From an uncultured Chloroflexia bacterium (GTDB lineage Bacteria > Chloroflexota > Limnocylindria > Limnocylindrales > CSP1-4), in NCBI GenBank assembly GCA_963813535.1, contig CAWEZH010000002.1:1664001-1728000 (forward strand): a DNA stretch of 64,000 nucleotides, read 5' to 3'. Positions 1-64,000 of this stretch are shown piece after piece (position 1 is the first letter of the stretch; the number at the start of each line of letters is the position of its first letter). The translations under genes were made by a program, and so were the position numbers. The notes beneath the pieces were generated by a model. The model saw only the letters and a program-made list of their open reading frames with translations. It searched no databases and was not told the origin of the DNA.

Positions 1-2
1 TG

Positions 3-2730
3 TCGGCGACAAGCCGCGTGATGAAGATCGGGATGAGCTCAGAGGACGTGTCGCAGATCGACATGTCGATGATCTCGTACTGGACGATCCGTCCCCGGCT
101 GCTGAGCGTGCCCGGCGTCGCCAACATCGCCATCTGGGGCGAACAGCTCCACATGCTCCAGGTCCAGGCCATCCCGAACAAGATGATCGAGCGCGGCGTC
201 GCCCTCACGGATGTCATGGATGCCGTCTCCGAGACGCTGGACGACGGGATCCTGCAGTTCAACGCCGGCAACTTCACGGGCACCGGCGGATTCGTCGATA
301 CCCCGAATCAACGGCTCGTCATCCGCCACATCCCGCCAGTCGTCGGGGTCGAAGATCTCGCCCACGTCACGGTCCCTGGCCGAGACGATGAGCCCGTCCC
401 GCTGACCGAGGTGGTCGAGCTGGTCGAGGATCACCAGCCGCTCATCGGCGAGGCGGTCATCAACGACGGTCCTGGCGTGATGCTCATCGTGGAGAAGTTC
501 CCGTGGGCGAACACGCTCGACGTCACGCGCGGTGTCGAGGAAGCCCTCGACGAGCTCCGCCCGGGCCTGACCGGCATCAACGTCGATCACACGATCTTCC
601 GGCCCGCCAGCTTCATCGAGCAGGCACTGCACAACCTGTCGAACGCGCTGATCCTCGGCAGCATCCTCGTCTTCGTGATCCTGGTCGTGTTCCTCTTCGA
701 GTGGCGGACGGCGCTGATCAGCCTCGTGGCGATCCCGTTGTCGCTCATGGCCGCGGCGATGGTCCTGTACGTCCGCGAGGTGACCATCAACACGATGATC
801 CTGGCGGGGTTCGTGATCTCGGTCGGGGTGGTCGTCGACGACGCCATCATCGACGTCGAGAACATCACGCGGCGTCTGCGTCAGGCGCGACTGGAAGGCA
901 GTTCGCGGTCGACGGCCGCGATCATCCTCGACTCCTCGCTCGAAGTCCGAAGCGCGATCGTGTACGCGACGCTCATCGACGTGATCGCAGTCTCGCCGGT
1001 GTTCTTCATCAGCGGTCTGTCCGGTGCGTTCTTCCAGCCGCTCGTCGTGTCGTACGGCCTGGCCGTGCTCGCATCGCTGCTGGTCGCGCTGACCGTCACG
1101 CCTGCCCTGGCGTACATCCTCCTGCGCAACGCCCCGATCGAGCGCCAGCGGTCGCCGATCACGCGCCGCCTCCAGGATGCCTATGCCGGGCTGATCACCC
1201 GGATCCTTCGCACCACGCGTCCGGCCTTCCTTACCGTCGGCGCTGTCAGCATGATCGGGCTCGCCATCTGGCCGCAGCTCGGTCAGTCGCTGCTGCCCGA
1301 CTTCAAGGAGCGCGACTTCCTCATGCACTGGGTGACCGCGCCCGGCACCTCGATCGGCGAGGAGACGCGCATCTCGGTCAAGGCGTGCAACGAGCTCCGC
1401 GAGATCCCCGGGGTCCGCAACTGCGGGTCGCACATCGGTCAGGCCTTCGTGGCCGACGAACCGTACGGGGCCGAGTTCGGTGAGAACTGGATCAGCATCG
1501 ATCCGGCCGTCGACTACGACAAGACCCATGCCGCCGTGCTCGAGGTGGTGAACGGCTACCCGGGCCTCCGCCGCGACGTGCAGACCTACCTCAAGGAACG
1601 CATCCGCGAAGTCCTGACCGGCTCGAGCGACGCGATCGTCGTACGGGTCTACGGATCCGACCTCAAGAAGCTCAAGGAACTGGCCGAGGAGATCGAGGAG
1701 AGGATCGACGTCATCCCCGGCATCATCGACCTCCATACCGAGCAGCTGGTCGACATCGCCCAGATCCAGGTCACGGTCGACCTGGCCGCCGCGCAGCGCT
1801 ACGGCGTCAAGCCGGGCGACGTGCGGCGTCTCGCCTCGACCTACATGGCGGGCGAAGAGGTCGGCGACATCTTCAACACCGGCAAGGCCTACGACGTGGT
1901 CGTGTGGAGCGTGCCGAAGACACGCACCAGTGTGACCGACGTCGAGAACCTGCTGATCGACACCGTGACCGGGGGCAAGGTCGCGCTCAAGACCATCGCC
2001 GACGTGACGATCGCGCCAACCGCCGGCCACGTGAGCCACGAGCAGACCGCCCGGCGCATCCATGTCGATGCCAACGTCAGCGGGCGCGACCTCGGCGCCG
2101 TGGTCGCAGATGTCCAGGCGGCCATCGACGAGACGCAGTTCCCGCAGGGCTACCACGCCGAGATGCTCGGCGAGTTCCAGGAGCGTCAGAAGGCGCAGGA
2201 TCGCCTGCTGCTGTTCGCGATCGTCGCCGCGATCGGCGTGTTCCTCCTGCTGCAGGCGTCGTTCGGTAGCACGCGCCTGGCGGTCCTGTCGTTCCTGACG
2301 CTGCCATCCGCCCTCGTCGGTGGGATCCTGGCAGCCTGGATGGGCTCGGGCGTCATCTCGCTCGGGGCGCTCGTCGGGTTCTTCACGGTCCTCGGCATCG
2401 CGGCCCGGAACGGGATCATGATGATCAACCACTTCCAGCACCTCGAGAAGTTCGAGGGCGAGGAATTCGGACCAGCGCTCGTGATCCGCGGAGCGCGGGA
2501 GCGGTTGGCGCCGATCCTGATGACCGCGCTGGCGACGGGCCTCGCGCTCGTCCCGCTGGCCATCGCCGGCGACCTGCCCGGGCCACGAGATCGAGCACCC
2601 GATGGCGGTCGTCATCCTGGGCGGGCTCGTCACCTCGACGCTCCTGAACCTGTTCGTCGTCCCGTCGCTCTATCTGCGGTTCGGGCGGTCCAAGCCGGCC
2701 AGCCCGGCCATGGCAGGGACGTCGGCCTAG
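3..2730 (+). CDS. CusA/CzcA-family RND efflux permease (5'-truncated by window; +1 frameshift at ~2577-2583)
   Basis: RND motifs ([34 protein letters not shown]). After LPG the +1 frame continues [30 protein letters not shown], the canonical last TM helix, to TAG at 2728-2730. Confidence 0.9.
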
Positions 2731-2741
2731 CCGACGTCCCT
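2715..2741. terminator. Perfect 12-bp inverted repeat centred on the overlapping stop codons of two convergent genes
   Basis: AGGGACGTCGGC-CTA-GCCGACGTCCCT. Confidence 0.55.
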
Positions 2742-3761
2742 CGCTTCCCTCGCGTCCAGGCGCTCGACGAGGTCGAGCAGCCACAGCGCCGGTGCATCAC
2801 CGTGGCCGTCCATGTCGGACGGATCGAGGCCATCGAGGGCACGCGCCCACGCGGCTGACTTGCCGATCCGGCCGAGGTCCAGTGCGATCGCGAGCACCTC
2901 GGCGAGCGCTGCACGGGGCAGCACATCGGTCCACGCGTCGAGGTAGGCGTCTCGAAGGCGGGCGAGGGGCGGGGCGTCGGCCTCGATCCCGAGCCGGTAC
3001 GCGACGGAGTTGAGCGTCGTCACCATCGACGCGAAGGGATGGGCGACGACCGAGTCGCCCCAGTCGAAGAACCGGATCCCGGCGGGCCCGACGAACACGT
3101 TGCCGCCATGGAGGTCGTCGTGCTGGATCGTGGCCGCGATCCCTGACTCGTCCAGCGCTCGTGCCCTCGCCGCGACCCACGCTCCCAGCCCCCGCAACCG
3201 CTCGCGTGCGCCGTCGGACGCCGCGCGATCGTCCGGCCCGACCAGCTCCCACCACGAGTCGGTCGCCAGCAACCGCTGGAGCGTCTCGGGGAGTGACGCC
3301 GGGCGCCCGTCGGGGACGCCGAGGGCGAGCATCTCCGCGGATCGAGCCTCGAGCGACCGCTGGAGGCCCGCGTACGTCGCCAAGACCCGCTCCCAGGCAT
3401 CGAGGTCGCGATCGCCCTCACCGTCAGGTCGGGTCTGGCGAAGCGTCGGGCCGCCGTCCTCGAGGAGCAGCCAGCCCAGGCCCTCGTCGACCGCCAACGG
3501 TGGCACGACCGCCTCGATGCCCCAGGCCACGACGGCGGGCAGCAGGCGGGCCTCGTGGGACGTCCCGGATCGCATCGCCTTGCACCACACCGGACCGCGG
3601 TCGGTCGGGATGCGGAGCACCGTCGACCACGGCCGGATGTGGGGTTGTTCCAGCGCGCCGTCGACGGCGTAGCCCAGGGCGTCGAGGTTCGTCAGCGCCC
3701 ACCTAGTGATCGACGCCAGCCAGGCCGGGTCGGTCCAGCGCGGACGGCCGATCGCGGTCAC
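2727..3761 (-). CDS. Aminoglycoside phosphotransferase/choline kinase-like (APH family) protein
   Basis: Brenner-type motifs HDDLHGGNV and FFDWGD. GTG start overlaps the upstream stop (GTGA). Confidence 0.85.
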
Positions 3762-4738
3762 GGGCCGCCGAAGAACTCGTCCATCGTGCCGGCCGTGCAG
3801 GACTCGGCCAGGCAATCGAGACCCCACGCGTCCTGGACGGTCCGCAACAGGCTGTAGTGGTCGTGTCGCTCGGCCGATCGGAAGCCCGCCGGCACGTCGG
3901 GTGACGCCACGATCGTGACGATGTGCCCACCGCCGGGATCCTCGCCGGCGTCCTCATCGAACGTGACCACGAGAAGCCCACCGGCCTTGAAGGGCTCGCT
4001 GTCGAGGATCTTCGGAACGAAGCCCGCCAGCCAGTGGTCGGCATTCCGGATCGGGCAGTCATGCGCCGAGTGGCACTGGTTGGGGATGATCAGCGAGTAG
4101 TTCGCATCGCCCGGGCGGAACGCGGTCAGGTCGACGAGGTCGGCGCACCGTGCGGGATCGTTCCGGATGCTGTCGAAGCTGATGGCCGGGGCGTGCTTCC
4201 GGCGGTATTCCCCTTTCCCGTCGCGACCGCCTTTGGCGCTGGTGCCGGCGAAGCAGTCGGGCGGGCGGTTCTCAGCGTACTCACGCCAGGTGCGGCCGCT
4301 GGCCTCGATCTGGTCGGCGACCGTCGGAGCGTCAAGGTCGTGGTCGTCGTTGTCGGTGACCCCGTGGGTCGAACCGCTGAACATGGCGAAGTAGTTCGGC
4401 TGCGAGGGGCGGGCGACACCGAAGGACTGCTCGGCCAGGCCGTACCGTCGGATCAGCCGATCGAAGTAGGGCGTGTCGTCCGCCTCGACGATGCGGTCGT
4501 AGTCCGTGTTCTCCAGCACGATGATCCACACGTACGGGAAGTCGGGCAGTCGGCTCGCTGCGCTCGGCGACGGGGGTGTGGAGGAGGGAGGCACGGACGG
4601 CGACCCGGTCGGTCCGACAGTGGGTGATGCCGGCGGCGTCGATGTCGACGGTGACGGTCCGACGCAACCGATCAGGATGCCGATCAGCAGCGTTGCGACT
4701 GCGACCAGAGTCCCTGGTCGCGACCCTCGGTCGCGCAT
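3758..4738 (-). CDS. Phosphoesterase/acid phosphatase family lipoprotein
   Basis: Signal peptide with Cys, Pro/Ser linker, motifs IIVLEN, PSQPNY, RKHAP, VTFDE, HYSLLRT. Confidence 0.85.
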   Translation of the reverse strand: MRDRGSRPGTLVAVATLLIGILIGCVGPSPSTSTPPASPTVGPTGSPSVPPSSTPPSPSAASRLPDFPYVWIIVLENTDYDRIVEADDTPYFDRLIRRYGLAEQSFGVARPSQPNYFAMFSGSTHGVTDNDDHDLDAPTVADQIEASGRTWREYAENRPPDCFAGTSAKGGRDGKGEYRRKHAPAISFDSIRNDPARCADLVDLTAFRPGDANYSLIIPNQCHSAHDCPIRNADHWLAGFVPKILDSEPFKAGGLLVVTFDEDAGEDPGGGHIVTIVASPDVPAGFRSAERHDHYSLLRTVQDAWGLDCLAESCTAGTMDEFFGGP

Positions 4739-4754
4739 GTCCCCCTTCTCGTCC

Positions 4755-6383
4755 TCAGCGCTTGCGGCCGCCTCCGAAGAGGGTGCCGAAGACGCCGCGG
4801 ATGATGTCCTGGCCGAGCCGTGAGGTCACCACCTTGCCACCGGTCCGGATGGCGGTATCGATCGACTTCTGGCGGGCCCTCGCCTCGGCGGCCGCGGCCT
4901 TCTCCTCGGCACGTCGCTGCCGTTCGGCCTCGCGTCGCTCACGTGCGATCTCCCGCGCTTGCTGCGTCGGCGTCTTCCCGTCGAGGCTGTCCACGCCGGC
5001 TGCCGCCGCAGCGGCTTCGGCGGCCTGTCGCGCGGCCGTCAGCCGGGTGGTGATGCGCTCATGCGCGCTGTCCCGATCGATCGTCGTCCCGTACTTGGCA
5101 TTCAACGGACTGGCTGCAACGAGCCCCTGGAACGTCGCCTGGTCGACGGGTGCCATCAGCGAGTCGGGCGGCAGCAGCCGGGTGGCGGCCAGCGGCGTCG
5201 GGATACCCCGCGGCGAGAGGACCGTGACCAGCGCCTCGCCCGTGCCGAGGGAGGTGAGCGTCTTCTCGACGTCGTAGAACTCCGTGGTCGGGAAGGTGCG
5301 CGCCGCCTTCCGGAGCGCGTCCGCATCATCGGGGGTGAACGCCCGCAGGGCGTGCTGGACCCGATTGCCGAGCTGGGCCAGGACGGAGGCCGGCACATCG
5401 CCCGGGACCTGCGTGACGAAGTACACGCCGACGCCCTTGGAGCGGATGAGGCGCGCCGTCCGCTCGATCTGGTCCATCAACGCCTCTGAGGCGTCGTCGA
5501 AGAGCAGATGCGCCTCGTCGAAGAAGAAGCACAGCTTCGGCTTCGGCAGGTCGCCCGCCTCGGGCAGGGTCTCGTACAGCTGGGCGAGCATCCACAACAT
5601 GAACGTGGAGAACAGCCGGGGCTGGTCCATGACGTCCGAGAGCTCGAGGACCGAGATGATGCCCCGGCCGTCCGGCGCCGCCCGGAGGAGGTCCTCGACG
5701 TCGAACTCGGGCTCGCCGAAGAACACGTCGGCGCCTTCCTGCTCGAGCACGACGATGCTCCGCAACAGCACCCCGACCGACGCTGGCGACATCCCGCCGT
5801 AGTCCTCGAGGATCGGCTTGCCCTCGTCGGACGAGAGGAACTTCAACGTGGTCGCGAGGTCCTTGAGGTCGAGCAAGGGCAGGTCGTTGTCGTCGCAGTA
5901 TTTGAAGACGAGGGCGAGGATGCTCGTCTGCGTCTCGTTGAGGTCGAGCACCTTGCCGAGAAGCAGCGGCCCGAAGGAGTGGACGGTCGCTCGAACCGGT
6001 GCCCCGAGGTTCCCGGTGAGCGACATGTACTCGACCGGATGACCGGATGCTGCGAACGTCCAGCCCATCGACGCCACACGCTCCTGGACCTTCGGGTTCG
6101 CCGCATCGCCGGGCGCAGCCAGACCGGTCAGGTCACCCTTGACGTCCGCCACGAAGACCGGGACGCCGGCGGTCGAGAGCTGCCCGGCGAGGAGCTGGAG
6201 GGTCTTGGTCTTGCCGGTGCCGGTGGCGCCCGCGACGAGGCCGTGACGGTTGAGCGTGGACATCGGGATCTGGACCCGGACCTCGTTGAACAGCTCCCCG
6301 TCGTGCATCGCGCTGCCGATGATCAGCGTCGGCTCGTCGAAGGCGTAGCCGGCCGAGATCGCGTCGCGGAATGCCTGGTCCAT
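4755..6383 (-). CDS. HerA-like ATPase (DUF853/YjgR family)
   Basis: Walker A GATGTGKT, Walker B FFFDEAH, RLIRSKGVGVYFVTQ, QHALRAFTP. Start could be 6413. Confidence 0.9.
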   Translation of the reverse strand: MDQAFRDAISAGYAFDEPTLIIGSAMHDGELFNEVRVQIPMSTLNRHGLVAGATGTGKTKTLQLLAGQLSTAGVPVFVADVKGDLTGLAAPGDAANPKVQERVASMGWTFAASGHPVEYMSLTGNLGAPVRATVHSFGPLLLGKVLDLNETQTSILALVFKYCDDNDLPLLDLKDLATTLKFLSSDEGKPILEDYGGMSPASVGVLLRSIVVLEQEGADVFFGEPEFDVEDLLRAAPDGRGIISVLELSDVMDQPRLFSTFMLWMLAQLYETLPEAGDLPKPKLCFFFDEAHLLFDDASEALMDQIERTARLIRSKGVGVYFVTQVPGDVPASVLAQLGNRVQHALRAFTPDDADALRKAARTFPTTEFYDVEKTLTSLGTGEALVTVLSPRGIPTPLAATRLLPPDSLMAPVDQATFQGLVAASPLNAKYGTTIDRDSAHERITTRLTAARQAAEAAAAAAGVDSLDGKTPTQQAREIARERREAERQRRAEEKAAAAEARARQKSIDTAIRTGGKVVTSRLGQDIIRGVFGTLFGGGRKR

Positions 6384-6505
6384 GGGTCCTCCGAGGCGGG
6401 TCATCACGGTCATTCCGGGGGAGGCGCAAGGGTATCATCGGCCTCCGTACGGCCGACCGGCCTCGCATCGCGGTGACACGCCGCGCATGGATGGAGGGCC
6501 TCGAC

Positions 6506-6901
6506 GTGGGGGAGTTCCGGGCGTTCCTGCTCAAGACCAACGCGCTCGCCCTGGCGATCGGCGTGATCATCGGGGCGGCGCTGGGAAGCGTCGTCAACTC
6601 GCTCGTCAACGACATCATCATGCCGCCGGTGGGCATGGCTCTCGGCGGCGTCGACTTCTCGACGCTCAAGATCGTGCTGAAGCCGGCAGTCGGAGGCGAC
6701 CCCGCCACAGAGGTGGCGATCCGCTACGGCGTGTTCGTCAACGCCGTGATCACGTTCGTGATCATCGCCTTCGTCGTCTGGCTGATCAGCCGGACCTTCA
6801 TCAAGGACGCGCCCGCGGACGAGGTGAAGACCTGCCCGTATTGCAAGGAGCCGAACGCGGACGACGCCACGAAGTGCAAGGCCTGCGCCAGCGAGATCTG
6901 A
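6506..6901 (+). CDS. mscL: Large-conductance mechanosensitive channel with C-terminal CxxC...CxxC
   Basis: EFRAFLLKTNALALAIGVIIG, SLVNDIIMP, IRYGVF. GGAGG lies upstream of GTG 6506 (alternative ATG at 6491). Confidence 0.92.
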   Translation: MGEFRAFLLKTNALALAIGVIIGAALGSVVNSLVNDIIMPPVGMALGGVDFSTLKIVLKPAVGGDPATEVAIRYGVFVNAVITFVIIAFVVWLISRTFIKDAPADEVKTCPYCKEPNADDATKCKACASEI

Positions 6902-6905
6902 GGCG

Positions 6906-7751
6906 TCAGGTGCCGGGGCTTGGATAGCTCCCCAGCACGCGGGTCATCGTGGTGACACCACGAACCTCCTCGATGGCGGCGGCCATCGACGGATCGGCCA
7001 GATCACCGTCGAGGTCGATCCAGAAGACGTACTCCCAGGCACGCTCTCGGCTCGGGCGCGACTCGAGCTTGCGCATGTTGAGCCCGTGCGCGGCGATGAC
7101 CTGCAGCACCGCCAGCAACGTGCCTGGCTCGTTGCGGACGGCGACCACCAGCGTCGTGCGCCGGTCCGCAGGAGGGTCGACGAGCGCAGGCGGCGCGCCG
7201 TCGGGCCGGGCGAGGATGAGGAAGCGGGTCCGGTTGCCGGGCAGATCGCCGATGTCGTCCGCGAGTGGTTCCAGCCCGAACAAGGCGGCCGCGCGCGGCG
7301 ACAGGACCGCGGCCGCGCCGCGCTCCTCCGAGTCCGCGATGGCCTTTCCGGCACCCGCGGTGTTGTAGGTCGACAGAAGCTGCCAGCTGCGCGAACGGAG
7401 GAACGCCTCCGCCTGGCCGAGGGCCTGGATGTGCGAGTAGACGCGCTCGATGTCGTCGAGGCGCTGGCCGGGTAGCGCCGCAAGGCACAACCGGACCGGC
7501 ACCATCACCTCGCCATGGATGGCGAGGTCGAACTCGACCAGGAGGTCGTAGTTCTCGCGGACCGTGCCGTTGATGACGTTCTCGATCGGCACGACACCTG
7601 CCGCCGCCGTCTCCGACGCGACGGCCTCGAAGACGGACCGGAAGCTGGGAAGCGCCGTCCGCTCGACCTCACCGAACGCCGCCAGCACGGCGTCCTCGGC
7701 GAACGCTCCGGGCTCGCCGGCATAGGCGATCGGTCGGTCGGTGACGGGCAT
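6906..7751 (-). CDS. pheA: Prephenate dehydratase
   Basis: VVPIEN, YSHIQALGQ, NRTRF, ACT domain with LESRP. Confidence 0.93.
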   Translation of the reverse strand: MPVTDRPIAYAGEPGAFAEDAVLAAFGEVERTALPSFRSVFEAVASETAAAGVVPIENVINGTVRENYDLLVEFDLAIHGEVMVPVRLCLAALPGQRLDDIERVYSHIQALGQAEAFLRSRSWQLLSTYNTAGAGKAIADSEERGAAAVLSPRAAALFGLEPLADDIGDLPGNRTRFLILARPDGAPPALVDPPADRRTTLVVAVRNEPGTLLAVLQVIAAHGLNMRKLESRPSRERAWEYVFWIDLDGDLADPSMAAAIEEVRGVTTMTRVLGSYPSPGT

Positions 7752-7799
7752 GGCGGGGAGTGTAGTCGGCGCGACCTGCGCCGATGCCGTGGCGTCCGA

Positions 7800-9341
7800 T
7801 CAGGCGGCGGACCGCTTCTCCCCGACGGCGGACAGCAGGGCGAACAGGTCGATCGGTTCGCGGTCCAAGGTCGGCTCGGCTCGCCCGAAGAGATAGCCCT
7901 GGCCGGCGTCATAGCGGAGCTCGAGGACGGACTCGAGGTGGTCGACCGTCTCGATCCCCTCCGCGACGATGCGATGGCCACGGTTTCGGGCGAGCGTCCC
8001 GAGGGCCCGCAGCACGGCCTCGCTCGGGCCATGGGTCGCGCTCGCGCGCACGAGCGACAGGTCGATCTTCAGGATGTCGTACTCGACCTCGCTGAGCAGG
8101 CGCAGGCCGGCGTTGCCGGCGCCGACGTCATCGATCGCCACACGCACGTCGTTCCGGCGCAGCGTCGAGATCGCCTGTTGGAGCCGCTGCAGGTCGTCGA
8201 CGCTCTCGCGTTCCGTGAGCTCGATGACGAGCTGCGAAGCCGGGACTCCGTGTCGACGTGCGAGCGCAAGGATCTCCTGGACGCTGAAGGCATCCGATTC
8301 GAGTGTCCGCGGCGAGAGGTTGATCGACAGGTAGCGCTCGTCGCCGAGCGCACCCGCACCCGCCAGGACGGCCCGAGCACAGACGACGTCGAGCTCGACG
8401 GTCCGACGGGTCGCCTCGGCCGCGACGAACAGGCTCGTCGCGCCGCTGAAGCCCGACTCCTCGGCCGGGCGGACGAGACCCTCGAAGCCGATGATCCCCC
8501 CTGTCGTCAACGAGTAGATCGGTTGGTAGACGGCGCGCAGCAGGTCCTCCGAGGCGACCCGGACGACGGCGGCCTCGAGCTGCGCGAGGCTGCGCGAGTC
8601 CTCGGCGATGCCGTGCTTTGACGGATCGAACCGCTGGACATTGGTCCGGCCGTGGCGCTTGCCGGCATAGAGCGCGGCGTCGGCGTGGTGGATGATCTGA
8701 TGGCGGTCGGCGCTCGGGTCGGGGAATGCGGAGAGCCCGATGGTGACCGAGAAGGCCCCACTCCGGCCATGGTTGCCACCCAGCGCCGAGGCGAGCAGGT
8801 GATTGGCGATGACCTCGGCACGCTCGGCGTCGCACTGGTCGAGCAGCAGGGCGAACTCATCGCCGCCGGTCCGGTAGGCGCCATCACCGCGACGCAGGTT
8901 GGAGCGCATGATCTGCGCGACCGACCGCAGGAGGTCGTCGCCCGCGGCGTGACCCTTCTTGTCGTTGATGGTCTTGAGGTCGTCGACATCGATCATGACG
9001 AGCGCGACCGATCGCCCGTCCTCGCGTGCCTGGGCGATGCGGGCGTCGAGCTCCTCCTGGAACGCCCGGTGATTGCCCAGGCCGGTCAACCCATCGAGGA
9101 GCGAATCCAGCCGCGCCCGGTCGTATGCCTCACGAAGCTCCGCGAACTCGCGATCGATCGCGGAGAGCCCTTCCTCGACCCGCCGTTGCTGTTCGCGAAA
9201 GGCCCGACCGATCCCTCCCGCGACGATCAGACCGAGAACGATCACGACCGGCGCCGTGAAGGGCGGCAGGAGCCCCGGCGGGAGCGCGACCGTGATGGCC
9301 TGGAGGATCATCGACGCGATGACGACCGCGAAGGCGAGCAT
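7800..9341 (-). CDS. Membrane-bound GGDEF-EAL diguanylate cyclase/phosphodiesterase (start uncertain; ORF open to 9494)
   Basis: Two TM helices, DGLTGLGN, RRGD I-site followed by GGDEF, EAL-domain motifs EGL, IELTE, DDVGAG, KID, EGIE, QGY. Confidence 0.9.
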   Translation of the reverse strand: MLAFAVVIASMILQAITVALPPGLLPPFTAPVVIVLGLIVAGGIGRAFREQQRRVEEGLSAIDREFAELREAYDRARLDSLLDGLTGLGNHRAFQEELDARIAQAREDGRSVALVMIDVDDLKTINDKKGHAAGDDLLRSVAQIMRSNLRRGDGAYRTGGDEFALLLDQCDAERAEVIANHLLASALGGNHGRSGAFSVTIGLSAFPDPSADRHQIIHHADAALYAGKRHGRTNVQRFDPSKHGIAEDSRSLAQLEAAVVRVASEDLLRAVYQPIYSLTTGGIIGFEGLVRPAEESGFSGATSLFVAAEATRRTVELDVVCARAVLAGAGALGDERYLSINLSPRTLESDAFSVQEILALARRHGVPASQLVIELTERESVDDLQRLQQAISTLRRNDVRVAIDDVGAGNAGLRLLSEVEYDILKIDLSLVRASATHGPSEAVLRALGTLARNRGHRIVAEGIETVDHLESVLELRYDAGQGYLFGRAEPTLDREPIDLFALLSAVGEKRSAA

Positions 9342-9575
9342 GAAACCGAGGCCGGTCGCGCGCGTGATCGCGTCGATCGTCCCCTGGTCGAGATGGCCTT
9401 CGCTACGGTCGTGTTGCGGCAAGCAGGGTCTCCGAGCGCAGTCGTTCGACCGCGGGACCCACCTGTACCAGACCGGGCCGCCCGTAACTCCCACACGAAG
9501 GTCATGGGACCCTCGACGAGAGGCTTGATGGCGCCCCTCGAGCCGCCCGGAACCGTCGCGAAACGCGACCGGCGA

Positions 9576-10127
9576 CTACTGGTTGAACCAGTCGACGGTG
9601 TCGATCTCGCCGGCGTCCTCGTCGAGCTCCGCGCGGCGCTCACGGGCCGTCCCGGCCGATACGGGCGACTTGCGCCGCGCTCGAGTCCCTGTGGCTGCCG
9701 CCGCCTCCGCCGGTGCGCCCGTCCAGTGCTCCTCGCCGAGCAACTGGTTCAGCGCCACGAGATACGCCTCGATCGAGGCAGCGATGATGTTCGGGCCGCG
9801 TGCCTCTCCGGCGTACTCGCCCTCGCCACGCTCACCGGAGGCGAGCGGGGGCGCGATCCGCACGTTGACGACGCCGATCGTGTCGGTCCCCTCCCCCAGG
9901 GCGTGGATGTCGTAGGCCAGTAGCCGCGGGTGCCCGTCGAGCACCTCGGAGATGGCCGCGTCCACCGCCCGGTAGAGGGCGTCGATCGCGCCGTTGCCCT
10001 CGGCCGATGCCTGCCAGTGATGGTCGCCGGAATCGATGATCACCGCGCCTCGGCTCCGCGCGTTCGAGCCCGAGGACACCGTCCATCGAGCGAGTCGGAG
10101 CGGGGCGGCGTGATCGGGGCCGGGCAT
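9576..10127 (-). CDS. Stand-alone LeuA/CimA allosteric (regulatory) domain protein
   Basis: WTVSSG, AEGNGAIDAL, LLAYDI, NIIAASIEAYLVALN align with the C-termini of LeuA and CimA in this window. Confidence 0.8.
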   Translation of the reverse strand: MPGPDHAAPLRLARWTVSSGSNARSRGAVIIDSGDHHWQASAEGNGAIDALYRAVDAAISEVLDGHPRLLAYDIHALGEGTDTIGVVNVRIAPPLASGERGEGEYAGEARGPNIIAASIEAYLVALNQLLGEEHWTGAPAEAAAATGTRARRKSPVSAGTARERRAELDEDAGEIDTVDWFNQ

Positions 10128-10132
10128 GCTGG

Positions 10133-11872
10133 CTACCTCCGTGGCGTCGCGGGGTCGGGTTCGGGGATCGGCTCGGAGGTCGGAGCGCCGTCCAGGGCAG
10201 GGACGGTCTCGGCGGCCTCCGCCGCCTCGTGGGTCGGGGTCGTGAAATGGCGCTCGTCGCGTCGGCGCAGCTCGGCACCCGATTTCCAGATCGCGTACTC
10301 GAGCGAGTCGGCGAGGGCCGCCGCCGACGCCGCGATGATGTTGGTGTCGCTGCCCATCGTCGACCAGGTCCGTGCCCCATCCTGCGAATCGATGATCACC
10401 CTGGTGCGCGCGGCGGTGGCCGCGTCGCCGTCGAGGATGCGGACCTTGTAGTCGACGAGGTGGACATCGTCGATGTGTGGATAGAAGGCGCGCAGCGCCT
10501 TGCGCAGCGCGGCGTCGAGGGCGTTGACCGGTCCGTTGCCATCCGCGGCGGTGTGGAGCGTCTCGCCGGCGACCTCGACCTTGACCGTCGCCTCGGCGAG
10601 CAGCTCGCGTCCGTCCCGCTGCTCGACCAGGCAGGTGTAGTCGACGATCCGGAATGGCGCGGCATAGTCGGCCGCGTGACGGCGGATCAGCAGCTCGAAG
10701 GAAGCTTCCGCGCCCTCGAAGGCGAGGCCCTCGGACTCGAGCTGCTTGATGAGCCGCGATAGCTCGCGCGGATCGACGACCCCCTCGAGCTCATGCCCGA
10801 GCTGCCGGGCGCGGATCGACGTGTTCGCTCGACCACCGAGCTCCGAGACGACCAATCGCCCTGCATTGCCGACGGAGCCCGGCTCGACATGCTGGTACGA
10901 GCGCTCCACCTTGGCGACCGCCGCGCCATGGACCCCGCCCTTGTGGGCGAACGCCGATCGCCCGACGTACGGCTGGTAGTCGTTCGGGGTGACATTCGCG
11001 ATCTCGGCGACGCTCCGCGACAGATCGGTGAGGCCGTCGAGGCGGCCGCCACCGGCGGGCACCAGCTCGTGCTCGGTCTTGAGCGCCAGGTTGGCCAGGA
11101 TCGACACCATGTTGGCGTTGCCGGCTCGCTCGCCGTAGCCGTTGATGGTGCCCTGGACGTGCCGGACGCCGGCCGCGACGGCGGCCATCGAATTGGCCAC
11201 GGCGAGCTCGGCATCGTTGTGCGTGTGGATGCCCCAGGTGACGGCCGGGGCATGCGGGTCGGCCTCGAGGGCGGTACGGACATCGCCGACGATCCGCAGA
11301 AGCTCTTCGGTCAGGGTGCCGCCGTTCGTATCGCACAGGACCAGTGTCCTGGCACCGGCCTGGCGCGCGGCCCGCAGGGTCGAGAGCGCGTAGTCGCGGT
11401 CGGCCGTGTAGCCATCGAAGAAGTGCTCGGCGTCGTAGACGGCCTCTCGTCCCCGGTCGGCGACGAACCCGATGGAGTCGGCGATCATGTCGAGGTTCTG
11501 CTGCGGCGTGGCGCCGAGGACTTCGGTCACGTGGAGCAGCCACGACTTGCCGAAGATCGTCACGACCGGAGTCTCGGCCGCGACGAGCTCCTGCAGGTTC
11601 GGATCGTCGGTCGGACGGTTGGAGCGATGGCGGGTCGACCCGAATGCGGCCAGACGCGCGGTCTGCCAGCGCATGGTGCGGGCCGCGGCGAAGAACTCGA
11701 TGTCCTTCGGGTTGGAGCCCGGCCAACCACCCTCGATGTAGGGCATGCCGTACTCGTCGAGCATGCGCGCGATGCGCAGCTTGTCGGCGAGCGACAGCGT
11801 GATGTTCTCGCCCTGGGTCCCGTCGCGGAGGGTGGTGTCGTAGAGGGTGACGGGCCGGTCCGTGGCGGTCAT
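10133..11872 (-). CDS. cimA: Citramalate synthase
   Basis: YDTTLRDGTQGE, IEGGWPGSNPKD, DAEHFFDG, HTHND, AFAHKGGVH. Confidence 0.93.
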   Translation of the reverse strand: MTATDRPVTLYDTTLRDGTQGENITLSLADKLRIARMLDEYGMPYIEGGWPGSNPKDIEFFAAARTMRWQTARLAAFGSTRHRSNRPTDDPNLQELVAAETPVVTIFGKSWLLHVTEVLGATPQQNLDMIADSIGFVADRGREAVYDAEHFFDGYTADRDYALSTLRAARQAGARTLVLCDTNGGTLTEELLRIVGDVRTALEADPHAPAVTWGIHTHNDAELAVANSMAAVAAGVRHVQGTINGYGERAGNANMVSILANLALKTEHELVPAGGGRLDGLTDLSRSVAEIANVTPNDYQPYVGRSAFAHKGGVHGAAVAKVERSYQHVEPGSVGNAGRLVVSELGGRANTSIRARQLGHELEGVVDPRELSRLIKQLESEGLAFEGAEASFELLIRRHAADYAAPFRIVDYTCLVEQRDGRELLAEATVKVEVAGETLHTAADGNGPVNALDAALRKALRAFYPHIDDVHLVDYKVRILDGDAATAARTRVIIDSQDGARTWSTMGSDTNIIAASAAALADSLEYAIWKSGAELRRRDERHFTTPTHEAAEAAETVPALDGAPTSEPIPEPDPATPRR

Positions 11873-13005
11873 GCCGGCACCGCCGCCTCGAGCGACTCGA
11901 TCACCGCCGTCGCGAAGCCCGTCGTCCCGACGACGACCAGCCCGTCGTCCGGGTCGGTCGCGTCGGCCAGGTCGCCGGTCCGCCAGCCACGGTCGAGCGC
12001 ATGGCTGACGGCCGACTCCATCGCCGCGGCCGCGTCGTCGCGGCCCAGCGACAGGCGCAGCAGCATCGCAGCCGACAGGATCGTCCCGATCGGGTTGGCC
12101 CGGTCCTGGCCCGCGATGTCGGGCGCCGAGCCATGGATCGGCTCATACAGCCCGAAGGTGCCGTGAGGCGTCAGCCGGTCGCCCAGCGATGCCGATGGCA
12201 GCATCCCGAGACTGCCGGCCAGCACGGCCGCCTCGTCGGACAGGATGTCGCCGAACAGGTTCTCGGTGACGATGACATCGAATTCGGCCGGATTGCGGAC
12301 GAGCAGCATCGCGCACGAGTCGACCAGCTGGTGGGTGACCTCGACCGTCGGGAAACGGCGCCGTTCCTCGTCGACGACCTTGCGCCACAGGCGCGACGTC
12401 GCGAGCACGTTCGCCTTGTCGACGCTGGTGAGCCGGCCGCGTCGCTTGGCTGCCATGGCACCCGCCAGCAGCACGACGCGCCGGATCTCGCTCTCGGAGT
12501 AGACCATCGTGTCGACGGCCTCACGACCGGCCCTGCTCGGACGCTCCTCCGACGGCCGACCGAAGTAGATGCCCCCGGTCAGCTCGCGGACGATGACCAT
12601 GTCCACGCCGACGAGCAGCTCGGGGCGGAGCGGCGACGACGACACGAGGGCCGGATGCACGGTGACCGGTCGCAGGTTGGCGAAGAGCCCGAGCCCGCCA
12701 CGGAGCGCGAAGAGGGCTTGCTCGGGGCGGACCGCCGCCGACGGATCCGACCATTTCGGGCCGCCGACCGCACCGAGGAGGATCGCGTCGGCAGTGCGGC
12801 ATGTCTCGACGTCCGTCGGCCGGATCGCCACGCCGTAGGCATCGATGGCGGCGCCTCCGGCGACGATCTCGATCCAGTCGACGGCGTAACCGAACCGCTC
12901 GCCGGCCGCATCCACCACGCGACGCGCAGCAGCCACGACCTCAGGCCCGACCCCGTCACCGGGGATGGCCGCGATCCGGTACGTCGTGTCGGTCGCCTGT
13001 GTCAA
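11869..13005 (-). CDS. leuB: 3-isopropylmalate dehydrogenase
   Basis: PGDGVGPEV, VRELTGGIYFG, VDKANVL, NLFGDILSD, EPIHGSAPDIAG. Confidence 0.96.
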   Translation of the reverse strand: MTQATDTTYRIAAIPGDGVGPEVVAAARRVVDAAGERFGYAVDWIEIVAGGAAIDAYGVAIRPTDVETCRTADAILLGAVGGPKWSDPSAAVRPEQALFALRGGLGLFANLRPVTVHPALVSSSPLRPELLVGVDMVIVRELTGGIYFGRPSEERPSRAGREAVDTMVYSESEIRRVVLLAGAMAAKRRGRLTSVDKANVLATSRLWRKVVDEERRRFPTVEVTHQLVDSCAMLLVRNPAEFDVIVTENLFGDILSDEAAVLAGSLGMLPSASLGDRLTPHGTFGLYEPIHGSAPDIAGQDRANPIGTILSAAMLLRLSLGRDDAAAAMESAVSHALDRGWRTGDLADATDPDDGLVVVGTTGFATAVIESLEAAVPA

Positions 13006-14638
13006 GGCAAGCCCCGCTCGGAGCGCTGGTTCGCGAACGCCACCGCGACCCCGTTGATCTCCGCTCCGTGGAGCTTGTTGACCGCCACGAGGTACGCGTC
13101 GAGCGACGCCTCGATGATGTTGGTGCTTAACCCGTGACCGGAGACCACGAGCGCTCCGGGCCCCTCGTCGGACGATCGACGGCAGCGAACCAGCACCTGG
13201 CCCTGCGCATCCTCGCCGGCCGAGACGGCCTTGATCTCGTATTCGGCCAGGGTCGGGTGCCAGCCGAGCACAGGCTGGAGGGCGTCATCGACGCCCTGGA
13301 AGAGCGCATTCACGGGTCCGTTGCCGGTCGCCTCGGCACTCCGCTCGACGCCGTCGACCGACAACGTGACCGTGCCGGTGGCATTGCCGCCGTGGGAGGA
13401 CGTGACGTTCCAGCCGACCAGCACGACGCTGGCGGGCACTTCCGCTGCGCGTTGCTCCACGAGCGCCAGCAGGTCGGCGTCGGTGACCTCCTTCTTGGCG
13501 TCGGCCAGTTCGATCGCCTGGCGATAGATCACGTCCAGGGTCTCGCCCTCGAGATCGTGACCGAGCTCGCGCAGCTTGCCCTGGAGCCCGCGCCGACCGG
13601 ACAGCTTGCCGATCGTCAACTGGCTGCCGGACAGGCCGACCGACTGCGGGGTCATGATCTCGTAGGTCAGCGGGTGCTTGATCACGCCGTCCTGGTGGAT
13701 ACCCGATTCGTGCGCGAACGCATTGCCGCCGACGATCGCCTTGTTCGGCTGGACCGCGAACCCGGTCAGGTAGCTGACCAGCCGCGAGGCCGCCGTGATG
13801 TGCTCGGTCTGGATGCCCGAGCCCACGGCCTCGAACTGCGTCGGTCGGGTCCGCAGGGCCATCACGACCTCTTCGAGCGACGCATTGCCGGCACGCTCGC
13901 CGAGACCGTTGATGGTGACCTCGACCTGCCGGGCGCCCGCCTGCACGGCCGCCAGCGTGTTCGCCGTCGCAAGGCCCAGGTCGTTGTGGCAGTGGATGCT
14001 GACGGTCGCCTGATCACCGACGAGGTCGACGACCCTGGCAGTCAGCGCCGCGAACTCGCTCGGGATGGCATAGCCCACCGTGTCGGGCACGTTCACCGTC
14101 GACGCACCCGCCTCGACGACCGCCTCGTAGACCTGGAGCAGGAAGTCCGTGTCGGTGCGCGAGGCATCCTCGGCGCTGAACTCGATCTCGGCGTCGCGGC
14201 CGAGCTGCTCTCGCCCGTAGCGGACCCAGCGAACCGCTTCGGCAAGTGCGGTCTCCCGGTCGATCCGCAGCTTGTGCTTGAGGTGGATGTCGCTGGTGGC
14301 GATGAACACGTGGAGGTGCGGTCTGTGGGCGACCTTGATCGCCTCGACGGCGCGCTGCGGATCACCGTCGCGGCAGCGCGCGAGCGCCGCCACCGCGATG
14401 TCCTTGGGCGTCTCCTGGGCGATCCGGCGGACGGCCTCGAAGTCGCCGGGCGAAGCGGCCGGGAAGCCGGCCTCGATGACGTCGACCTGGAGTCGCGCGA
14501 GCTGACGCGCGACCTGGAGCTTCTCGGCGGCGGTCAGCCCGGCGCCGGGCGCCTGCTCGCCGTCGCGCAGAGTCGTATCGAAGATGCGGACGCTGCCGGC
14601 GGGCACGAACGGCCCAGCCGGCCGCGGTACGGCCGCGC

Positions 14639-14642
<4 letters not shown>
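13002..14642 (-). CDS. leuA: 2-isopropylmalate synthase
   Basis: [33 protein letters not shown]-terminal GNGPVNAL regulatory domain. Confidence 0.96.
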
Positions 14643-15696
<1,054 letters not shown>

Positions 15697-15700
<4 letters not shown>

Positions 15701-16317
15701 CGCTTGATTGCCTCCTCGATCGATGCAGTACCCCTCGACATGACGACCGCGCCGGTCCGGACGAGCTCCTTGATGCCATACGTCCGCACGAGCGACACGA
15801 AGGTGTCGATCTCGGTCTCCGTACCGGTAACCTCGGCGATGACCGACCCCTCCACCAGGTCGACGACCCGGCCGCGCGAGAGTTCGACGAAACGCAGGAT
15901 CTCGTCGCGGTTCGATTCGGTCGCCCGGATCTTCACCAGTGCCAGCTCGTGCTCGACGGTCGGCTCGGACGTGACGTCCTGGACCTTGAGCACGTCGATC
16001 AGCCGGTACAGCTGCTTGGCCGCCTGCTCGACCGCGACGTCGTCGCCGTGGAGCGTGATCGTCATCCGGCTCACGTCCTCGCGGTCGGTATGGCTGACCG
16101 CCAGCGAGTCGATGTTGAAGTTGCGGGCCCGCATCAGGCTCGAGACCCGGTTCAGGACACCCGGCTTGTTCAGGACGACCGCGACGAGCACGTGGCGGCG
16201 GGTCTCGCCGCTGCCGGGCAGGGCCCGGGGCGGCGGCACGGCATGGGCCGGCGCTGGCACGGCCCCGGGCGGCGAACCCGCCGGCAGCTGACCGTTCGAG
16301 TTCGCGTCAGAGGACAT
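15697..16317 (-). CDS. ilvN: Acetolactate synthase small subunit
   Basis: [38 protein letters not shown]. Confidence 0.95.
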
Positions 16318-16383
16318 CTGGCACTCGCTCTCCGAGGTCGGAGGCTGAGCTCCGCGAAGCCATCCGCCCGAGGATTCCAGTGC

Positions 16384-18249
16384 TCATTCGTCGGCCCCGC
16401 CCCAGTTCTCGATGAGGTCGGAGAGGCCCTTGCCGGCCGGCATCATCGGGAACACGTTCTGCTCCTCGGCGATCTCGAACCAGACGAGCGCCGGCCCGTC
16501 GACGCCCTGGGCGAAGCGGATCGCCTCGTCGACCTCGGCCGGCGTCGATGCCTTGACCGAGGGGATCCCGAATGCCTCGGCGAGCTTGAGATAGTCGGGC
16601 CCGAGCAGATGCGCAGAGTGGTAATTGCCGCCGTAGATGATCTCCTGCCACTGGCGGATCATCCCGAGCTTCTTGTTATCGAACAGGGCGATCTTCACCG
16701 GGATGCGGTCCTGGACGAGCGTCATCAGCTCCTGGAACGTCATCTGGAAGCCGCCATCGCCGGTGATGGCCCAGGTCTCGCGGTCGGGCCGGCCAAGCGC
16801 CGCACCCATCGCCGCCGGGACGCTGAAGCCCATCGTCCCGAGGCCGCCCGACGACACGTGCTGGTTCGGCTCCCGGAAGCCCGCGTAGCGCGCCAGCCAC
16901 ATCTGGTTCTGGCCCACGTCCGCGACGTAGGTCGCCCTGTGGTCGCTCAGCTCGCCGATCCGCTCGACGACGTAGTCGGCCGACAGCAGGCCGTCACGCC
17001 ACGCGCCGGAGCCGTGCCACGACGAGGCTTCCGAGTCCTTGCGCCATTCCGCGAGCTGGTCGAAGTACGCCTGTCGCTCGGTCATCGCGGTTTCCGGCAC
17101 CATCCGCGTCAGCGCCTCGAGTACGCGCTTGGCGTCGCCGACGATGGGCACCTCGACCGCGACGTTCTTGCCGATCTCGGCCGGGTCGATATCGGCGTGG
17201 ACGATCCGCGCATACGGCGCGTAGGTCCGCACGTTGCCGGTGACCCGGTCGTCGAAGCGCATGCCGATGGCGATGAGGAGGTCTGCCGACTGGATGGCCC
17301 GGTTGACGTGCTTCCAGCCGTGCATGCCCATGTACCCATAGGCGAGCGGGTGGGTCTCATCCATCGCGCCGATGCCGAGCAGCGTCCAGGCGACGGGGAT
17401 CGAGGTCTTCTCGGCGAAGGCGCGCAGCGCATCCCACCCCTCGGCGTGGAGCACACCGTGGCCGGCCAGGATCACCGGCCGCTTCGCCGCGGCGATCTCG
17501 TTGACGGCCAGCTTCAGCTGACGGCCATGGCCCTCGAGGTTCGGCCGGAAGCCCGGCAGGCCGGCGACCATCTCCGCCTCGGACGGGTGCACGGCACGGG
17601 TCTCCTGCTGGAGCGCGTCCTTCGTGATGTCGATGTGGACGGGTCCGGGGCGACCACTCCGGGCGATATGGAATGCCTCGGCCACGACGCGCGGCAGGTC
17701 GTCGGCGTCGCGGACCAGGTAGTTGTGCTTCGTCATCGGCAACGTGATGCCGTTGATGTCGATCTCCTGGAACGCGTCCTTGCCGATCAGCGCCGCGGGC
17801 ACGTTCCCGGTGATCGCGACCATCGGCACCGAATCGAGGAGGGCCGTCCCGATACCGGTGACGAGGTTGGTCGCACCCGGACCGGACGTGCCCATGCACA
17901 CACCGACGCGCCCGGTCACGCGGGCGTAGCCGTCCGCAGCGTGGGCGCCACCCTGCTCGTGACGGACGAGCACGTGGCGCAGCTCCGGGTAGTCGCCAAG
18001 CACGTCGTACAGCGGCAGGATCACGCCGCCCGGGTAGCTGAAGAACACATCGACGCCCTGGCGGAGTAGCGCCTCGCACAGGACGTCCGCGCCGATGCGT
18101 GTGCGCTTGAGATCGCGTGCCTCATGGAGCATGTCCTTGCGCGCCTGCTCGACCGCGGCGGCAGCGGACGAGCCGTCACCCGGCACGTGGCTGCGACGCG
18201 GCCGCGCCGGGGGACTCGGTGGTTTCGTGGTGTCGGTCTTCGTCGTCAT
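16384..18249 (-). CDS. ilvB: Acetolactate synthase large subunit (biosynthetic)
   Basis: YPGG, RHEQG, TSGPGATN, DAFQE, GMHG, SGGLGTMG, TPP-binding GDGGFQM. Confidence 0.96.
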   Translation of the reverse strand: MTTKTDTTKPPSPPARPRRSHVPGDGSSAAAAVEQARKDMLHEARDLKRTRIGADVLCEALLRQGVDVFFSYPGGVILPLYDVLGDYPELRHVLVRHEQGGAHAADGYARVTGRVGVCMGTSGPGATNLVTGIGTALLDSVPMVAITGNVPAALIGKDAFQEIDINGITLPMTKHNYLVRDADDLPRVVAEAFHIARSGRPGPVHIDITKDALQQETRAVHPSEAEMVAGLPGFRPNLEGHGRQLKLAVNEIAAAKRPVILAGHGVLHAEGWDALRAFAEKTSIPVAWTLLGIGAMDETHPLAYGYMGMHGWKHVNRAIQSADLLIAIGMRFDDRVTGNVRTYAPYARIVHADIDPAEIGKNVAVEVPIVGDAKRVLEALTRMVPETAMTERQAYFDQLAEWRKDSEASSWHGSGAWRDGLLSADYVVERIGELSDHRATYVADVGQNQMWLARYAGFREPNQHVSSGGLGTMGFSVPAAMGAALGRPDRETWAITGDGGFQMTFQELMTLVQDRIPVKIALFDNKKLGMIRQWQEIIYGGNYHSAHLLGPDYLKLAEAFGIPSVKASTPAEVDEAIRFAQGVDGPALVWFEIAEEQNVFPMMPAGKGLSDLIENWGGADE

Positions 18250-18274
18250 GTGGCCCTCAGCAGTGACGGACAGC

Positions 18275-18302
18275 AAAAGACCCTCGCCTCCCGGCGAGGG
18301 TC
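18275..18302 (-). terminator. Intrinsic terminator of the ilvB attenuator
   Basis: Minus strand reads GACCCTCGCC-GGGA-GGCGAGGGTC-TTTT, 25 nt upstream of the ilvB ATG. Confidence 0.85.
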
Positions 18303-18330
18303 CCATCGGTGTTGCAGTGGTTCGTGACGG

Positions 18331-18468
18331 CTAGCGTCCGTCCCTCCGCATCCCTCCGTTCTCCCGCCGGGAGCCGGTAATGAGCCCAAGAAGCCCATCA
18401 AGGCTCAGAAGCGAGCGAAGAAGCGCGAGGAGCGATACGTCGGCGAGCGGGTTCGGATCGATGGGCAT
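18331..18468 (-). CDS. ilv-leu operon leader peptide (45 aa, 11 Leu; possible longer TTG start at 18540)
   Basis: MPIDPNPLADVSLLALLRSLLSLDGLLGLITGSRRENGGMRRDGR. Six Leu codons are CTT, with GTA (Val) and ATT (Ile). Lies between a promoter and a terminator. Confidence 0.8.
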   Translation of the reverse strand: MPIDPNPLADVSLLALLRSLLSLDGLLGLITGSRRENGGMRRDGR

Positions 18469-18591
18469 CTGGACACGCCGACCATCCGCTGTCACGACGA
18501 CGGCGACGGCGCGGCGATCCTGCCGATCGAAACGGCCCAAGCTGGCCTCCAAACGCTGCGTCCGCTCGGTGGGGACCGTGCGGTTCGCGAA

Positions 18592-18619
18592 AGTCTAGCA
18601 GGGATCGTACCCCCGTCAA
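18592..18619 (-). promoter_or_regulatory. Sigma70-type promoter of the ilv-leu operon
   Basis: Minus strand TTGACG-N16-TAGACT with extended -10 (TGn). Confidence 0.7.
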
Positions 18620-18695
18620 CGTTCCCCCGATGGTCCTGGGCGTGCCAGACGTCTCGCGGGCCGTGCTCGGCGGCGGTGGTGCGGTCGCCTGACCC

Positions 18696-20306
18696 TCAGG
18701 CGCCGCCGATCCATGGGCTCGGTGCGGAGCGTAGTCCGCGTAGGTCGAGGGTCTGGGAACGGACCAGCTTGTCGAAGTCGATCGTCTCGGTCGGGGGGCG
18801 CTCCGACGGGACGCCCAGCAGGTAGCCCTGGCCGGCGCGGATATCCAGCGATCGCACGAACTCGAGCTGCTCGACGGTCTCGACACCCTCGGCGATGACC
18901 AATGCTCCCCAGCGGTCGGCCAGGTCCTTGAGCGTTCGGACCACCTCGTGCGACGTGGCCCGGATGGCACCACCCTGGACGAGGGAGAGGTCGATCTTGA
19001 CGATGTCGAAGCGGAGCTGTGACAGGAGCCGGAGGCCGGCATTGCCGGCGCCGACGTCGTCGGCGGCCACGCGCATCCCGGCCGTCCGGCACGACTCGAG
19101 CGCCCGGGTCAGGCGATCCATGTCCTCGACCGTCTCTCGCTCGGTCAGCTCAAGGACCACCCGCGCCGGATCGACGCCGTGGCGGTGGAGCAGCTGGACG
19201 AGGCCATGGACGCTGAACTGGTCGGACTCGAGCGAGCGCGGTGAGATGTTGAGGGTCAGGCTGCCCGGGAGCGCCTGCCGCGCGAACGCGGCGATCGACG
19301 TCGTCAGGCAGGCGAGGTCGAGCTCCACGGTCCGGCCGAAGGCCTCCGCCGCGGTGAACAGATCGGTGGCACCGGTGAAGCCCGAGCCCGGCATGGGCCG
19401 GCTGAGCGCTTCGTAGCCGCGCGGCCGACCGCTGCGCAGATCGAAGATCGGCTGGAAGAGCGTGACCAGCGCTCCGGATGCGGCCACGCGGGCGACCAGG
19501 GCCGCCCTGCCGGCAGCCGATCGCTCGGTGCCCGGCGAGCCGTCCCGCTCCGGGTCGAACACCGTCACGCAGGTCCGGCCGTGCTTCTTGCCGAAGGCCA
19601 GGGCGGCGTCGGCCTCGCGGTAGAGCGTCGCCCGATCGGTCGCCGTCCCGGGGATCGCCGAGATGCCGACCGTGAACGACCACGGCTGCGCGGCCGGTTC
19701 GTTGCGCCGACGGTCATCGACGCCCCGCTCGAGGACCGTGGCCAGCACACGCCGCATCGCGAGGTAGGCACCGTCGGCGTCGACCCCTGGCATCAGCACG
19801 GCGAACTCATCGCCGCCGATGCGGAACACGTGGTCGCTGCGACGGAGCGCTGCGGCTATCACCCCGGCCACGCCGACCAGGACGCGGTCGCCACCGGCAT
19901 GCCCCTCGGCATCATTGACCTTGCCGAAGTCGTCGAGGTCGACGATCGCCAGGGTCAGCCGCGAGTTGTACCTGGTCGCGCCGAGCCACTGGCGCTCGAG
20001 CTCCTCCTGGAACGATCTGTGGTTGCCCAGACCGGTGAGGGCATCGCGGAGTGATTCGGCGCGCGCTCTCGCGTAGGCGTCCTCCAGCACGAGGCGGGCT
20101 CGATCGAGGCGTTCGGCGGGCTCCAGGATGCGTTTCGACATCCACACGGTGAGGGCGCCGAGCGCGACCACGATCGCCGCGATCCCAAGACTCGGCAGCA
20201 GGATCGATCTCCCGTCGCCGCTCGCGAGCGTGTAGACGATCGGTGCGGCCAGCGCGATCGGGATCATGAACATCGTGGTGAGCGCGAGGAACAGACGGAG
20301 TCGCAC
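18696..20306 (-). CDS. Membrane-bound GGDEF-EAL diguanylate cyclase/phosphodiesterase
   Basis: Two TM helices, [13 protein letters not shown]-site followed by GGDEF, EAL, LELTE, DDVGAG, KID, EGVE, QGY. Confidence 0.92.
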
Positions 20307-20579
20307 GACGCGCAGGTCGGTCGACCCGTCGAAGATGGCCTCGTCGGGCTCGCGCGGATCAGGCGTCCGGTCGCTGACCTGGTTCGTGGCAGCTCTCCAC
20401 TCGGGCGGGTACTCCCCGGGCAGTGGTTATACGTCGTGGTTCGGGTGTCGACTACACGCACCGTCGTACCGTTCGCCGTAGGACCTCCGGCACCCTCTGC
20501 TACCCTTCCGGCCGCAAGGGACGGCCGCGGCTGCAAGGCGGCCGCCGCCACGTCCTCGCCGCCGGAGACCGCGCCCGCC

Positions 20580-22019
20580 ATGACCGAACCGCGCACGATC
20601 GTCGACAAGATCTGGGCCGACCACGTCGTCGCCCAGGATCCGGGCGCTCCGGACGTGCTCGCGATCGACCTCCATCTCGTCCACGAGGTCACCTCACCGC
20701 AGGCGTTCACGGGCCTCCGCGAACGCGGGTTGACGGTCCGCCGACCCGGCCAGACCGTGGCGACGGCCGATCACTCGATCCCGACGACGCCGCGGAGCTT
20801 GCCGATGCTCGATGCCCAGGCGGCCGCGCAGATCAGCCAGCTCGAGCGCAACTGCGCCGATTTCGGCATCCCGCTCCACGGCATCGGCTCGGCCTCGCAG
20901 GGCATCGTGCACGTCATCGGTCCGCAGCTCGGTCTGACCCAGCCCGGCATGACCATCGTGTGCGGTGACTCGCATACGTCGACGCACGGCGCGTTCGGCG
21001 CACTGGCCTTCGGGATCGGGACCAGCGAGGTCGAGATGGTCCTCGCGACCCAGTCGTTGCTCCAGCGCCACCCGAGCACCTACGAGGTGCGCGTCGATGG
21101 TCGTCTGGCGCCCGGCGTCTCGGCCAAGGACATCATCCTCGCCCTCATCGCGCGGATCGGCGTCGGCGGCGGCACCGGCCACGTGTTCGAGTACCGCGGC
21201 GAGGCGATCCGCGCCCTGACGATGGAACAGCGGATGACCATCTGCAACATGAGCATCGAGGGTGGCGCCAGGGCCGGACTGATCGCCCCCGACGACACCA
21301 CGTTCGAATATGTCCACGGGCGCCCCCACGCCCCGACCGGCGCGGACTGGGATGCGGCCGTGGAACGCTGGCGCGAACTACCGACGGACGATGGCGCGAC
21401 ATTCGACCGCTCGATCACGATCGACGCGAACGCGCTCGAGCCGATGATCACCTACGGGACGAACCCGGGGATGGGCATCCCGATCACGTCGCGCGTGCCA
21501 TCGCCCGACGAGATGACCGATCCCGCGCAGCGACGCGCGCTCGAGCACGCCCTCGCCTACATGGACCTCCGGCCTGGGCAGCCGATCCTCGGCCAGAAGG
21601 TCGACGTCGTTTTCGTCGGATCCTGCACGAACGGTCGCATCAGCGACCTGCGCCTTGCCGCCGCTGCGCTGAAGGATCGCCATGTCGCGGACGGCGTGCA
21701 GCTGATGGTCACGCCGGGCAGCGACGAGGTGAAGCGCGAGGCGGAGCGCGAGGGTCTCGCCGACATCTTCAAGGCGGCCGGCGCGGACTGGCGCGAGTCA
21801 GGCTGCTCGATGTGCATCGCGATGAACGGCGACCAACTGTCTCCTGGTCAGTACTCGGTCAGCACGTCGAACCGCAACTTCGAGGGCCGCCAGGGCAAGG
21901 GCGGGCGGACGTTCCTCGCCTCGCCCCTGACGGCCGCCGCGTCCGCCATCAGCGGGGTGGTCACGGACCCGCGGACGCTGCCCGGCATCGAAACGCTCGC
22001 CGCGGTCGGGGGACGCTGA
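20580..22019 (+). CDS. leuC: 3-isopropylmalate dehydratase large subunit
   Basis: [39 protein letters not shown]. Confidence 0.97.
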
Positions 22020-22022
22020 CGC

Positions 22023-22643
22023 GTGGCCGAGCCGTTCCGGATCTTCACGACGAAGGTCGTCCCGATCGATGCCGAGAACGTCGACACCGACCAGATCATC
22101 CCGGCGCGCTACCTCAAGGTCACCGACAAGGTGGGCCTTGCCGATGCGTTGTTCCGGGACTGGCGGTTCGAGGAGGACGGCTCCCTGAAGGACCCGCCGT
22201 TCATCCTCGACCAGCCGGGCATGGCCGGCCGCGGCATCCTCCTGGTCGGCGACAACTTCGGTTCGGGCTCGTCACGCGAGCACGCGCCCTGGGCGCTCAC
22301 GTCCTGGGGTGTACGGGCCATCCTGTCGACCGGCTTCGCCGACATCTTCCGCAGCAACAGCCTCAAGAACGGATTGCTGCCGATCGCCGTGCCGCCGGAG
22401 ATCCATCGCCGATTGCGCGATCTCATCGAGCGCGATCCCGAGGCGGAGCTCACCGTCGACCTGGCCGAGCAGGGCGTGCTCCTGCCCGACGGCTCGACGA
22501 TCGATTTCGAGATCGACCCGTTCGCCAAGCGGATGCTGCTGGCCGGCACTGACGAGCTCGGCTATCTCCTCTCGAAGGAGAGCGACATCGTCGCCTGGGA
22601 ATCGAACCACCCACCCCGGATCGAGACGCGCGTCACGACCTGA
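22023..22643 (+). CDS. leuD: 3-isopropylmalate dehydratase small subunit
   Basis: NVDTDQIIPARYL, NFGSGSSREHAPWAL, FADIF. Confidence 0.97.
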   Translation: MAEPFRIFTTKVVPIDAENVDTDQIIPARYLKVTDKVGLADALFRDWRFEEDGSLKDPPFILDQPGMAGRGILLVGDNFGSGSSREHAPWALTSWGVRAILSTGFADIFRSNSLKNGLLPIAVPPEIHRRLRDLIERDPEAELTVDLAEQGVLLPDGSTIDFEIDPFAKRMLLAGTDELGYLLSKESDIVAWESNHPPRIETRVTT

Positions 22644-22858
22644 GACGGGCCGAGCCGCCTCCCGGCCCGTCCCATCCTGCCAAATGTGCACCTGGTGCAC
22701 GTTGGTCCGGATCGGGAGACGCTTTCATGCGCCAGGACGGATGGTCATGCAACGGCCGCGATCAGCGGTGCAGGCGGCCTCATCGTCATGCATCGATATG
22801 CATCCAGTGCGGCCTGTCAGCCCGCAAGTCGGTGCCGAAGGTGCACGTGCGAGCATTT

Positions 22859-22937
22859 GGCCGGAATGTCGCGTGCCGGGCCGGCGAGATCCCGGCCGGA
22901 ACGTCGCGTGCCGGGCCGGCGGGATCGCGGCCGGAAT
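22859..22937. repeat. Tandem repeat, ~2.25 copies of a 35-bp unit
   Basis: GGCCGGAA(T/C)GTCGCGTGCCGGGCCGGCG(A/G)GATC(C/G)C at 22859-22893 and 22894-22928, plus a partial third copy. Confidence 0.85.
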
Positions 22938-23273
22938 CGCCCGAGATCACCGAGACTCACCCGGCGGCGGACTCCGTCCAGCGAGGCGTGATCGGGCGGA
23001 GCACCGTCCAGCGCGCGCACACGGCACAGCCGAGGTACGGCGTCGGACCGTGCTGACGATGCGCCTCGACGGCGGCGCGCAAGACGCGGAACGGACGGAT
23101 GGCCGCGTGCGGGGCAGGTCGTTTCATGGTCGTGTCCTCGGATGGAGCGGCGGTTCGATGGACCCAGCATCGACGCCGCGCGCCCTCGAGCCCACTGACG
23201 CACGCCCCGTCCTGGGCTGGACGATCGACGATGGGCTGGGAACCGCCGAGCGCGCCACGCCGTCTCCCACGCC

Positions 23274-23807
23274 ATGGATGCCCTACCTCGGCCGGCCCGC
23301 CTCGCATCAGGCCTCCTCGCCCTCGTGGTCGCCCTCGCGGCCTGTTCCGGAGGCGCCGCGGCGCCATCGTCCCCGCCGTCGGCATCGCCGCCCGACGCGC
23401 CGGTGACGGCTCCCCCGAGCGACGGCACCGGTGATGGCGCGAGCCAGGACCCCGGCGTCGGTCTCGGGGCGAAGCCGATCGTTCCGAAGCCCGGGCAGGC
23501 CATCAATGTCCGCCCGATCGCTGCCGAGCAGCTGGTCGCACGCGTGGAAGGCGACAAGATCGTCGTCAAGGCCGTCTGGACCAGCGGCGTCGAACCCTGC
23601 ACGATCCTCGACTCGATCGCGGTCGACAAGGGGGACGGGACCTACACGATCACCCTGCGCGAAGGCAACAGCCCGCAGGAGATCGCGTGCATCGCCATCG
23701 CTGAGCAGCACGTGACCGAGTTCGAGATCCCCGACGTCGCGCCCGGGACCTGGACGATCGCGGACTCTGGCGGCGTCGCCGCCCCGGTCGAGGTGGTCGT
23801 CAGCTGA
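23274..23807 (+). CDS. Hypothetical lipoprotein
   Basis: Lipobox LAAC, Pro/Ser linker, beta-rich domain with two Cys. Confidence 0.75.
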   Translation: MDALPRPARLASGLLALVVALAACSGGAAAPSSPPSASPPDAPVTAPPSDGTGDGASQDPGVGLGAKPIVPKPGQAINVRPIAAEQLVARVEGDKIVVKAVWTSGVEPCTILDSIAVDKGDGTYTITLREGNSPQEIACIAIAEQHVTEFEIPDVAPGTWTIADSGGVAAPVEVVVS

Positions 23808-23891
23808 TCGCAACGGTCCGTCAGTCCACATAGCCGAACCGGACCGACCCCGCGCGGGGCGCGCCGGTGGCCCCTGTGCGACGATCGAGCG

Positions 23892-25076
23892 GTGAACCCG
23901 CTCGATCTCGTGGCGATCCTGCTCGTCATCCTCGCCGTCATCCTCGGGTTCCACTCGGGAGCACTCCCGCAGGTCGGCGGCCTGCTCGGTGCGGTCGTTG
24001 GTGGCGCACTGGCGATCCTGGCCTTGCCCCATCTGGTCGAGCCGCTGGGCAACGTCCCGGCCGGGATCCGCCCGTACGTCGTCCTCGCGGGGCTCCTGAT
24101 GGCGGTGGGCGTCGGTGAGTCGATCGGCTCGGCCATCGGGCGGACCGGCGCCAAGTCCCTCGGTACGGGGTACCTCGGCGCCGCCGATCGCGTCGCCGGC
24201 AGCCTGACCGGTGCAGCCCAGGCGTTGCTCGTCATCTGGCTCGCCGGCGGCCTGCTCGCATTGGGGCCGGTGGCCCGCCTGAGCGAGGCCGCGCAGACAT
24301 CGACCGCGGTCCGCACGTTGAATGCCGTGCTGCCGCCCCCGACCGAGATCGCCGGCGACCTCGGCCAGCTGCTCGACGATACCGGCTTGCCGGACGTCTT
24401 CGTCGGCTTCGAACCGCTCCCGAAGGCGCCGGTCGACCCGCCGAGCGATGCCATCGCCAGGCGGATCGCGGGGGATGCGCAGGCCAGCACGGTCCGCGTC
24501 CGCGCGGGGGTGTGCGGTGCCGTCGCGTCAGGGAGCGGGGTCGTCGTCCGGAACGGTTATGTCGTCACGAACGCCCACGTGGTCGCCGGCGCACGCGATG
24601 GCGCGGTGGACGTCTCGACCGTCCTGGGCGAGCGGGCCGGTGCCCGAGTCGTCCTGTTCGACCCCTCGCTCGACGTCGCGTTGCTGTGGGCCCCGGACCT
24701 CCGCGCCGATCCGCTCCGATTCACCAACGGCAACCCCGACCGTGGCACCCTCGGTGCAGCCTTGGGCTTCCCGGGCGGTGGCTCCCTCAGCGTCGTGCCG
24801 GCGGCGGTCACAGGGTCCTATCGCGCGACCGGCCGTGACATCTACGGCCAGGTCCGCGTGGACCGGGACATCCTCGAGCTGCGCGCCCAGATCGATCGCG
24901 GCGACAGCGGCGGCCCATTCGTGCTCCAGGATGGGACGATCGGCGGACTCGTCTTCGCCGAGGCGCGGACGGATCCCGACGTGGGCTACGCGTTGAGTCC
25001 GACGTCCGTGGCGGTCCGGATCGCCCCGGCCCTCAGTCAGACCAGCGCGGTCGCGACCGGAGCGTGTCTGCGCTGA
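23892..25076 (+). CDS. MarP-family membrane serine protease (CvpA-like TM region plus trypsin domain)
   Basis: Four TM helices, then VTNAHVV, DVALL, GDSGGP. Confidence 0.9.
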   Translation: MNPLDLVAILLVILAVILGFHSGALPQVGGLLGAVVGGALAILALPHLVEPLGNVPAGIRPYVVLAGLLMAVGVGESIGSAIGRTGAKSLGTGYLGAADRVAGSLTGAAQALLVIWLAGGLLALGPVARLSEAAQTSTAVRTLNAVLPPPTEIAGDLGQLLDDTGLPDVFVGFEPLPKAPVDPPSDAIARRIAGDAQASTVRVRAGVCGAVASGSGVVVRNGYVVTNAHVVAGARDGAVDVSTVLGERAGARVVLFDPSLDVALLWAPDLRADPLRFTNGNPDRGTLGAALGFPGGGSLSVVPAAVTGSYRATGRDIYGQVRVDRDILELRAQIDRGDSGGPFVLQDGTIGGLVFAEARTDPDVGYALSPTSVAVRIAPALSQTSAVATGACLR

Positions 25077-25077
25077 G

Positions 25078-25494
25078 CTAGTTCACCCGGTCGGGCGCCA
25101 GATCCGAGATCCAGCGGGCGACCGCCTTCAGCACCTTCTCGCGGATCGCCGGTTGCGCGTCCAGCAGCGAGGTGAACTCGCGATGACCGATGACGAGCAG
25201 GCGGGTCGGCGTCGAGGCCGTCACGGTCGCCGCGCGGGGGACATTCCCGAGTAGCGCGAGCTCACCGAAGAATTCACCCTCACCCATGGCGTTGATCGTC
25301 TTGCCACCCTTGGTGACGTCGACCTTGCCGTCGAGGATCACGAAGAACTCGTGGCCCGCCCCGCCCTCCTTCGTCAGGACCTTTCCTGCGGGAACGGACA
25401 CCTCGTCGGCCAGACGCCCGACCTGCGTCAGATCCGCGGAACCAAGGCCCGCGAACAGCGGCACCTTCGAGAGCATCGTCAGCTTCTGATCCAT
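25078..25494 (-). CDS. Stand-alone cyclic nucleotide-binding domain protein
   Basis: VPLFAGL, FFVILDG, phosphate-binding cassette [19 protein letters not shown]. Confidence 0.9.
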
Positions 25495-25615
25495 CGCCTC
25501 GATCGTCCCTCCGCATCGACCCCTCGGGTCCGGTCGCGGCAGCATACGCGCTGGGTACCGTCGCGGGAAGGTCGTCGCGTCGCGATACCTGACCGCGCTC
25601 CGTACACTGCACGCC

Positions 25616-27385
25616 ATGCCCGACGCCGTCACCGCCGCTCCATCACACCCCTACGACCGTGTCACCGATCCGGCCAAGCGGCACTCGTCCGCACTGACGG
25701 ACGGCCCCGACCGCGCCGGTGCGCGCGCGATGCTCAAGGCCATCGGCTTCACGGACGACGACCTGGCCAAGCCGCTGGTCGGCGTCGCGACGACGTGGAT
25801 CGAGACGATGCCCTGCAACTACAACCAGCGCCGGCTGGCCGAGTTCGTCAAGGAGGGCATCCGGGCCGCGGGCGGCACGCCGATGGAGTTCAACACGGTC
25901 TCCGTCAGCGACGGTGTGTCGATGGGCACCGAGGGCATGAAGGCCTCGCTCATCAGTCGCGAGGTCATCGCCGACTCGATCGAGCTCGTCGTCCGCGGCC
26001 ACCTGCTCGACGGGCTGGTATGCCTGGTCGGCTGCGACAAGACGATCCCCGCCGCGGCGATGGCCCTGGGCAGGCTGGATGTCCCGGGGCTGGTCCTCTA
26101 TAACGGCACGATCTACCCGGGCGTGTACAAGGGCCGTCGGGATGCGACCGTGGTCAAGGTGTTCGAGGCCATCGGCGCCTACCGCGCGGGCCGCATGACG
26201 CTCGATGAGCTGTACGAGATCGAGAACGTGGCGTGCCCGGGGGCGGGCGCCTGCGGAGGCCAGTTCACCGCGAACACCATGGCCACCGTCATGGAGTTCA
26301 TCGGGCTGGCACCGGCCGGTCTGAACGGGATCCCGGCCGAGGACCCGGCCAAGGACGATGCGGCTCGTCAGAGCGGGGAACTGGTCATGGACCTCGTCCG
26401 GCGCGATGTCCGGCCGTCGGCCTTGGTCACCCGTGACGCGCTCGAGAACGGCATCGCGAGCGTCGCGGCGACTGGCGGGTCGACGAACGGCGTCCTCCAT
26501 CTCTTGGCCATCGCCCACGAGTTCGGGCTGCAGCTCGACATCGACGAGTTCGGCGCGGTCGCCGATCGGACGCCGCTCATCGCGGACATGCAGCCCGGCG
26601 GGCAGTACACCGCGACCGACATGTTCGAGGCGGGCGGCGTCGGCCTCGTCATGCGCGAGCTGCTCAAGCGACCCGGGTTGCTGCATGGCGGCGCCCCGAC
26701 CGTCGACGGCCGGACGATCGCCGAGATCGCCGCGGACACCGCCGCCACCGAGGGGCAGCAGGTCGTGGTCCCGCTCGAGACACCGATCAAGCCCACGGGC
26801 GGCCTGACCATCCTGCGCGGCACGCTCGCGCCGGACGGCTGTGTCGTGAAGCTGGCCGGCCACGAGCGGCGCCTCCATCGCGGCCCCGCACGCGTGTTCG
26901 ACTCGGAGGCGGACTGCTTCGAGGCAGTCAAGGAACGGCGCATCGTGGCCGGCGACGTCGTGGTCATCCGCTACGAGGGCCCTGTCGGCGGGCCGGGCAT
27001 GCAGGAGATGCTCAGCGTCACGGCGGCGCTCGTGGGTGAGGGCCTGGGTGATGTCGTCGCGCTCATCACCGACGGCCGGTTCTCGGGTGGCACCCACGGT
27101 CTGATGCTCGGTCACGTCGCCCCGGAGGCGGCGCTCGGCGGACCGATCGCGATCGTCGAGGAAGGTGACGAGATCGTCATCGACGTCGACCGCAAGGCCC
27201 TCGACCTGAACGTGCCCCCGGAGGAGATCGAGCGACGACTCGCGACATGGGCGCCACGACCGGCCAACTACACGACCGGCGTGCTGGCCAAGTACGCGGC
27301 CCTGGTCGGCTCGGCCTCGACCGGCGCCGTCACGACCGGTCCGCGCATGACGGCGAACCTCGCGGGGACGCGCGCCACTCGATGA
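25616..27385 (+). CDS. ilvD: Dihydroxy-acid dehydratase
   Basis: [40 protein letters not shown]. Confidence 0.96.
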
Positions 27386-28287
27386 CCCGCCACATCCCGA
27401 TCGGGATCAAGACATCGCCACAAGCGGTGGACTGGGCGACGCTCGATGCGATGTGGGCGCGTGTGGGCGCCCACGACGTCCTCGAGTCGGTGTGGATGAA
27501 CGACCACCTCACCGACATCGCCCACGACCGCCACGGAGCGAGCCTCGAGGCGCTGACGGCGATGACGTCGCTCCTCCATCGCGTCCCCGGACGGTGGGTC
27601 GGGCATGGCGTCCTCTCCAACACGTTCCGTCATCCGGCGGTACTGGCCAAGGCAGCCACGGTCCTCGATCACGCGACACAGGGCCGCTTCATCGTCGGCC
27701 TCGGTGCCGGGTGGCACGAGGGGGAGCACGTGTCGCTCGGGATCCCGCTCCCGCCGATGCGCGAGCGGTTCGACCGCTTCGAGTCGGCCGTGCACGTCCT
27801 TCGCGCGATGTGGTCGCCGGAAGCGGCGACAGCACCGGGCGTGACTCGGCCCGACCCCTTCTATCCGCTCGTCGAGGCGTCCAACGAACCGCCACCCCTC
27901 ACGCCGGGCGGCCCGAAGCTGTGGCTGGGCGCCGGCAAGCGGCGTGGCATCGCCCTGACCGTGGCTGTCGCAGACGGGTGGATCATGCCGGCGGTGTCGG
28001 TGACATCCGGTCGGTCGACGGATCTCGACGACTTCAGCGCCGGGCGAGACGCGATCCTGCTCGGGCTCGAGGAGATCGGGCGCGAGCCTGCGACGTTCGA
28101 GTTCGGGGCGCAGGTGCCGGCGGGCTCGACGCACGAGGAGCGCGCGACGGCGCTGGAGCAGGCCAAGGACGCCGTCCGACGTGGCGCCACGCATGTCATC
28201 CTCAACCTGCGGCCGCGACTCGGACCCGATGGCGTCGACGCGGTCGCTCGCGAAGTGGCAGAGCCGCTCCGGCAGGCCATCGGTTGA
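27382..28287 (+). CDS. LLM-class flavin/F420-dependent oxidoreductase
   Basis: [40 protein letters not shown] overlap with ilvD. Confidence 0.88.
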
Positions 28288-28304
28288 GCGCGCATGATGG
28301 GTCG

Positions 28305-28562
28305 GTGACCGCGAACGAGCCTCGCGCCGGCTGGTCGTCGCCGCCCGATCCCGACGCGTATGACTCGCCCCGCGCCGAGCGCGCCCGGGCGAAGGGCCTG
28401 AAGGCGCCGTACATCACCGGTGGGACGGCGCCCGACGCCGCGAAGGCGCGAGCCGAGGAACGCCGTCTCGGGCGCTGGCTGTTGCTGATGGTCGTGACCA
28501 TCGTCGCGGCAGGGTTCGTCGTCGGCGCGATCGTCGCGCTGCTGATGCCGGCCGGGCAGTGA
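28305..28562 (+). CDS. Small hypothetical membrane protein
   Basis: 85 aa with a C-terminal TM helix. GTGA overlap with the next gene. Confidence 0.7.
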   Translation: MTANEPRAGWSSPPDPDAYDSPRAERARAKGLKAPYITGGTAPDAAKARAEERRLGRWLLLMVVTIVAAGFVVGAIVALLMPAGQ

Positions 28563-30004
28563 CGACCGGCGCTCCCGTGCGCCCCTCGGACGCGGTCGCA
28601 CCAGCCGACTGGGCGGCGGCCCACGATGGCGTGGTCGTGACGTTGCGCGACCTGATCCGCATCCCGACGGTCAACCCGCCGGACCCCGCGTCGCCCGGCG
28701 AGGAGACACGGGCCGCCCGCTACATCGCGTCGCGCCTCACCGACCTCGGCCTCGAACCCGAGGTGATCGAGCCCGTCCCGGGTCGTGGCTCAGTGCATGT
28801 CCGTCTTCGGGGCGACGGCTCGGGCGGCGACCCGTTCCTGCTGCTGTCACACCTCGACGTGGTCCCGGCCCCGGCCGAGCGTTGGTCGCACGATCCGTTC
28901 GCGGCGGATATCGATGCCGGATACGTCTACGGCCGTGGCGCCGTGGACATGAAGGGCATGGTGTCGCTCGAGATGGGCGTGGTCGAGCGCCTGGTGAGCG
29001 AAGCGCGGGCCGCCGGACGGGATCCCGTCAGCGACCCCATCCCCGGCCTTCGCCGGGACGTGCTGTTCACGTGTGCGGCCGACGAGGAGGCCGGCTCCAC
29101 CGACGGAGCGCGCTGGTTCGCCGTCCACAGGCCGGACTGGCTACAGGCGGCGGGGGCGGTCAACGAGTGCGGTGGCGTGTCCGTCACGGTCGCGGGCCGG
29201 CGCCTCTACCCGATCCAGGTCGCCGAGAAGGGCTTCGTCCCATACCGCATCCACGTGCGTGGGAACTGGGGCCACGGGTCCATGCCCCGCGAGGACAACG
29301 CCGCGGTCATCGCCGCGGGCATCATCGAGCGGCTTGCCGTCCCAGGGCCGATCCGGATCACGCCGGTCATGACGCGCTTCCTCGAAGCCGCAGCCGATGC
29401 CCTACCCGCCGCCGTGGGCGGGACGTTGCGTGCCATCGCTGCCGGCGAGCTTGCCCCGGCCGAGATCGACCAGGCGATCGACCGGTTGTGCGACCCGATG
29501 TACGGCCGCGCGCTCCGGGCGCTGATCCGGGACACCTTGAGCCCGGACGTCGTCCACGCGGGGGTCAAGTACAACGTCATCCCCGGCGACGCGACGATCG
29601 AGGTCGACTGCCGGATCCTGCCGGGCACGTCGGAGGCCGACATGTTCGCCGAGCTCGAGGGGCGGATCGGCGAGGACGTCCTGCCCGCCTGCAGCATCGA
29701 GCGGCTCGCGTTCGGCGAACCGGTCGAGGCGCCGGCCGAGGGTCCCTTCTGGGACACGCTGGTCGCCACGCTGCGCGACCACGACCCCGACGGCGTCGCG
29801 CTCCCGGTCATGGCGCCGTTCGCGACCGATGCCAAGGCGACGGCGATGGTCGGCACGCCGACCTACGGCTTCTCGCCGTTCCGCCTCGAGCCCGACGAGC
29901 GTTTCCTCGAGCGCTTCCATGGCGTCGACGAGCGGATCTCGCTCGACTCGCTGCGGTTCGGCCTACCCGTCCTGTACGACGTCGTTCGTCGCTTCTGCGC
30001 CTGA
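28559..30004 (+). CDS. M20/M25/M40 family metallo-hydrolase
   Basis: SHLDVV, GRGAVDMKG, ADEE, NVIP, FHGVDERI. Confidence 0.92.
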   Translation: MTTGAPVRPSDAVAPADWAAAHDGVVVTLRDLIRIPTVNPPDPASPGEETRAARYIASRLTDLGLEPEVIEPVPGRGSVHVRLRGDGSGGDPFLLLSHLDVVPAPAERWSHDPFAADIDAGYVYGRGAVDMKGMVSLEMGVVERLVSEARAAGRDPVSDPIPGLRRDVLFTCAADEEAGSTDGARWFAVHRPDWLQAAGAVNECGGVSVTVAGRRLYPIQVAEKGFVPYRIHVRGNWGHGSMPREDNAAVIAAGIIERLAVPGPIRITPVMTRFLEAAADALPAAVGGTLRAIAAGELAPAEIDQAIDRLCDPMYGRALRALIRDTLSPDVVHAGVKYNVIPGDATIEVDCRILPGTSEADMFAELEGRIGEDVLPACSIERLAFGEPVEAPAEGPFWDTLVATLRDHDPDGVALPVMAPFATDAKATAMVGTPTYGFSPFRLEPDERFLERFHGVDERISLDSLRFGLPVLYDVVRRFCA

Positions 30005-30026
30005 CGCCCCCGCTACTCCGCCTGGA

Positions 30027-30245
30027 TCAGGCGCCACTCGCTCCTTCGGGCGGTGGGACCGTGACGCGGACTCGCTCCTCGCAGGACGTGCAGACGAAGA
30101 TGTGGCCCTTCTGCCAGTCGCGCTCCGGGTCGCCCGACGCGGGATCGTGCGGGTCGGCTTCCGGTGCCAGCACTCCCCAGCTGCCATCGGAGTGCTGATG
30201 CTCGACGTGGAAGAGCGCGTTTTCGAGCTGTCCGTACTGGAACAT
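30027..30245 (-). CDS. Small putative metal-binding protein (HxH...CxxC), 72 aa
   Basis: Strong SD (AGGAGG), HQH and CTSC motifs, co-directional with and downstream of marR. Confidence 0.75.
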   Translation of the reverse strand: MFQYGQLENALFHVEHQHSDGSWGVLAPEADPHDPASGDPERDWQKGHIFVCTSCEERVRVTVPPPEGASGA

Positions 30246-30287
30246 GGGTCGACCTCCTGCGCGTAGCGTAGCGACCCGGTCGCGCGC

Positions 30288-30872
30288 CTACGTCCCTGGT
30301 TCGCGGCGGGCGCGGATGAGCCGTCCGCGTCGACTGATAGCGTGGGTCGCGAGGGCCGCAACGCCCATCGCGACGATCGAGCGCTCGGCCGGCGGCAGCG
30401 GTCGAACGGCGGACAGGAACTGCTCGGCCCGCCCGCGGTCGACGACGCGCAGGATCGCGTGGCCGCGCGGCGTGAGGCGGAGCACCTTCTGGCGCCGGTC
30501 CTCCTCCTCGGCCCGCCGCTCGACCAGGCGCCGCTTGACGAGCCCATCGATGAGCCGACTCGTCGCCGATGGGGAGCGATTGATCGACTCGGCGAGCTCG
30601 CCGATGGTCAGCGTGCTCCCGTCGGCCAGGACGTACAGCGCGGCAAGCTGGGTGAAGCCGAGGCGGAGCTCGCCGAGCTGGCTCGCAAAGCCGATCACCA
30701 GCTCCCGCCACAGCGCGCGCCCCATAGCCACCCGCTCGCTGATCTGGCGCACGTTCGGGAGCCGCGTGCCGGCCGCCAGGACCGGTGCAGACAGGTCGGC
30801 TTCGAACCGCTGCGCGATCGCTCGACGGGGTGCTGGTCGGGTGGTCGCGCGCGCCACGCGGATGTCGGTCAT
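30288..30872 (-). CDS. MarR-family transcriptional regulator
   Basis: TQLAAL, LTIGELA, SATSRLIDGLVKRRLVER, EDRR, LTPRG. Confidence 0.9.
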   Translation of the reverse strand: MTDIRVARATTRPAPRRAIAQRFEADLSAPVLAAGTRLPNVRQISERVAMGRALWRELVIGFASQLGELRLGFTQLAALYVLADGSTLTIGELAESINRSPSATSRLIDGLVKRRLVERRAEEEDRRQKVLRLTPRGHAILRVVDRGRAEQFLSAVRPLPPAERSIVAMGVAALATHAISRRGRLIRARREPGT

Positions 30873-30873
30873 A

Positions 30874-30889
30874 CGTGCAAGCATGCACG
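30874..30889. promoter_or_regulatory. Candidate MarR operator
   Basis: Perfect inverted repeat CGTGCA-AGCA-TGCACG in the marR/fabD divergent spacer. Confidence 0.5.
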
Positions 30890-30933
30890 CGAATCGGGGT
30901 CGACGGCAACCGGCGCACGTACCCTCGCCAACG

Positions 30934-31896
30934 ATGTCCTCGTTCGCGTTCGTCTTCCCCGGTCAGGGCTCGCAATCGGTGGGCATGGGCCGGGATCTCG
31001 CCACGTCCTCGCCTGCCGCGGCCACCGTCTGGCAGGCAGCGGACGCCGCCCTTGGCTCGCCCATCAGCGATCTCGCCTGGGACGGCCCCGCGGAACAGCT
31101 CGACCTGACCGAGAACGCACAGCCCGCGTTGGTCGCGGCTTCGATCGCCATCCTCGAGGCGCTCAGCGAGGGTTGGTCTGCGGCCGGCCTCGGGGTCCCC
31201 ATGCCTGCCTTCGCCGCCGGTCATTCGATGGGTCAGTACTCCGCGTTGGTGGCGGCAGGAGTCCTGTCGCTGGAGGACGGCGTCCGCCTCGTCCGCCGTC
31301 GGGGCGAGCTGATGCAGGCGTCCGGACAGGGCCGCGACGGTGCCATGGCGGCCCTGATCGGCCTCGACGATGCGCATCTCCCCGCGTTGCTGGCATCGGC
31401 CGCAGCACACGGGACGTTCGTCGTCGCCAACCGGAACTCACCAGGTCAGGTCGTGGTGTCGGGCGACCGCGCGGCGATCGAGGTGGGCGCGGAAGCCGCC
31501 AAGGCGCTCGGTGCGAAGCGGGCCATCGTGCTGCCGGTCAGCGTCGCCGCCCACTCACCGCTCATGGCCGAGGCGGCCGAGGGGATGCGCGAGACACTCG
31601 CCGATGTGGCGTTCAGCGATCCGTCGATGACCCTGCTCGCCAACGCCGACGCACGGTCGATCACGACCGCCGAGGGGGCCCGCGCCGAGCTCGTCGAGCA
31701 CCTGACCGCGGGCGTCGACTGGGTCGCCGCCGTCGAGCGGATGACCGCGGATGGCGTCACCACATTCGTCGAAGTCGGACCCGGCAAGGTGTTGACCGGC
31801 CTCATCAGACGCATCGAGCCGGAAGCAGAGATCCTGCCGGCCGACGATCCCACCACCCACGCCCGCCTGCTCGATCTCGCCGCCGTGACGGCCTGA
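30934..31896 (+). CDS. fabD: Malonyl-CoA:ACP transacylase
   Basis: FVFPGQGSQ, AQPAL, GHSMG, NSPGQVV, AAHS, EVGPG. Confidence 0.95.
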   Translation: MSSFAFVFPGQGSQSVGMGRDLATSSPAAATVWQAADAALGSPISDLAWDGPAEQLDLTENAQPALVAASIAILEALSEGWSAAGLGVPMPAFAAGHSMGQYSALVAAGVLSLEDGVRLVRRRGELMQASGQGRDGAMAALIGLDDAHLPALLASAAAHGTFVVANRNSPGQVVVSGDRAAIEVGAEAAKALGAKRAIVLPVSVAAHSPLMAEAAEGMRETLADVAFSDPSMTLLANADARSITTAEGARAELVEHLTAGVDWVAAVERMTADGVTTFVEVGPGKVLTGLIRRIEPEAEILPADDPTTHARLLDLAAVTA

Positions 31897-31925
31897 TCGC
31901 CGAGTTCCTGGAGGACACAGCCCAT

Positions 31926-33200
31926 ATGCGTCGACCCGACTACGACCGCCGCGTCGTCGTCACCGGTCTCGGGGTCATCAGCCCCGTCGGCAACGACAAG
32001 ACCACCGCCTGGTCCAACCTCGTCAATGGTGTCTCCGGCTTGGCGCCGATCACCTATTTCGACACGTCGCCGTACGAGGCGAAAGTGGCCGGCGAGGTCC
32101 ACGACTTCGATGCCAAGGAGTGGATGGACCCCAAGGCTGCCCGCCGCAGCGAGACGAGCATGCACTTCGGGGTGGCAGCGGCCAAGCAGGCGCTCGCCGA
32201 CTCCGGCTTCGAGCTGACCGACGAGAACCGCACCGAGGTGGGGGTCGTGTTCGGGTCGGGCGCGGGCGGCCAGCAGCTGATGATCGACAACTACGTCTCG
32301 TTGCACGACAAGGGCCCCCGGACGGTCGCACCCACGTTCATCGCCAACGCGCTGGTCGACAGCTGCTCGGGCATGATCGCCATCGAGACCGGGGCCATCG
32401 GGCACAACGTGTGCATGGTGTCGGCCTGCGCGACCGGCACGCACAACGTGGGTGAGGCCGCCGAGACCATCCGCCGTGGCGACTGCGTGGCGGTCATCAG
32501 CGGCTCGACCGAGGCGCCGTTGCTCGAGGTCGCGCACGCCGGGTTCTCGAACATGCGCGGCATGGGTCTGCCGCGCCCCGGCGAGGAGCCGCAGACCGTC
32601 TCACGCCCGTTCGACGCGACCCGCGACGGGTTCGTGCTCGGCGAGGGGGCCGGTTCGCTGTTCCTCGAGGACCTCGAGCTGGCCAAGGAACGCGGGGCCA
32701 CGATCTACGCCGAGGTCGTCGGCTACGGCTCGGCGGCCGACGGTTGGGACATGGTCCAGCCGATCGACGCCGGCGTCGGCTCGTCTCGCGCCATGCAGAT
32801 GGCGCTCGATCGACGGGGCGTGCCGGCCGACGAGGTCGACCTCATCAACCCGCACGGGACGTCGACACCGCTCGGTGACAAGCGCGAGGCGGAGGCTGTG
32901 TGGGCGACGTTCGGATCGCGAGCGGCCCGCGACGCCAAGTCCATCGCCATCAGCGCCACCAAGTCCATGACCGGCCACATGATGGGGGCGGCCGGCGCCT
33001 TCGAGGCCTTCGCGACGGTCATGTCGGTCGCCGAACAGTGCGCCCCCGGCACGCTCAACTACCGGGACTTCGATCCGGAGTGCGACCTGTGGGTCCCTGC
33101 GGAGACCGTGCCGATGCCGATCCGCTACGCGCTGTCGAACAACATCGGGCTTGGCGGCCACAACGGCGCCGTCATCTTCAAGAGGTATGACGGAGACTGA
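31926..33200 (+). CDS. fabF: Beta-ketoacyl-ACP synthase II
   Basis: RVVVTGLG and Cys-His-His triad (SACATG, HGTST, GHMMGA). Confidence 0.9.
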   Translation: MRRPDYDRRVVVTGLGVISPVGNDKTTAWSNLVNGVSGLAPITYFDTSPYEAKVAGEVHDFDAKEWMDPKAARRSETSMHFGVAAAKQALADSGFELTDENRTEVGVVFGSGAGGQQLMIDNYVSLHDKGPRTVAPTFIANALVDSCSGMIAIETGAIGHNVCMVSACATGTHNVGEAAETIRRGDCVAVISGSTEAPLLEVAHAGFSNMRGMGLPRPGEEPQTVSRPFDATRDGFVLGEGAGSLFLEDLELAKERGATIYAEVVGYGSAADGWDMVQPIDAGVGSSRAMQMALDRRGVPADEVDLINPHGTSTPLGDKREAEAVWATFGSRAARDAKSIAISATKSMTGHMMGAAGAFEAFATVMSVAEQCAPGTLNYRDFDPECDLWVPAETVPMPIRYALSNNIGLGGHNGAVIFKRYDGD

Positions 33201-33239
33201 CCGTCCGACCCCCTGGATCCACCCCTACAATCCGTCCCG

Positions 33240-34505
33240 ATGCCTGAACGAGACCCCAGCCGTCGCGCGGTCGTGACCGGTCTCGGCGCGATCATGCCGA
33301 TCGGGAACGACTTCCCGACGTACTGGGCGAACCTCCGGGCCGGCGTGACCGGCACGCGGACGATCCGCAGCTTCGACGCGTCGCAGCACGAAGTCCGCAT
33401 CGCCGCCGAGGTGCTCGACTTCGACCCGACGAGCGTCATGGAACCCAAGATGGCCCGCCGGATGAGCCGCTTCATCCACCTGGCGATGGGCGCCGGCAAG
33501 GAGGCCGTCGCCGACTCCGGCATCGACTTCGCGGCGATGAGCCAGGAGCAGCGCGACCGGGTCGGGGTCGTCGTGAACACGGGTGGCGGTGGGATCGAGC
33601 AGATCATCGATGGCACGCACGTGCACGACCAGAAGGGTCCGAGATTCGTGTCTCCGTTCGCGGTGCCGGCGTTGTCGGGCTCGATGGGGGCCGCGATGCT
33701 GTCCATGGAGTGGGGTCTGACCGGGCCCGTCATCACGCAGGTCGCGGCCTGCGCCACGTCCGTCATCGCGTTCCACGACGCGCTGCGGCTGATCCGCGAC
33801 GGCGAATGCGACGTCGTCATCACCGGCGGATCCGAGGCGCCGATCTGGCCGATGGGCGTGGCGGCGCTCGCGAACATGACGGCGCTCTCGAAGCGGAACG
33901 ACGAGCCCGAGAGCGCGTCCCGACCGTTCGACGCCACACGCGACGGCTTCGTGCTCGGCGAAGGTGCCGGGGTCACCATCGTCGAGTCGCTCGAGCATGC
34001 TCGGAACCGTGGCGCGACGCCGATCGCCGAGATCATCGGCGGCGCGCTCACCGCGGACGCGTTCCACATCAGTGCGCCGGAGCCGACCGGCCGTGGCCAG
34101 GCACGCTCGATGACCAACGCCATGCGTCACGCTGGCATCGCGCCCGACGAGGTCGACTACATCGTGGCCCACGGCACAGCCACGCCGCTCAACGACGTGA
34201 CCGAGACCCGCGCGATCAAGACCGCCTACGGGGACCACGCGTACAAGGTCGCGATCAGCTCGCCGAAGTCGATGATCGGCCACCTCGTCGGTGCCGCGGG
34301 GATCGCCAGTGCTCTCGCCGCGGTGGGCGCGATCCGGGATCAGGTCATCCCGCCGACCGCGAACCTGCGCACGCCCGACCCGGAATGCGACCTCGACTAC
34401 GTGCCCGTCACCGCCCGGAAGGCGAAGGTCGAGACGGTCGCGGTCGATGGCTTCGGTTTCGGCGGCCAGAACGCCGTCACGATCTTCCGAAAGCTGGTCG
34501 ACTAG
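33240..34505 (+). CDS. fabF: Beta-ketoacyl-ACP synthase II (second paralog)
   Basis: AACATS, HGTAT, GHLVGA, GFGFGGQN. Confidence 0.9.
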   Translation: MPERDPSRRAVVTGLGAIMPIGNDFPTYWANLRAGVTGTRTIRSFDASQHEVRIAAEVLDFDPTSVMEPKMARRMSRFIHLAMGAGKEAVADSGIDFAAMSQEQRDRVGVVVNTGGGGIEQIIDGTHVHDQKGPRFVSPFAVPALSGSMGAAMLSMEWGLTGPVITQVAACATSVIAFHDALRLIRDGECDVVITGGSEAPIWPMGVAALANMTALSKRNDEPESASRPFDATRDGFVLGEGAGVTIVESLEHARNRGATPIAEIIGGALTADAFHISAPEPTGRGQARSMTNAMRHAGIAPDEVDYIVAHGTATPLNDVTETRAIKTAYGDHAYKVAISSPKSMIGHLVGAAGIASALAAVGAIRDQVIPPTANLRTPDPECDLDYVPVTARKAKVETVAVDGFGFGGQNAVTIFRKLVD

Positions 34506-34553
34506 GCCCTACCCGGCACAGTCAGGACCGCCGCACCAGCCGTCGAGCGAACG

Positions 34554-35039
34554 TTATCGCAGGGAACGGCCCTCGTGGGTCTCGATGGCAGCGATGAAGG
34601 ACTCCCCCAATGGGGCCGGGCGGTCGGTGCGGTAGTCGTAGCGGACCATGACCGACTCGCTCGTGGCGACCAGGCGCGGCGATCCGCCCGGGCCGCGCGC
34701 CGTCAACCGATGCTCGAGCGTGAATGACGTCCTCCCGAGGCGGGTCGCGCGCGTCTCGACCGTGACTGTATCGGTGTGGTAGACCGGCGCGCGATAGGTG
34801 ATCCGGGCCTCGGCCAGGATGAGGCTCTCCGCCCCCTCGTGGCCGGCCGCGACAGGTTCGCCAGTCACGTCGGACCAATAGCGGATCCGGGCCATCTCGC
34901 AGTACGTCAGGTACACGGCGTTATTGACGTGGCCCATCGCGTCGGTGTCGGCGAATCGGACAACGACATCGCCCCGGTGGGCGAAGTCGCCCGCCAGGTC
35001 GCGCGGGTCGTCGGGCGTCTCGATGCGTCCGTGAGCCAT
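34554..35039 (-). CDS. Acyl-CoA thioesterase (4HBT hot-dog fold)
   Basis: VRFADTDAMGHVNNAVYL. Confidence 0.92.
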   Translation of the reverse strand: MAHGRIETPDDPRDLAGDFAHRGDVVVRFADTDAMGHVNNAVYLTYCEMARIRYWSDVTGEPVAAGHEGAESLILAEARITYRAPVYHTDTVTVETRATRLGRTSFTLEHRLTARGPGGSPRLVATSESVMVRYDYRTDRPAPLGESFIAAIETHEGRSLR

Positions 35040-35046
35040 GGCGGCC

Positions 35047-37747
35047 TCAGTCTGGCGGCTGGACGACCAGCGTGCCGACCATCCCCGACTCGGCATGGCC
35101 CGGCACCGTGCACAGGATCCGGTAGGTGCCCGGATCGTCGATCCGGAACCTGATCCGCTGGGTCTGCCCCGGTCGCGCTGCCGCGTCGACGTTCGCGAGG
35201 CCCTCGGCTTCCCAGTCGTGGAAGACCGGGTCGTCGTTGCGGAATGACAGCGCCACCGTCGTGCCCGCCTCGACGGACAGGTCTGCCGGTTCGAATCGGA
35301 GATCGCGGGCGACCACCGACACCTGGCTCGCGCCCTCCTCGATCCAGCGATCCGCGGCCATCCCGAGGCCGGCGACCCCGAAGGCGGCGAGCGCCACCGC
35401 CACGAGGAACGAGGCTTCCCTGAGGCGGGCCACGCGCGCGCGACGGACGCGATGCTCTGCCTCGGGTCGTGCGTCGTAGGCGCGCAGCCGAAGAGCGTTC
35501 GCGACGACGGTGACCGAAGACAGTGCCATCGCACCCGCCGCCATCCCAGGTGACAGGGCGATGCCGAACGCCGGGATGAGGACCCCCATCGCGACGGGGA
35601 TCAGCACCACGTTGTAGGCGAACGCCCAGAAGAGGTTCTGGCGCACCGTCGTCATGGTCGCCCGCGACAGGCCGATCGCCGTCGGCACACCACGTGGGTC
35701 GGCGTGCATCAACGCGACCCGGGCCGTTTCGATCGCGATATCCGTGCCGGTCCCGATGGCGATGCCGACGTCGGCCTGCGCCAGCGCCGGAGCGTCGTTG
35801 ATCCCATCGCCCACCATCGCGACCGTCCGACCGCGGCCCTGGAGACGCCCGACGATGGACGCCTTGTCCTCAGGCCGGGCGTCCCCGACGACGCGGTGGG
35901 CGGGGATCCCCACCTGGCCCCCGACGGCCAGGGCGGTCGAGCGCGCATCGCCAGTCACCAGCCAGACCTCGATGCCGGCACGCGCCAGCTCACGGACGGC
36001 GGCCGCGGACTCGGCGCGGACCGGATCGGTGATCCCGACGACCCCGGCTGCCCGACCGTCGATCGCGACCGATGCGATGGTCCTGCCACTCTCGCCGGCG
36101 GCCGCGATCGCGGCCTCGAGCGGTTCCTGTTCCACGCCCTCCGCGACCAGCCAGCGGACGCTGCCGATCGCCACGTCGCGAGGCCCGTCGGCCGCATCGA
36201 CCGTTCCTCGGACACCACCCCCAGCGACGACCCCGATGTCGCGGACCGGGAGGAAGCCGAGCTCGCGCTTGTTCGCGTACGCGACGATCGCGGCGCCCAG
36301 AGGGTGCTCGCTCGCTCGCTCGACCGACGCGACCAGGTCGATGAGCGTCCGTTCGTCGGTGCCCGGGGCGGTCACGACCTCTCTGACTGTCGGTCGGCCG
36401 AGAGTCAGCGTCCCGGTCTTGTCGAAGACCACGGCGTCGATCCGCTCAGCACGTTCGAGCACGTCGCCGCCACGGATGAGGATCCCGGCCTCGGCGCCAC
36501 GACCGGTACCGACCATGACCGCCGCAGGCGTAGCGAGACCCATCGCGCACGGGCAGGCGATGACGACGACGCTGATGAACGCTGTGAGCGCGAGGGTCAG
36601 CCGCGGCTCCGGGCCGGCGAGGAACCAGATCGCGAACGTCGCCGTGGCCACGACCAGCACGATGGGTACGAACGCCTCGGCGATCCGATCGGCCAGGTGC
36701 TGGATCGGCGCCTTGCTGCCCTGCGCCCGGCGCACCGCGTCGACGATCCGTGCCAGGGCGGTGTCGTGGCCGACACGCGTCGCGCGCATCAGGAACGTGC
36801 CGGTCCGGTTCAGCGTCGCCCCCACGACCTCGCTGCCCGGCTCGGACCTCGACGGGCATCGGCTCGCCGGTCAGCATGCTGGCGTCCACGGCCGACGCGC
36901 CCTCGACGACCACCCCGTCGACCGGCACCTTCTCGCCGGGACGGACCCGCAGGAGGTCGCCGACGACGACACCCTCGAGTGGGACGTCGGTCTCGTGGCC
37001 GTCGGCGACGAGGCGCGCGGTGGTCGGCTGGAGGCCGATGAGACGGCGGATCGCCCCGGCCGTGCCGGCCTTGGCCCGGCTCTCGAGCCAGCGCCCGAGC
37101 AGGACCAGCCCGATGATGATCGTCGAGGCGTCGAAGTAGGTCTCCGGGTGGAGCCCGGCCTCGTGGATGGCCTCCGGGAAGAGCGTGACGCCGACGCTGT
37201 ACAGCCAAGCGGCCGTGGTGCCGACGGCGATCAACGTGTCCATGTTCGCGGTGCCGTGACGGAGCGCCCGCCACGCCGCGCGGTAGAAGCGGGCGCCGGC
37301 CACGAACTGGATCACGGTCGCGGGGATCAGGGCGATCCAGTTGATCGTCTCCATCGGCACGCGCGTCTGGGGGACGAACATCGCGATCATGATCCCGATG
37401 GCGACCGCGATCGACGCGACGGCCTGGCGGAGCAGCAGCCTCGCCTCCCGATCCCGCCGCGCATCGTCGACCGCCGCCTCGTCGACCAGCGAGGTGTTCG
37501 ACGGCTCGGTGGTCGTCTGCTGCTCCCGCACGTCGTAACCGGCCGCCTCGACCGCGGCGACGAACCGGTCGGGTCCGGTCACATCAGGGAGGTACCGGAT
37601 CGTCGCCTGCTCCGTGGCGAGATTGACCGTGGCCTCCTCGACACCATCGGTCGCGCGGAGGAACCGCTCGATGCGGTTCACGCAGGAGCCACACGTCATG
37701 CCCTCGATCGGCAGCTGGATCTCAGCGTGGGAGGTGCTGTTTGTCAT
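35047..37747 (-). CDS. copA: Cu(I)-translocating P1B-type ATPase with C-terminal cupredoxin domain (frameshift at ~36835-36840)
   Basis: GMTCGSC (HMA), TGE, CPC, DKTGT, SEHP, GDGIND, YN, MALSS. The C-terminal domain has HDW...[11 protein letters not shown]. The gene is split over ORFs 36446-37783 and 35047-36825. Confidence 0.9.
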
Positions 37748-37762
37748 ACTCCCAGGGAGTAT
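37746..37762. promoter_or_regulatory. CsoR-like operator overlapping the copA -10 box and start codon
   Basis: Perfect palindrome ATACTCCC-A-GGGAGTAT. Minus-strand -10 TATACT at 37758-37763. Confidence 0.7.
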
Positions 37763-37806
37763 ACCGTGGCGGCATGCCTGCACCCACGGGGCGCAGACTG
37801 GGCGTC

Positions 37807-38382
37807 ATGGCAGATCGCATCGTGACGGCCGTCCTCGACGGGATCGGAGCGCCGTTCCGGATCGCGGCCACGGAGCGTGGGATCGTGGCGGCCGGTTGGC
37901 AGCCTGACAACGACGTCTTCGAGGGTGAGCTCCGGGCACGGCTGCACCTCCCCGTCGTCGCCCTCGCCGATGCTCCCTCGGACGACCCCGCTGCGCGCGT
38001 CCTGCGGGCAGCGTTGCCGACCGTCGAGGCGATCCTCCAGAGCACCCCAGCCGACGGCCGTGACCTTCCCGTCGACCTCGCCGACCGGCCCGACTGGGAC
38101 CGGCGCGTGCTCGGCGAGGTCCGCCAGGTCGACTGGGGCCGAACGGCCAGCTACGGCGACATCGCGAAACGGGTCGGAGCACCGCGTGCGGCACGGGCGG
38201 TCGGTGGCGCCCTGGGCCGCAACCCGATCTCGCTGCTGATCCCGTGCCACCGGATCATCGCGGGCGACGGCACACTCGGTGGATACGGTGGGACCGGCTG
38301 GATCGACCGCGACCGGCAGCTGTCGCGCAAGGAGGCACTCCTGTTGCGCGAAGGCGTCACGGTGCCGAGGCGCGCGGTCTAG
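37807..38382 (+). CDS. ogt: Methylated-DNA--protein-cysteine methyltransferase
   Basis: SYGDIA, ARAVGGA, NPISLLIPCHRII. Confidence 0.92.
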   Translation: MADRIVTAVLDGIGAPFRIAATERGIVAAGWQPDNDVFEGELRARLHLPVVALADAPSDDPAARVLRAALPTVEAILQSTPADGRDLPVDLADRPDWDRRVLGEVRQVDWGRTASYGDIAKRVGAPRAARAVGGALGRNPISLLIPCHRIIAGDGTLGGYGGTGWIDRDRQLSRKEALLLREGVTVPRRAV

Positions 38383-38466
38383 ACTCCCCAGCGACCGCCC
38401 GTCACGTCGGTCATCCCCGGGTCATCGAGCAACGGTACGGCGCCGTCCGGGCGCCCTGGAGGTCGC

Positions 38467-40300
38467 ATGACGGCAGCCTCGGTGCCCGCCGCCCCGTCGA
38501 TGTTCTCCGTCTTCCGCAAGCGCGATTTCTCGCTGCTGTGGCTTGCCCAACTGATCTCGACCGCGGGCTCGGCGCTGACCGACCTGGCCGCGGGCATCTA
38601 CGTCTTCCAGGTGACGGGCTCGGCGCTCGCGGTCGGGCTGACGCTGATGGTGACGGCAATCCCGAGCCTCGTCGTGGGGCTGCTGGCGGGCGTCTATGTC
38701 GACCGGCACGATCGCAAGAAGATCCTCATCTGGACGTGCCTGATCCAGGCGGTGATCGTCGGGGCCATCGCGTTCGTGCTCGGCATGGACGCCATCGCGA
38801 TCCCAGGGCTGTACGCGCTATTGCTGCTGAATGCGGGCGTCAAGCAGTTCTTCGATCCGGCGCACGAGAGCCTCATCCCCGAGATGGCCAGCGACGAGGA
38901 GCTGGCGGCGGCCAACTCGTTCCTGTCGATCGCCTCTTTCGGGTCCACCGCCATCGGCTTCGCGGGCGCCGGGATCCTCGCCAGCATCGACCTGCGGGTT
39001 GCGTTCGTCATCGATTTCGATCTCGTTCGTCGTGTGCGCGCTCCTGATCTCCCTGATGGGGCGCTACCCGATGCCGATCCCGGAAGACGAGGCCAGCGTC
39101 AAGGTCATCGTCGACAACCTCAAGTCGGGGCTCGGCGCGCTGTTCGGGATCCAGGTTCTCCGTTCGCTGTTCTTCGTCGGCGCGCTGATGTTCTTCTCGT
39201 TCGGACTCTGGAACGTCCTTCTGCTGCCGATGTCGCTACGCGAGCTGGACGCGACCGAATTCGAATACGGCCTCCAGGAGGGGCTCACGTCGGTCGGTTT
39301 CGTGATCGGATCCTTCTTCATGGCGCGCTTCTCGGATCGCCTGCCGGAGTCGCTGTGGGTGTTCGTCGGCCTGATCGGGATGGGCGTCTGCGGGCTCGCG
39401 TATGCGGCGGCGACGTCGGTTCCCGTGGCCATCCTGCTGGTGATGTTCTCGGGCTTCTTCAACTCGCCGACATCGGTGGCCCGTTCCGTCCTGCTCCAGC
39501 GGAATACGCCACGCGAGCTTCGCGGCCGGGTCTTCTCCACCTACTACGTCATGCGCGACGTGATCTTCCTCTTCGGCATGGCCGGCGCGGGCCTGGCCGA
39601 CATCATCAACGTCAGGGTCATGATCGCGTTCGCATCGATCCTGCTGTTCGGAGCTGCGGCCTACGCCCTGGTGGCGCCCGGCCTTGGTCTCGGCTCGTTG
39701 CGCGCCGCACGCGCCAGGCTGGCGGGTGCTGCCGGCGCGGCAGGGCTTGCGGCGGCCTCGTTCCGGCCGGCCACGCTCGCCGACTTCGACCTCCTGGTGG
39801 GCAAACTGCCCACGTTCGCCCGGCTATCGGGCACCCAGCGCGAAGCATTCCTGCGCGATGCGAGCATCCGCGACGTGCCGGCGGGGACGCGGATCGTGGA
39901 GCACGGGGACACCGCATCGTCGGCGTATTTCATCCTCGCCGGGACCGCGACGGCCGGCATCCCCGAGGAGAACGGCTACCGCGGTCTCTCCACGATGCAG
40001 GAAGGCGACTTCTTCGGGGAGATCGCGGCCCTGACAGGCAACCCGCGGACCGCCGATGTCGTCGCCGACACGGACACGACGCTGCTCGAGGTGCCCGCCG
40101 ACGCGTTACGCGCCACGATGCCGGTGCCCGAGATCCGGCGGCTCGTGTACTCGACGCTGGAGTCCCGACTGCAACGGACCGAGGCGGCCGACCTGCCCCG
40201 TCTCGCCGGCCCGGACCAGGAGGCGTTGCGCGACCTGCGGACCCCACGACCCAACGTCGACGCCGCGCCAGGCTCGTCGCAGGGCGAGGCGACCTCCTGA
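38467..40300 (+). CDS. MFS transporter fused to a C-terminal cyclic nucleotide-binding domain (+1 frameshift at ~39015-39017)
   Basis: MFS motif A GVYVDRHDRK, ELRGRVFS, multiple TM helices, cNMP cassette GDFFGEIAALTGNPRTADV. Joins ORFs starting at 38467 and 38831-40300. Confidence 0.88.
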
Positions 40301-40410
40301 AAGGGTGTCTCCTAGCCGACACCGATCCGGTCGCGTCCGGGCTACGGAGGATGGGCGTCCGGGGCGTACAGTTGCACGCAGCACCGTCACCCGTCACGGA
40401 GGAATGACCG

Positions 40411-40608
40411 ATGAAGAAGATCAGGCTCCCCAAGGAGGGGCTGGTCGAGCCCGAGGAGGGGACCCGCGGGGGCGACGGGTTCATCGACGAGAACGACGTT
40501 GAAGGCCACGGCCTGCCGATCACCGCGCCGCCCAGCATCGGCCAGCACGGCCCGGGCCACGGCGGCGAAGTCACGCCGACCGACAGCGACGAGGACACGA
40601 CCGACTAG
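40411..40608 (+). CDS. 65-aa acidic peptide with ENDVEGH motif (candidate precursor peptide)
   Basis: SD GGAGG at 40398-40402, -10-like TACAGT at 40367-40372, GC-rich third codon positions, followed by a hairpin. Confidence 0.75.
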   Translation: MKKIRLPKEGLVEPEEGTRGGDGFIDENDVEGHGLPITAPPSIGQHGPGHGGEVTPTDSDEDTTD

Positions 40609-40638
40609 CCGACGCCGTTTCCATTACCGCTTCGACTG

Positions 40639-40660
40639 CCGCCCGGCACCAGCCGGGCGG
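40639..40660. terminator. Hairpin between the convergent peptide and S8 genes
   Basis: CCGCCCGGC-ACCA-GCCGGGCGG. Confidence 0.6.
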
Positions 40661-40667
40661 TCGTGAT

Positions 40668-41486
40668 TCAGGTCGGGGTCGACGCCGTCGCAGCCAGCAG
40701 CGCCTTGATCTCGAACGGGGAGGCCGTCGGATAGCGCGATCGGAGCCGCGCCGCCTGCCCGGCCAGATGCGGCGCCGCGAACGAGTTGCCCGTCGCGCGG
40801 ATGCGGCCGCCGTCCCGCCATGCCACGTCGACGTCCACGCCGAGTGCGCCGAACTCGACCGGGGGTGACGGGTTGTAGAACCACGTGTCGGGATCGGGCA
40901 GGTCGTGCGCGGCTACCGACACCACGCTTGCGAACAACGACGGGTACGACGGACCCGGGACGTTGTTCGCGGCACAGACCAGCAGCGTGTTCGCGAAGTA
41001 GGACCGGTCGGCGATGTCGTGGAAAGCCGCGAACATCGACTCGCTCCGCGACGACAGGCTCAGGTTGACGACCGCGATCCCCTCCCCGACCGCCCATTCG
41101 ATCGCCGCTGCGAGAGCGCGACCCTTGCCCCGGTTGTCGGCGCCGAGCATGCGGATCGACACGATGTCGGCGCCCTGCGCCACGCCCGCCACGATCCCGG
41201 CACACGCCGTCCCGTGGCCGACGAGGTCGCGCGGCTCGAGGTCGTCGACGACGTGGGCGTCCTCGCCGTCGAGGTCGACCCGCAGGTGGCGACCGATCCG
41301 GCCCGCCACGGCTGGGTGATCGCCGTCGACCCCGGAATCGACGACGGCGACCGTGACCCCACGACCGTCGGCGTCACCGAAGACCGTCGCCCGATCGAGG
41401 CGACCGAACGGGGCGTCGGGGCGCCCGAGCGATTCGCGGGCCCCGCCGGCGAACGCGTCACTCCATGCGGGGAGTAGCACGGTCAT
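40668..41486 (-). CDS. S8 subtilisin-family serine peptidase, cytoplasmic
   Basis: Triad motifs VVDSG, GHGTACAG, GNSFAAP and oxyanion AANN. No signal peptide. Confidence 0.92.
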   Translation of the reverse strand: MTVLLPAWSDAFAGGARESLGRPDAPFGRLDRATVFGDADGRGVTVAVVDSGVDGDHPAVAGRIGRHLRVDLDGEDAHVVDDLEPRDLVGHGTACAGIVAGVAQGADIVSIRMLGADNRGKGRALAAAIEWAVGEGIAVVNLSLSSRSESMFAAFHDIADRSYFANTLLVCAANNVPGPSYPSLFASVVSVAAHDLPDPDTWFYNPSPPVEFGALGVDVDVAWRDGGRIRATGNSFAAPHLAGQAARLRSRYPTASPFEIKALLAATASTPT

Positions 41487-42265
41487 CGGCCGTCCCCGTG
41501 GACGCCGCGCGACCCACCTCGATGCCGGAGCAGGGCATCGAGCCAGTCGACCACGAGATCGATCGACTCCGGATCGACGTCGCGCAGCGCCGCGATCTTG
41601 TCCACGAGGCGCCAGGTCTGGTCGTCGTCAGTGGCCGCCGCGGTCGTCGCGCGGGCGACGAGCGCATCGATCGCCGCGGGGTCGCGGCCACCGTCGTCCG
41701 CGTCGGCGAGCTCGCGCAGGCTCGCGCCGAGGATCGTCGCGGCGTCGCGCTCGATGTGCTGTCGGCCTACCGCCGACGCGATCACGGTCGCGATCGACGA
41801 GGCGACGTCGATGTCATGGAGGGAGAAGGTGCCGCGCCGGCCGTCGAGCGCCTCGAGGACGCCCAACGTCGCCCGCGAGTCGACGATCGGCACGGCCAGC
41901 AGCGACGAGGGCACGTATCCGGATGCCTCGGCGACGGATCGCTCGAATCGGGGATCCGCGGCGACGTCGGCGACGGCCAGGGGTTGGCCGGTCGTGAACA
42001 CGTAGCCCGCGATGCCGACCTCGGGCTCGATGGCCATGCCGACGATGTCGCCGGCCGCAGGCCCGGCGGCAGCCCGGAACACGAGCCGCCCGGTCAGCGG
42101 GTCGTACAGGGCGATGGACGCTGCCTGCGACTCGAGGGCAGTCGCTGCCACCCGGGCCAGCGAGACGACGAGGTCGTCGCCTGCGGGGGCAAGCTGATCG
42201 GCGACGTTCAGGCGGTGGGCGATGGCGTCGAGCACACGCTCGACGTCGCCCGGCTCGAGGCTCAT
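41483..42265 (-). CDS. GAF domain protein
   Basis: ASIALYD, LVFRAAAG, GIAGYV, DVAADPRF, SLLAVPI, LGVLEAL. ATGA overlap with the S8 gene. Confidence 0.9.
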   Translation of the reverse strand: MSLEPGDVERVLDAIAHRLNVADQLAPAGDDLVVSLARVAATALESQAASIALYDPLTGRLVFRAAAGPAAGDIVGMAIEPEVGIAGYVFTTGQPLAVADVAADPRFERSVAEASGYVPSSLLAVPIVDSRATLGVLEALDGRRGTFSLHDIDVASSIATVIASAVGRQHIERDAATILGASLRELADADDGGRDPAAIDALVARATTAAATDDDQTWRLVDKIAALRDVDPESIDLVVDWLDALLRHRGGSRGVHGDGR

Positions 42266-42551
42266 CTGCGTGCGGCCATCGCCGGGCGACCGGCGTCGAT
42301 CCGCCCGTCGTCGACGCCGCCGAAGAGGCGACACGCACGCAGCGCCTCGCGCTTCCGGCCGGCTTCGGGCGACGCCACCACGACCCCATCGTACGCGGCG
42401 GGGACCGCCGCCAGCCGGTTGGATTCTGTTGCCAATCCGCACCAGTTGCCGCCAACGTCGGCTGGCCGACATGGGACGATCCCCGCCTGGCGCTACTATC
42501 CCTATCTGCGATCAACCACCCCGCACCGTCCAGCGGGCTCCGGAGGGGAAT

Positions 42552-43922
42552 ATGTCGTTCGTCGTCTCACATCGGTCGCGACCCGTCGGGTCCGGGCTGA
42601 TGGCGCTCTTCACTGCCGTCGCGCTCCTGGTCGCGCTGGCCGGTCCAGCGACCGCAACGTTCACGAAGCCGTACACGGCGACGTGGTTGTCGGGCTCCAC
42701 GCCAGTCGCCAATCCACCCAACCAGATCAACCTGCCGGGCGGCAGTACGACGGCCGTGCTGCGGATCAAGAACTACGCGTTCGTCTCGCTGGGTTCGGCA
42801 AACATCACCCCGCCGAGCGGCTACACGCTTGGTGGTGGCTCGCTCGCGCCCGCGGTCGGGACAGCCACGCTGGCCGGCAATACGCTCCAGCTTCGGAACC
42901 TGTCACTGGCGCCGGGGGCGTCCGTCAACGTCACGATCAACCTCAGCACGTCCTGTCTCAGCAGCCCCGGTAGCCCATGGGCTCTCACCGTGAGGGAGGG
43001 CGGCGGCTTTACGGGCACCACGTTCGTTCGCAAGGACGGCACGGTCGCCCCGAAGACGGTCGCCGCAGGCTCGTCCTGCCGGCTTCGCTTCGGGAACCAG
43101 CCGAACACGACGGAGACCGGAGCGTTGATCCGGGACGGCCACGACAGTACCGGCAACCCGGTCAAGGTCGAGATCTACGATCCGGGAACCGGGCTGACGG
43201 TCTCCTCCACCGCAACCGTCACATTGACCCTGCAGTCCAACCCGGCGGGAGGCACCCTGAGCGGGGGCTCCGTGAACGCCGTGGGAGGCGTGGCGAAGTT
43301 CCCGTCATTGTCGATCGGCACGCCCGGCCCATACATACTCAAAGCGAGCAGCCCGGCTGCGTCGAATACTCCCTTGTCGGATGAGTTCAACGTTGCGAAC
43401 AATGTCGCGACGTGTGCCAGTACGGGCTGCAGCTTCACCGACGCCCAGGGTCAGAACAGCTACAAGACCAAGCCGCAGCAAGGCGCAGCTGGCGCGACGT
43501 GGGCCAGCACGCTCAACCTGCCGGGTCTGAAGGTCTCGTGCGATTTCGCCCCGTTCGATTACCCGGACGCACGCCAGCCGAACGCGGTCTGGTACGTGTA
43601 CGACGACGGGGCGACCGGCTCGGCCAAGGTCAACACGATCGTCATCGACAAGACCGTCGTGCAGGAGACGCCGGAGAACGGCACATCCAAATATCGCGTC
43701 TGCTACTCCTCACCTGATCCGTTCAAGGATCGAACGGGGCAGTGGGCACAACCGGATCCGTGGAGCAACGGACCATCGGCGTACTTCGGCGGGACCTGGT
43801 TCACCGGATTGCTGCCGGACTGCTCTGACGGCGTGGCGCCCTGCGTCCTGAAGTGGACGGCCCAGAGCGGCGACCGGATCGGGACGTTCCTCACGCCGCC
43901 GGGCGACCCGAACTACCGCTAG
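42552..43922 (+). CDS. Secreted Thr/Gly/Ser-rich beta-sandwich protein of unknown function
   Basis: SD GGAGG, hydrophobic signal-like segment, beta-rich composition with several Cys. Confidence 0.75.
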   Translation: MSFVVSHRSRPVGSGLMALFTAVALLVALAGPATATFTKPYTATWLSGSTPVANPPNQINLPGGSTTAVLRIKNYAFVSLGSANITPPSGYTLGGGSLAPAVGTATLAGNTLQLRNLSLAPGASVNVTINLSTSCLSSPGSPWALTVREGGGFTGTTFVRKDGTVAPKTVAAGSSCRLRFGNQPNTTETGALIRDGHDSTGNPVKVEIYDPGTGLTVSSTATVTLTLQSNPAGGTLSGGSVNAVGGVAKFPSLSIGTPGPYILKASSPAASNTPLSDEFNVANNVATCASTGCSFTDAQGQNSYKTKPQQGAAGATWASTLNLPGLKVSCDFAPFDYPDARQPNAVWYVYDDGATGSAKVNTIVIDKTVVQETPENGTSKYRVCYSSPDPFKDRTGQWAQPDPWSNGPSAYFGGTWFTGLLPDCSDGVAPCVLKWTAQSGDRIGTFLTPPGDPNYR

Positions 43923-43961
43923 GCGAGCGTCGCCCGCCAGCCGCGCATCGGTCCTCGACCA

Positions 43962-43992
43962 GCACCGCCCCGAGCTCCGGCCGGGGCGGTGC
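43962..43992. terminator. GC-rich hairpin downstream of the secreted-protein gene
   Basis: GCACCGCCCCG...CGGGGCGGTGC (11-bp stem). Confidence 0.55.
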
Positions 43993-44048
43993 CGTGTGTG
44001 GTCCGGCATCGCGCGGGCCGTTATGCCCCTGGGTCGTAGACTCAGTCC

Positions 44049-47000
44049 GTGATGGTCTGCGAGGCATGCGGAACAGAGAACGTCGAGGATGCGCGCCTCT
44101 GCGTCGATTGCGCCACGCCGCTCGCCCTCGATCACGCAACGGCCGAGACCCGGCGGTTCGCCACCGTCGTCCAGACGGACCTGAAGGGTTCGACCGCGCT
44201 CGGCGAGCGGCTCGACGCAGAATTGCTGCGCGAGGTCCTCACCCGGTACTTCGACGAGATGCGCTTCGTCTACGAGTCGCACGGCGGGACGATCGAGAAG
44301 ATCATCGGTGATGCCATCGTCGCGGTCTTCGGGATCCGAGGCCCGCGCGTGGACGACGCGATCCGCGCGGTCGAGGCTGCGGCCGAGAGCCTGGCCGTCC
44401 TTGCCGACCTCAACGACGAGTTCGAACGGACCTGGGGCGTCCGACTGGTGGTCCGGACCGGCGTCAGCACCGGCGACGTCGTCGTAGGGGAGGCACTGGC
44501 GGGGCAGCACGTCCTGACCGGGGACACGATGCGGATCTCGTCGGCCATGGAGCAGAACGCGCCGCCGCTCGGGATCCTGCTGTCCGGATCGACCTACGCG
44601 CTCGTGCAGGAGCAGGTGGAGGTCGAACCCGTGCCGCCGGTCACGCCGAAGGGCATGACGGTCGAGATCCCGGCACACCGCGTCGTTGCCGTCTATCCGC
44701 GCGAGGCGCCCGGATCCGCTCCCACCGGCGAAGGTGTCACCAGGACCACATCCCGGGAGAGCCGCAAGACCGTCACCCTGGTCTTCGCCGATCCCAAGCC
44801 GACGTCGCTCACCGACCGACCGCCGTCGGCAGAGGCATTGCGCGACGTGATGACGCGCTATTTCGACGCCATGCAGGCGGCGCTGGCTCATCACGGGGGA
44901 ACGATCGAGAAGTTCATCGGCGATGCGGTCATGGCCGTCTACGGGCTGCCGGTCCGCCACGAGGACGACGCCATCCGCGCGATCCGGGCGGCGGCAGACA
45001 TGCAGGCGGCCCTGCCCGGTCTCAACCGCTCGTTCCGCGAGCGGTGGGGACTGGAGTTGCAGAACCACATCGGGGTGAACACCGGTGAGGTGATCGCCGG
45101 CGACGCCTCGACCGGTCAGCGCCTCGTCACCGGCGACGCCGTGAACACGGCCGCGCGGCTCGAGCAGGCGGCAGGGCCCGGCGAGATCATCCTCGGCGAG
45201 CTGACCTATCGCCTGGCGCGCGAGGATATCGACGTCGAGGAGGTCCCGCCGCTCTCCCTGAAGGGCAAGGCGGAACCGGTCAGGGCGTATCGATTCGTCG
45301 GCCTCCGGGAACGACCCATCGCGGCCGAGTCGGAGTCGGCGCCGTTCGTCGGGCGCGACGCAGAGATGGCACTCCTCACGTCGACACTCACTGAGCTCTC
45401 GGAGCGTCCAGGCGCCGCTCTGCTGACGGTCGTCGGCGACGCCGGGGTCGGCAAGTCACGCTTGATCAGGGAGTTCGCCCTTGCCGCCTCTCCTCGGGCG
45501 CACGTGGTCCGCGGGCGATGCCTGCCATATGGCGACGGCATCACGTTCTGGCCGATCGCGGAGATCGTGCGCGGTGTGGCCGAGATCGCCTCGGACGACA
45601 CCCTCGAGGCGGCGATCGCCAAGGTCGACCTCCTGGTCGAGGATCTCGGCCTGGCGGAGGCCGATCGGGCCGCCGTCGTCGACCGAGTCGCGTCGATGTT
45701 GGGCCTCACGAGTGGCCAGTTCCCGGTGGCGGAGTTGTTCTGGGGCATCCGGAAGCTCCTGGAGGCCCTGGCCCGCGAAGAACCGCTCGTGATGGTGATC
45801 GACGACATCCACGCCGCCGAGACCACGCTGCTGGACCTGCTGGATCACCTCGCCGAGACGGTCGAGACGGCGCCCATCCTGATGGTCTGTTCGGCGCGCC
45901 ATGAGCTGGTCGATCGACACGCCGAGTGGTCGGAGTCCCACCGCGATCGGCTGATCATCCTCGAACCGCTGTCCGACGACGATTCCGGGCGCATGATCGA
46001 CCAGTTGCTGGGCAACAGCGGACTCGACCGGGGGATGGTCGCACGGGTCGTTGCCGCGGCGGAGGGGAACCCGCTCTTCGTCGAGCAGATGGTATCCATG
46101 CTGGTCGACAATGGCACGCTTCGACGTGACGGGGATCGGTGGGTCGCATCAGGTCTGTCGGCGGACCTCGTCGTGCCGCCGACGATCCACGCCCTTCTGG
46201 CGGCCCGCCTCGACGACCTGGCCGAGGACGAGCGGGAGGTCGTCGAGCCCGCCTCCGTGGTGGGCCTGGTCTTCGCCGAGGATGCCGTGGAGCACCTCAT
46301 CGAGGAGCCGCGGCGACCGGCCGTGCCGATCCACCTGCGATTGCTCATGCGCAAGCAATTCATCCGCCCGGATCGGCTCGATGAGGAGGATGCATATCGA
46401 TTCGGTCATCAGCTGATCCGCGACACGGCGTACGGGAGCCTCCTGAAGCGCGAGCGGGTCGTGCTGCACCGGCGGTTCGTCGATTGGGCCGATGAGGTCA
46501 ACCGGGAACGAGGTCGCGAGACCGAGTACGAGGAGATCCTGGGTTACCACCTCGAGCAGGCCTACCGGTACCGCACCGAGCTCGGACCCCTCGATGATGA
46601 CGCCGTGGAGTTGGGCGCGCGGGCGTCGACGCGACTCGCGTCGGCCGGTCGACGCGCCCTCGGGCGCGGCGACTTCCCGGCGGCAGCGAACCTGCTCGAA
46701 CGCGCCGCGGGGGTCCTCGACGACGCGGACACGGGACGTCCCAGACTGCTCGTCGGAGCGGGCGAGGCCTACATGGAGATCGGTGAGTTCGCCCGGGCTG
46801 ACGACCTCCTCGTCAAGGCCGGGACCGCCGCCGCGGTGGTCGGCGAGCGATCGGTGGTCACGACGTCCGAGCTGATGCGGCTGCAGCTCCGCCTGCGCTC
46901 CGAGGCGGCCACGTCGATCGAAGATGTGATGCGACAGACCCTCGCCGCCATCGGTGGTCTCGAGGAGATCGATGATGCCGGCGCTCTGGCCCGGGCGTGG

Positions 47001-47891
47001 AGGCTCCTCGAGCTCGCACACGGCATCAGCGGGCAGTACCGGGCGGCCGGCGAGGCGAACGCCAAGGCCACGGAGTACGCCCGACTGGCAGGCGACCACG
47101 TGCTCGAGATGCGCCTGTACGCCTCGGCTGCGCTGGTTGCGCCGAACGGGCCGATGCCCGTTGCCGAGGGCATCGCACGGTGCGAGGAGCTGCTGGGGAT
47201 CGCCGAGCGCGATCGCCGCGCGCAGGGCATGACGCTCGGCGCGCTGGCACACCTCCGGGCCATGCACGGGGACTTCGATCGAGCGCGCGATGACTACCGT
47301 CGCGGGCGAGCCATCCTGGAGGATCTCGGTCTCCGATTTGACGCCTCCACGATGTCGCTCGACTCCGGGCGAGTGGAACTGTTGGCCGGGGACCCCCGGG
47401 CAGCTGAGGCCGAGCTCCGCAAGGACTACGAGTCCCTGGATGCCATCGGCGAGCGGAACTACATCTCCACGATCGCCGGCTTGCTGGCAGAGGCTCTGTA
47501 TCAGCAGGGCCTGTTCGACGAGGCCGGCCATTTCGCCGCGTTCTGTGAGGAGGTCGCGGCTCCCTCCGATGGGATCTCGCAGTCGCTGTGGCGAGGCGTC
47601 CGAGGGAAGCTCCTCGCGCGCGACGGTGCCTATGACGAAGGCATCGAGCTCGCTGCATCGGGCGTGCGAGAGATGCAGTCGTCCGACGACATCGAGGGGC
47701 AAGCGAACGCGCTCGTGTTCCTGGCCGAGGCGCAGGGCGCGGCCGGCCGATTCGAGCTCGCAGCCGAGTCGGCATCCCGCGCGCGTCGTCTCTTCGAGGC
47801 GAAGGGCAACGTCATCTCGGCGGGGCGCGTCGACGAGCTGGTCTCGTTCCTGGGCCCGACTCCCTCGGAGTCGGTCACGACGTCGGCTTAG
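44049..47891 (+). CDS. Class III adenylate/guanylate cyclase: Zn-ribbon, two cyclase domains, STAND ATPase, TPR-like region
   Basis: CEAC...CVDC, TDLKGST/EKIIGD, FAD/EKFIGD/GDAVNTAARL, Walker A GDAGVGKS, Walker B MVIDD, GNPLF, helical C-terminus. Confidence 0.92.
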   Translation: MMVCEACGTENVEDARLCVDCATPLALDHATAETRRFATVVQTDLKGSTALGERLDAELLREVLTRYFDEMRFVYESHGGTIEKIIGDAIVAVFGIRGPRVDDAIRAVEAAAESLAVLADLNDEFERTWGVRLVVRTGVSTGDVVVGEALAGQHVLTGDTMRISSAMEQNAPPLGILLSGSTYALVQEQVEVEPVPPVTPKGMTVEIPAHRVVAVYPREAPGSAPTGEGVTRTTSRESRKTVTLVFADPKPTSLTDRPPSAEALRDVMTRYFDAMQAALAHHGGTIEKFIGDAVMAVYGLPVRHEDDAIRAIRAAADMQAALPGLNRSFRERWGLELQNHIGVNTGEVIAGDASTGQRLVTGDAVNTAARLEQAAGPGEIILGELTYRLAREDIDVEEVPPLSLKGKAEPVRAYRFVGLRERPIAAESESAPFVGRDAEMALLTSTLTELSERPGAALLTVVGDAGVGKSRLIREFALAASPRAHVVRGRCLPYGDGITFWPIAEIVRGVAEIASDDTLEAAIAKVDLLVEDLGLAEADRAAVVDRVASMLGLTSGQFPVAELFWGIRKLLEALAREEPLVMVIDDIHAAETTLLDLLDHLAETVETAPILMVCSARHELVDRHAEWSESHRDRLIILEPLSDDDSGRMIDQLLGNSGLDRGMVARVVAAAEGNPLFVEQMVSMLVDNGTLRRDGDRWVASGLSADLVVPPTIHALLAARLDDLAEDEREVVEPASVVGLVFAEDAVEHLIEEPRRPAVPIHLRLLMRKQFIRPDRLDEEDAYRFGHQLIRDTAYGSLLKRERVVLHRRFVDWADEVNRERGRETEYEEILGYHLEQAYRYRTELGPLDDDAVELGARASTRLASAGRRALGRGDFPAAANLLERAAGVLDDADTGRPRLLVGAGEAYMEIGEFARADDLLVKAGTAAAVVGERSVVTTSELMRLQLRLRSEAATSIEDVMRQTLAAIGGLEEIDDAGALARAWRLLELAHGISGQYRAAGEANAKATEYARLAGDHVLEMRLYASAALVAPNGPMPVAEGIARCEELLGIAERDRRAQGMTLGALAHLRAMHGDFDRARDDYRRGRAILEDLGLRFDASTMSLDSGRVELLAGDPRAAEAELRKDYESLDAIGERNYISTIAGLLAEALYQQGLFDEAGHFAAFCEEVAAPSDGISQSLWRGVRGKLLARDGAYDEGIELAASGVREMQSSDDIEGQANALVFLAEAQGAAGRFELAAESASRARRLFEAKGNVISAGRVDELVSFLGPTPSESVTTSA

Positions 47892-48493
47892 CTGCGCGGC
47901 ACAGGGCGCATGGGGTAGACCCCGACCACGATCGGCGCGAGTGGGTCAAACGACAGCTCGTAGCCGATCTCGCCGCCTCGTAACAGCTCGCCGAGGAGCG
48001 ATCCCTCGCGCGCCGGCAATCCGACGTAGACGCGGCTGCCGTCGAGATCGACCTGCGTCACGTCGTCATCGGTCCCGTCGATCGCGAACCGCCGTCGCAG
48101 CTCGTGCATCGGGACGTAGGGCCGGCTCTTGATGAACCGCCGGAGTTGCGGGGCGGTGCAGCCGTTCGGGCGCTCATTGCCACCGTTCTGGGCGTGACCG
48201 TTGCCCGGGTGGCCGTTGCCGTTGTGGTGTGGAGTCGTCGTCGGTGGTGCCGCGGCGGCAGCGGCCCCGTTCACCGGGGGCGCGGGCGGGGGCGGGGGCT
48301 CGACCAGCACCGGCGGCCGTGCCGGCAGCTCGGACGTCGAGGACGGCCTCTGCTCCGGGGGCTGTGCCGCGCTCGCTTCGACGGGGGCGGTCTCGGGTGC
48401 CGGAGCGACCGGTCGTGACGCTCCGGCGTCGGGACGTGGCCCCTCGTTGCGGTGTCGGCCGTGGTGCGGCCGGCCGTGGTGACGGCGGCTCAT
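47888..48493 (-). CDS. Hypothetical protein (Pro-rich N-terminus, compact C-terminal domain)
   Basis: Gene-like codon usage, globular C-terminus QLRRFIKSRPYVPMHELRRRF...IGYELS. Confidence 0.7.
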   Translation of the reverse strand: MSRRHHGRPHHGRHRNEGPRPDAGASRPVAPAPETAPVEASAAQPPEQRPSSTSELPARPPVLVEPPPPPAPPVNGAAAAAAPPTTTPHHNGNGHPGNGHAQNGGNERPNGCTAPQLRRFIKSRPYVPMHELRRRFAIDGTDDDVTQVDLDGSRVYVGLPAREGSLLGELLRGGEIGYELSFDPLAPIVVGVYPMRPVPRS

Positions 48494-48677
48494 CGGACCG
48501 ACCGATGCGAGCCGGCATCCCGGCGTTGGTGCTCGGCGACCGTCGGTCGCCGCTCGGTGGTGGGCATCAGATCTCAGATCGAAGGTTGGGGTCGCTCGGA
48601 TACGACCTCGGCCGATGATACCGCAGGGCGGCCGACCGACCTACGAGCCGGGCCGCGAGGCGAACGGCCCCGCGAGG

Positions 48678-49823
48678 TCAGCCGGTGACGACGGCCAGTT
48701 CGCGCGGGGCCTCGTTGAGCACGATCGGCCCGGCATCGCCACAGACCACGATGTCCTCGATGCGGGCGCCGTACTCGCCCGGGTAGTAGATGCCGGGCTC
48801 GACGCTGAAGGCCATACCGGCACGGAGCGCGAGGTCGTTCCCGGTGACGAGATAGGGATCCTCGTGCCCGTCCAGCCCGATGCCGTGCCCCGTGCGATGG
48901 AAGAAGGCGTCGCCGTGACCCTCGCCCTCGATGACGCTGCGCGCCGCCGCGTCGATCGCGGCGCACGCGACCCCGGGCTTGACGGCCGTCGTCGCATGCG
49001 CCTGGGCCGTGTGGAGGGCGTTGAACAGGTGGCGGAACCGCTCGTCCGGGTCATTCGCCGGGTCGCCGCCGGTGACCCACAGCGTGCGGGTGATGTCCGA
49101 GCCATACCCGCCCAGCGTCCCGCCGATATCGAGCACGATCGGCTCGCCAGCCTGGATGACCCGCTCTGACGCCTCGTGATGGGGCGACGCCGAGTTCGGC
49201 CCGGAGGCGACGATGGCGAACGTCGCGGCCTCGTGCCCCTCGTCGACCAGGCGGTCCCGGACCTCGCGCGCGACATCCGCTTCGGTTCGGCCGATGAGCG
49301 GCCCGGCGGCGATGGCCGCCACGACCCGATCCGCAGCGTGAGCCGCTGCCCGCAGCAGCTCGATCTCATCGGGGTCCTTGATCATCCGCAGGTCACGCAG
49401 GACGCTCGACGCCGGGACATACGCGATATCGCGATCGAGCGCGTCCTGGATCCGGAGCAGATGCATCGCCAGCATCGTGTTGGAGACCGCGACACGCCCA
49501 CTGTCCCGGATCCCGGCCACCGCCAGGGCGTACGGGTCGTCCGTCTCGTCCCAGGTCCGGATCGCGATCGGCGTCTTCAGGCCAGCCTCGGTGGCAGCGC
49601 GCTCGAGCCGCGGGACGACGATCGTCGGGGCGGAGCCCGGCCGCAGCACCAGGAGCGTCAGCCGCTCGAGTGGCATCGCTTCATACCCGGTGAGATACCG
49701 CAGGTCCGAGCCGACGCCGACAAGCGTCGCCACGAGACCGGCAACCTCGGTCGCCTTGCCCGCCCGATCCAAGCGATCAGCGAACCGACCGGCCGGGATC
49801 GTCGGCCGTTCGACGATCGTCAC
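48678..49823 (-). CDS. M24 Xaa-Pro aminopeptidase/dipeptidase
   Basis: LRYLTG, RMIKD, PHH, LDIGG, SDITRT, HRTGHGIG, EPGIY, RIED. Confidence 0.93.
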   Translation of the reverse strand: MTIVERPTIPAGRFADRLDRAGKATEVAGLVATLVGVGSDLRYLTGYEAMPLERLTLLVLRPGSAPTIVVPRLERAATEAGLKTPIAIRTWDETDDPYALAVAGIRDSGRVAVSNTMLAMHLLRIQDALDRDIAYVPASSVLRDLRMIKDPDEIELLRAAAHAADRVVAAIAAGPLIGRTEADVAREVRDRLVDEGHEAATFAIVASGPNSASPHHEASERVIQAGEPIVLDIGGTLGGYGSDITRTLWVTGGDPANDPDERFRHLFNALHTAQAHATTAVKPGVACAAIDAAARSVIEGEGHGDAFFHRTGHGIGLDGHEDPYLVTGNDLALRAGMAFSVEPGIYYPGEYGARIEDIVVCGDAGPIVLNEAPRELAVVTG

Positions 49824-50194
49824 CGCGGCGTTTCGATCGCCGGGGTCCGCGCCATCCAGGCCGAGATCGTCGCGGGTCCGTCCTCGAACAGCTTGCGGTA
49901 CGCGTACACCCGCTCGGCACCACGCGCGAGCGCGCGTTTCCGCTGCGCGACGTCATCGTGTTGGCCGACCGCGACCACCCGCGCGCCGCTGGAACGGGCG
50001 CGCTCGATGGCGACGAGAGGGTCGTACGCGCTGGCGGTCATGTCGATGATGGCCAGATCAGCGCAGACCAGGGCTCGGTCGAATTCGGGTGCGGTCTTGG
50101 CCCGGGCGGGCTCAGCGCCGGCGGCCTCGACCGCGCGCGACAGGCGGTCGGACCAGATCAGGTCCTGGGCGAGGATCGCGACGCGTGGTGCCAT
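49820..50194 (-). CDS. Atypical single-domain receiver-like protein
   Basis: REC-like pattern (VAIL, DLAIIDM, VVAVG, ALARGA). Acidic pocket incomplete. Confidence 0.65.
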   Translation of the reverse strand: MAPRVAILAQDLIWSDRLSRAVEAAGAEPARAKTAPEFDRALVCADLAIIDMTASAYDPLVAIERARSSGARVVAVGQHDDVAQRKRALARGAERVYAYRKLFEDGPATISAWMARTPAIETPR

Positions 50195-50211
50195 GACGCC
50201 GTCCGTCTCCG

Positions 50212-50766
50212 TCAGTCGATCGTCTGGGCGAGGTGGTGGAAGATGTCGCGCGCGGTGACCACGCCAGTGGGACGGCCGTCCTCGACGATCGGGATGTGGC
50301 GGAACCCGCCCACGGCCATCTTGTGGATCGCGACCGCGATCGGATCGTCATGGCGGAGGACGACCGGGTCGGGGGTCATGAAGTCGCGCACATGGAACGA
50401 GCCGAGGCGCTTGCCCGCCGCCTTCACGACCGCGTCACGGTCGGTGAAGATGCCGACCAGTCGATCGTCGGTCATGACGAGGACACAGTCGACCTCCGCC
50501 TCGTGCATCCGCGCGATGGCAAGATCGATCGGTGTGTCGGGGCCGACCGTGATCGGCGCCGGCGCCCCAAGCTCGTCGAGATGCTCACCGAGGAGCTGGC
50601 CCTTGAAGGCCGGGGCCTGCATCGGGGTGTCATGCCCGAAGATGTCGGCGCCGCAGTTGTCGCAGATGTCGGCGCCGACGAGGTTGACGAAGCCGCACAC
50701 CGGACAGCGCATGCCGTCGTCGCCGCCCTCCTGACCCGCGACGATCCCGTCGTCGCCGGCGGTCAC
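50212..50766 (-). CDS. CBS-pair protein with N-terminal Zn-ribbon
   Basis: CPVC...CDNC, LVGIFTDRD, MTPDP, FRHIPIV, GVVTARDI. Alternative start at 50712. Confidence 0.88.
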   Translation of the reverse strand: MTAGDDGIVAGQEGGDDGMRCPVCGFVNLVGADICDNCGADIFGHDTPMQAPAFKGQLLGEHLDELGAPAPITVGPDTPIDLAIARMHEAEVDCVLVMTDDRLVGIFTDRDAVVKAAGKRLGSFHVRDFMTPDPVVLRHDDPIAVAIHKMAVGGFRHIPIVEDGRPTGVVTARDIFHHLAQTID

Positions 50767-51848
50767 TCCACCGTCCACGTCTCTCCGCCGTTGAGCACGC
50801 GCTCGAGGTCGCCTTCGCCGGAACGGGCGACCGCCGCGGTCAGCTGGTCCTCGATCAGTCGATCGTGCGTCGGGCGGGGCGCCGCGCGCAGGACGCCGAC
50901 CGGCACCGGGAAGTCGGGCCAGAACATGCGCGACAGGACGAGCGCGAGATACGGGTCGTCCGCGGTCTCGTCATGCACGAGGAGATCCGCCTCGGTCACG
51001 CCGCCCTGGCCGATCGTCACGACCTCCGGGTGCAGCCCATTGAGGCGGATGCCCTTGTCGCGGTCCTTGCCGAAGATCATCGGCTTGCCATGCTCGAGCG
51101 TGAGCATGCGGTCCTCGCGGACCTCGCGGTCCGTGAAGTCGCGCCACGCGCCGTCGTTGAAGATGTTGCAGTTCTGGAGGACCTCGACGAACGAGCTGCC
51201 CTTGTGGCGGCCGGCCCGCTCGAGGGTCTGCTGGAGGTGTTCGGTGTGCGTGTCGACCGAGCGAGCCACGAACGACGCCTCGGAGGCGAGGGCGAGCGTC
51301 AGCGGCATGATCGGCGTGTCGATCGTCCCGACCGGCGTCGACTTCGTCCGCTTCCCGAACTCGGAGGTCGGCGACGCCTGACCCTTGGTCAGCCCGTAGA
51401 TGCGGTTGTTGAACATCACGAGGTTGATGTCGACGTTGCGCCGCATCGAATGGATGACGTGGTTGCCACCGATCGACAGTGCGTCGCCGTCACCGGTGAT
51501 GACCCACACCATCAGGTCGGGACGGGCGGCCTTGAGCCCGGTCGCCAGCGTCGGGGCTCGGCCGTGGATGGTGTGGAAGCCGAACGTGTTCATGTAGTAC
51601 GGCAGGCGGCCCGAGCAGCCGATGCCCGAGATGAAGACGATGTCCTCCTTCTTGTACCCGAAGTCCGGCATCACCTTCTGGGTCTGGGCGAGGATCGAGT
51701 AGTCGCCGCAGCCGGGGCACCAGCGGACCTCCTGGTCGGACACGAAGTCCTTCCGCGTGAGCGCGATGACCTGGGCGTTCTCGGGGCTCAGGGCGGGCTC
51801 GTCGCCGTTCGACTGCGGTGCTGTCGTGCCGTTGGTTTCGGTGGTCAT
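50763..51848 (-). CDS. korB: 2-oxoacid:ferredoxin oxidoreductase beta subunit
   Basis: [32 protein letters not shown]. Confidence 0.93.
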
Positions 51849-53704
51849 GCGTCGTCCTTGAGGATCCGCTCCGCCTCGTCGACGATCTCGCCGATTCGGA
51901 ACGGCTTGCCGCGCACGCGGTCGTAGCCGATCGCATCGACCAGGAACCGGGCGCGGATGAGGAGGAGCAGCTGCCCGAGGTTGACCTCCGGGATGAGCAC
52001 CTTGCGATAGCTCCGGACGACGGCCTCGGTGTTCTCGGGGAACGGGTTGAGGTGGCGGAGATGGGCGTGCGCGACGCTCTGCCCCTCGGCCTGCATGCGC
52101 TCGACAGCCGACCGGATGGCACCGTACGTCGACCCCCACCCCAGGATCAGCAGCTCGCCGCTGGATGGACCGAACACCTCGAGTGGCGTGATGTCCTTCG
52201 CGATGCCGGCGACCTTTGCGGCCCGCAGCGTCTGCATCAGGTGATGGTTGTCCGGGTCGTAGCTGACGTTCCCGGTGATATCGGCCTTCTCGAGTCCGCC
52301 GATGCGGTGCTCCAGACCAGCCGTGCCCGGGACGGCCCACGGTCGGGCGAGCGTCTCGGGATCGCGCAGGTACGGATGGAACGGGCCGTCACCCTTGATC
52401 GCGTTCTCGACGGCGATGCTCGGCAGATCGCCGAGCGTCGGGATCCGCCACGGCTCCGACCCTGTCGCAAGGAACGCGTCCGACAGGTAGACCACGGGCG
52501 TCATGTATTTCAGGGCGAGACGCGCGGCCTCGATGGCGTAGTCGAAGCATTCGCCCGGCGTCGCCGGGGCGACCACCGGCAGGGGCGAGTCCGAGTTGCG
52601 TCCGAACATGACCTGCAGCAGGTCGGCCTGCTCGTTCTTGGTGGGCATGCCGGTCGACGGCCCAGCGCGCTGCACGTCGATCACGACGAGTGGCAACTCG
52701 ACCATCACGGCCAGCCCGAGCGCTTCGCTCTTGAGCGCGATGCCCGGCCCTGAACTCGCGGTCAGGCCCAGGGCGCCGCCGTAGCTCGCGCCGATGGCGG
52801 CACCGATCGCCGCGATCTCGTCCTCGGCCTGGAATGTCTTGACACCGAACGTCTTGTACCCGGACAGCTGGTGGAGGATGTCCGAGGCCGGGGTGATCGG
52901 ATAGGAGCCGTAGAACAGCGGCCGATCGGACAGCTTCGAGGCCGCCAGGAACCCGAGCGCCGTCGCCTCGTTGCCCGTGATGTTCCGGTACGTGCCGGGC
53001 GGCAGCTTCGCCGGCCGCACACGGTAGTGGGTGTGGAACATCTCGGTCGTCTCGCCGTACGCGTAGCCCGCGCGAAGCGCGCGCTTGTTCGCATCGGCGA
53101 TGACCGGGCGGGCCGAGAACTTCGAGTCGACCCACTGGAGCGTCGGATCCATGCTTCGCTCGTACAGCCAGAACATGAGACCTAGAGCGAAGAAGTTCTT
53201 CGTGAGGTCCTTCTGCTTGGTGGTCATGTCGAGGCCGTCGAGCGAGCGCTCGTTGAGCGCCGAGATCGGCACCTCGAACACGGTGAAGGGCTTGAGGGAC
53301 CCATCCGTCAGCGGGTTCGATGCGTATGCGGCCTTGTTCAGGTTCGCCTGCGTGAACGCATCGCTGTTGACGATGAGCGCGCCACCGGCCGGCAGGTCGC
53401 CGACGTTCGTCTTGAGCGCGGCCGGGTTCATGGCCACCAGCACGTCCGGCTGGTCGCCCGGCGTATGGATGTCGGTCGAGCTGAAGCTGATCTGGAACCC
53501 GCTGACACCCGGCAGCGAGCCCGCCGGTGCGCGGATCTCCGCGGGGAAGTCCGGCAGGGTGCTGATGTCGTTGCCGAAGACCGCGGCCGTCCGCGTGAAC
53601 TGGGTTCCGGTGAGCTGCATGCCATCACCGGAATCGCCGGCGAAGCGGATGGTGACCCGCTCGAGCTCCTGGACGGCGAGCTCCGGCTCCTTGGTGGTCG
53701 TCAT
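51845..53704 (-). CDS. korA: 2-oxoacid:ferredoxin oxidoreductase alpha subunit (gamma-alpha fusion)
   Basis: [40 protein letters not shown]. Confidence 0.93.
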
Positions 53705-54201
53705 CCGCCTTCGGCTTGCCTCATGCGCTGGTGCGGTCGGGGCGGGAGGTTGAGCAGCTCTTCGGGGAAGGATTCCGCGAGGTACTTGATGATGTCGACC
53801 TGGCGGACCACGCCGACCAGCCGGCGGTGATCGTCGACGATCGGGACGTTCCGATAGCGACCGGTCTGCATCAGCTCGATCGCGTCTCGGATGGTCTGGT
53901 CGAGGTCGAGCGTGCGCGGTTCGGTGGTCATCAGCGTCTCGACCGGCTGGGTCAGATCGACGTGGCCGACCACGATTCGGGTGAAGATGTCGCGCTCGGT
54001 CAGGACACCGACCAGCACACCGGATCGGTCGCACACGAACACCGAATCGCCCGTCCCGGTCCGCTGGATCGCGCGGAGGCACTCGGCAAGGCTCGTCCCC
54101 GGCGGGACGGTCACGGGCTGGCGGCGGCTGAGCACGCGAAGCCGCACATCGGTCAGTGTCGGGACGCGACGGGCGACCGCGCCCTCGGTGAGGTCGGTCA
54201 C
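53701..54201 (-). CDS. CBS domain protein
   Basis: [32 protein letters not shown] overlap with korA. Confidence 0.88.
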
Positions 54202-54260
54202 ACGGGAAAGTGTAGTCCGTCGCCGCGCCTGACGGGTTCGGACTGATAGCCTCGGGACCG

Positions 54261-55244
54261 ATGGATCGACGCACGGCCACGGGCATCGGACTGGTCGTGG
54301 TGTCGTCCGCGGGGTACGGCTCCGGGAGCGTGCTGGCCGCCCCGATCTATGCCACCGGGTTGGACTGGCTGACGCTGGTCGAATGGCGGTTCCTCATCGG
54401 CGCGGCGCTCGGGTGGATCTGGGTCCTGGTATCGCGGGAGCGGCGGGGAGCGCTGGCACGCATGCCGCGTCGCCAGCTCGGCGTGGCCCTGGCACTCGGT
54501 GCGCTGTTTACCGGCAATGCGGGCACCTACTACGCGGGGCTGGAGACCGTGCCGGCGGCGCTCGCCGGTGTCCTCGTCTACACGTATCCCGTGATCGTCG
54601 CAGTGCTGTCGCTGCGGTTCGCGACGCGGTTGCCCGGCCGCCGGCCGTGGATCGCCCTCGCCCTCGCGGTCGTCGGCTCCGTGCTGGCACTCGGCGGGAT
54701 CGACGTCGACGCCGCGCCACCCATCAGCGGGCTGCTATTGATCTGGGCATCGGCGCTGATCTACTCGGTGTGGATCATCCTGTCGGCTCGGTTGTCCGGG
54801 GAACGACGCGATCGACTGGGGAGCGACGCGCCAGAGGCGGCCGAGCCAGCGGGGGACGCCGCCGTGACCACGGCCGTGATGATGAGTGCCACGGCCGCGG
54901 TGTACGCGGTGGCCGGAGGGCTCGTCGGACGGCCGCTCGATCCGCGGACCGTCCCTGCCGACGCGTGGCCGCTGCTGCTGGCCGTTGGGCTCGTGGCGTC
55001 GTTCCTGGCGATCCAGGCGTTCTACGCGGGTGCTCGGCGGATCGGAGCGGCGAAGGCTGCGCTCATCAGCACGGTCGAGCCGCCGATCATCGTCGTGCTC
55101 GCCTTTCTGTTCCTCGGCCAGACGCTCGCGCCGATCCAGCTCGCCGGCGCGGCCTTGATCCTGATCGCGGTGATCGTGGCCCAGACCTCGCCGCGCCCGC
55201 ATGGAGCGCCGGAACCGGCGACTCCCCTGGAGGCGGAGGTCTAG
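54261..55244 (+). CDS. DMT/EamA family transporter
   Basis: About 10 TM helices, [18 protein letters not shown]. Confidence 0.9.
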
Positions 55245-55268
55245 GGTCCGGGGGCGGGACGTGCGCGG

Positions 55269-56090
55269 CTAGACGGGCCGGCCGGCCGCTTGGAGCATCG
55301 CCCGGGCGCCGGTCGACACGAAGGATCCCTCCGAGCCGAGCCCGATGAACCGGAACCCGAGCTCGAGCAACGGCGGCAGTGCCGCTGCGTCGTAGATGAG
55401 GATGCCGGCCGCCTTGCCGTGTTCGCGGCACGCCTCGACCACGGTCCGCAGCGCGTCCTGGTAGCGAGGTTCGTCGAAGCGTCCCGGGATGCCCAGGCTG
55501 TGCGTCAAGTCGGCCGGGCCGACGAACAGCACATCGACCTCGTCGAGTGCCGCGATCCGGTCGGCGTCGGCCACGGTCCCAGCCGACTCGATCTGGACGA
55601 TGCCGACGATCCGCTGGTTCACGGCCTGCGCCACATCAGCGTGGCCGAGTGCCCCCATGCCGGCACCCCGCGTCCGGAGCGCGACGCCCCGCTGACCGGT
55701 CGGCGGATAGCGGAGGTATTCGACCGCTGTCCGCACGTCATCGATCGACTTGAGCTGCGGCAGCATGATGCCGTCTGCCCCGAGGTCGAGCGCCCGACCG
55801 ACGCGCAACCGCTCCGCCGACTGCGGCCGGACGATCGCGGCCATCGGCGTCGTGCCCACCGCGTACAGCAACGCGAGCAGGTCGGCCTCGGTCGACGCGC
55901 CGTGCTCCAGGTCGAGGACGGTCCAGTCGAAGCCGGCCCGTCCGGACAGCTCGGCCGCCATCGGTGAAGCGAGATCGGAGAAGACGCCGATGAGCGTCTC
56001 CCCGGCACGGATCCGTGCGCGTAGGTCGGCCATCAGGTGATGATGCCGGGTCCACGTGTTCGGCGTGAGCTCGTCCGGCGTGGCGGCCAC
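55269..56090 (-). CDS. HpcH/HpaI aldolase family protein
   Basis: GFDWTVLDLEHG, YPPTGQRG, VQIES, LFVGPADL. Confidence 0.92.
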   Translation of the reverse strand: MAATPDELTPNTWTRHHHLMADLRARIRAGETLIGVFSDLASPMAAELSGRAGFDWTVLDLEHGASTEADLLALLYAVGTTPMAAIVRPQSAERLRVGRALDLGADGIMLPQLKSIDDVRTAVEYLRYPPTGQRGVALRTRGAGMGALGHADVAQAVNQRIVGIVQIESAGTVADADRIAALDEVDVLFVGPADLTHSLGIPGRFDEPRYQDALRTVVEACREHGKAAGILIYDAAALPPLLELGFRFIGLGSEGSFVSTGARAMLQAAGRPV

Positions 56091-56114
56091 GGCCGGTCTG
56101 AGACCGATCCGCGG

Positions 56115-57128
56115 TCAGGAGCCGTTGACGAGCCCTGTCGTGTCGACCACCTCGAGGTCGCGACCTGTGATGACGTCGAGCTCGTGCATCACGTCGTCGT
56201 CGAACCGCGAGTCGCTCATCCCGCCGATGTACCAGGGAGAGCCGTTGTCCGCCAGGATCATGCCGTAGCGCTTAAGGGCGTCCGCGATCACCCGGGCGTG
56301 CGGCGAGAAGTCACTCGTGTCGTAGCCGGCCTTGAGCCGGACGCGAAGGCCCATCGGCGGCAACGTGGTCGAGGTCGACTCGCCCGCCTGGTGGCGCGCA
56401 GGGTAGATGTACTGCTTGCGCGTGCGGTTCGTCGTGAAGCGCAGCGCGTGGTTGATCGCCCCCGCGGCGACTTCGTCATACCGGACGAGACCGGGCAGGA
56501 TCGGCAGCCCGGCGGCGTCGGCGCTGGTCCAGCCGGCCGGTCGCAGCGCGTTGGTGCGCATGTCCCACGTCGCTCCGCTGCCCGCGTACCACTGGCCGCC
56601 CGATCGGTGGGCGGCGAACAGCTCGTAGAGGCGGCAGGCGTCTCGGTCGACCATGAGGATGTGGCGGTCGCCGCTTGCTCCGGCACCGCCTTCGATCAGC
56701 GGGTTGGCCGGGATCGGGTAGCCGACCTGGTCCGACTCATCGTCGTACTCGAAGCTGACCGTCGACCTGGGCGTCGCCGAGGTCACGACCTGGTATGGGA
56801 TGCCGTACCCGGCGTACGAGCCGAAGTCCATGTGGAGCCCACGCGTCAGGCCGATGGCACTGATCATCGTCGAGGAGTTCGAGGCGGATGCTCGGTCGTC
56901 GATCCGGCGGTTCCAGACATTCGATGCCGGAAAGACGAAGCAGCCCGGAGCGGCGGGGAGTGTCGGGCCGGGAGGCACGGGTCGACGCGAAGACGCCCGC
57001 GGATCGATCGGTCGCGGGGACGCCGGCGGACGAGGGCCGGGTGCCCACGCGTCGACCGGCGTGGCGCCGGACATCGAGCCGACCAGGATGGCGCACAGCG
57101 CGATGCCAAGCGCACGTCGCAGATGCAT
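56115..57128 (-). CDS. Secreted protein of unknown function
   Basis: Signal peptide, Pro linker, globular domain (GDRH, LYEL, AAGLPILPGL, HALRFT, YGMILADNG). Confidence 0.78.
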   Translation of the reverse strand: MHLRRALGIALCAILVGSMSGATPVDAWAPGPRPPASPRPIDPRASSRRPVPPGPTLPAAPGCFVFPASNVWNRRIDDRASASNSSTMISAIGLTRGLHMDFGSYAGYGIPYQVVTSATPRSTVSFEYDDESDQVGYPIPANPLIEGGAGASGDRHILMVDRDACRLYELFAAHRSGGQWYAGSGATWDMRTNALRPAGWTSADAAGLPILPGLVRYDEVAAGAINHALRFTTNRTRKQYIYPARHQAGESTSTTLPPMGLRVRLKAGYDTSDFSPHARVIADALKRYGMILADNGSPWYIGGMSDSRFDDDVMHELDVITGRDLEVVDTTGLVNGS

Positions 57129-57240
57129 GCCGGGAGCGTGGCCGGCACCGGCGCGTGGCGGACCTCCCCACTCGTTCACCCAAGCTCGCCGCAGGTCCGG
57201 TTCCGGCGCGCACCGGTCGGACGGCAGCCCGACATACCCG

Positions 57241-58464
57241 TCAGTCGGGGAACGCCTCCGGGCCACGCTCCGCGAGCTCGGAGGCTTCCCTCGCGTGGTC
57301 CTCGGCGGGCAGCCAGCTGAACGGGTAGCGCCCGTCGTCGAGGTCCATCGCCGCCTGCGTGACGTGGAGCGGGTGGAAGGTATCGACCATGACCGCCAGC
57401 TCCTCGGTGGCCTCCTTGCCGATCGAGGCCTCGACCGTGCCCGGATGTGGCCCGTGCGGGATCCCCGCCGGATGGAGCGTGAACGACGCGATCTCCACCC
57501 CGCGCCGGCTCATGAAGTTGCCCGCCACGTAGTAGATGACCTCGTCCGAGTTGATGTTCGAGTGGTTGTACGGCGCCGGGATCGCGAGGGGGTGGTAGTC
57601 GAACTTGCGGGGCACGAACGAGCACACGACGAAGTTGCGTGCCTGGAAGGTCTGGTGGACCGGCGGCGGCTGGTGGACGCGCCCGGTGATCGGCTGGAAA
57701 TCCGCGATGTTGAAGCGGAACGGCCACAGGTAGCCATCCCAACCGACCAGGTCGAACGGGTGGTGGCGATAGACATAGGCGGTGATCCGGTCGGCCGACC
57801 GGACGTGGATCGTGAACTCGCCCTCGTCGTCACGCGGCGCGACCTCAGTGGGCGCATGGATGTCGCGCTGCGAGTACGGCGCGTGCTCGAGCAGCTGACC
57901 GTAGTCGTTGCGGTACCGCTTGGGGGGCTCGATCTCGGACGGCGCCTCGAGGTACAGGATCCGCTGGACGGACCCCTCGTTCGGATCGAGCCGCCAGGTC
58001 GTCCCGATCGGCAGGACGAGGTAGTCGCCCGGGCCATACGTGAGCGGCCCGAAGATCGTGTCGCAGAGGCCCGTCCCCTCGTGGACGAACAGCATCTCGT
58101 CGGCGATCCCGTTGCGGTAGAAGACGCCGTCGGGCATCGGCCCCGAGGGCCGCACGACACCGAACACGACGTCGTTGTTGAAGTAGAGCGGGATCCGGCC
58201 GGTCACGACGTCACCGGTGGGCTCGATCGCGCCCGTCTTCGTCAGTCGATGTCGGTGGAGACCGTCGTCGGCGGCCTCGAGGTGCACCCGCGATACGGGT
58301 TCGATGCGGTGCGTCCGCGTCGGCGGGGTCACGTGATAGAGCAGCGACGATCGCCCCGTGAAGCCTTCGACGCCGAATAGCTCCTCGGCGTAGAGCGCAC
58401 CGTCCGCCGAACGGAGCTGGGTGTGGCGCTGCTGGGGCACGTTACCGTGCTGGACGTAGTACAT
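57241..58464 (-). CDS. hmgA: Homogentisate 1,2-dioxygenase
   Basis: EELFGVEGF, HHPFDLVGWDG, HQPPPVH, PYNHSN, DEVIYY, LHPAGIPHGP, VMVDTF. Confidence 0.92.
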   Translation of the reverse strand: MYYVQHGNVPQQRHTQLRSADGALYAEELFGVEGFTGRSSLLYHVTPPTRTHRIEPVSRVHLEAADDGLHRHRLTKTGAIEPTGDVVTGRIPLYFNNDVVFGVVRPSGPMPDGVFYRNGIADEMLFVHEGTGLCDTIFGPLTYGPGDYLVLPIGTTWRLDPNEGSVQRILYLEAPSEIEPPKRYRNDYGQLLEHAPYSQRDIHAPTEVAPRDDEGEFTIHVRSADRITAYVYRHHPFDLVGWDGYLWPFRFNIADFQPITGRVHQPPPVHQTFQARNFVVCSFVPRKFDYHPLAIPAPYNHSNINSDEVIYYVAGNFMSRRGVEIASFTLHPAGIPHGPHPGTVEASIGKEATEELAVMVDTFHPLHVTQAAMDLDDGRYPFSWLPAEDHAREASELAERGPEAFPD

Positions 58465-58470
58465 GAAATC

Positions 58471-58502
58471 GACTGGCCTCCTCGATCCCGAGGAGGCCAG
58501 TC
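58471..58502. promoter_or_regulatory. Perfect 14-bp inverted repeat covering the hmgA SD and putative -10 box
   Basis: GACTGGCCTCCTCG-ATCC-CGAGGAGGCCAGTC. Confidence 0.65.
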
Positions 58503-58718
58503 TAGGTGCCGAGGGTGGTTACGGGGTCGGCGTGACACCGAACGCTCAGTCGGTCATGTCAAGGGCGATGGACCGACCGTCTAAAGGGTCCTCCCGTAGC
58601 CGGTGCAGAAATAAAGGGTCCGGTGCGGCGAAGATCGGTCGCTCGGTCGATGGCACGGGCCTCGTTCGAACCTACGGTAGACGCATCGCATCAACGACCT
58701 TGGGAAGGAGCCACAGCG

Positions 58719-58901
58719 ATGCTCGCCGATCTCGAATTCAAGTTCAACCAGCACGAAGAGACCATCCGCCGAGCCGAGTCGAACGCCCGCCTGATGGAGG
58801 CGTTGACGCCGCATCGTGCGACGTCCGACCAGGAGCGTCCGCAGCGCCGACTGTCGACCCTCCTACGACGCCTCGCCGGGACGGCGTACACGGCCGCCTG
58901 A
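58719..58901 (+). CDS. Small hypothetical protein (60 aa) upstream of the LuxR-STAND gene
   Basis: SD GAAGGAG, sequence MLADLEFKFNQHEETIRRAE... Confidence 0.65.
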   Translation: MLADLEFKFNQHEETIRRAESNARLMEALTPHRATSDQERPQRRLSTLLRRLAGTAYTAA

Positions 58902-58939
58902 TCGACCTCGAGACCGGACGAGGCGGTCGCTCTCGTACC

Positions 58940-61900
58940 ATGGAAGCCGTGGCAACACGGGTCGCCAGCCCCGAGTTCATCGGGCGCCGGCGCGAGCTCG
59001 GATCCCTCACGGACGCGGTGGTGCGCGGCACTGCCGGTGACGCCGTCGTCGCGCTCGTCGGCGGTGATGCCGGCATGGGCAAGTCGCGGCTCGTCGCGGA
59101 AGTCGCGGTCGCGGCCCGAGAACGCGGCTGGCTGGTGCTGGAGGGCGGCTGCGTCTCACTCGGCAATGGCGAGGGGCTGCCGTTCGCACCGATCGTCGAG
59201 GCGCTCCGCCGCCTGCCAGGGATGATCGCCGCCGGTCAGGCCGGCCCCATTCACGATATCGACGAGCTGCGGATGCTCGAGACGAGCGATCTTGGCCGGC
59301 TGGTGCCCGAACTGGGTGCCGTCGCTGCGCCCGATCCCGACGTGTTCGATCGACCCGGCTGGGTCCAGGCACGGATCTTCGAAGGGCTGCTCGTGCTCCT
59401 GCGATCGCTCGGCGAGCGCGTCCCGGTCCTCCTGGTCGTCGAGGACCTGCACTGGTCCGACAGCTCCACCCGTGACGTGCTGTCCTTCCTCGCCCGGAAC
59501 GCGCGGACCGAGCGCCTGGCCGTCATCGGTACCTACCGCACCGATGAGCTGAACCGGCGACACCCGCTCCGGCCGTGGCTGTCCGAGATGGAGCGCCTAC
59601 CCAGGGTCGTCCGAATCGAGATCGGCCGGTTCGGTCGCTCGGACCTCGACGCGCAGATCGGCGCGATCCTCGGCCAACGCCCAAGCCTCGAGATGCTCGA
59701 GGCGATCGAGCGTCGCGCGGAGGGCAATCCGTTCTTCGTTGAAGAGCTGCTGGCGTCGGGTGCCGGCGCCCCCGGCGACGGTCTGCCGCCGACGCTTCGG
59801 GACGTCCTGATGACACGCGTCACGGCGCTGTCGGAGGACGCCCAGCGGATCCTCGGGGTGGCCGCAGTGGCCGGGCGGACGGTGGAGCCGGACCTGTTGG
59901 CCGAGATCGCCGGAGCCGCCGAGACCGACATCGAAGGGCCGCTGCGGGAGGCCGTTGCGGCGCAGATCCTCACGATCGACGCACAGAACCGCCCGGACGC
60001 CTATCGGTTCAGGCATGCCCTCCTTGCAGAGGCCGTGTACGACGACCTGCTCCCGAGCGAGCGGCGGCGGCTGCATGCCGCGTACGCCGCCGCGCTGGAC
60101 GCGCGACCCGTCCCGAGCGGTGCCGAGGGCGCGAGCCGACTCGCGTCACTCGCGCATCACGCGACGGCGGCACACGAACCTGTCGTGGCGCTCCGGGCAT
60201 GGGTTCGCGCAGCCCGCGCCGCCGCCGGATCACATGCCTTTGCCGAAGCCAGCCGCGCGTACGAGCGAGCCATCGAGCTGTGGGATGCCGTGCCGGCGGA
60301 CGATCGGCCCGGCGATGCGGACGCGGCGGCGCTCTACCACGAAGGCGCCCTCGCGGCGATGATCAGCGGGCGCAACGCGAGGGCCGCCGATCTGGCGCGG
60401 GCCGCCGTCGATCGACTCGACCCCGAGACCCAGTTGGAGCGGTGGGCGGCTGCCAACGAGCGCCTTGCTCGAGCGGTCTGGATCTCGGGGGGCATGGACG
60501 AGGGCCTCGCTCGACTCGAGTCCACCGCAGCCATCCTGGCGCCCGGCGACCCGTCTCCGATGCGGGCCAGGATCCTCGCCGCGATCGCCGGTGCGCACAT
60601 GCTGCAGGGCGACCATCCGAGGGCACTGGAGGTTGCCAGGTCCGCGATCGACGAGTCCCGCGCCACAGGCGCACGCCTGTCAGAAGCGCACGCGCTCAAC
60701 ACCCTCGGCACGAGTACGGCCTTGCTGGGCGACTGCGAGGAAGGGCTTCGGACCTTGCGGGACGCATTCGAGCTGACGAACGAACTCAACGACGTCGATG
60801 ACCGCGGTCGGTCGTTCGCCAATCTCAGTTCCACGTTGCTCGTCTGCGGAGCCGGCGAGGAGAGTCTCCGCGTCTCGCTCGATGGGGTGGCGTGGGCGCG
60901 GGGCGTCGGGGCCACCAACGGCTATGGGCGATTCATCGCCGGGAATGCGATCGATGCCGCTGTCCAGCTTGGTCGATGGGACCGGGCGGAGGAGTTGGTC
61001 GACGAGCTGCTGGCCGGCGACCCGGAGGGCGCGAACCGGATCAGCATGATCAGCAACGTCGGCCCGCTGTACGCACGGCGTGGCCGGGCGGCCGACGCGG
61101 AACGGCTGCTGGCCGAGGGCAAGACCTTCGTCGACTCGCTCCTCGAGGCGCAGTTCACCGGTCCCGTTCATGTCGGCCTCGTCGAGTTGGCATTGGCGAC
61201 AGGTCGCATCGGCGACGCCGCCGCGACAGCGGCGGATGGCATCGCACGGTTGAACCGAACGAGGGACCGCTTCTACCAGAGCGAGCTGCGGGCGCTGGGC
61301 GCCCGGGCCGAGGCGGATCGCGCCGAGCTGACACGGGCCGGGCGCGATACGGCGACCGCGGCCGAGGCCGCCGCCGTCGCGGCCGGATATCGCGACGAAC
61401 TCCACGGCTGGGTGGCCGAAATGCCCCGCCCGGACGCGTACGGCGGGTCCCTCGCCGCGGATGCGGCGCAGGCCGCCGCGGAAGCCCGTCGAGCGGACGG
61501 CGTCGCGGACCCGGCCGCATGGCAGGCGGCCGTCCAGGCTGCCGACCGAGCCGTCTCCGCATGGCGCCAGGCGTATGTGCGATATCGCGCTGCGGAGGCG
61601 CTGCTCGGCGCCCGGGCGCCCCGCCGGGATGCGGCGGCCGAACTGGGCGATGCCGCGGCCCGCGCGACGGCTCTCGGTGCTGAGCCGCTCCTCGGGTGGA
61701 TCGAGGCCCTCGCTCGACGGTCACGGATCGAGATCCCGACCGCACAGCCTTCAGCCGAGCTCGACACACCCGCGATACCGGAGCCACCGGCCGACGACCA
61801 CGGTCTGACCGCACGCGAGCGCGAGGTCCTGGCATTGCTCGTCGAGGGCGATACCAACCGCCGCATCGCCGAGCAGCTGTTCATCAGCGAGAGCACGGCC

Positions 61901-61993
61901 GGCGTCCATGTCTCGAACATCCTCGGCAAGCTGGGCGTGACGTCCCGGACCGAGGCGGCGACTGTGGCGGCCCGGCTCGGGCTGGTCGACTAG
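58940..61993 (+). CDS. Large ATP-binding LuxR-family regulator (AAA/STAND, TPR-like region, LuxR HTH)
   Basis: FIGRRREL, GDAGMGKS, VVEDLHW, GNPFF, FRHAL, LTAREREVL...HVSNILGKLG. Alternative GTG start at 58949. Confidence 0.94.
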   Translation: MEAVATRVASPEFIGRRRELGSLTDAVVRGTAGDAVVALVGGDAGMGKSRLVAEVAVAARERGWLVLEGGCVSLGNGEGLPFAPIVEALRRLPGMIAAGQAGPIHDIDELRMLETSDLGRLVPELGAVAAPDPDVFDRPGWVQARIFEGLLVLLRSLGERVPVLLVVEDLHWSDSSTRDVLSFLARNARTERLAVIGTYRTDELNRRHPLRPWLSEMERLPRVVRIEIGRFGRSDLDAQIGAILGQRPSLEMLEAIERRAEGNPFFVEELLASGAGAPGDGLPPTLRDVLMTRVTALSEDAQRILGVAAVAGRTVEPDLLAEIAGAAETDIEGPLREAVAAQILTIDAQNRPDAYRFRHALLAEAVYDDLLPSERRRLHAAYAAALDARPVPSGAEGASRLASLAHHATAAHEPVVALRAWVRAARAAAGSHAFAEASRAYERAIELWDAVPADDRPGDADAAALYHEGALAAMISGRNARAADLARAAVDRLDPETQLERWAAANERLARAVWISGGMDEGLARLESTAAILAPGDPSPMRARILAAIAGAHMLQGDHPRALEVARSAIDESRATGARLSEAHALNTLGTSTALLGDCEEGLRTLRDAFELTNELNDVDDRGRSFANLSSTLLVCGAGEESLRVSLDGVAWARGVGATNGYGRFIAGNAIDAAVQLGRWDRAEELVDELLAGDPEGANRISMISNVGPLYARRGRAADAERLLAEGKTFVDSLLEAQFTGPVHVGLVELALATGRIGDAAATAADGIARLNRTRDRFYQSELRALGARAEADRAELTRAGRDTATAAEAAAVAAGYRDELHGWVAEMPRPDAYGGSLAADAAQAAAEARRADGVADPAAWQAAVQAADRAVSAWRQAYVRYRAAEALLGARAPRRDAAAELGDAAARATALGAEPLLGWIEALARRSRIEIPTAQPSAELDTPAIPEPPADDHGLTAREREVLALLVEGDTNRRIAEQLFISESTAGVHVSNILGKLGVTSRTEAATVAARLGLVD

Positions 61994-62009
61994 GCTGGGC
62001 CGACGGCCG

Positions 62010-62525
62010 TCACGTCCCGACGCGACCGCTTCGGCGCTCCATCAGCACCACGTCGCGCCATCGTCCGCTGCCGTCGCGGCCCATCCCGCGCATGACGCCG
62101 ACGCGTTCGAATCCGCACCGTCCGTGGAGAGCGAGGCTCGCCTCGTTCTCGACCATGATCCCGGCCAGGAGCGTCCAGAACCCCGCGGCCTCGGATGCCG
62201 GGGCGAGCGCTTCGAGCAGGGCGCGCCCGATGCCGTGGCCCCGTTCAGCCTGCGCGACATAGACGCTCTCCCAGGCGACGCCGCTGTAGACGCGCCGCGC
62301 CGAGTACGCCGTCAGGGCGACCCAGCCGACCGCCGGACCCCCTGGCTCGAGACGGGCGACCAAGCGGCAATCGCGCCGGTGCGAGCGGTCGAAATGGTCC
62401 CAATCCGGCGCCTCGCGTTCGAGCGTGGCGTCGCCGGTGGCGATCCCGTCGGCATAGATCCGATGGACCGCCGGCCAGTCGGCCGGCTCCATCGGCTCGA
62501 CGCGGACAGCCTGACGGCGGGGCAC
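62010..62525 (-). CDS. GNAT N-acetyltransferase (Pat/YncA-like)
   Basis: IYADGI, ATLE, ESVYV, RGHGIGRAL, NEASLALH, WRDV. Start uncertain (62492-62525). Confidence 0.9.
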   Translation of the reverse strand: MPRRQAVRVEPMEPADWPAVHRIYADGIATGDATLEREAPDWDHFDRSHRRDCRLVARLEPGGPAVGWVALTAYSARRVYSGVAWESVYVAQAERGHGIGRALLEALAPASEAAGFWTLLAGIMVENEASLALHGRCGFERVGVMRGMGRDGSGRWRDVVLMERRSGRVGT

Positions 62526-62553
62526 GGCCGCATCATCGCACCGGGCCGGACCC

Positions 62554-63555
62554 TCAGGTGGGTCGCGCGACCACCGGGGTACGGAGCGACCCAAGGCGGT
62601 CGACCCTCAGCACGACCTCGTCGCCTGGCAGCAGGTACCGCCCGAGCGTCTGGTCACGGACCTCGAGCAGGCATCCCGTGCCCACGGTGCCGGACCCGAG
62701 CAGCTCCCCGGGACGCAGCGTCACGTCGGAAGACGCCCTCGCCGCCAGCTCGGGGAAGCCATGGACGATGTCCGACCAGCGTCCACGGGACGTCTCGACA
62801 CCGTTGACGGTCACCGTCATCGCCAGATCGAAGCCGTGGCCGGCGCGGGCGTCCTCCAGCTCATCCGGTGTCACGAGCCATGGCCCGATGGAGCTCGCGA
62901 AATCCTTGCCCTTGGCGGGACCGAGCCGCAGGACCGTCTCGTCGCGTTGCAGGTCGCGGGCCGACCAATCGTTGAAGATCGTGTAACCGCCGATCGCGTC
63001 CTCGGCTCGGTCGGGCTGAAGATCGCGTGCCGGCGTATCGATCAGCGCGGCGATCTCGATCTCGAAATCGAGTTCCTGCGATCCCGCCGGCGCCCAGACC
63101 GGGTCCTCGGGCCCGCGCAACTCGGAGACGTTGGAGAAGTAGAAGATCGCCAATCGATACCAGGCCTCGGGGATCTCGGCGTCCCGGCGGCGCCACATCA
63201 TCCCGACGTGCTGTTCGAAGCCGTAACCGTCGCGCAGCGAGGGCGGCGCGAGCACGGGCGGCCCGAACGCCAGACTGGCGGCATCGAGGACCGCCGGGTC
63301 GTCCTCGTCCCGAGACTCGAACCCCTCCAGCAGTTCGCCATATGCCGCGACCCGGAGGCCGCGCCGGAGGCCATCGTCGAGCGTGCTGATCGGCTGTCGG
63401 AAGAGCCCGGCGTCGTGCTCGAGCTCCGGCCGCGCAACGATCGCCCGGCGGCGGGCGGGCTCGAGGTCCAGCCAGCGATCGTCCCCGAGTGCGGCGGCAA
63501 GCCGCCACTGGGCGCCGGCGGGGGCGTGGTGTTCGCGGACGTGGGCGAGCCGCAT
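62554..63555 (-). CDS. Fumarylacetoacetate hydrolase family protein
   Basis: FEQH, FYFSN, LDFEIE, NDWSARD, KGKDF, GSGT. Confidence 0.92.
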   Translation of the reverse strand: MRLAHVREHHAPAGAQWRLAAALGDDRWLDLEPARRRAIVARPELEHDAGLFRQPISTLDDGLRRGLRVAAYGELLEGFESRDEDDPAVLDAASLAFGPPVLAPPSLRDGYGFEQHVGMMWRRRDAEIPEAWYRLAIFYFSNVSELRGPEDPVWAPAGSQELDFEIEIAALIDTPARDLQPDRAEDAIGGYTIFNDWSARDLQRDETVLRLGPAKGKDFASSIGPWLVTPDELEDARAGHGFDLAMTVTVNGVETSRGRWSDIVHGFPELAARASSDVTLRPGELLGSGTVGTGCLLEVRDQTLGRYLLPGDEVVLRVDRLGSLRTPVVARPT

Positions 63556-63570
63556 CAGCGCGGCGTCCGA

Positions 63571-63999
63571 TCACCGACGGGAATAGCGCATCGGAAGGTG
63601 GCCGTCGAGGCGGAGGCGACCATCAGGCTCGATCGCCCAACCGGTCACCCCGGACAGTGCTTCCAGGTACTCCGCCTCGACCGCACTCGCCGGCCGCGGG
63701 CAGCCGATCTTGGTGGTCGCCAGAGGGCCGAGCGTGAGCGACGCGCCATCGCTCGAGTAGGTGCCGTGGAAGGTGTTGCATCCCGCGAATCCTGACACGG
63801 TGCCGTCCGCTCGGAATTCGATCGTCGGCAACAGATGCGCGAAGTCGGCCGTCGGACCCATCTCGGCGAGGTCCCAGCCGCCAACGAGGCCGGAGCTCGG
63901 GCTGCCCGAGGCCTCCGGCCCTTCCGGCGCGGCGACGATGTCTGCCGCTCCGCTGAGTTCGAGATCACCGTCGCCGGTGATCCGCCACGTCTGAGCCCC
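63571..63999 (-). CDS. META-domain protein (5'-truncated by the window edge; probably tandem META domains)
   Basis: GFAGCNTF, GPLATTKIGC, YLEAL. The frame is open to the window edge. Confidence 0.85.
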   Translation of the reverse strand, partial: GAQTWRITGDGDLELSGAADIVAAPEGPEASGSPSSGLVGGWDLAEMGPTADFAHLLPTIEFRADGTVSGFAGCNTFHGTYSSDGASLTLGPLATTKIGCPRPASAVEAEYLEALSGVTGWAIEPDGRLRLDGHLPMRYSRR

Positions 64000-64000
64000 G

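Follow-up and report, generated by a model that had tools for sequence, protein, structure and literature searches.

A conserved acidic DVEGH peptide encoded beside a subtilisin-like protease and cyclic-nucleotide sensor genes in soil Chloroflexota

Multi-copy precursors cut by S8 (subtilisin-like) proteases are known from yeast, where alpha-factor is processed by Kex2, and from the cyanobactins, where PatE is processed by PatA/PatG. In the available excerpt of PMC7876137, QhpE is described as a cytoplasmic subtilisin-like protease which cleaves the small precursor QhpC before export. In the intracellular subtilisins (ISPs), according to the excerpt of PMC6220982, an N-terminal LIPY/F peptide, with a proline that makes the scissile bond inaccessible, spans the active site; the same excerpt defines the pro-peptide motif as [LVI]-[IFLV]-P-[YFH]. 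The present analysis concerns a small peptide gene in a stretch of 64,000 nucleotides, here called the window, from an uncultured Chloroflexia bacterium of the class Limnocylindria (assembly GCA_963813535.1, contig CAWEZH010000002.1, positions 1,664,001 to 1,728,000 of the forward strand). Limnocylindria are commonly found in soil; to our knowledge few if any of them have been cultured, and next to nothing is known about how they signal. The peptide was found to be co-inherited with a protease and with three kinds of cyclic-nucleotide sensor module, namely Crp, GAF and a cNMP domain borne by a transporter of the MFS type. The features of the locus are collected in Table 1.

Table 1. Features of the peptide locus and matching RNA-library contigs, in positions of the window
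Feature	Position	Strand	Basis or remark
MFS transporter fused to C-terminal cNMP-binding domain	38467..40300	+	Pfam MFS_1, MFS_3, cNMP_binding
Palindrome GTGTC-N8-GACAC (core TGTC-N8-GACA, 40306-40321), candidate Crp-family operator	40305..40322	.	conservation in relatives
-10-like hexamer TACAGT	40367..40372	+	TAnnnT in 24/24 loci
Ribosome-binding site GGAGGA, 6 nt before ATG	40399..40404	+	read from sequence
Acidic 65-aa peptide gene, one DVEGH motif	40411..40608	+	GC3, dN/dS, homologues, AlphaFold2, RNA-library contigs
Intergenic GC-rich hairpin (CCGCCCGGC, loop, GCCGGGCGG) where peptide and S8 genes converge	40639..40660	.	kept in 24/24 loci
S8 subtilisin-like protease, 272 aa	40668..41486	-	Pfam Peptidase_S8 (PF00082), E 3e-29
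GAF-domain protein, 260 aa	41483..42265	-	Pfam GAF, E 1.3e-14
crp remnant, about 29 N-terminal residues recognisable	42262..42435	-	blastp vs G041 Crp
RNA-library contig	40399-40605		207 nt, 4 differences
RNA-library contig	40391-40630		240 nt, 13 differences
RNA-library contig	40445-40609		165 nt, 1 difference
RNA-library contig	40401-40487		87 nt, 1 difference

The peptide gene and its family

A sequence-only reading of the window had singled out a 65-residue ORF, and the translation obtained here was identical to the one given there. M1 is the sole possible start, because an in-frame stop lies one codon before the ORF. The window has 70% GC, and a bare open frame carries little weight here, since 71 ORFs with lengths of 40 aa or more overlap the 9 kb from 36000 to 45000; this frequency of long chance ORFs is what would favour a chance frame in GC-rich intergenic DNA as the explanation. 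Against it stand the GC contents of the three codon positions in the peptide frame (0.70, 0.455 and 0.955, with a GC3 of 0.81-0.88 in the neighbouring genes) and the pairwise dN/dS, with a median of 0.35 over 276 pairs of 24 orthologues taken from genomes, compared with 0.18 for the S8 gene. At the codons of D29, V30, G32, H33, P36, P40-41 and G51-52, pN was 0 at a pS of 0.08-1.4, and the pN of the E31 codon was 0.03, so that the motif codons held their residues despite synonymous change. The existence of 593 homologues and the conservation of promoter, ribosome-binding site and hairpin point the same way. As far as sequence evidence reaches, a chance frame is refuted, practically no probability being left to it, and the ORF is a real gene.

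The gene is present in single copy in the genome from which the window was taken (3.28 Mb, 92.9% complete). The six-frame translation of this genome was searched for the pattern D[VTI]E[GA]H and gave 11 matches; the peptide itself was the sole short frame with coding-like GC3 among them, and no paralogues were recovered. DVEGH alone was matched 6 times in the six frames, against 1.4 times expected. The peptide has a pI of 4.4 and a net charge of -10, and contains 19 Gly and Pro in 65 residues, three His, one aromatic residue and no Cys. Its AlphaFold2 model showed no secondary structure (pLDDT 64.8, pTM 0.16), and the peptide is accordingly predicted to be disordered.

A search with the single sequence returned 72 homologues of 61-99 aa, all unnamed or annotated as 'hypothetical', and the few that carried an organism label came from Limnocylindrales or Chloroflexota MAGs. 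With a profile of 51 members, 593 proteins were found at E <= 1e-3. An exhaustive search of representatives with the peptide gave 38 matches at E <= 0.001, six of which were long (P0084, P0088, P0098, P0099, P0105 and P0106); the two of these that were inspected, P0088 and P0105, were rejected as unrelated repeat proteins in which the motif is absent. A search for fused or longer forms produced two matches. P0108 was discarded, as it looks like a run-together frame made of C-terminal MFS sequence, the first half of the peptide and an out-of-frame tail. P0109 is a protein of 235 aa with six D(D)DVEGH motifs as well as DVQGH and DTEGH variants, and it contains no enzyme domain. The peptide and five relatives had no Pfam or NCBIfam match above noise, and in the Protein Atlas only unnamed clusters were matched (best score 0.78). 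Full-text literature hits for DVEGH or DTEGH, judged by titles and abstracts, included nothing on such peptides, and no papers were found which pair 'Limnocylindria' with 'subtilisin'. The peptides thus form an undescribed family, floppy, acidic and conserved in soil Chloroflexota.

In an alignment of 32 sequences, P7, the DVEGHG of positions 29-34, P36, P40-41 and G51-52 were invariant, and LPKEGLVEPE, TAPPS and HGGE nearly so; the linkers at 16-24 and 44-48 and the tail were the variable parts. The DVEGH motif, to which the sequence-only reading had drawn attention, is the most conserved feature across the family, none of its five residues varying in these 32 sequences, which were the first to be aligned. 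The division into leader, core and acidic tail proposed with it was not supported, as the supposed core (GLPxTAPPS ... PGHGGE) is conserved as strongly as the supposed leader and variation is confined to linkers and tail. The window's peptide belongs to a sub-group that lost a second, C-terminal DVEGH; many relatives end in DDDVEGHRRR. A Pup-like modifier, suggested by HGGE, was considered and rejected: the window's genome (92.9% complete) had no match to PafA/Dop (PF03136), which was matched in a control genome, and HGGE is internal in the peptide, whereas GGQ or GGE is expected at the C-terminus of Pup.

Contigs covering the peptide ORF at 95-99% identity were present in four soil and rhizosphere metatranscriptome runs from four studies. 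Such libraries may hold DNA, and the contigs therefore show presence and cannot show the strand or the ends of a transcript. No contig of the four runs lay over 40200-40388, and only short pieces were found at the start of the S8 gene, an absence which contigs cannot prove. In many further contigs, some of them deep (up to 164 in one run), the match was confined to the 40 nt coding for FIDENDVEGHGL, and so the libraries also contain other genes that bear the motif. The peptide gene is apparently expressed.

Control region and neighbouring genes

Judged from an alignment of the 150 nt before 24 orthologues, the peptide gene has its own conserved control region, consisting of a candidate operator, a -10-like box and a ribosome-binding site, together with a hairpin behind the gene. 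The candidate operator is a palindrome which begins 5 nt past the stop codon of the upstream MFS gene. Its TGTC-N8-GACA core was found in 24 of 24 upstream regions, and each of the 15 long loci (up to 12 kb) contained the palindrome a single time, in front of the peptide gene without exception. No other site in the window is free of mismatches, and mononucleotide shuffles of the window contained 0.5 sites per 64 kb. The spacing between the palindrome centre and the TAnnnT hexamer is fixed at 51-54 nt in all 24 loci, while that between hexamer and start codon ranges over 42-67 nt; a sigma-70 consensus scan found nothing because a match to the -35 element is lacking. Taking the hexamer as -12 to -7 puts the palindrome centre near -65 of a putative transcription start, in the region ahead of the core promoter to which activators bind. 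A purine-rich block occupies the position of the ribosome-binding site in the alignment of the 24 regions. The hairpin has 9 bp and a loop of 4 nt, and all 24 loci have a comparable GC hairpin of -23 to -31 kcal/mol; the hairpin is likely to be a two-way terminator, and a consensus terminator scan missed it because it has no T tract. The Shine-Dalgarno sequence, -10-like box and downstream hairpin of the earlier reading, and the convergence of the peptide gene on the S8 gene, were all borne out.

The N-terminus of the S8 protease, read from its sequence, has no stretch resembling a signal peptide and carries a conserved LPAW extension in which P, A and W are invariant. Residues D50, H91, S235 and N175 were invariant in 20 aligned sequences, and the Asp-His-Ser triad and oxyanion Asn expected of an active S8 are present in the window's protein. 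Among solved structures its best match is subtilisin BPN' (E 3e-21), and with 110.4 bits it stays below the cut-off of 278.75 for the type VII secretion mycosin (TIGR03921). The stop of the GAF gene overlaps the S8 start by 4 nt. Since the orthologue alignments start near residue 70 of the long GAF ORF, the GAF start was placed at M70 (42265). What follows the GAF gene is the remnant of a crp gene, 55% identical over 29 aa to the Crp of the related genome G041 (pairwise blastp, E 2e-8). Neither the window locus nor the colinear position in G173, the closest relative, contained a Crp, and the best Crp paralogue in the window's genome, 52% identical, is located elsewhere, at C2:948897-949568.

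On the other side of the peptide, the MFS-cNMP gene is frameshifted at about 39015-39017, where a T run has one T more than in three relatives; in other loci the gene is a single frame, and the frameshift in the window may be a mutation or an assembly error. The neighbours encoded between 35 and 48 kb were assigned by Pfam as MFS plus cNMP, an MGMT-like protein, a Cu-ATPase, S8, GAF, a protein of no family and a cyclase-STAND-TPR protein. The Pfam scans of this interval recovered no recognisable modifying enzyme, in agreement with the sequence-only reading, which had seen none adjacent to the peptide. The Cu-ATPase is a copper-type P-type ATPase with HMA and cupredoxin domains, and its gene, 2.6 kb upstream of the peptide gene in the window, is split between frames; a copper ATPase also adjoins the variant locus of the genome G101, described below.

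The system is trimmed in this genome, with a single motif in place of two or more, a deleted crp and a frameshifted MFS gene (possibly an assembly error). Despite the crp deletion and the broken MFS frame, the palindrome is still perfect and the genes for the peptide, S8 and GAF are intact, and crp and MFS therefore appear dispensable here. The peptide gene and that of G173 differ by 5 non-synonymous and 4 synonymous changes (pN/pS 0.38), too few to judge whether selection was relaxed after the loss of crp.

Joint inheritance with S8 and GAF, and repeat-bearing relatives

In every locus with enough flank the genes have the same arrangement, with MFS-cNMP and the peptide on one strand and S8, GAF and, where present, Crp convergent on them. 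This order was found in seven of seven peptide-bearing genomes of the genus and in 16 of 17 loci of species representatives, the 17th of which stops at a contig end. GAF adjoins S8 wherever the flank suffices. A Crp-family orthologue follows GAF in 14 loci (L010-L014, L016-L021, L023-L026), and L022 and L015 end too early.

Five congeners had no match to the peptide, and four of them also lacked S8 (E <= 1e-20) and GAF (E <= 1e-10). In G041 the MFS-cNMP gene (69% identity) abuts crp, and the peptide, the palindrome, S8 and GAF are gone as one block. The fifth congener, G101, might have served as a counter-example with S8 and GAF and no peptide. It was dismissed as such, because a variant DDTEGQ peptide was found behind the same palindrome. 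Its ORF of 42 aa has an AGGAG of its own, encodes two DDTEGQSFKAR units and is followed on the same strand by MFS-cNMP, Crp (51%), GAF (40%) and S8 (59%).

The peptide of G101 was used as a query across the class and had matches in 9 of 201 genomes, in 11 loci. Seven of the 11 were read; the others were G101 itself, two duplicates and one locus from an unpublished genome. Four of the seven contained Crp, the palindrome, a protein with 6-7 DD(T/V)EGH repeats and GAF, with S8 in three of them and the fourth ending inside GAF. In another, Crp and the palindrome preceded a three-motif peptide at the contig end, and in one more a DTEGQ peptide was convergent with S8-GAF. The remaining locus (L042, in G013) had no motif ORF, palindrome or neighbour match and was taken as a chance match. 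Sister lineages thus have the same genes in other orders, with peptides of 2-7 DD(V/T)EG(H/Q) repeats. When the degenerate codon pattern of DD-x-EGH was searched in 401 genomes of the phylum, it matched 15 of the 16 genomes of one family of the class (f4), and tandem clusters of 4-7 matches were listed for six f4 genomes and for G074 of the family f1. Elsewhere in the phylum the matches were mostly single, and a reversed control gave 0-2 per genome.

The peptide and S8 are therefore strongly linked, as the sequence-only reading had supposed: they are adjacent wherever the flank suffices, were lost together in G041 and stay together in rearranged loci. The Crp-like operator, the GAF gene overlapping S8, the cNMP-binding MFS gene and the multi-repeat relatives had escaped that reading. 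All loci come from one Chloroflexota class, and part of the synteny must therefore reflect shared ancestry. The peptide, operator and S8-GAF have remained together through rearrangement, loss and amplification of the motif, which is more than inherited synteny would account for.

A loop of the S8 protease may differ with the peptide beside it. The S8s paired with EGQ peptides (G101 and G152) have SASN-x-PG-xx-SYP, with an insertion of one residue, and those paired with EGH peptides have AANNVP[GA]-[PA]SYP at the same loop. In the alignment to BPN' it corresponds to the S1 loop (residues 155-167), which comes after the oxyanion Asn and forms a wall of the S1 pocket. This is a hint, from two EGQ-type S8s that are possibly sister lineages, that the type of motif may co-vary with the S1 loop of the protease.

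Possible functions and comparison with known systems

Since the peptide always travels with a cytoplasmic S8 and with cyclic-nucleotide sensor genes, it is probably the dedicated target of the S8. The explanation which we prefer, tentatively and with considerable doubt, is that the peptide is expressed under Crp control and is the dedicated substrate, or precursor, of the cytoplasmic S8 that has GAF as its partner; the S8 would bind it at DVEGH, and export by the MFS transporter is possible. A Crp-family regulator on the TGTC-N8-GACA site, upstream of a promoter devoid of a -35 element, would switch on a short single-gene transcript, presumably in response to a cyclic nucleotide. The S8 would be made together with the GAF sensor protein from the overlapping genes, would recognise the invariant acidic D-V-E-G-H and would cut at or near it; the sequence-only reading had put forward cleavage behind the His, or a role as inhibitor, as hypotheses. 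The resulting fragment or fragments, possibly exported first by the cNMP-gated MFS encoded next to the peptide, could then have a signalling or effector function.

Several points weigh against the peptide as a substrate. The segment behind the motif (GLPxTAPPS, PGHGGE) is strongly conserved, which suits a binding protein with several motifs no less than a precursor destined to be cleaved and thrown away. Subtilisins usually favour a hydrophobic P1 residue, for which His or Gln would be an uncommon choice. We know of no MFS pumps that carry peptides of 30 residues. A complex prediction of the S8 with the peptide, run without controls, gave scores of 0.26 and 0.03 where the mark was 0.32, which counts neither for nor against an interaction.

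The same linkage evidence would be expected if the peptide were instead a regulator of the S8, that is, a disordered pseudo-substrate, inhibitor or adaptor which lies on the surface of the S8 (or of GAF) through DVEGH and GLPxTAPPS and restrains the protease until a cyclic-nucleotide signal arrives. Separate conserved linear motifs, variable linkers and no predicted structure are typical of a binding protein, and tandem repeats like those of the relatives also occur in multi-headed inhibitors. The invariant prolines beside the motif recall the LIPY/F peptide across the active site of intracellular subtilisins, as described in the excerpt of PMC6220982. An inhibitor would, however, be expected in the transcription unit of its protease, and the peptide has a separate promoter of the activator type and is convergent with S8; the peptides of G101 and G152, moreover, share just the acidic xEG(H/Q) motif and not the proline-rich part. 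We regard a regulatory role as doubtful on balance, if worth keeping in mind. The peptide might also have a function unrelated to the protease, such as that of an acidic, disordered protein with His residues which is induced by cyclic nucleotides and buffers metals (Cu, Ni or Zn) or acts under stress; its neighbourhood would then reflect co-regulation only. In DVEGH and HGGE its invariant residues are Asp, Glu, His and Gly, its charge is -10 and it has three His, and the copper-type ATPase is near both the window locus and that of G101. A cut between V and E would expose an N-terminal E-G-H, which has the X-X-His pattern of ATCUN copper/nickel sites. The EGQ variants nevertheless lack the His, the peptide gene was lost together with S8 and GAF and not with the ATPase, and no known metal-binding family matched, all of which make such an independent role distinctly unlikely.

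The sequence-only reading had further suggested that motifs of this type occur near RiPP-like clusters, for which neither literature support nor a nearby modifying enzyme nor any Cys was found. A classical RiPP precursor, with a core modified by an enzyme encoded elsewhere and a leader removed by the S8, would agree with the size of the peptide and with its place beside a peptidase and a transporter; S8 and MFS are adjacent to the peptide and co-inherited with it, cleavage and export being putative. The multi-repeat relatives resemble multi-core precursors, and the curated matches of the S8 include the leader peptidases QhpE and, weakly, PatA. The scores are nonetheless far under the respective cut-offs, with 100.9 bits against 165 for QhpE (NF049966, the second-best NCBIfam match) and 25.6 against 421 for PatA. 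No modifying enzyme is encoded from 35 to 48 kb in the window, none intervenes between those genes of the conserved locus that were recognised by tblastn, and the peptide has only one aromatic residue. Its 65 residues contain no Cys, and the Cys-dependent classes of RiPP (lanthipeptide, sactipeptide, thiopeptide) are thereby excluded. The putative core is conserved and not hypervariable, with a pN of about 0 in GLPxTAPPS and PGHGGE. A RiPP origin is therefore considered very improbable.

The preferred reading, in which the peptide is a substrate of the S8, can be carried further. The DVEGH peptides would then be the cargo of an unrecognised, cyclic-nucleotide-gated and protease-only form of peptide signalling in soil Chloroflexota, with induction of the Crp type, cleavage by a GAF-controlled subtilase at D(V/T)EG(H/Q) and export of the unit or units through a cNMP-gated MFS. 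This extension is speculative, and we think it rather unlikely in its complete form. If true, it would describe a bacterial counterpart of the repeat pheromones processed by Kex2, with every step wired to one second messenger. If the S8 cuts at the motif, the locus would provide a simple system of peptide maturation that could be rebuilt in the laboratory, as well as a rare GAF-regulated subtilase. If the peptide restrains the S8, a new way to control intracellular subtilisins would be at hand.

QhpE/QhpC, which belongs to the maturation of quinohemoprotein amine dehydrogenase, is the closest working analogue; there too, as far as the excerpt of PMC7876137 describes it, a small S8 with no signal peptide is encoded beside a small polypeptide. 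The two systems differ in that the radical-SAM protein QhpD, the flavoprotein QhpG, the dehydrogenase subunits and the other qhp genes are absent here, the transporter is an MFS and not an ABC exporter, and the peptide has no Cys and no similarity to QhpC. Like the ISPs of Bacillus and Planococcus, the window's S8 is cytoplasmic and carries at its N-terminus a short, conserved extension with a proline, and it matched the ISP structures 2xrm, 2x8j, 2wv7 and 7y6m at E of about 1e-16 to 1e-17. The extension reads L-L-P-A-W, with Ala at the fourth position, and so departs from the ISP motif as defined in the excerpt of PMC6220982. ISPs also differ in having neither a GAF partner nor a dedicated gene for a small peptide.

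The candidate operator resembles CRP/FNR sites as a 16-bp inverted repeat with the outer bases TGT-N10-ACA, in front of a promoter lacking a -35 element and with a Crp-family gene in the loci of relatives. It differs from them in its half-site, which is TGTC and not the TGTGA of the E. coli Crp consensus, in the deletion of the cognate crp, and in a centre near -65 of the putative start. As to alpha-factor with Kex2 and PatE with PatA, the locus has no heterocyclase, macrocyclase or conserved dibasic site, and the window's peptide has a single motif. The likeness is one of architecture only, and it may be seen in the sister lineages, where peptides made of 6-7 near-identical units, each headed by the motif, are encoded beside the S8 gene.

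Repeated forms of the DVEGH motif

The 65-aa peptide encoded in the window carries a single DVEGH motif, and the motif or a variant of it was found in multiple copies in relatives. In a congener with a rearranged locus (L033), the corresponding gene encodes a 42-aa variant with two DDTEGQSFKAR units and stands first in a gene set lying entirely on one strand, followed by MFS-cNMP, Crp, GAF and S8. In four loci from other families of the class (L037, L039, L040 and L041, from G153, G057, G075 and G006), each protein contains 6-7 tandem DD(T/V)EGH units of 12-18 aa, and its gene is placed between crp and GAF-S8. Two of these loci, L037 and L039, have an additional, second palindrome immediately upstream of crp; this position suggests that crp may be autoregulated there. 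A metagenome protein of 235 aa (P0109) contains six D(D)DVEGH motifs as well as the variants DVQGH and DTEGH, with basic spacers rich in Ala, Lys and Arg between them, and no domain was recognisable in it.

Numerous contigs from three RNA-library runs (X2, X8 and X10) shared with the window only the 40 nt coding for the motif (40471-40510) and diverged on either side, in some cases at high depth (164 in X8). Therefore, DVEGH-family genes other than that of the window seem to be well represented in soil RNA libraries, although such libraries may hold DNA.

Gene content and reading frames around the peptide gene

Relatives have the GAF gene followed by a Crp-family gene; in the window, GAF is followed by a remnant of 57 codons. 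The Crp-family gene was lost likewise in the closest relative, G173 (L034).

Features of the locus, its surroundings and the variant peptide (window positions unless a locus is named)
Feature	Position	Strand	Remarks
Crp-family gene remnant	42262..42435	-	57 codons; ~29 N-terminal residues retained
Loop after oxyanion Asn, S8 residues 172-182	about 40941-40973	-	compared with subtilisin BPN'
42-aa variant peptide	L033 (G101:C27) 4508..4636	-	two DDTEGQSFKAR units; preceded by the same palindrome, 4737-4752
Copper-type P-type ATPase	35047..37783	-	HMA, E1-E2, hydrolase and C-terminal cupredoxin domains
1280-aa protein	44049..47891	+	two nucleotidyl cyclase domains, STAND/AAA_16 NTPase, TPR repeats
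457-aa protein	42549..43922	+	signal-peptide-like N-terminus; divergent from GAF-S8 operon

The gene for the 1280-aa protein is separated from that of the peptide by 3.4 kb and is syntenic in L011, L014, L016 and L018; its product could supply the cyclic nucleotide locally. The 457-aa protein had no match in Pfam or NCBIfam; it has relatives in the same four loci and in L013.

The MFS-cNMP gene (38467..40300, +) has one T more than three congeners in a T run at 39015-39017, which divides it into two frames (38467.. and 38831..40300); this may be a true frameshift or a homopolymer assembly error. The copper ATPase gene is likewise broken, into overlapping frames (36446..37783 and 35047..36825), an apparent second frameshift in the window.

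The S8 loop compared with subtilisin

The two S8 proteases paired with EGQ-type peptides are distinguished by one inserted residue in the loop C-terminal to the oxyanion Asn. Compared with subtilisin BPN', the S8 of the window has about six residues fewer in this loop.
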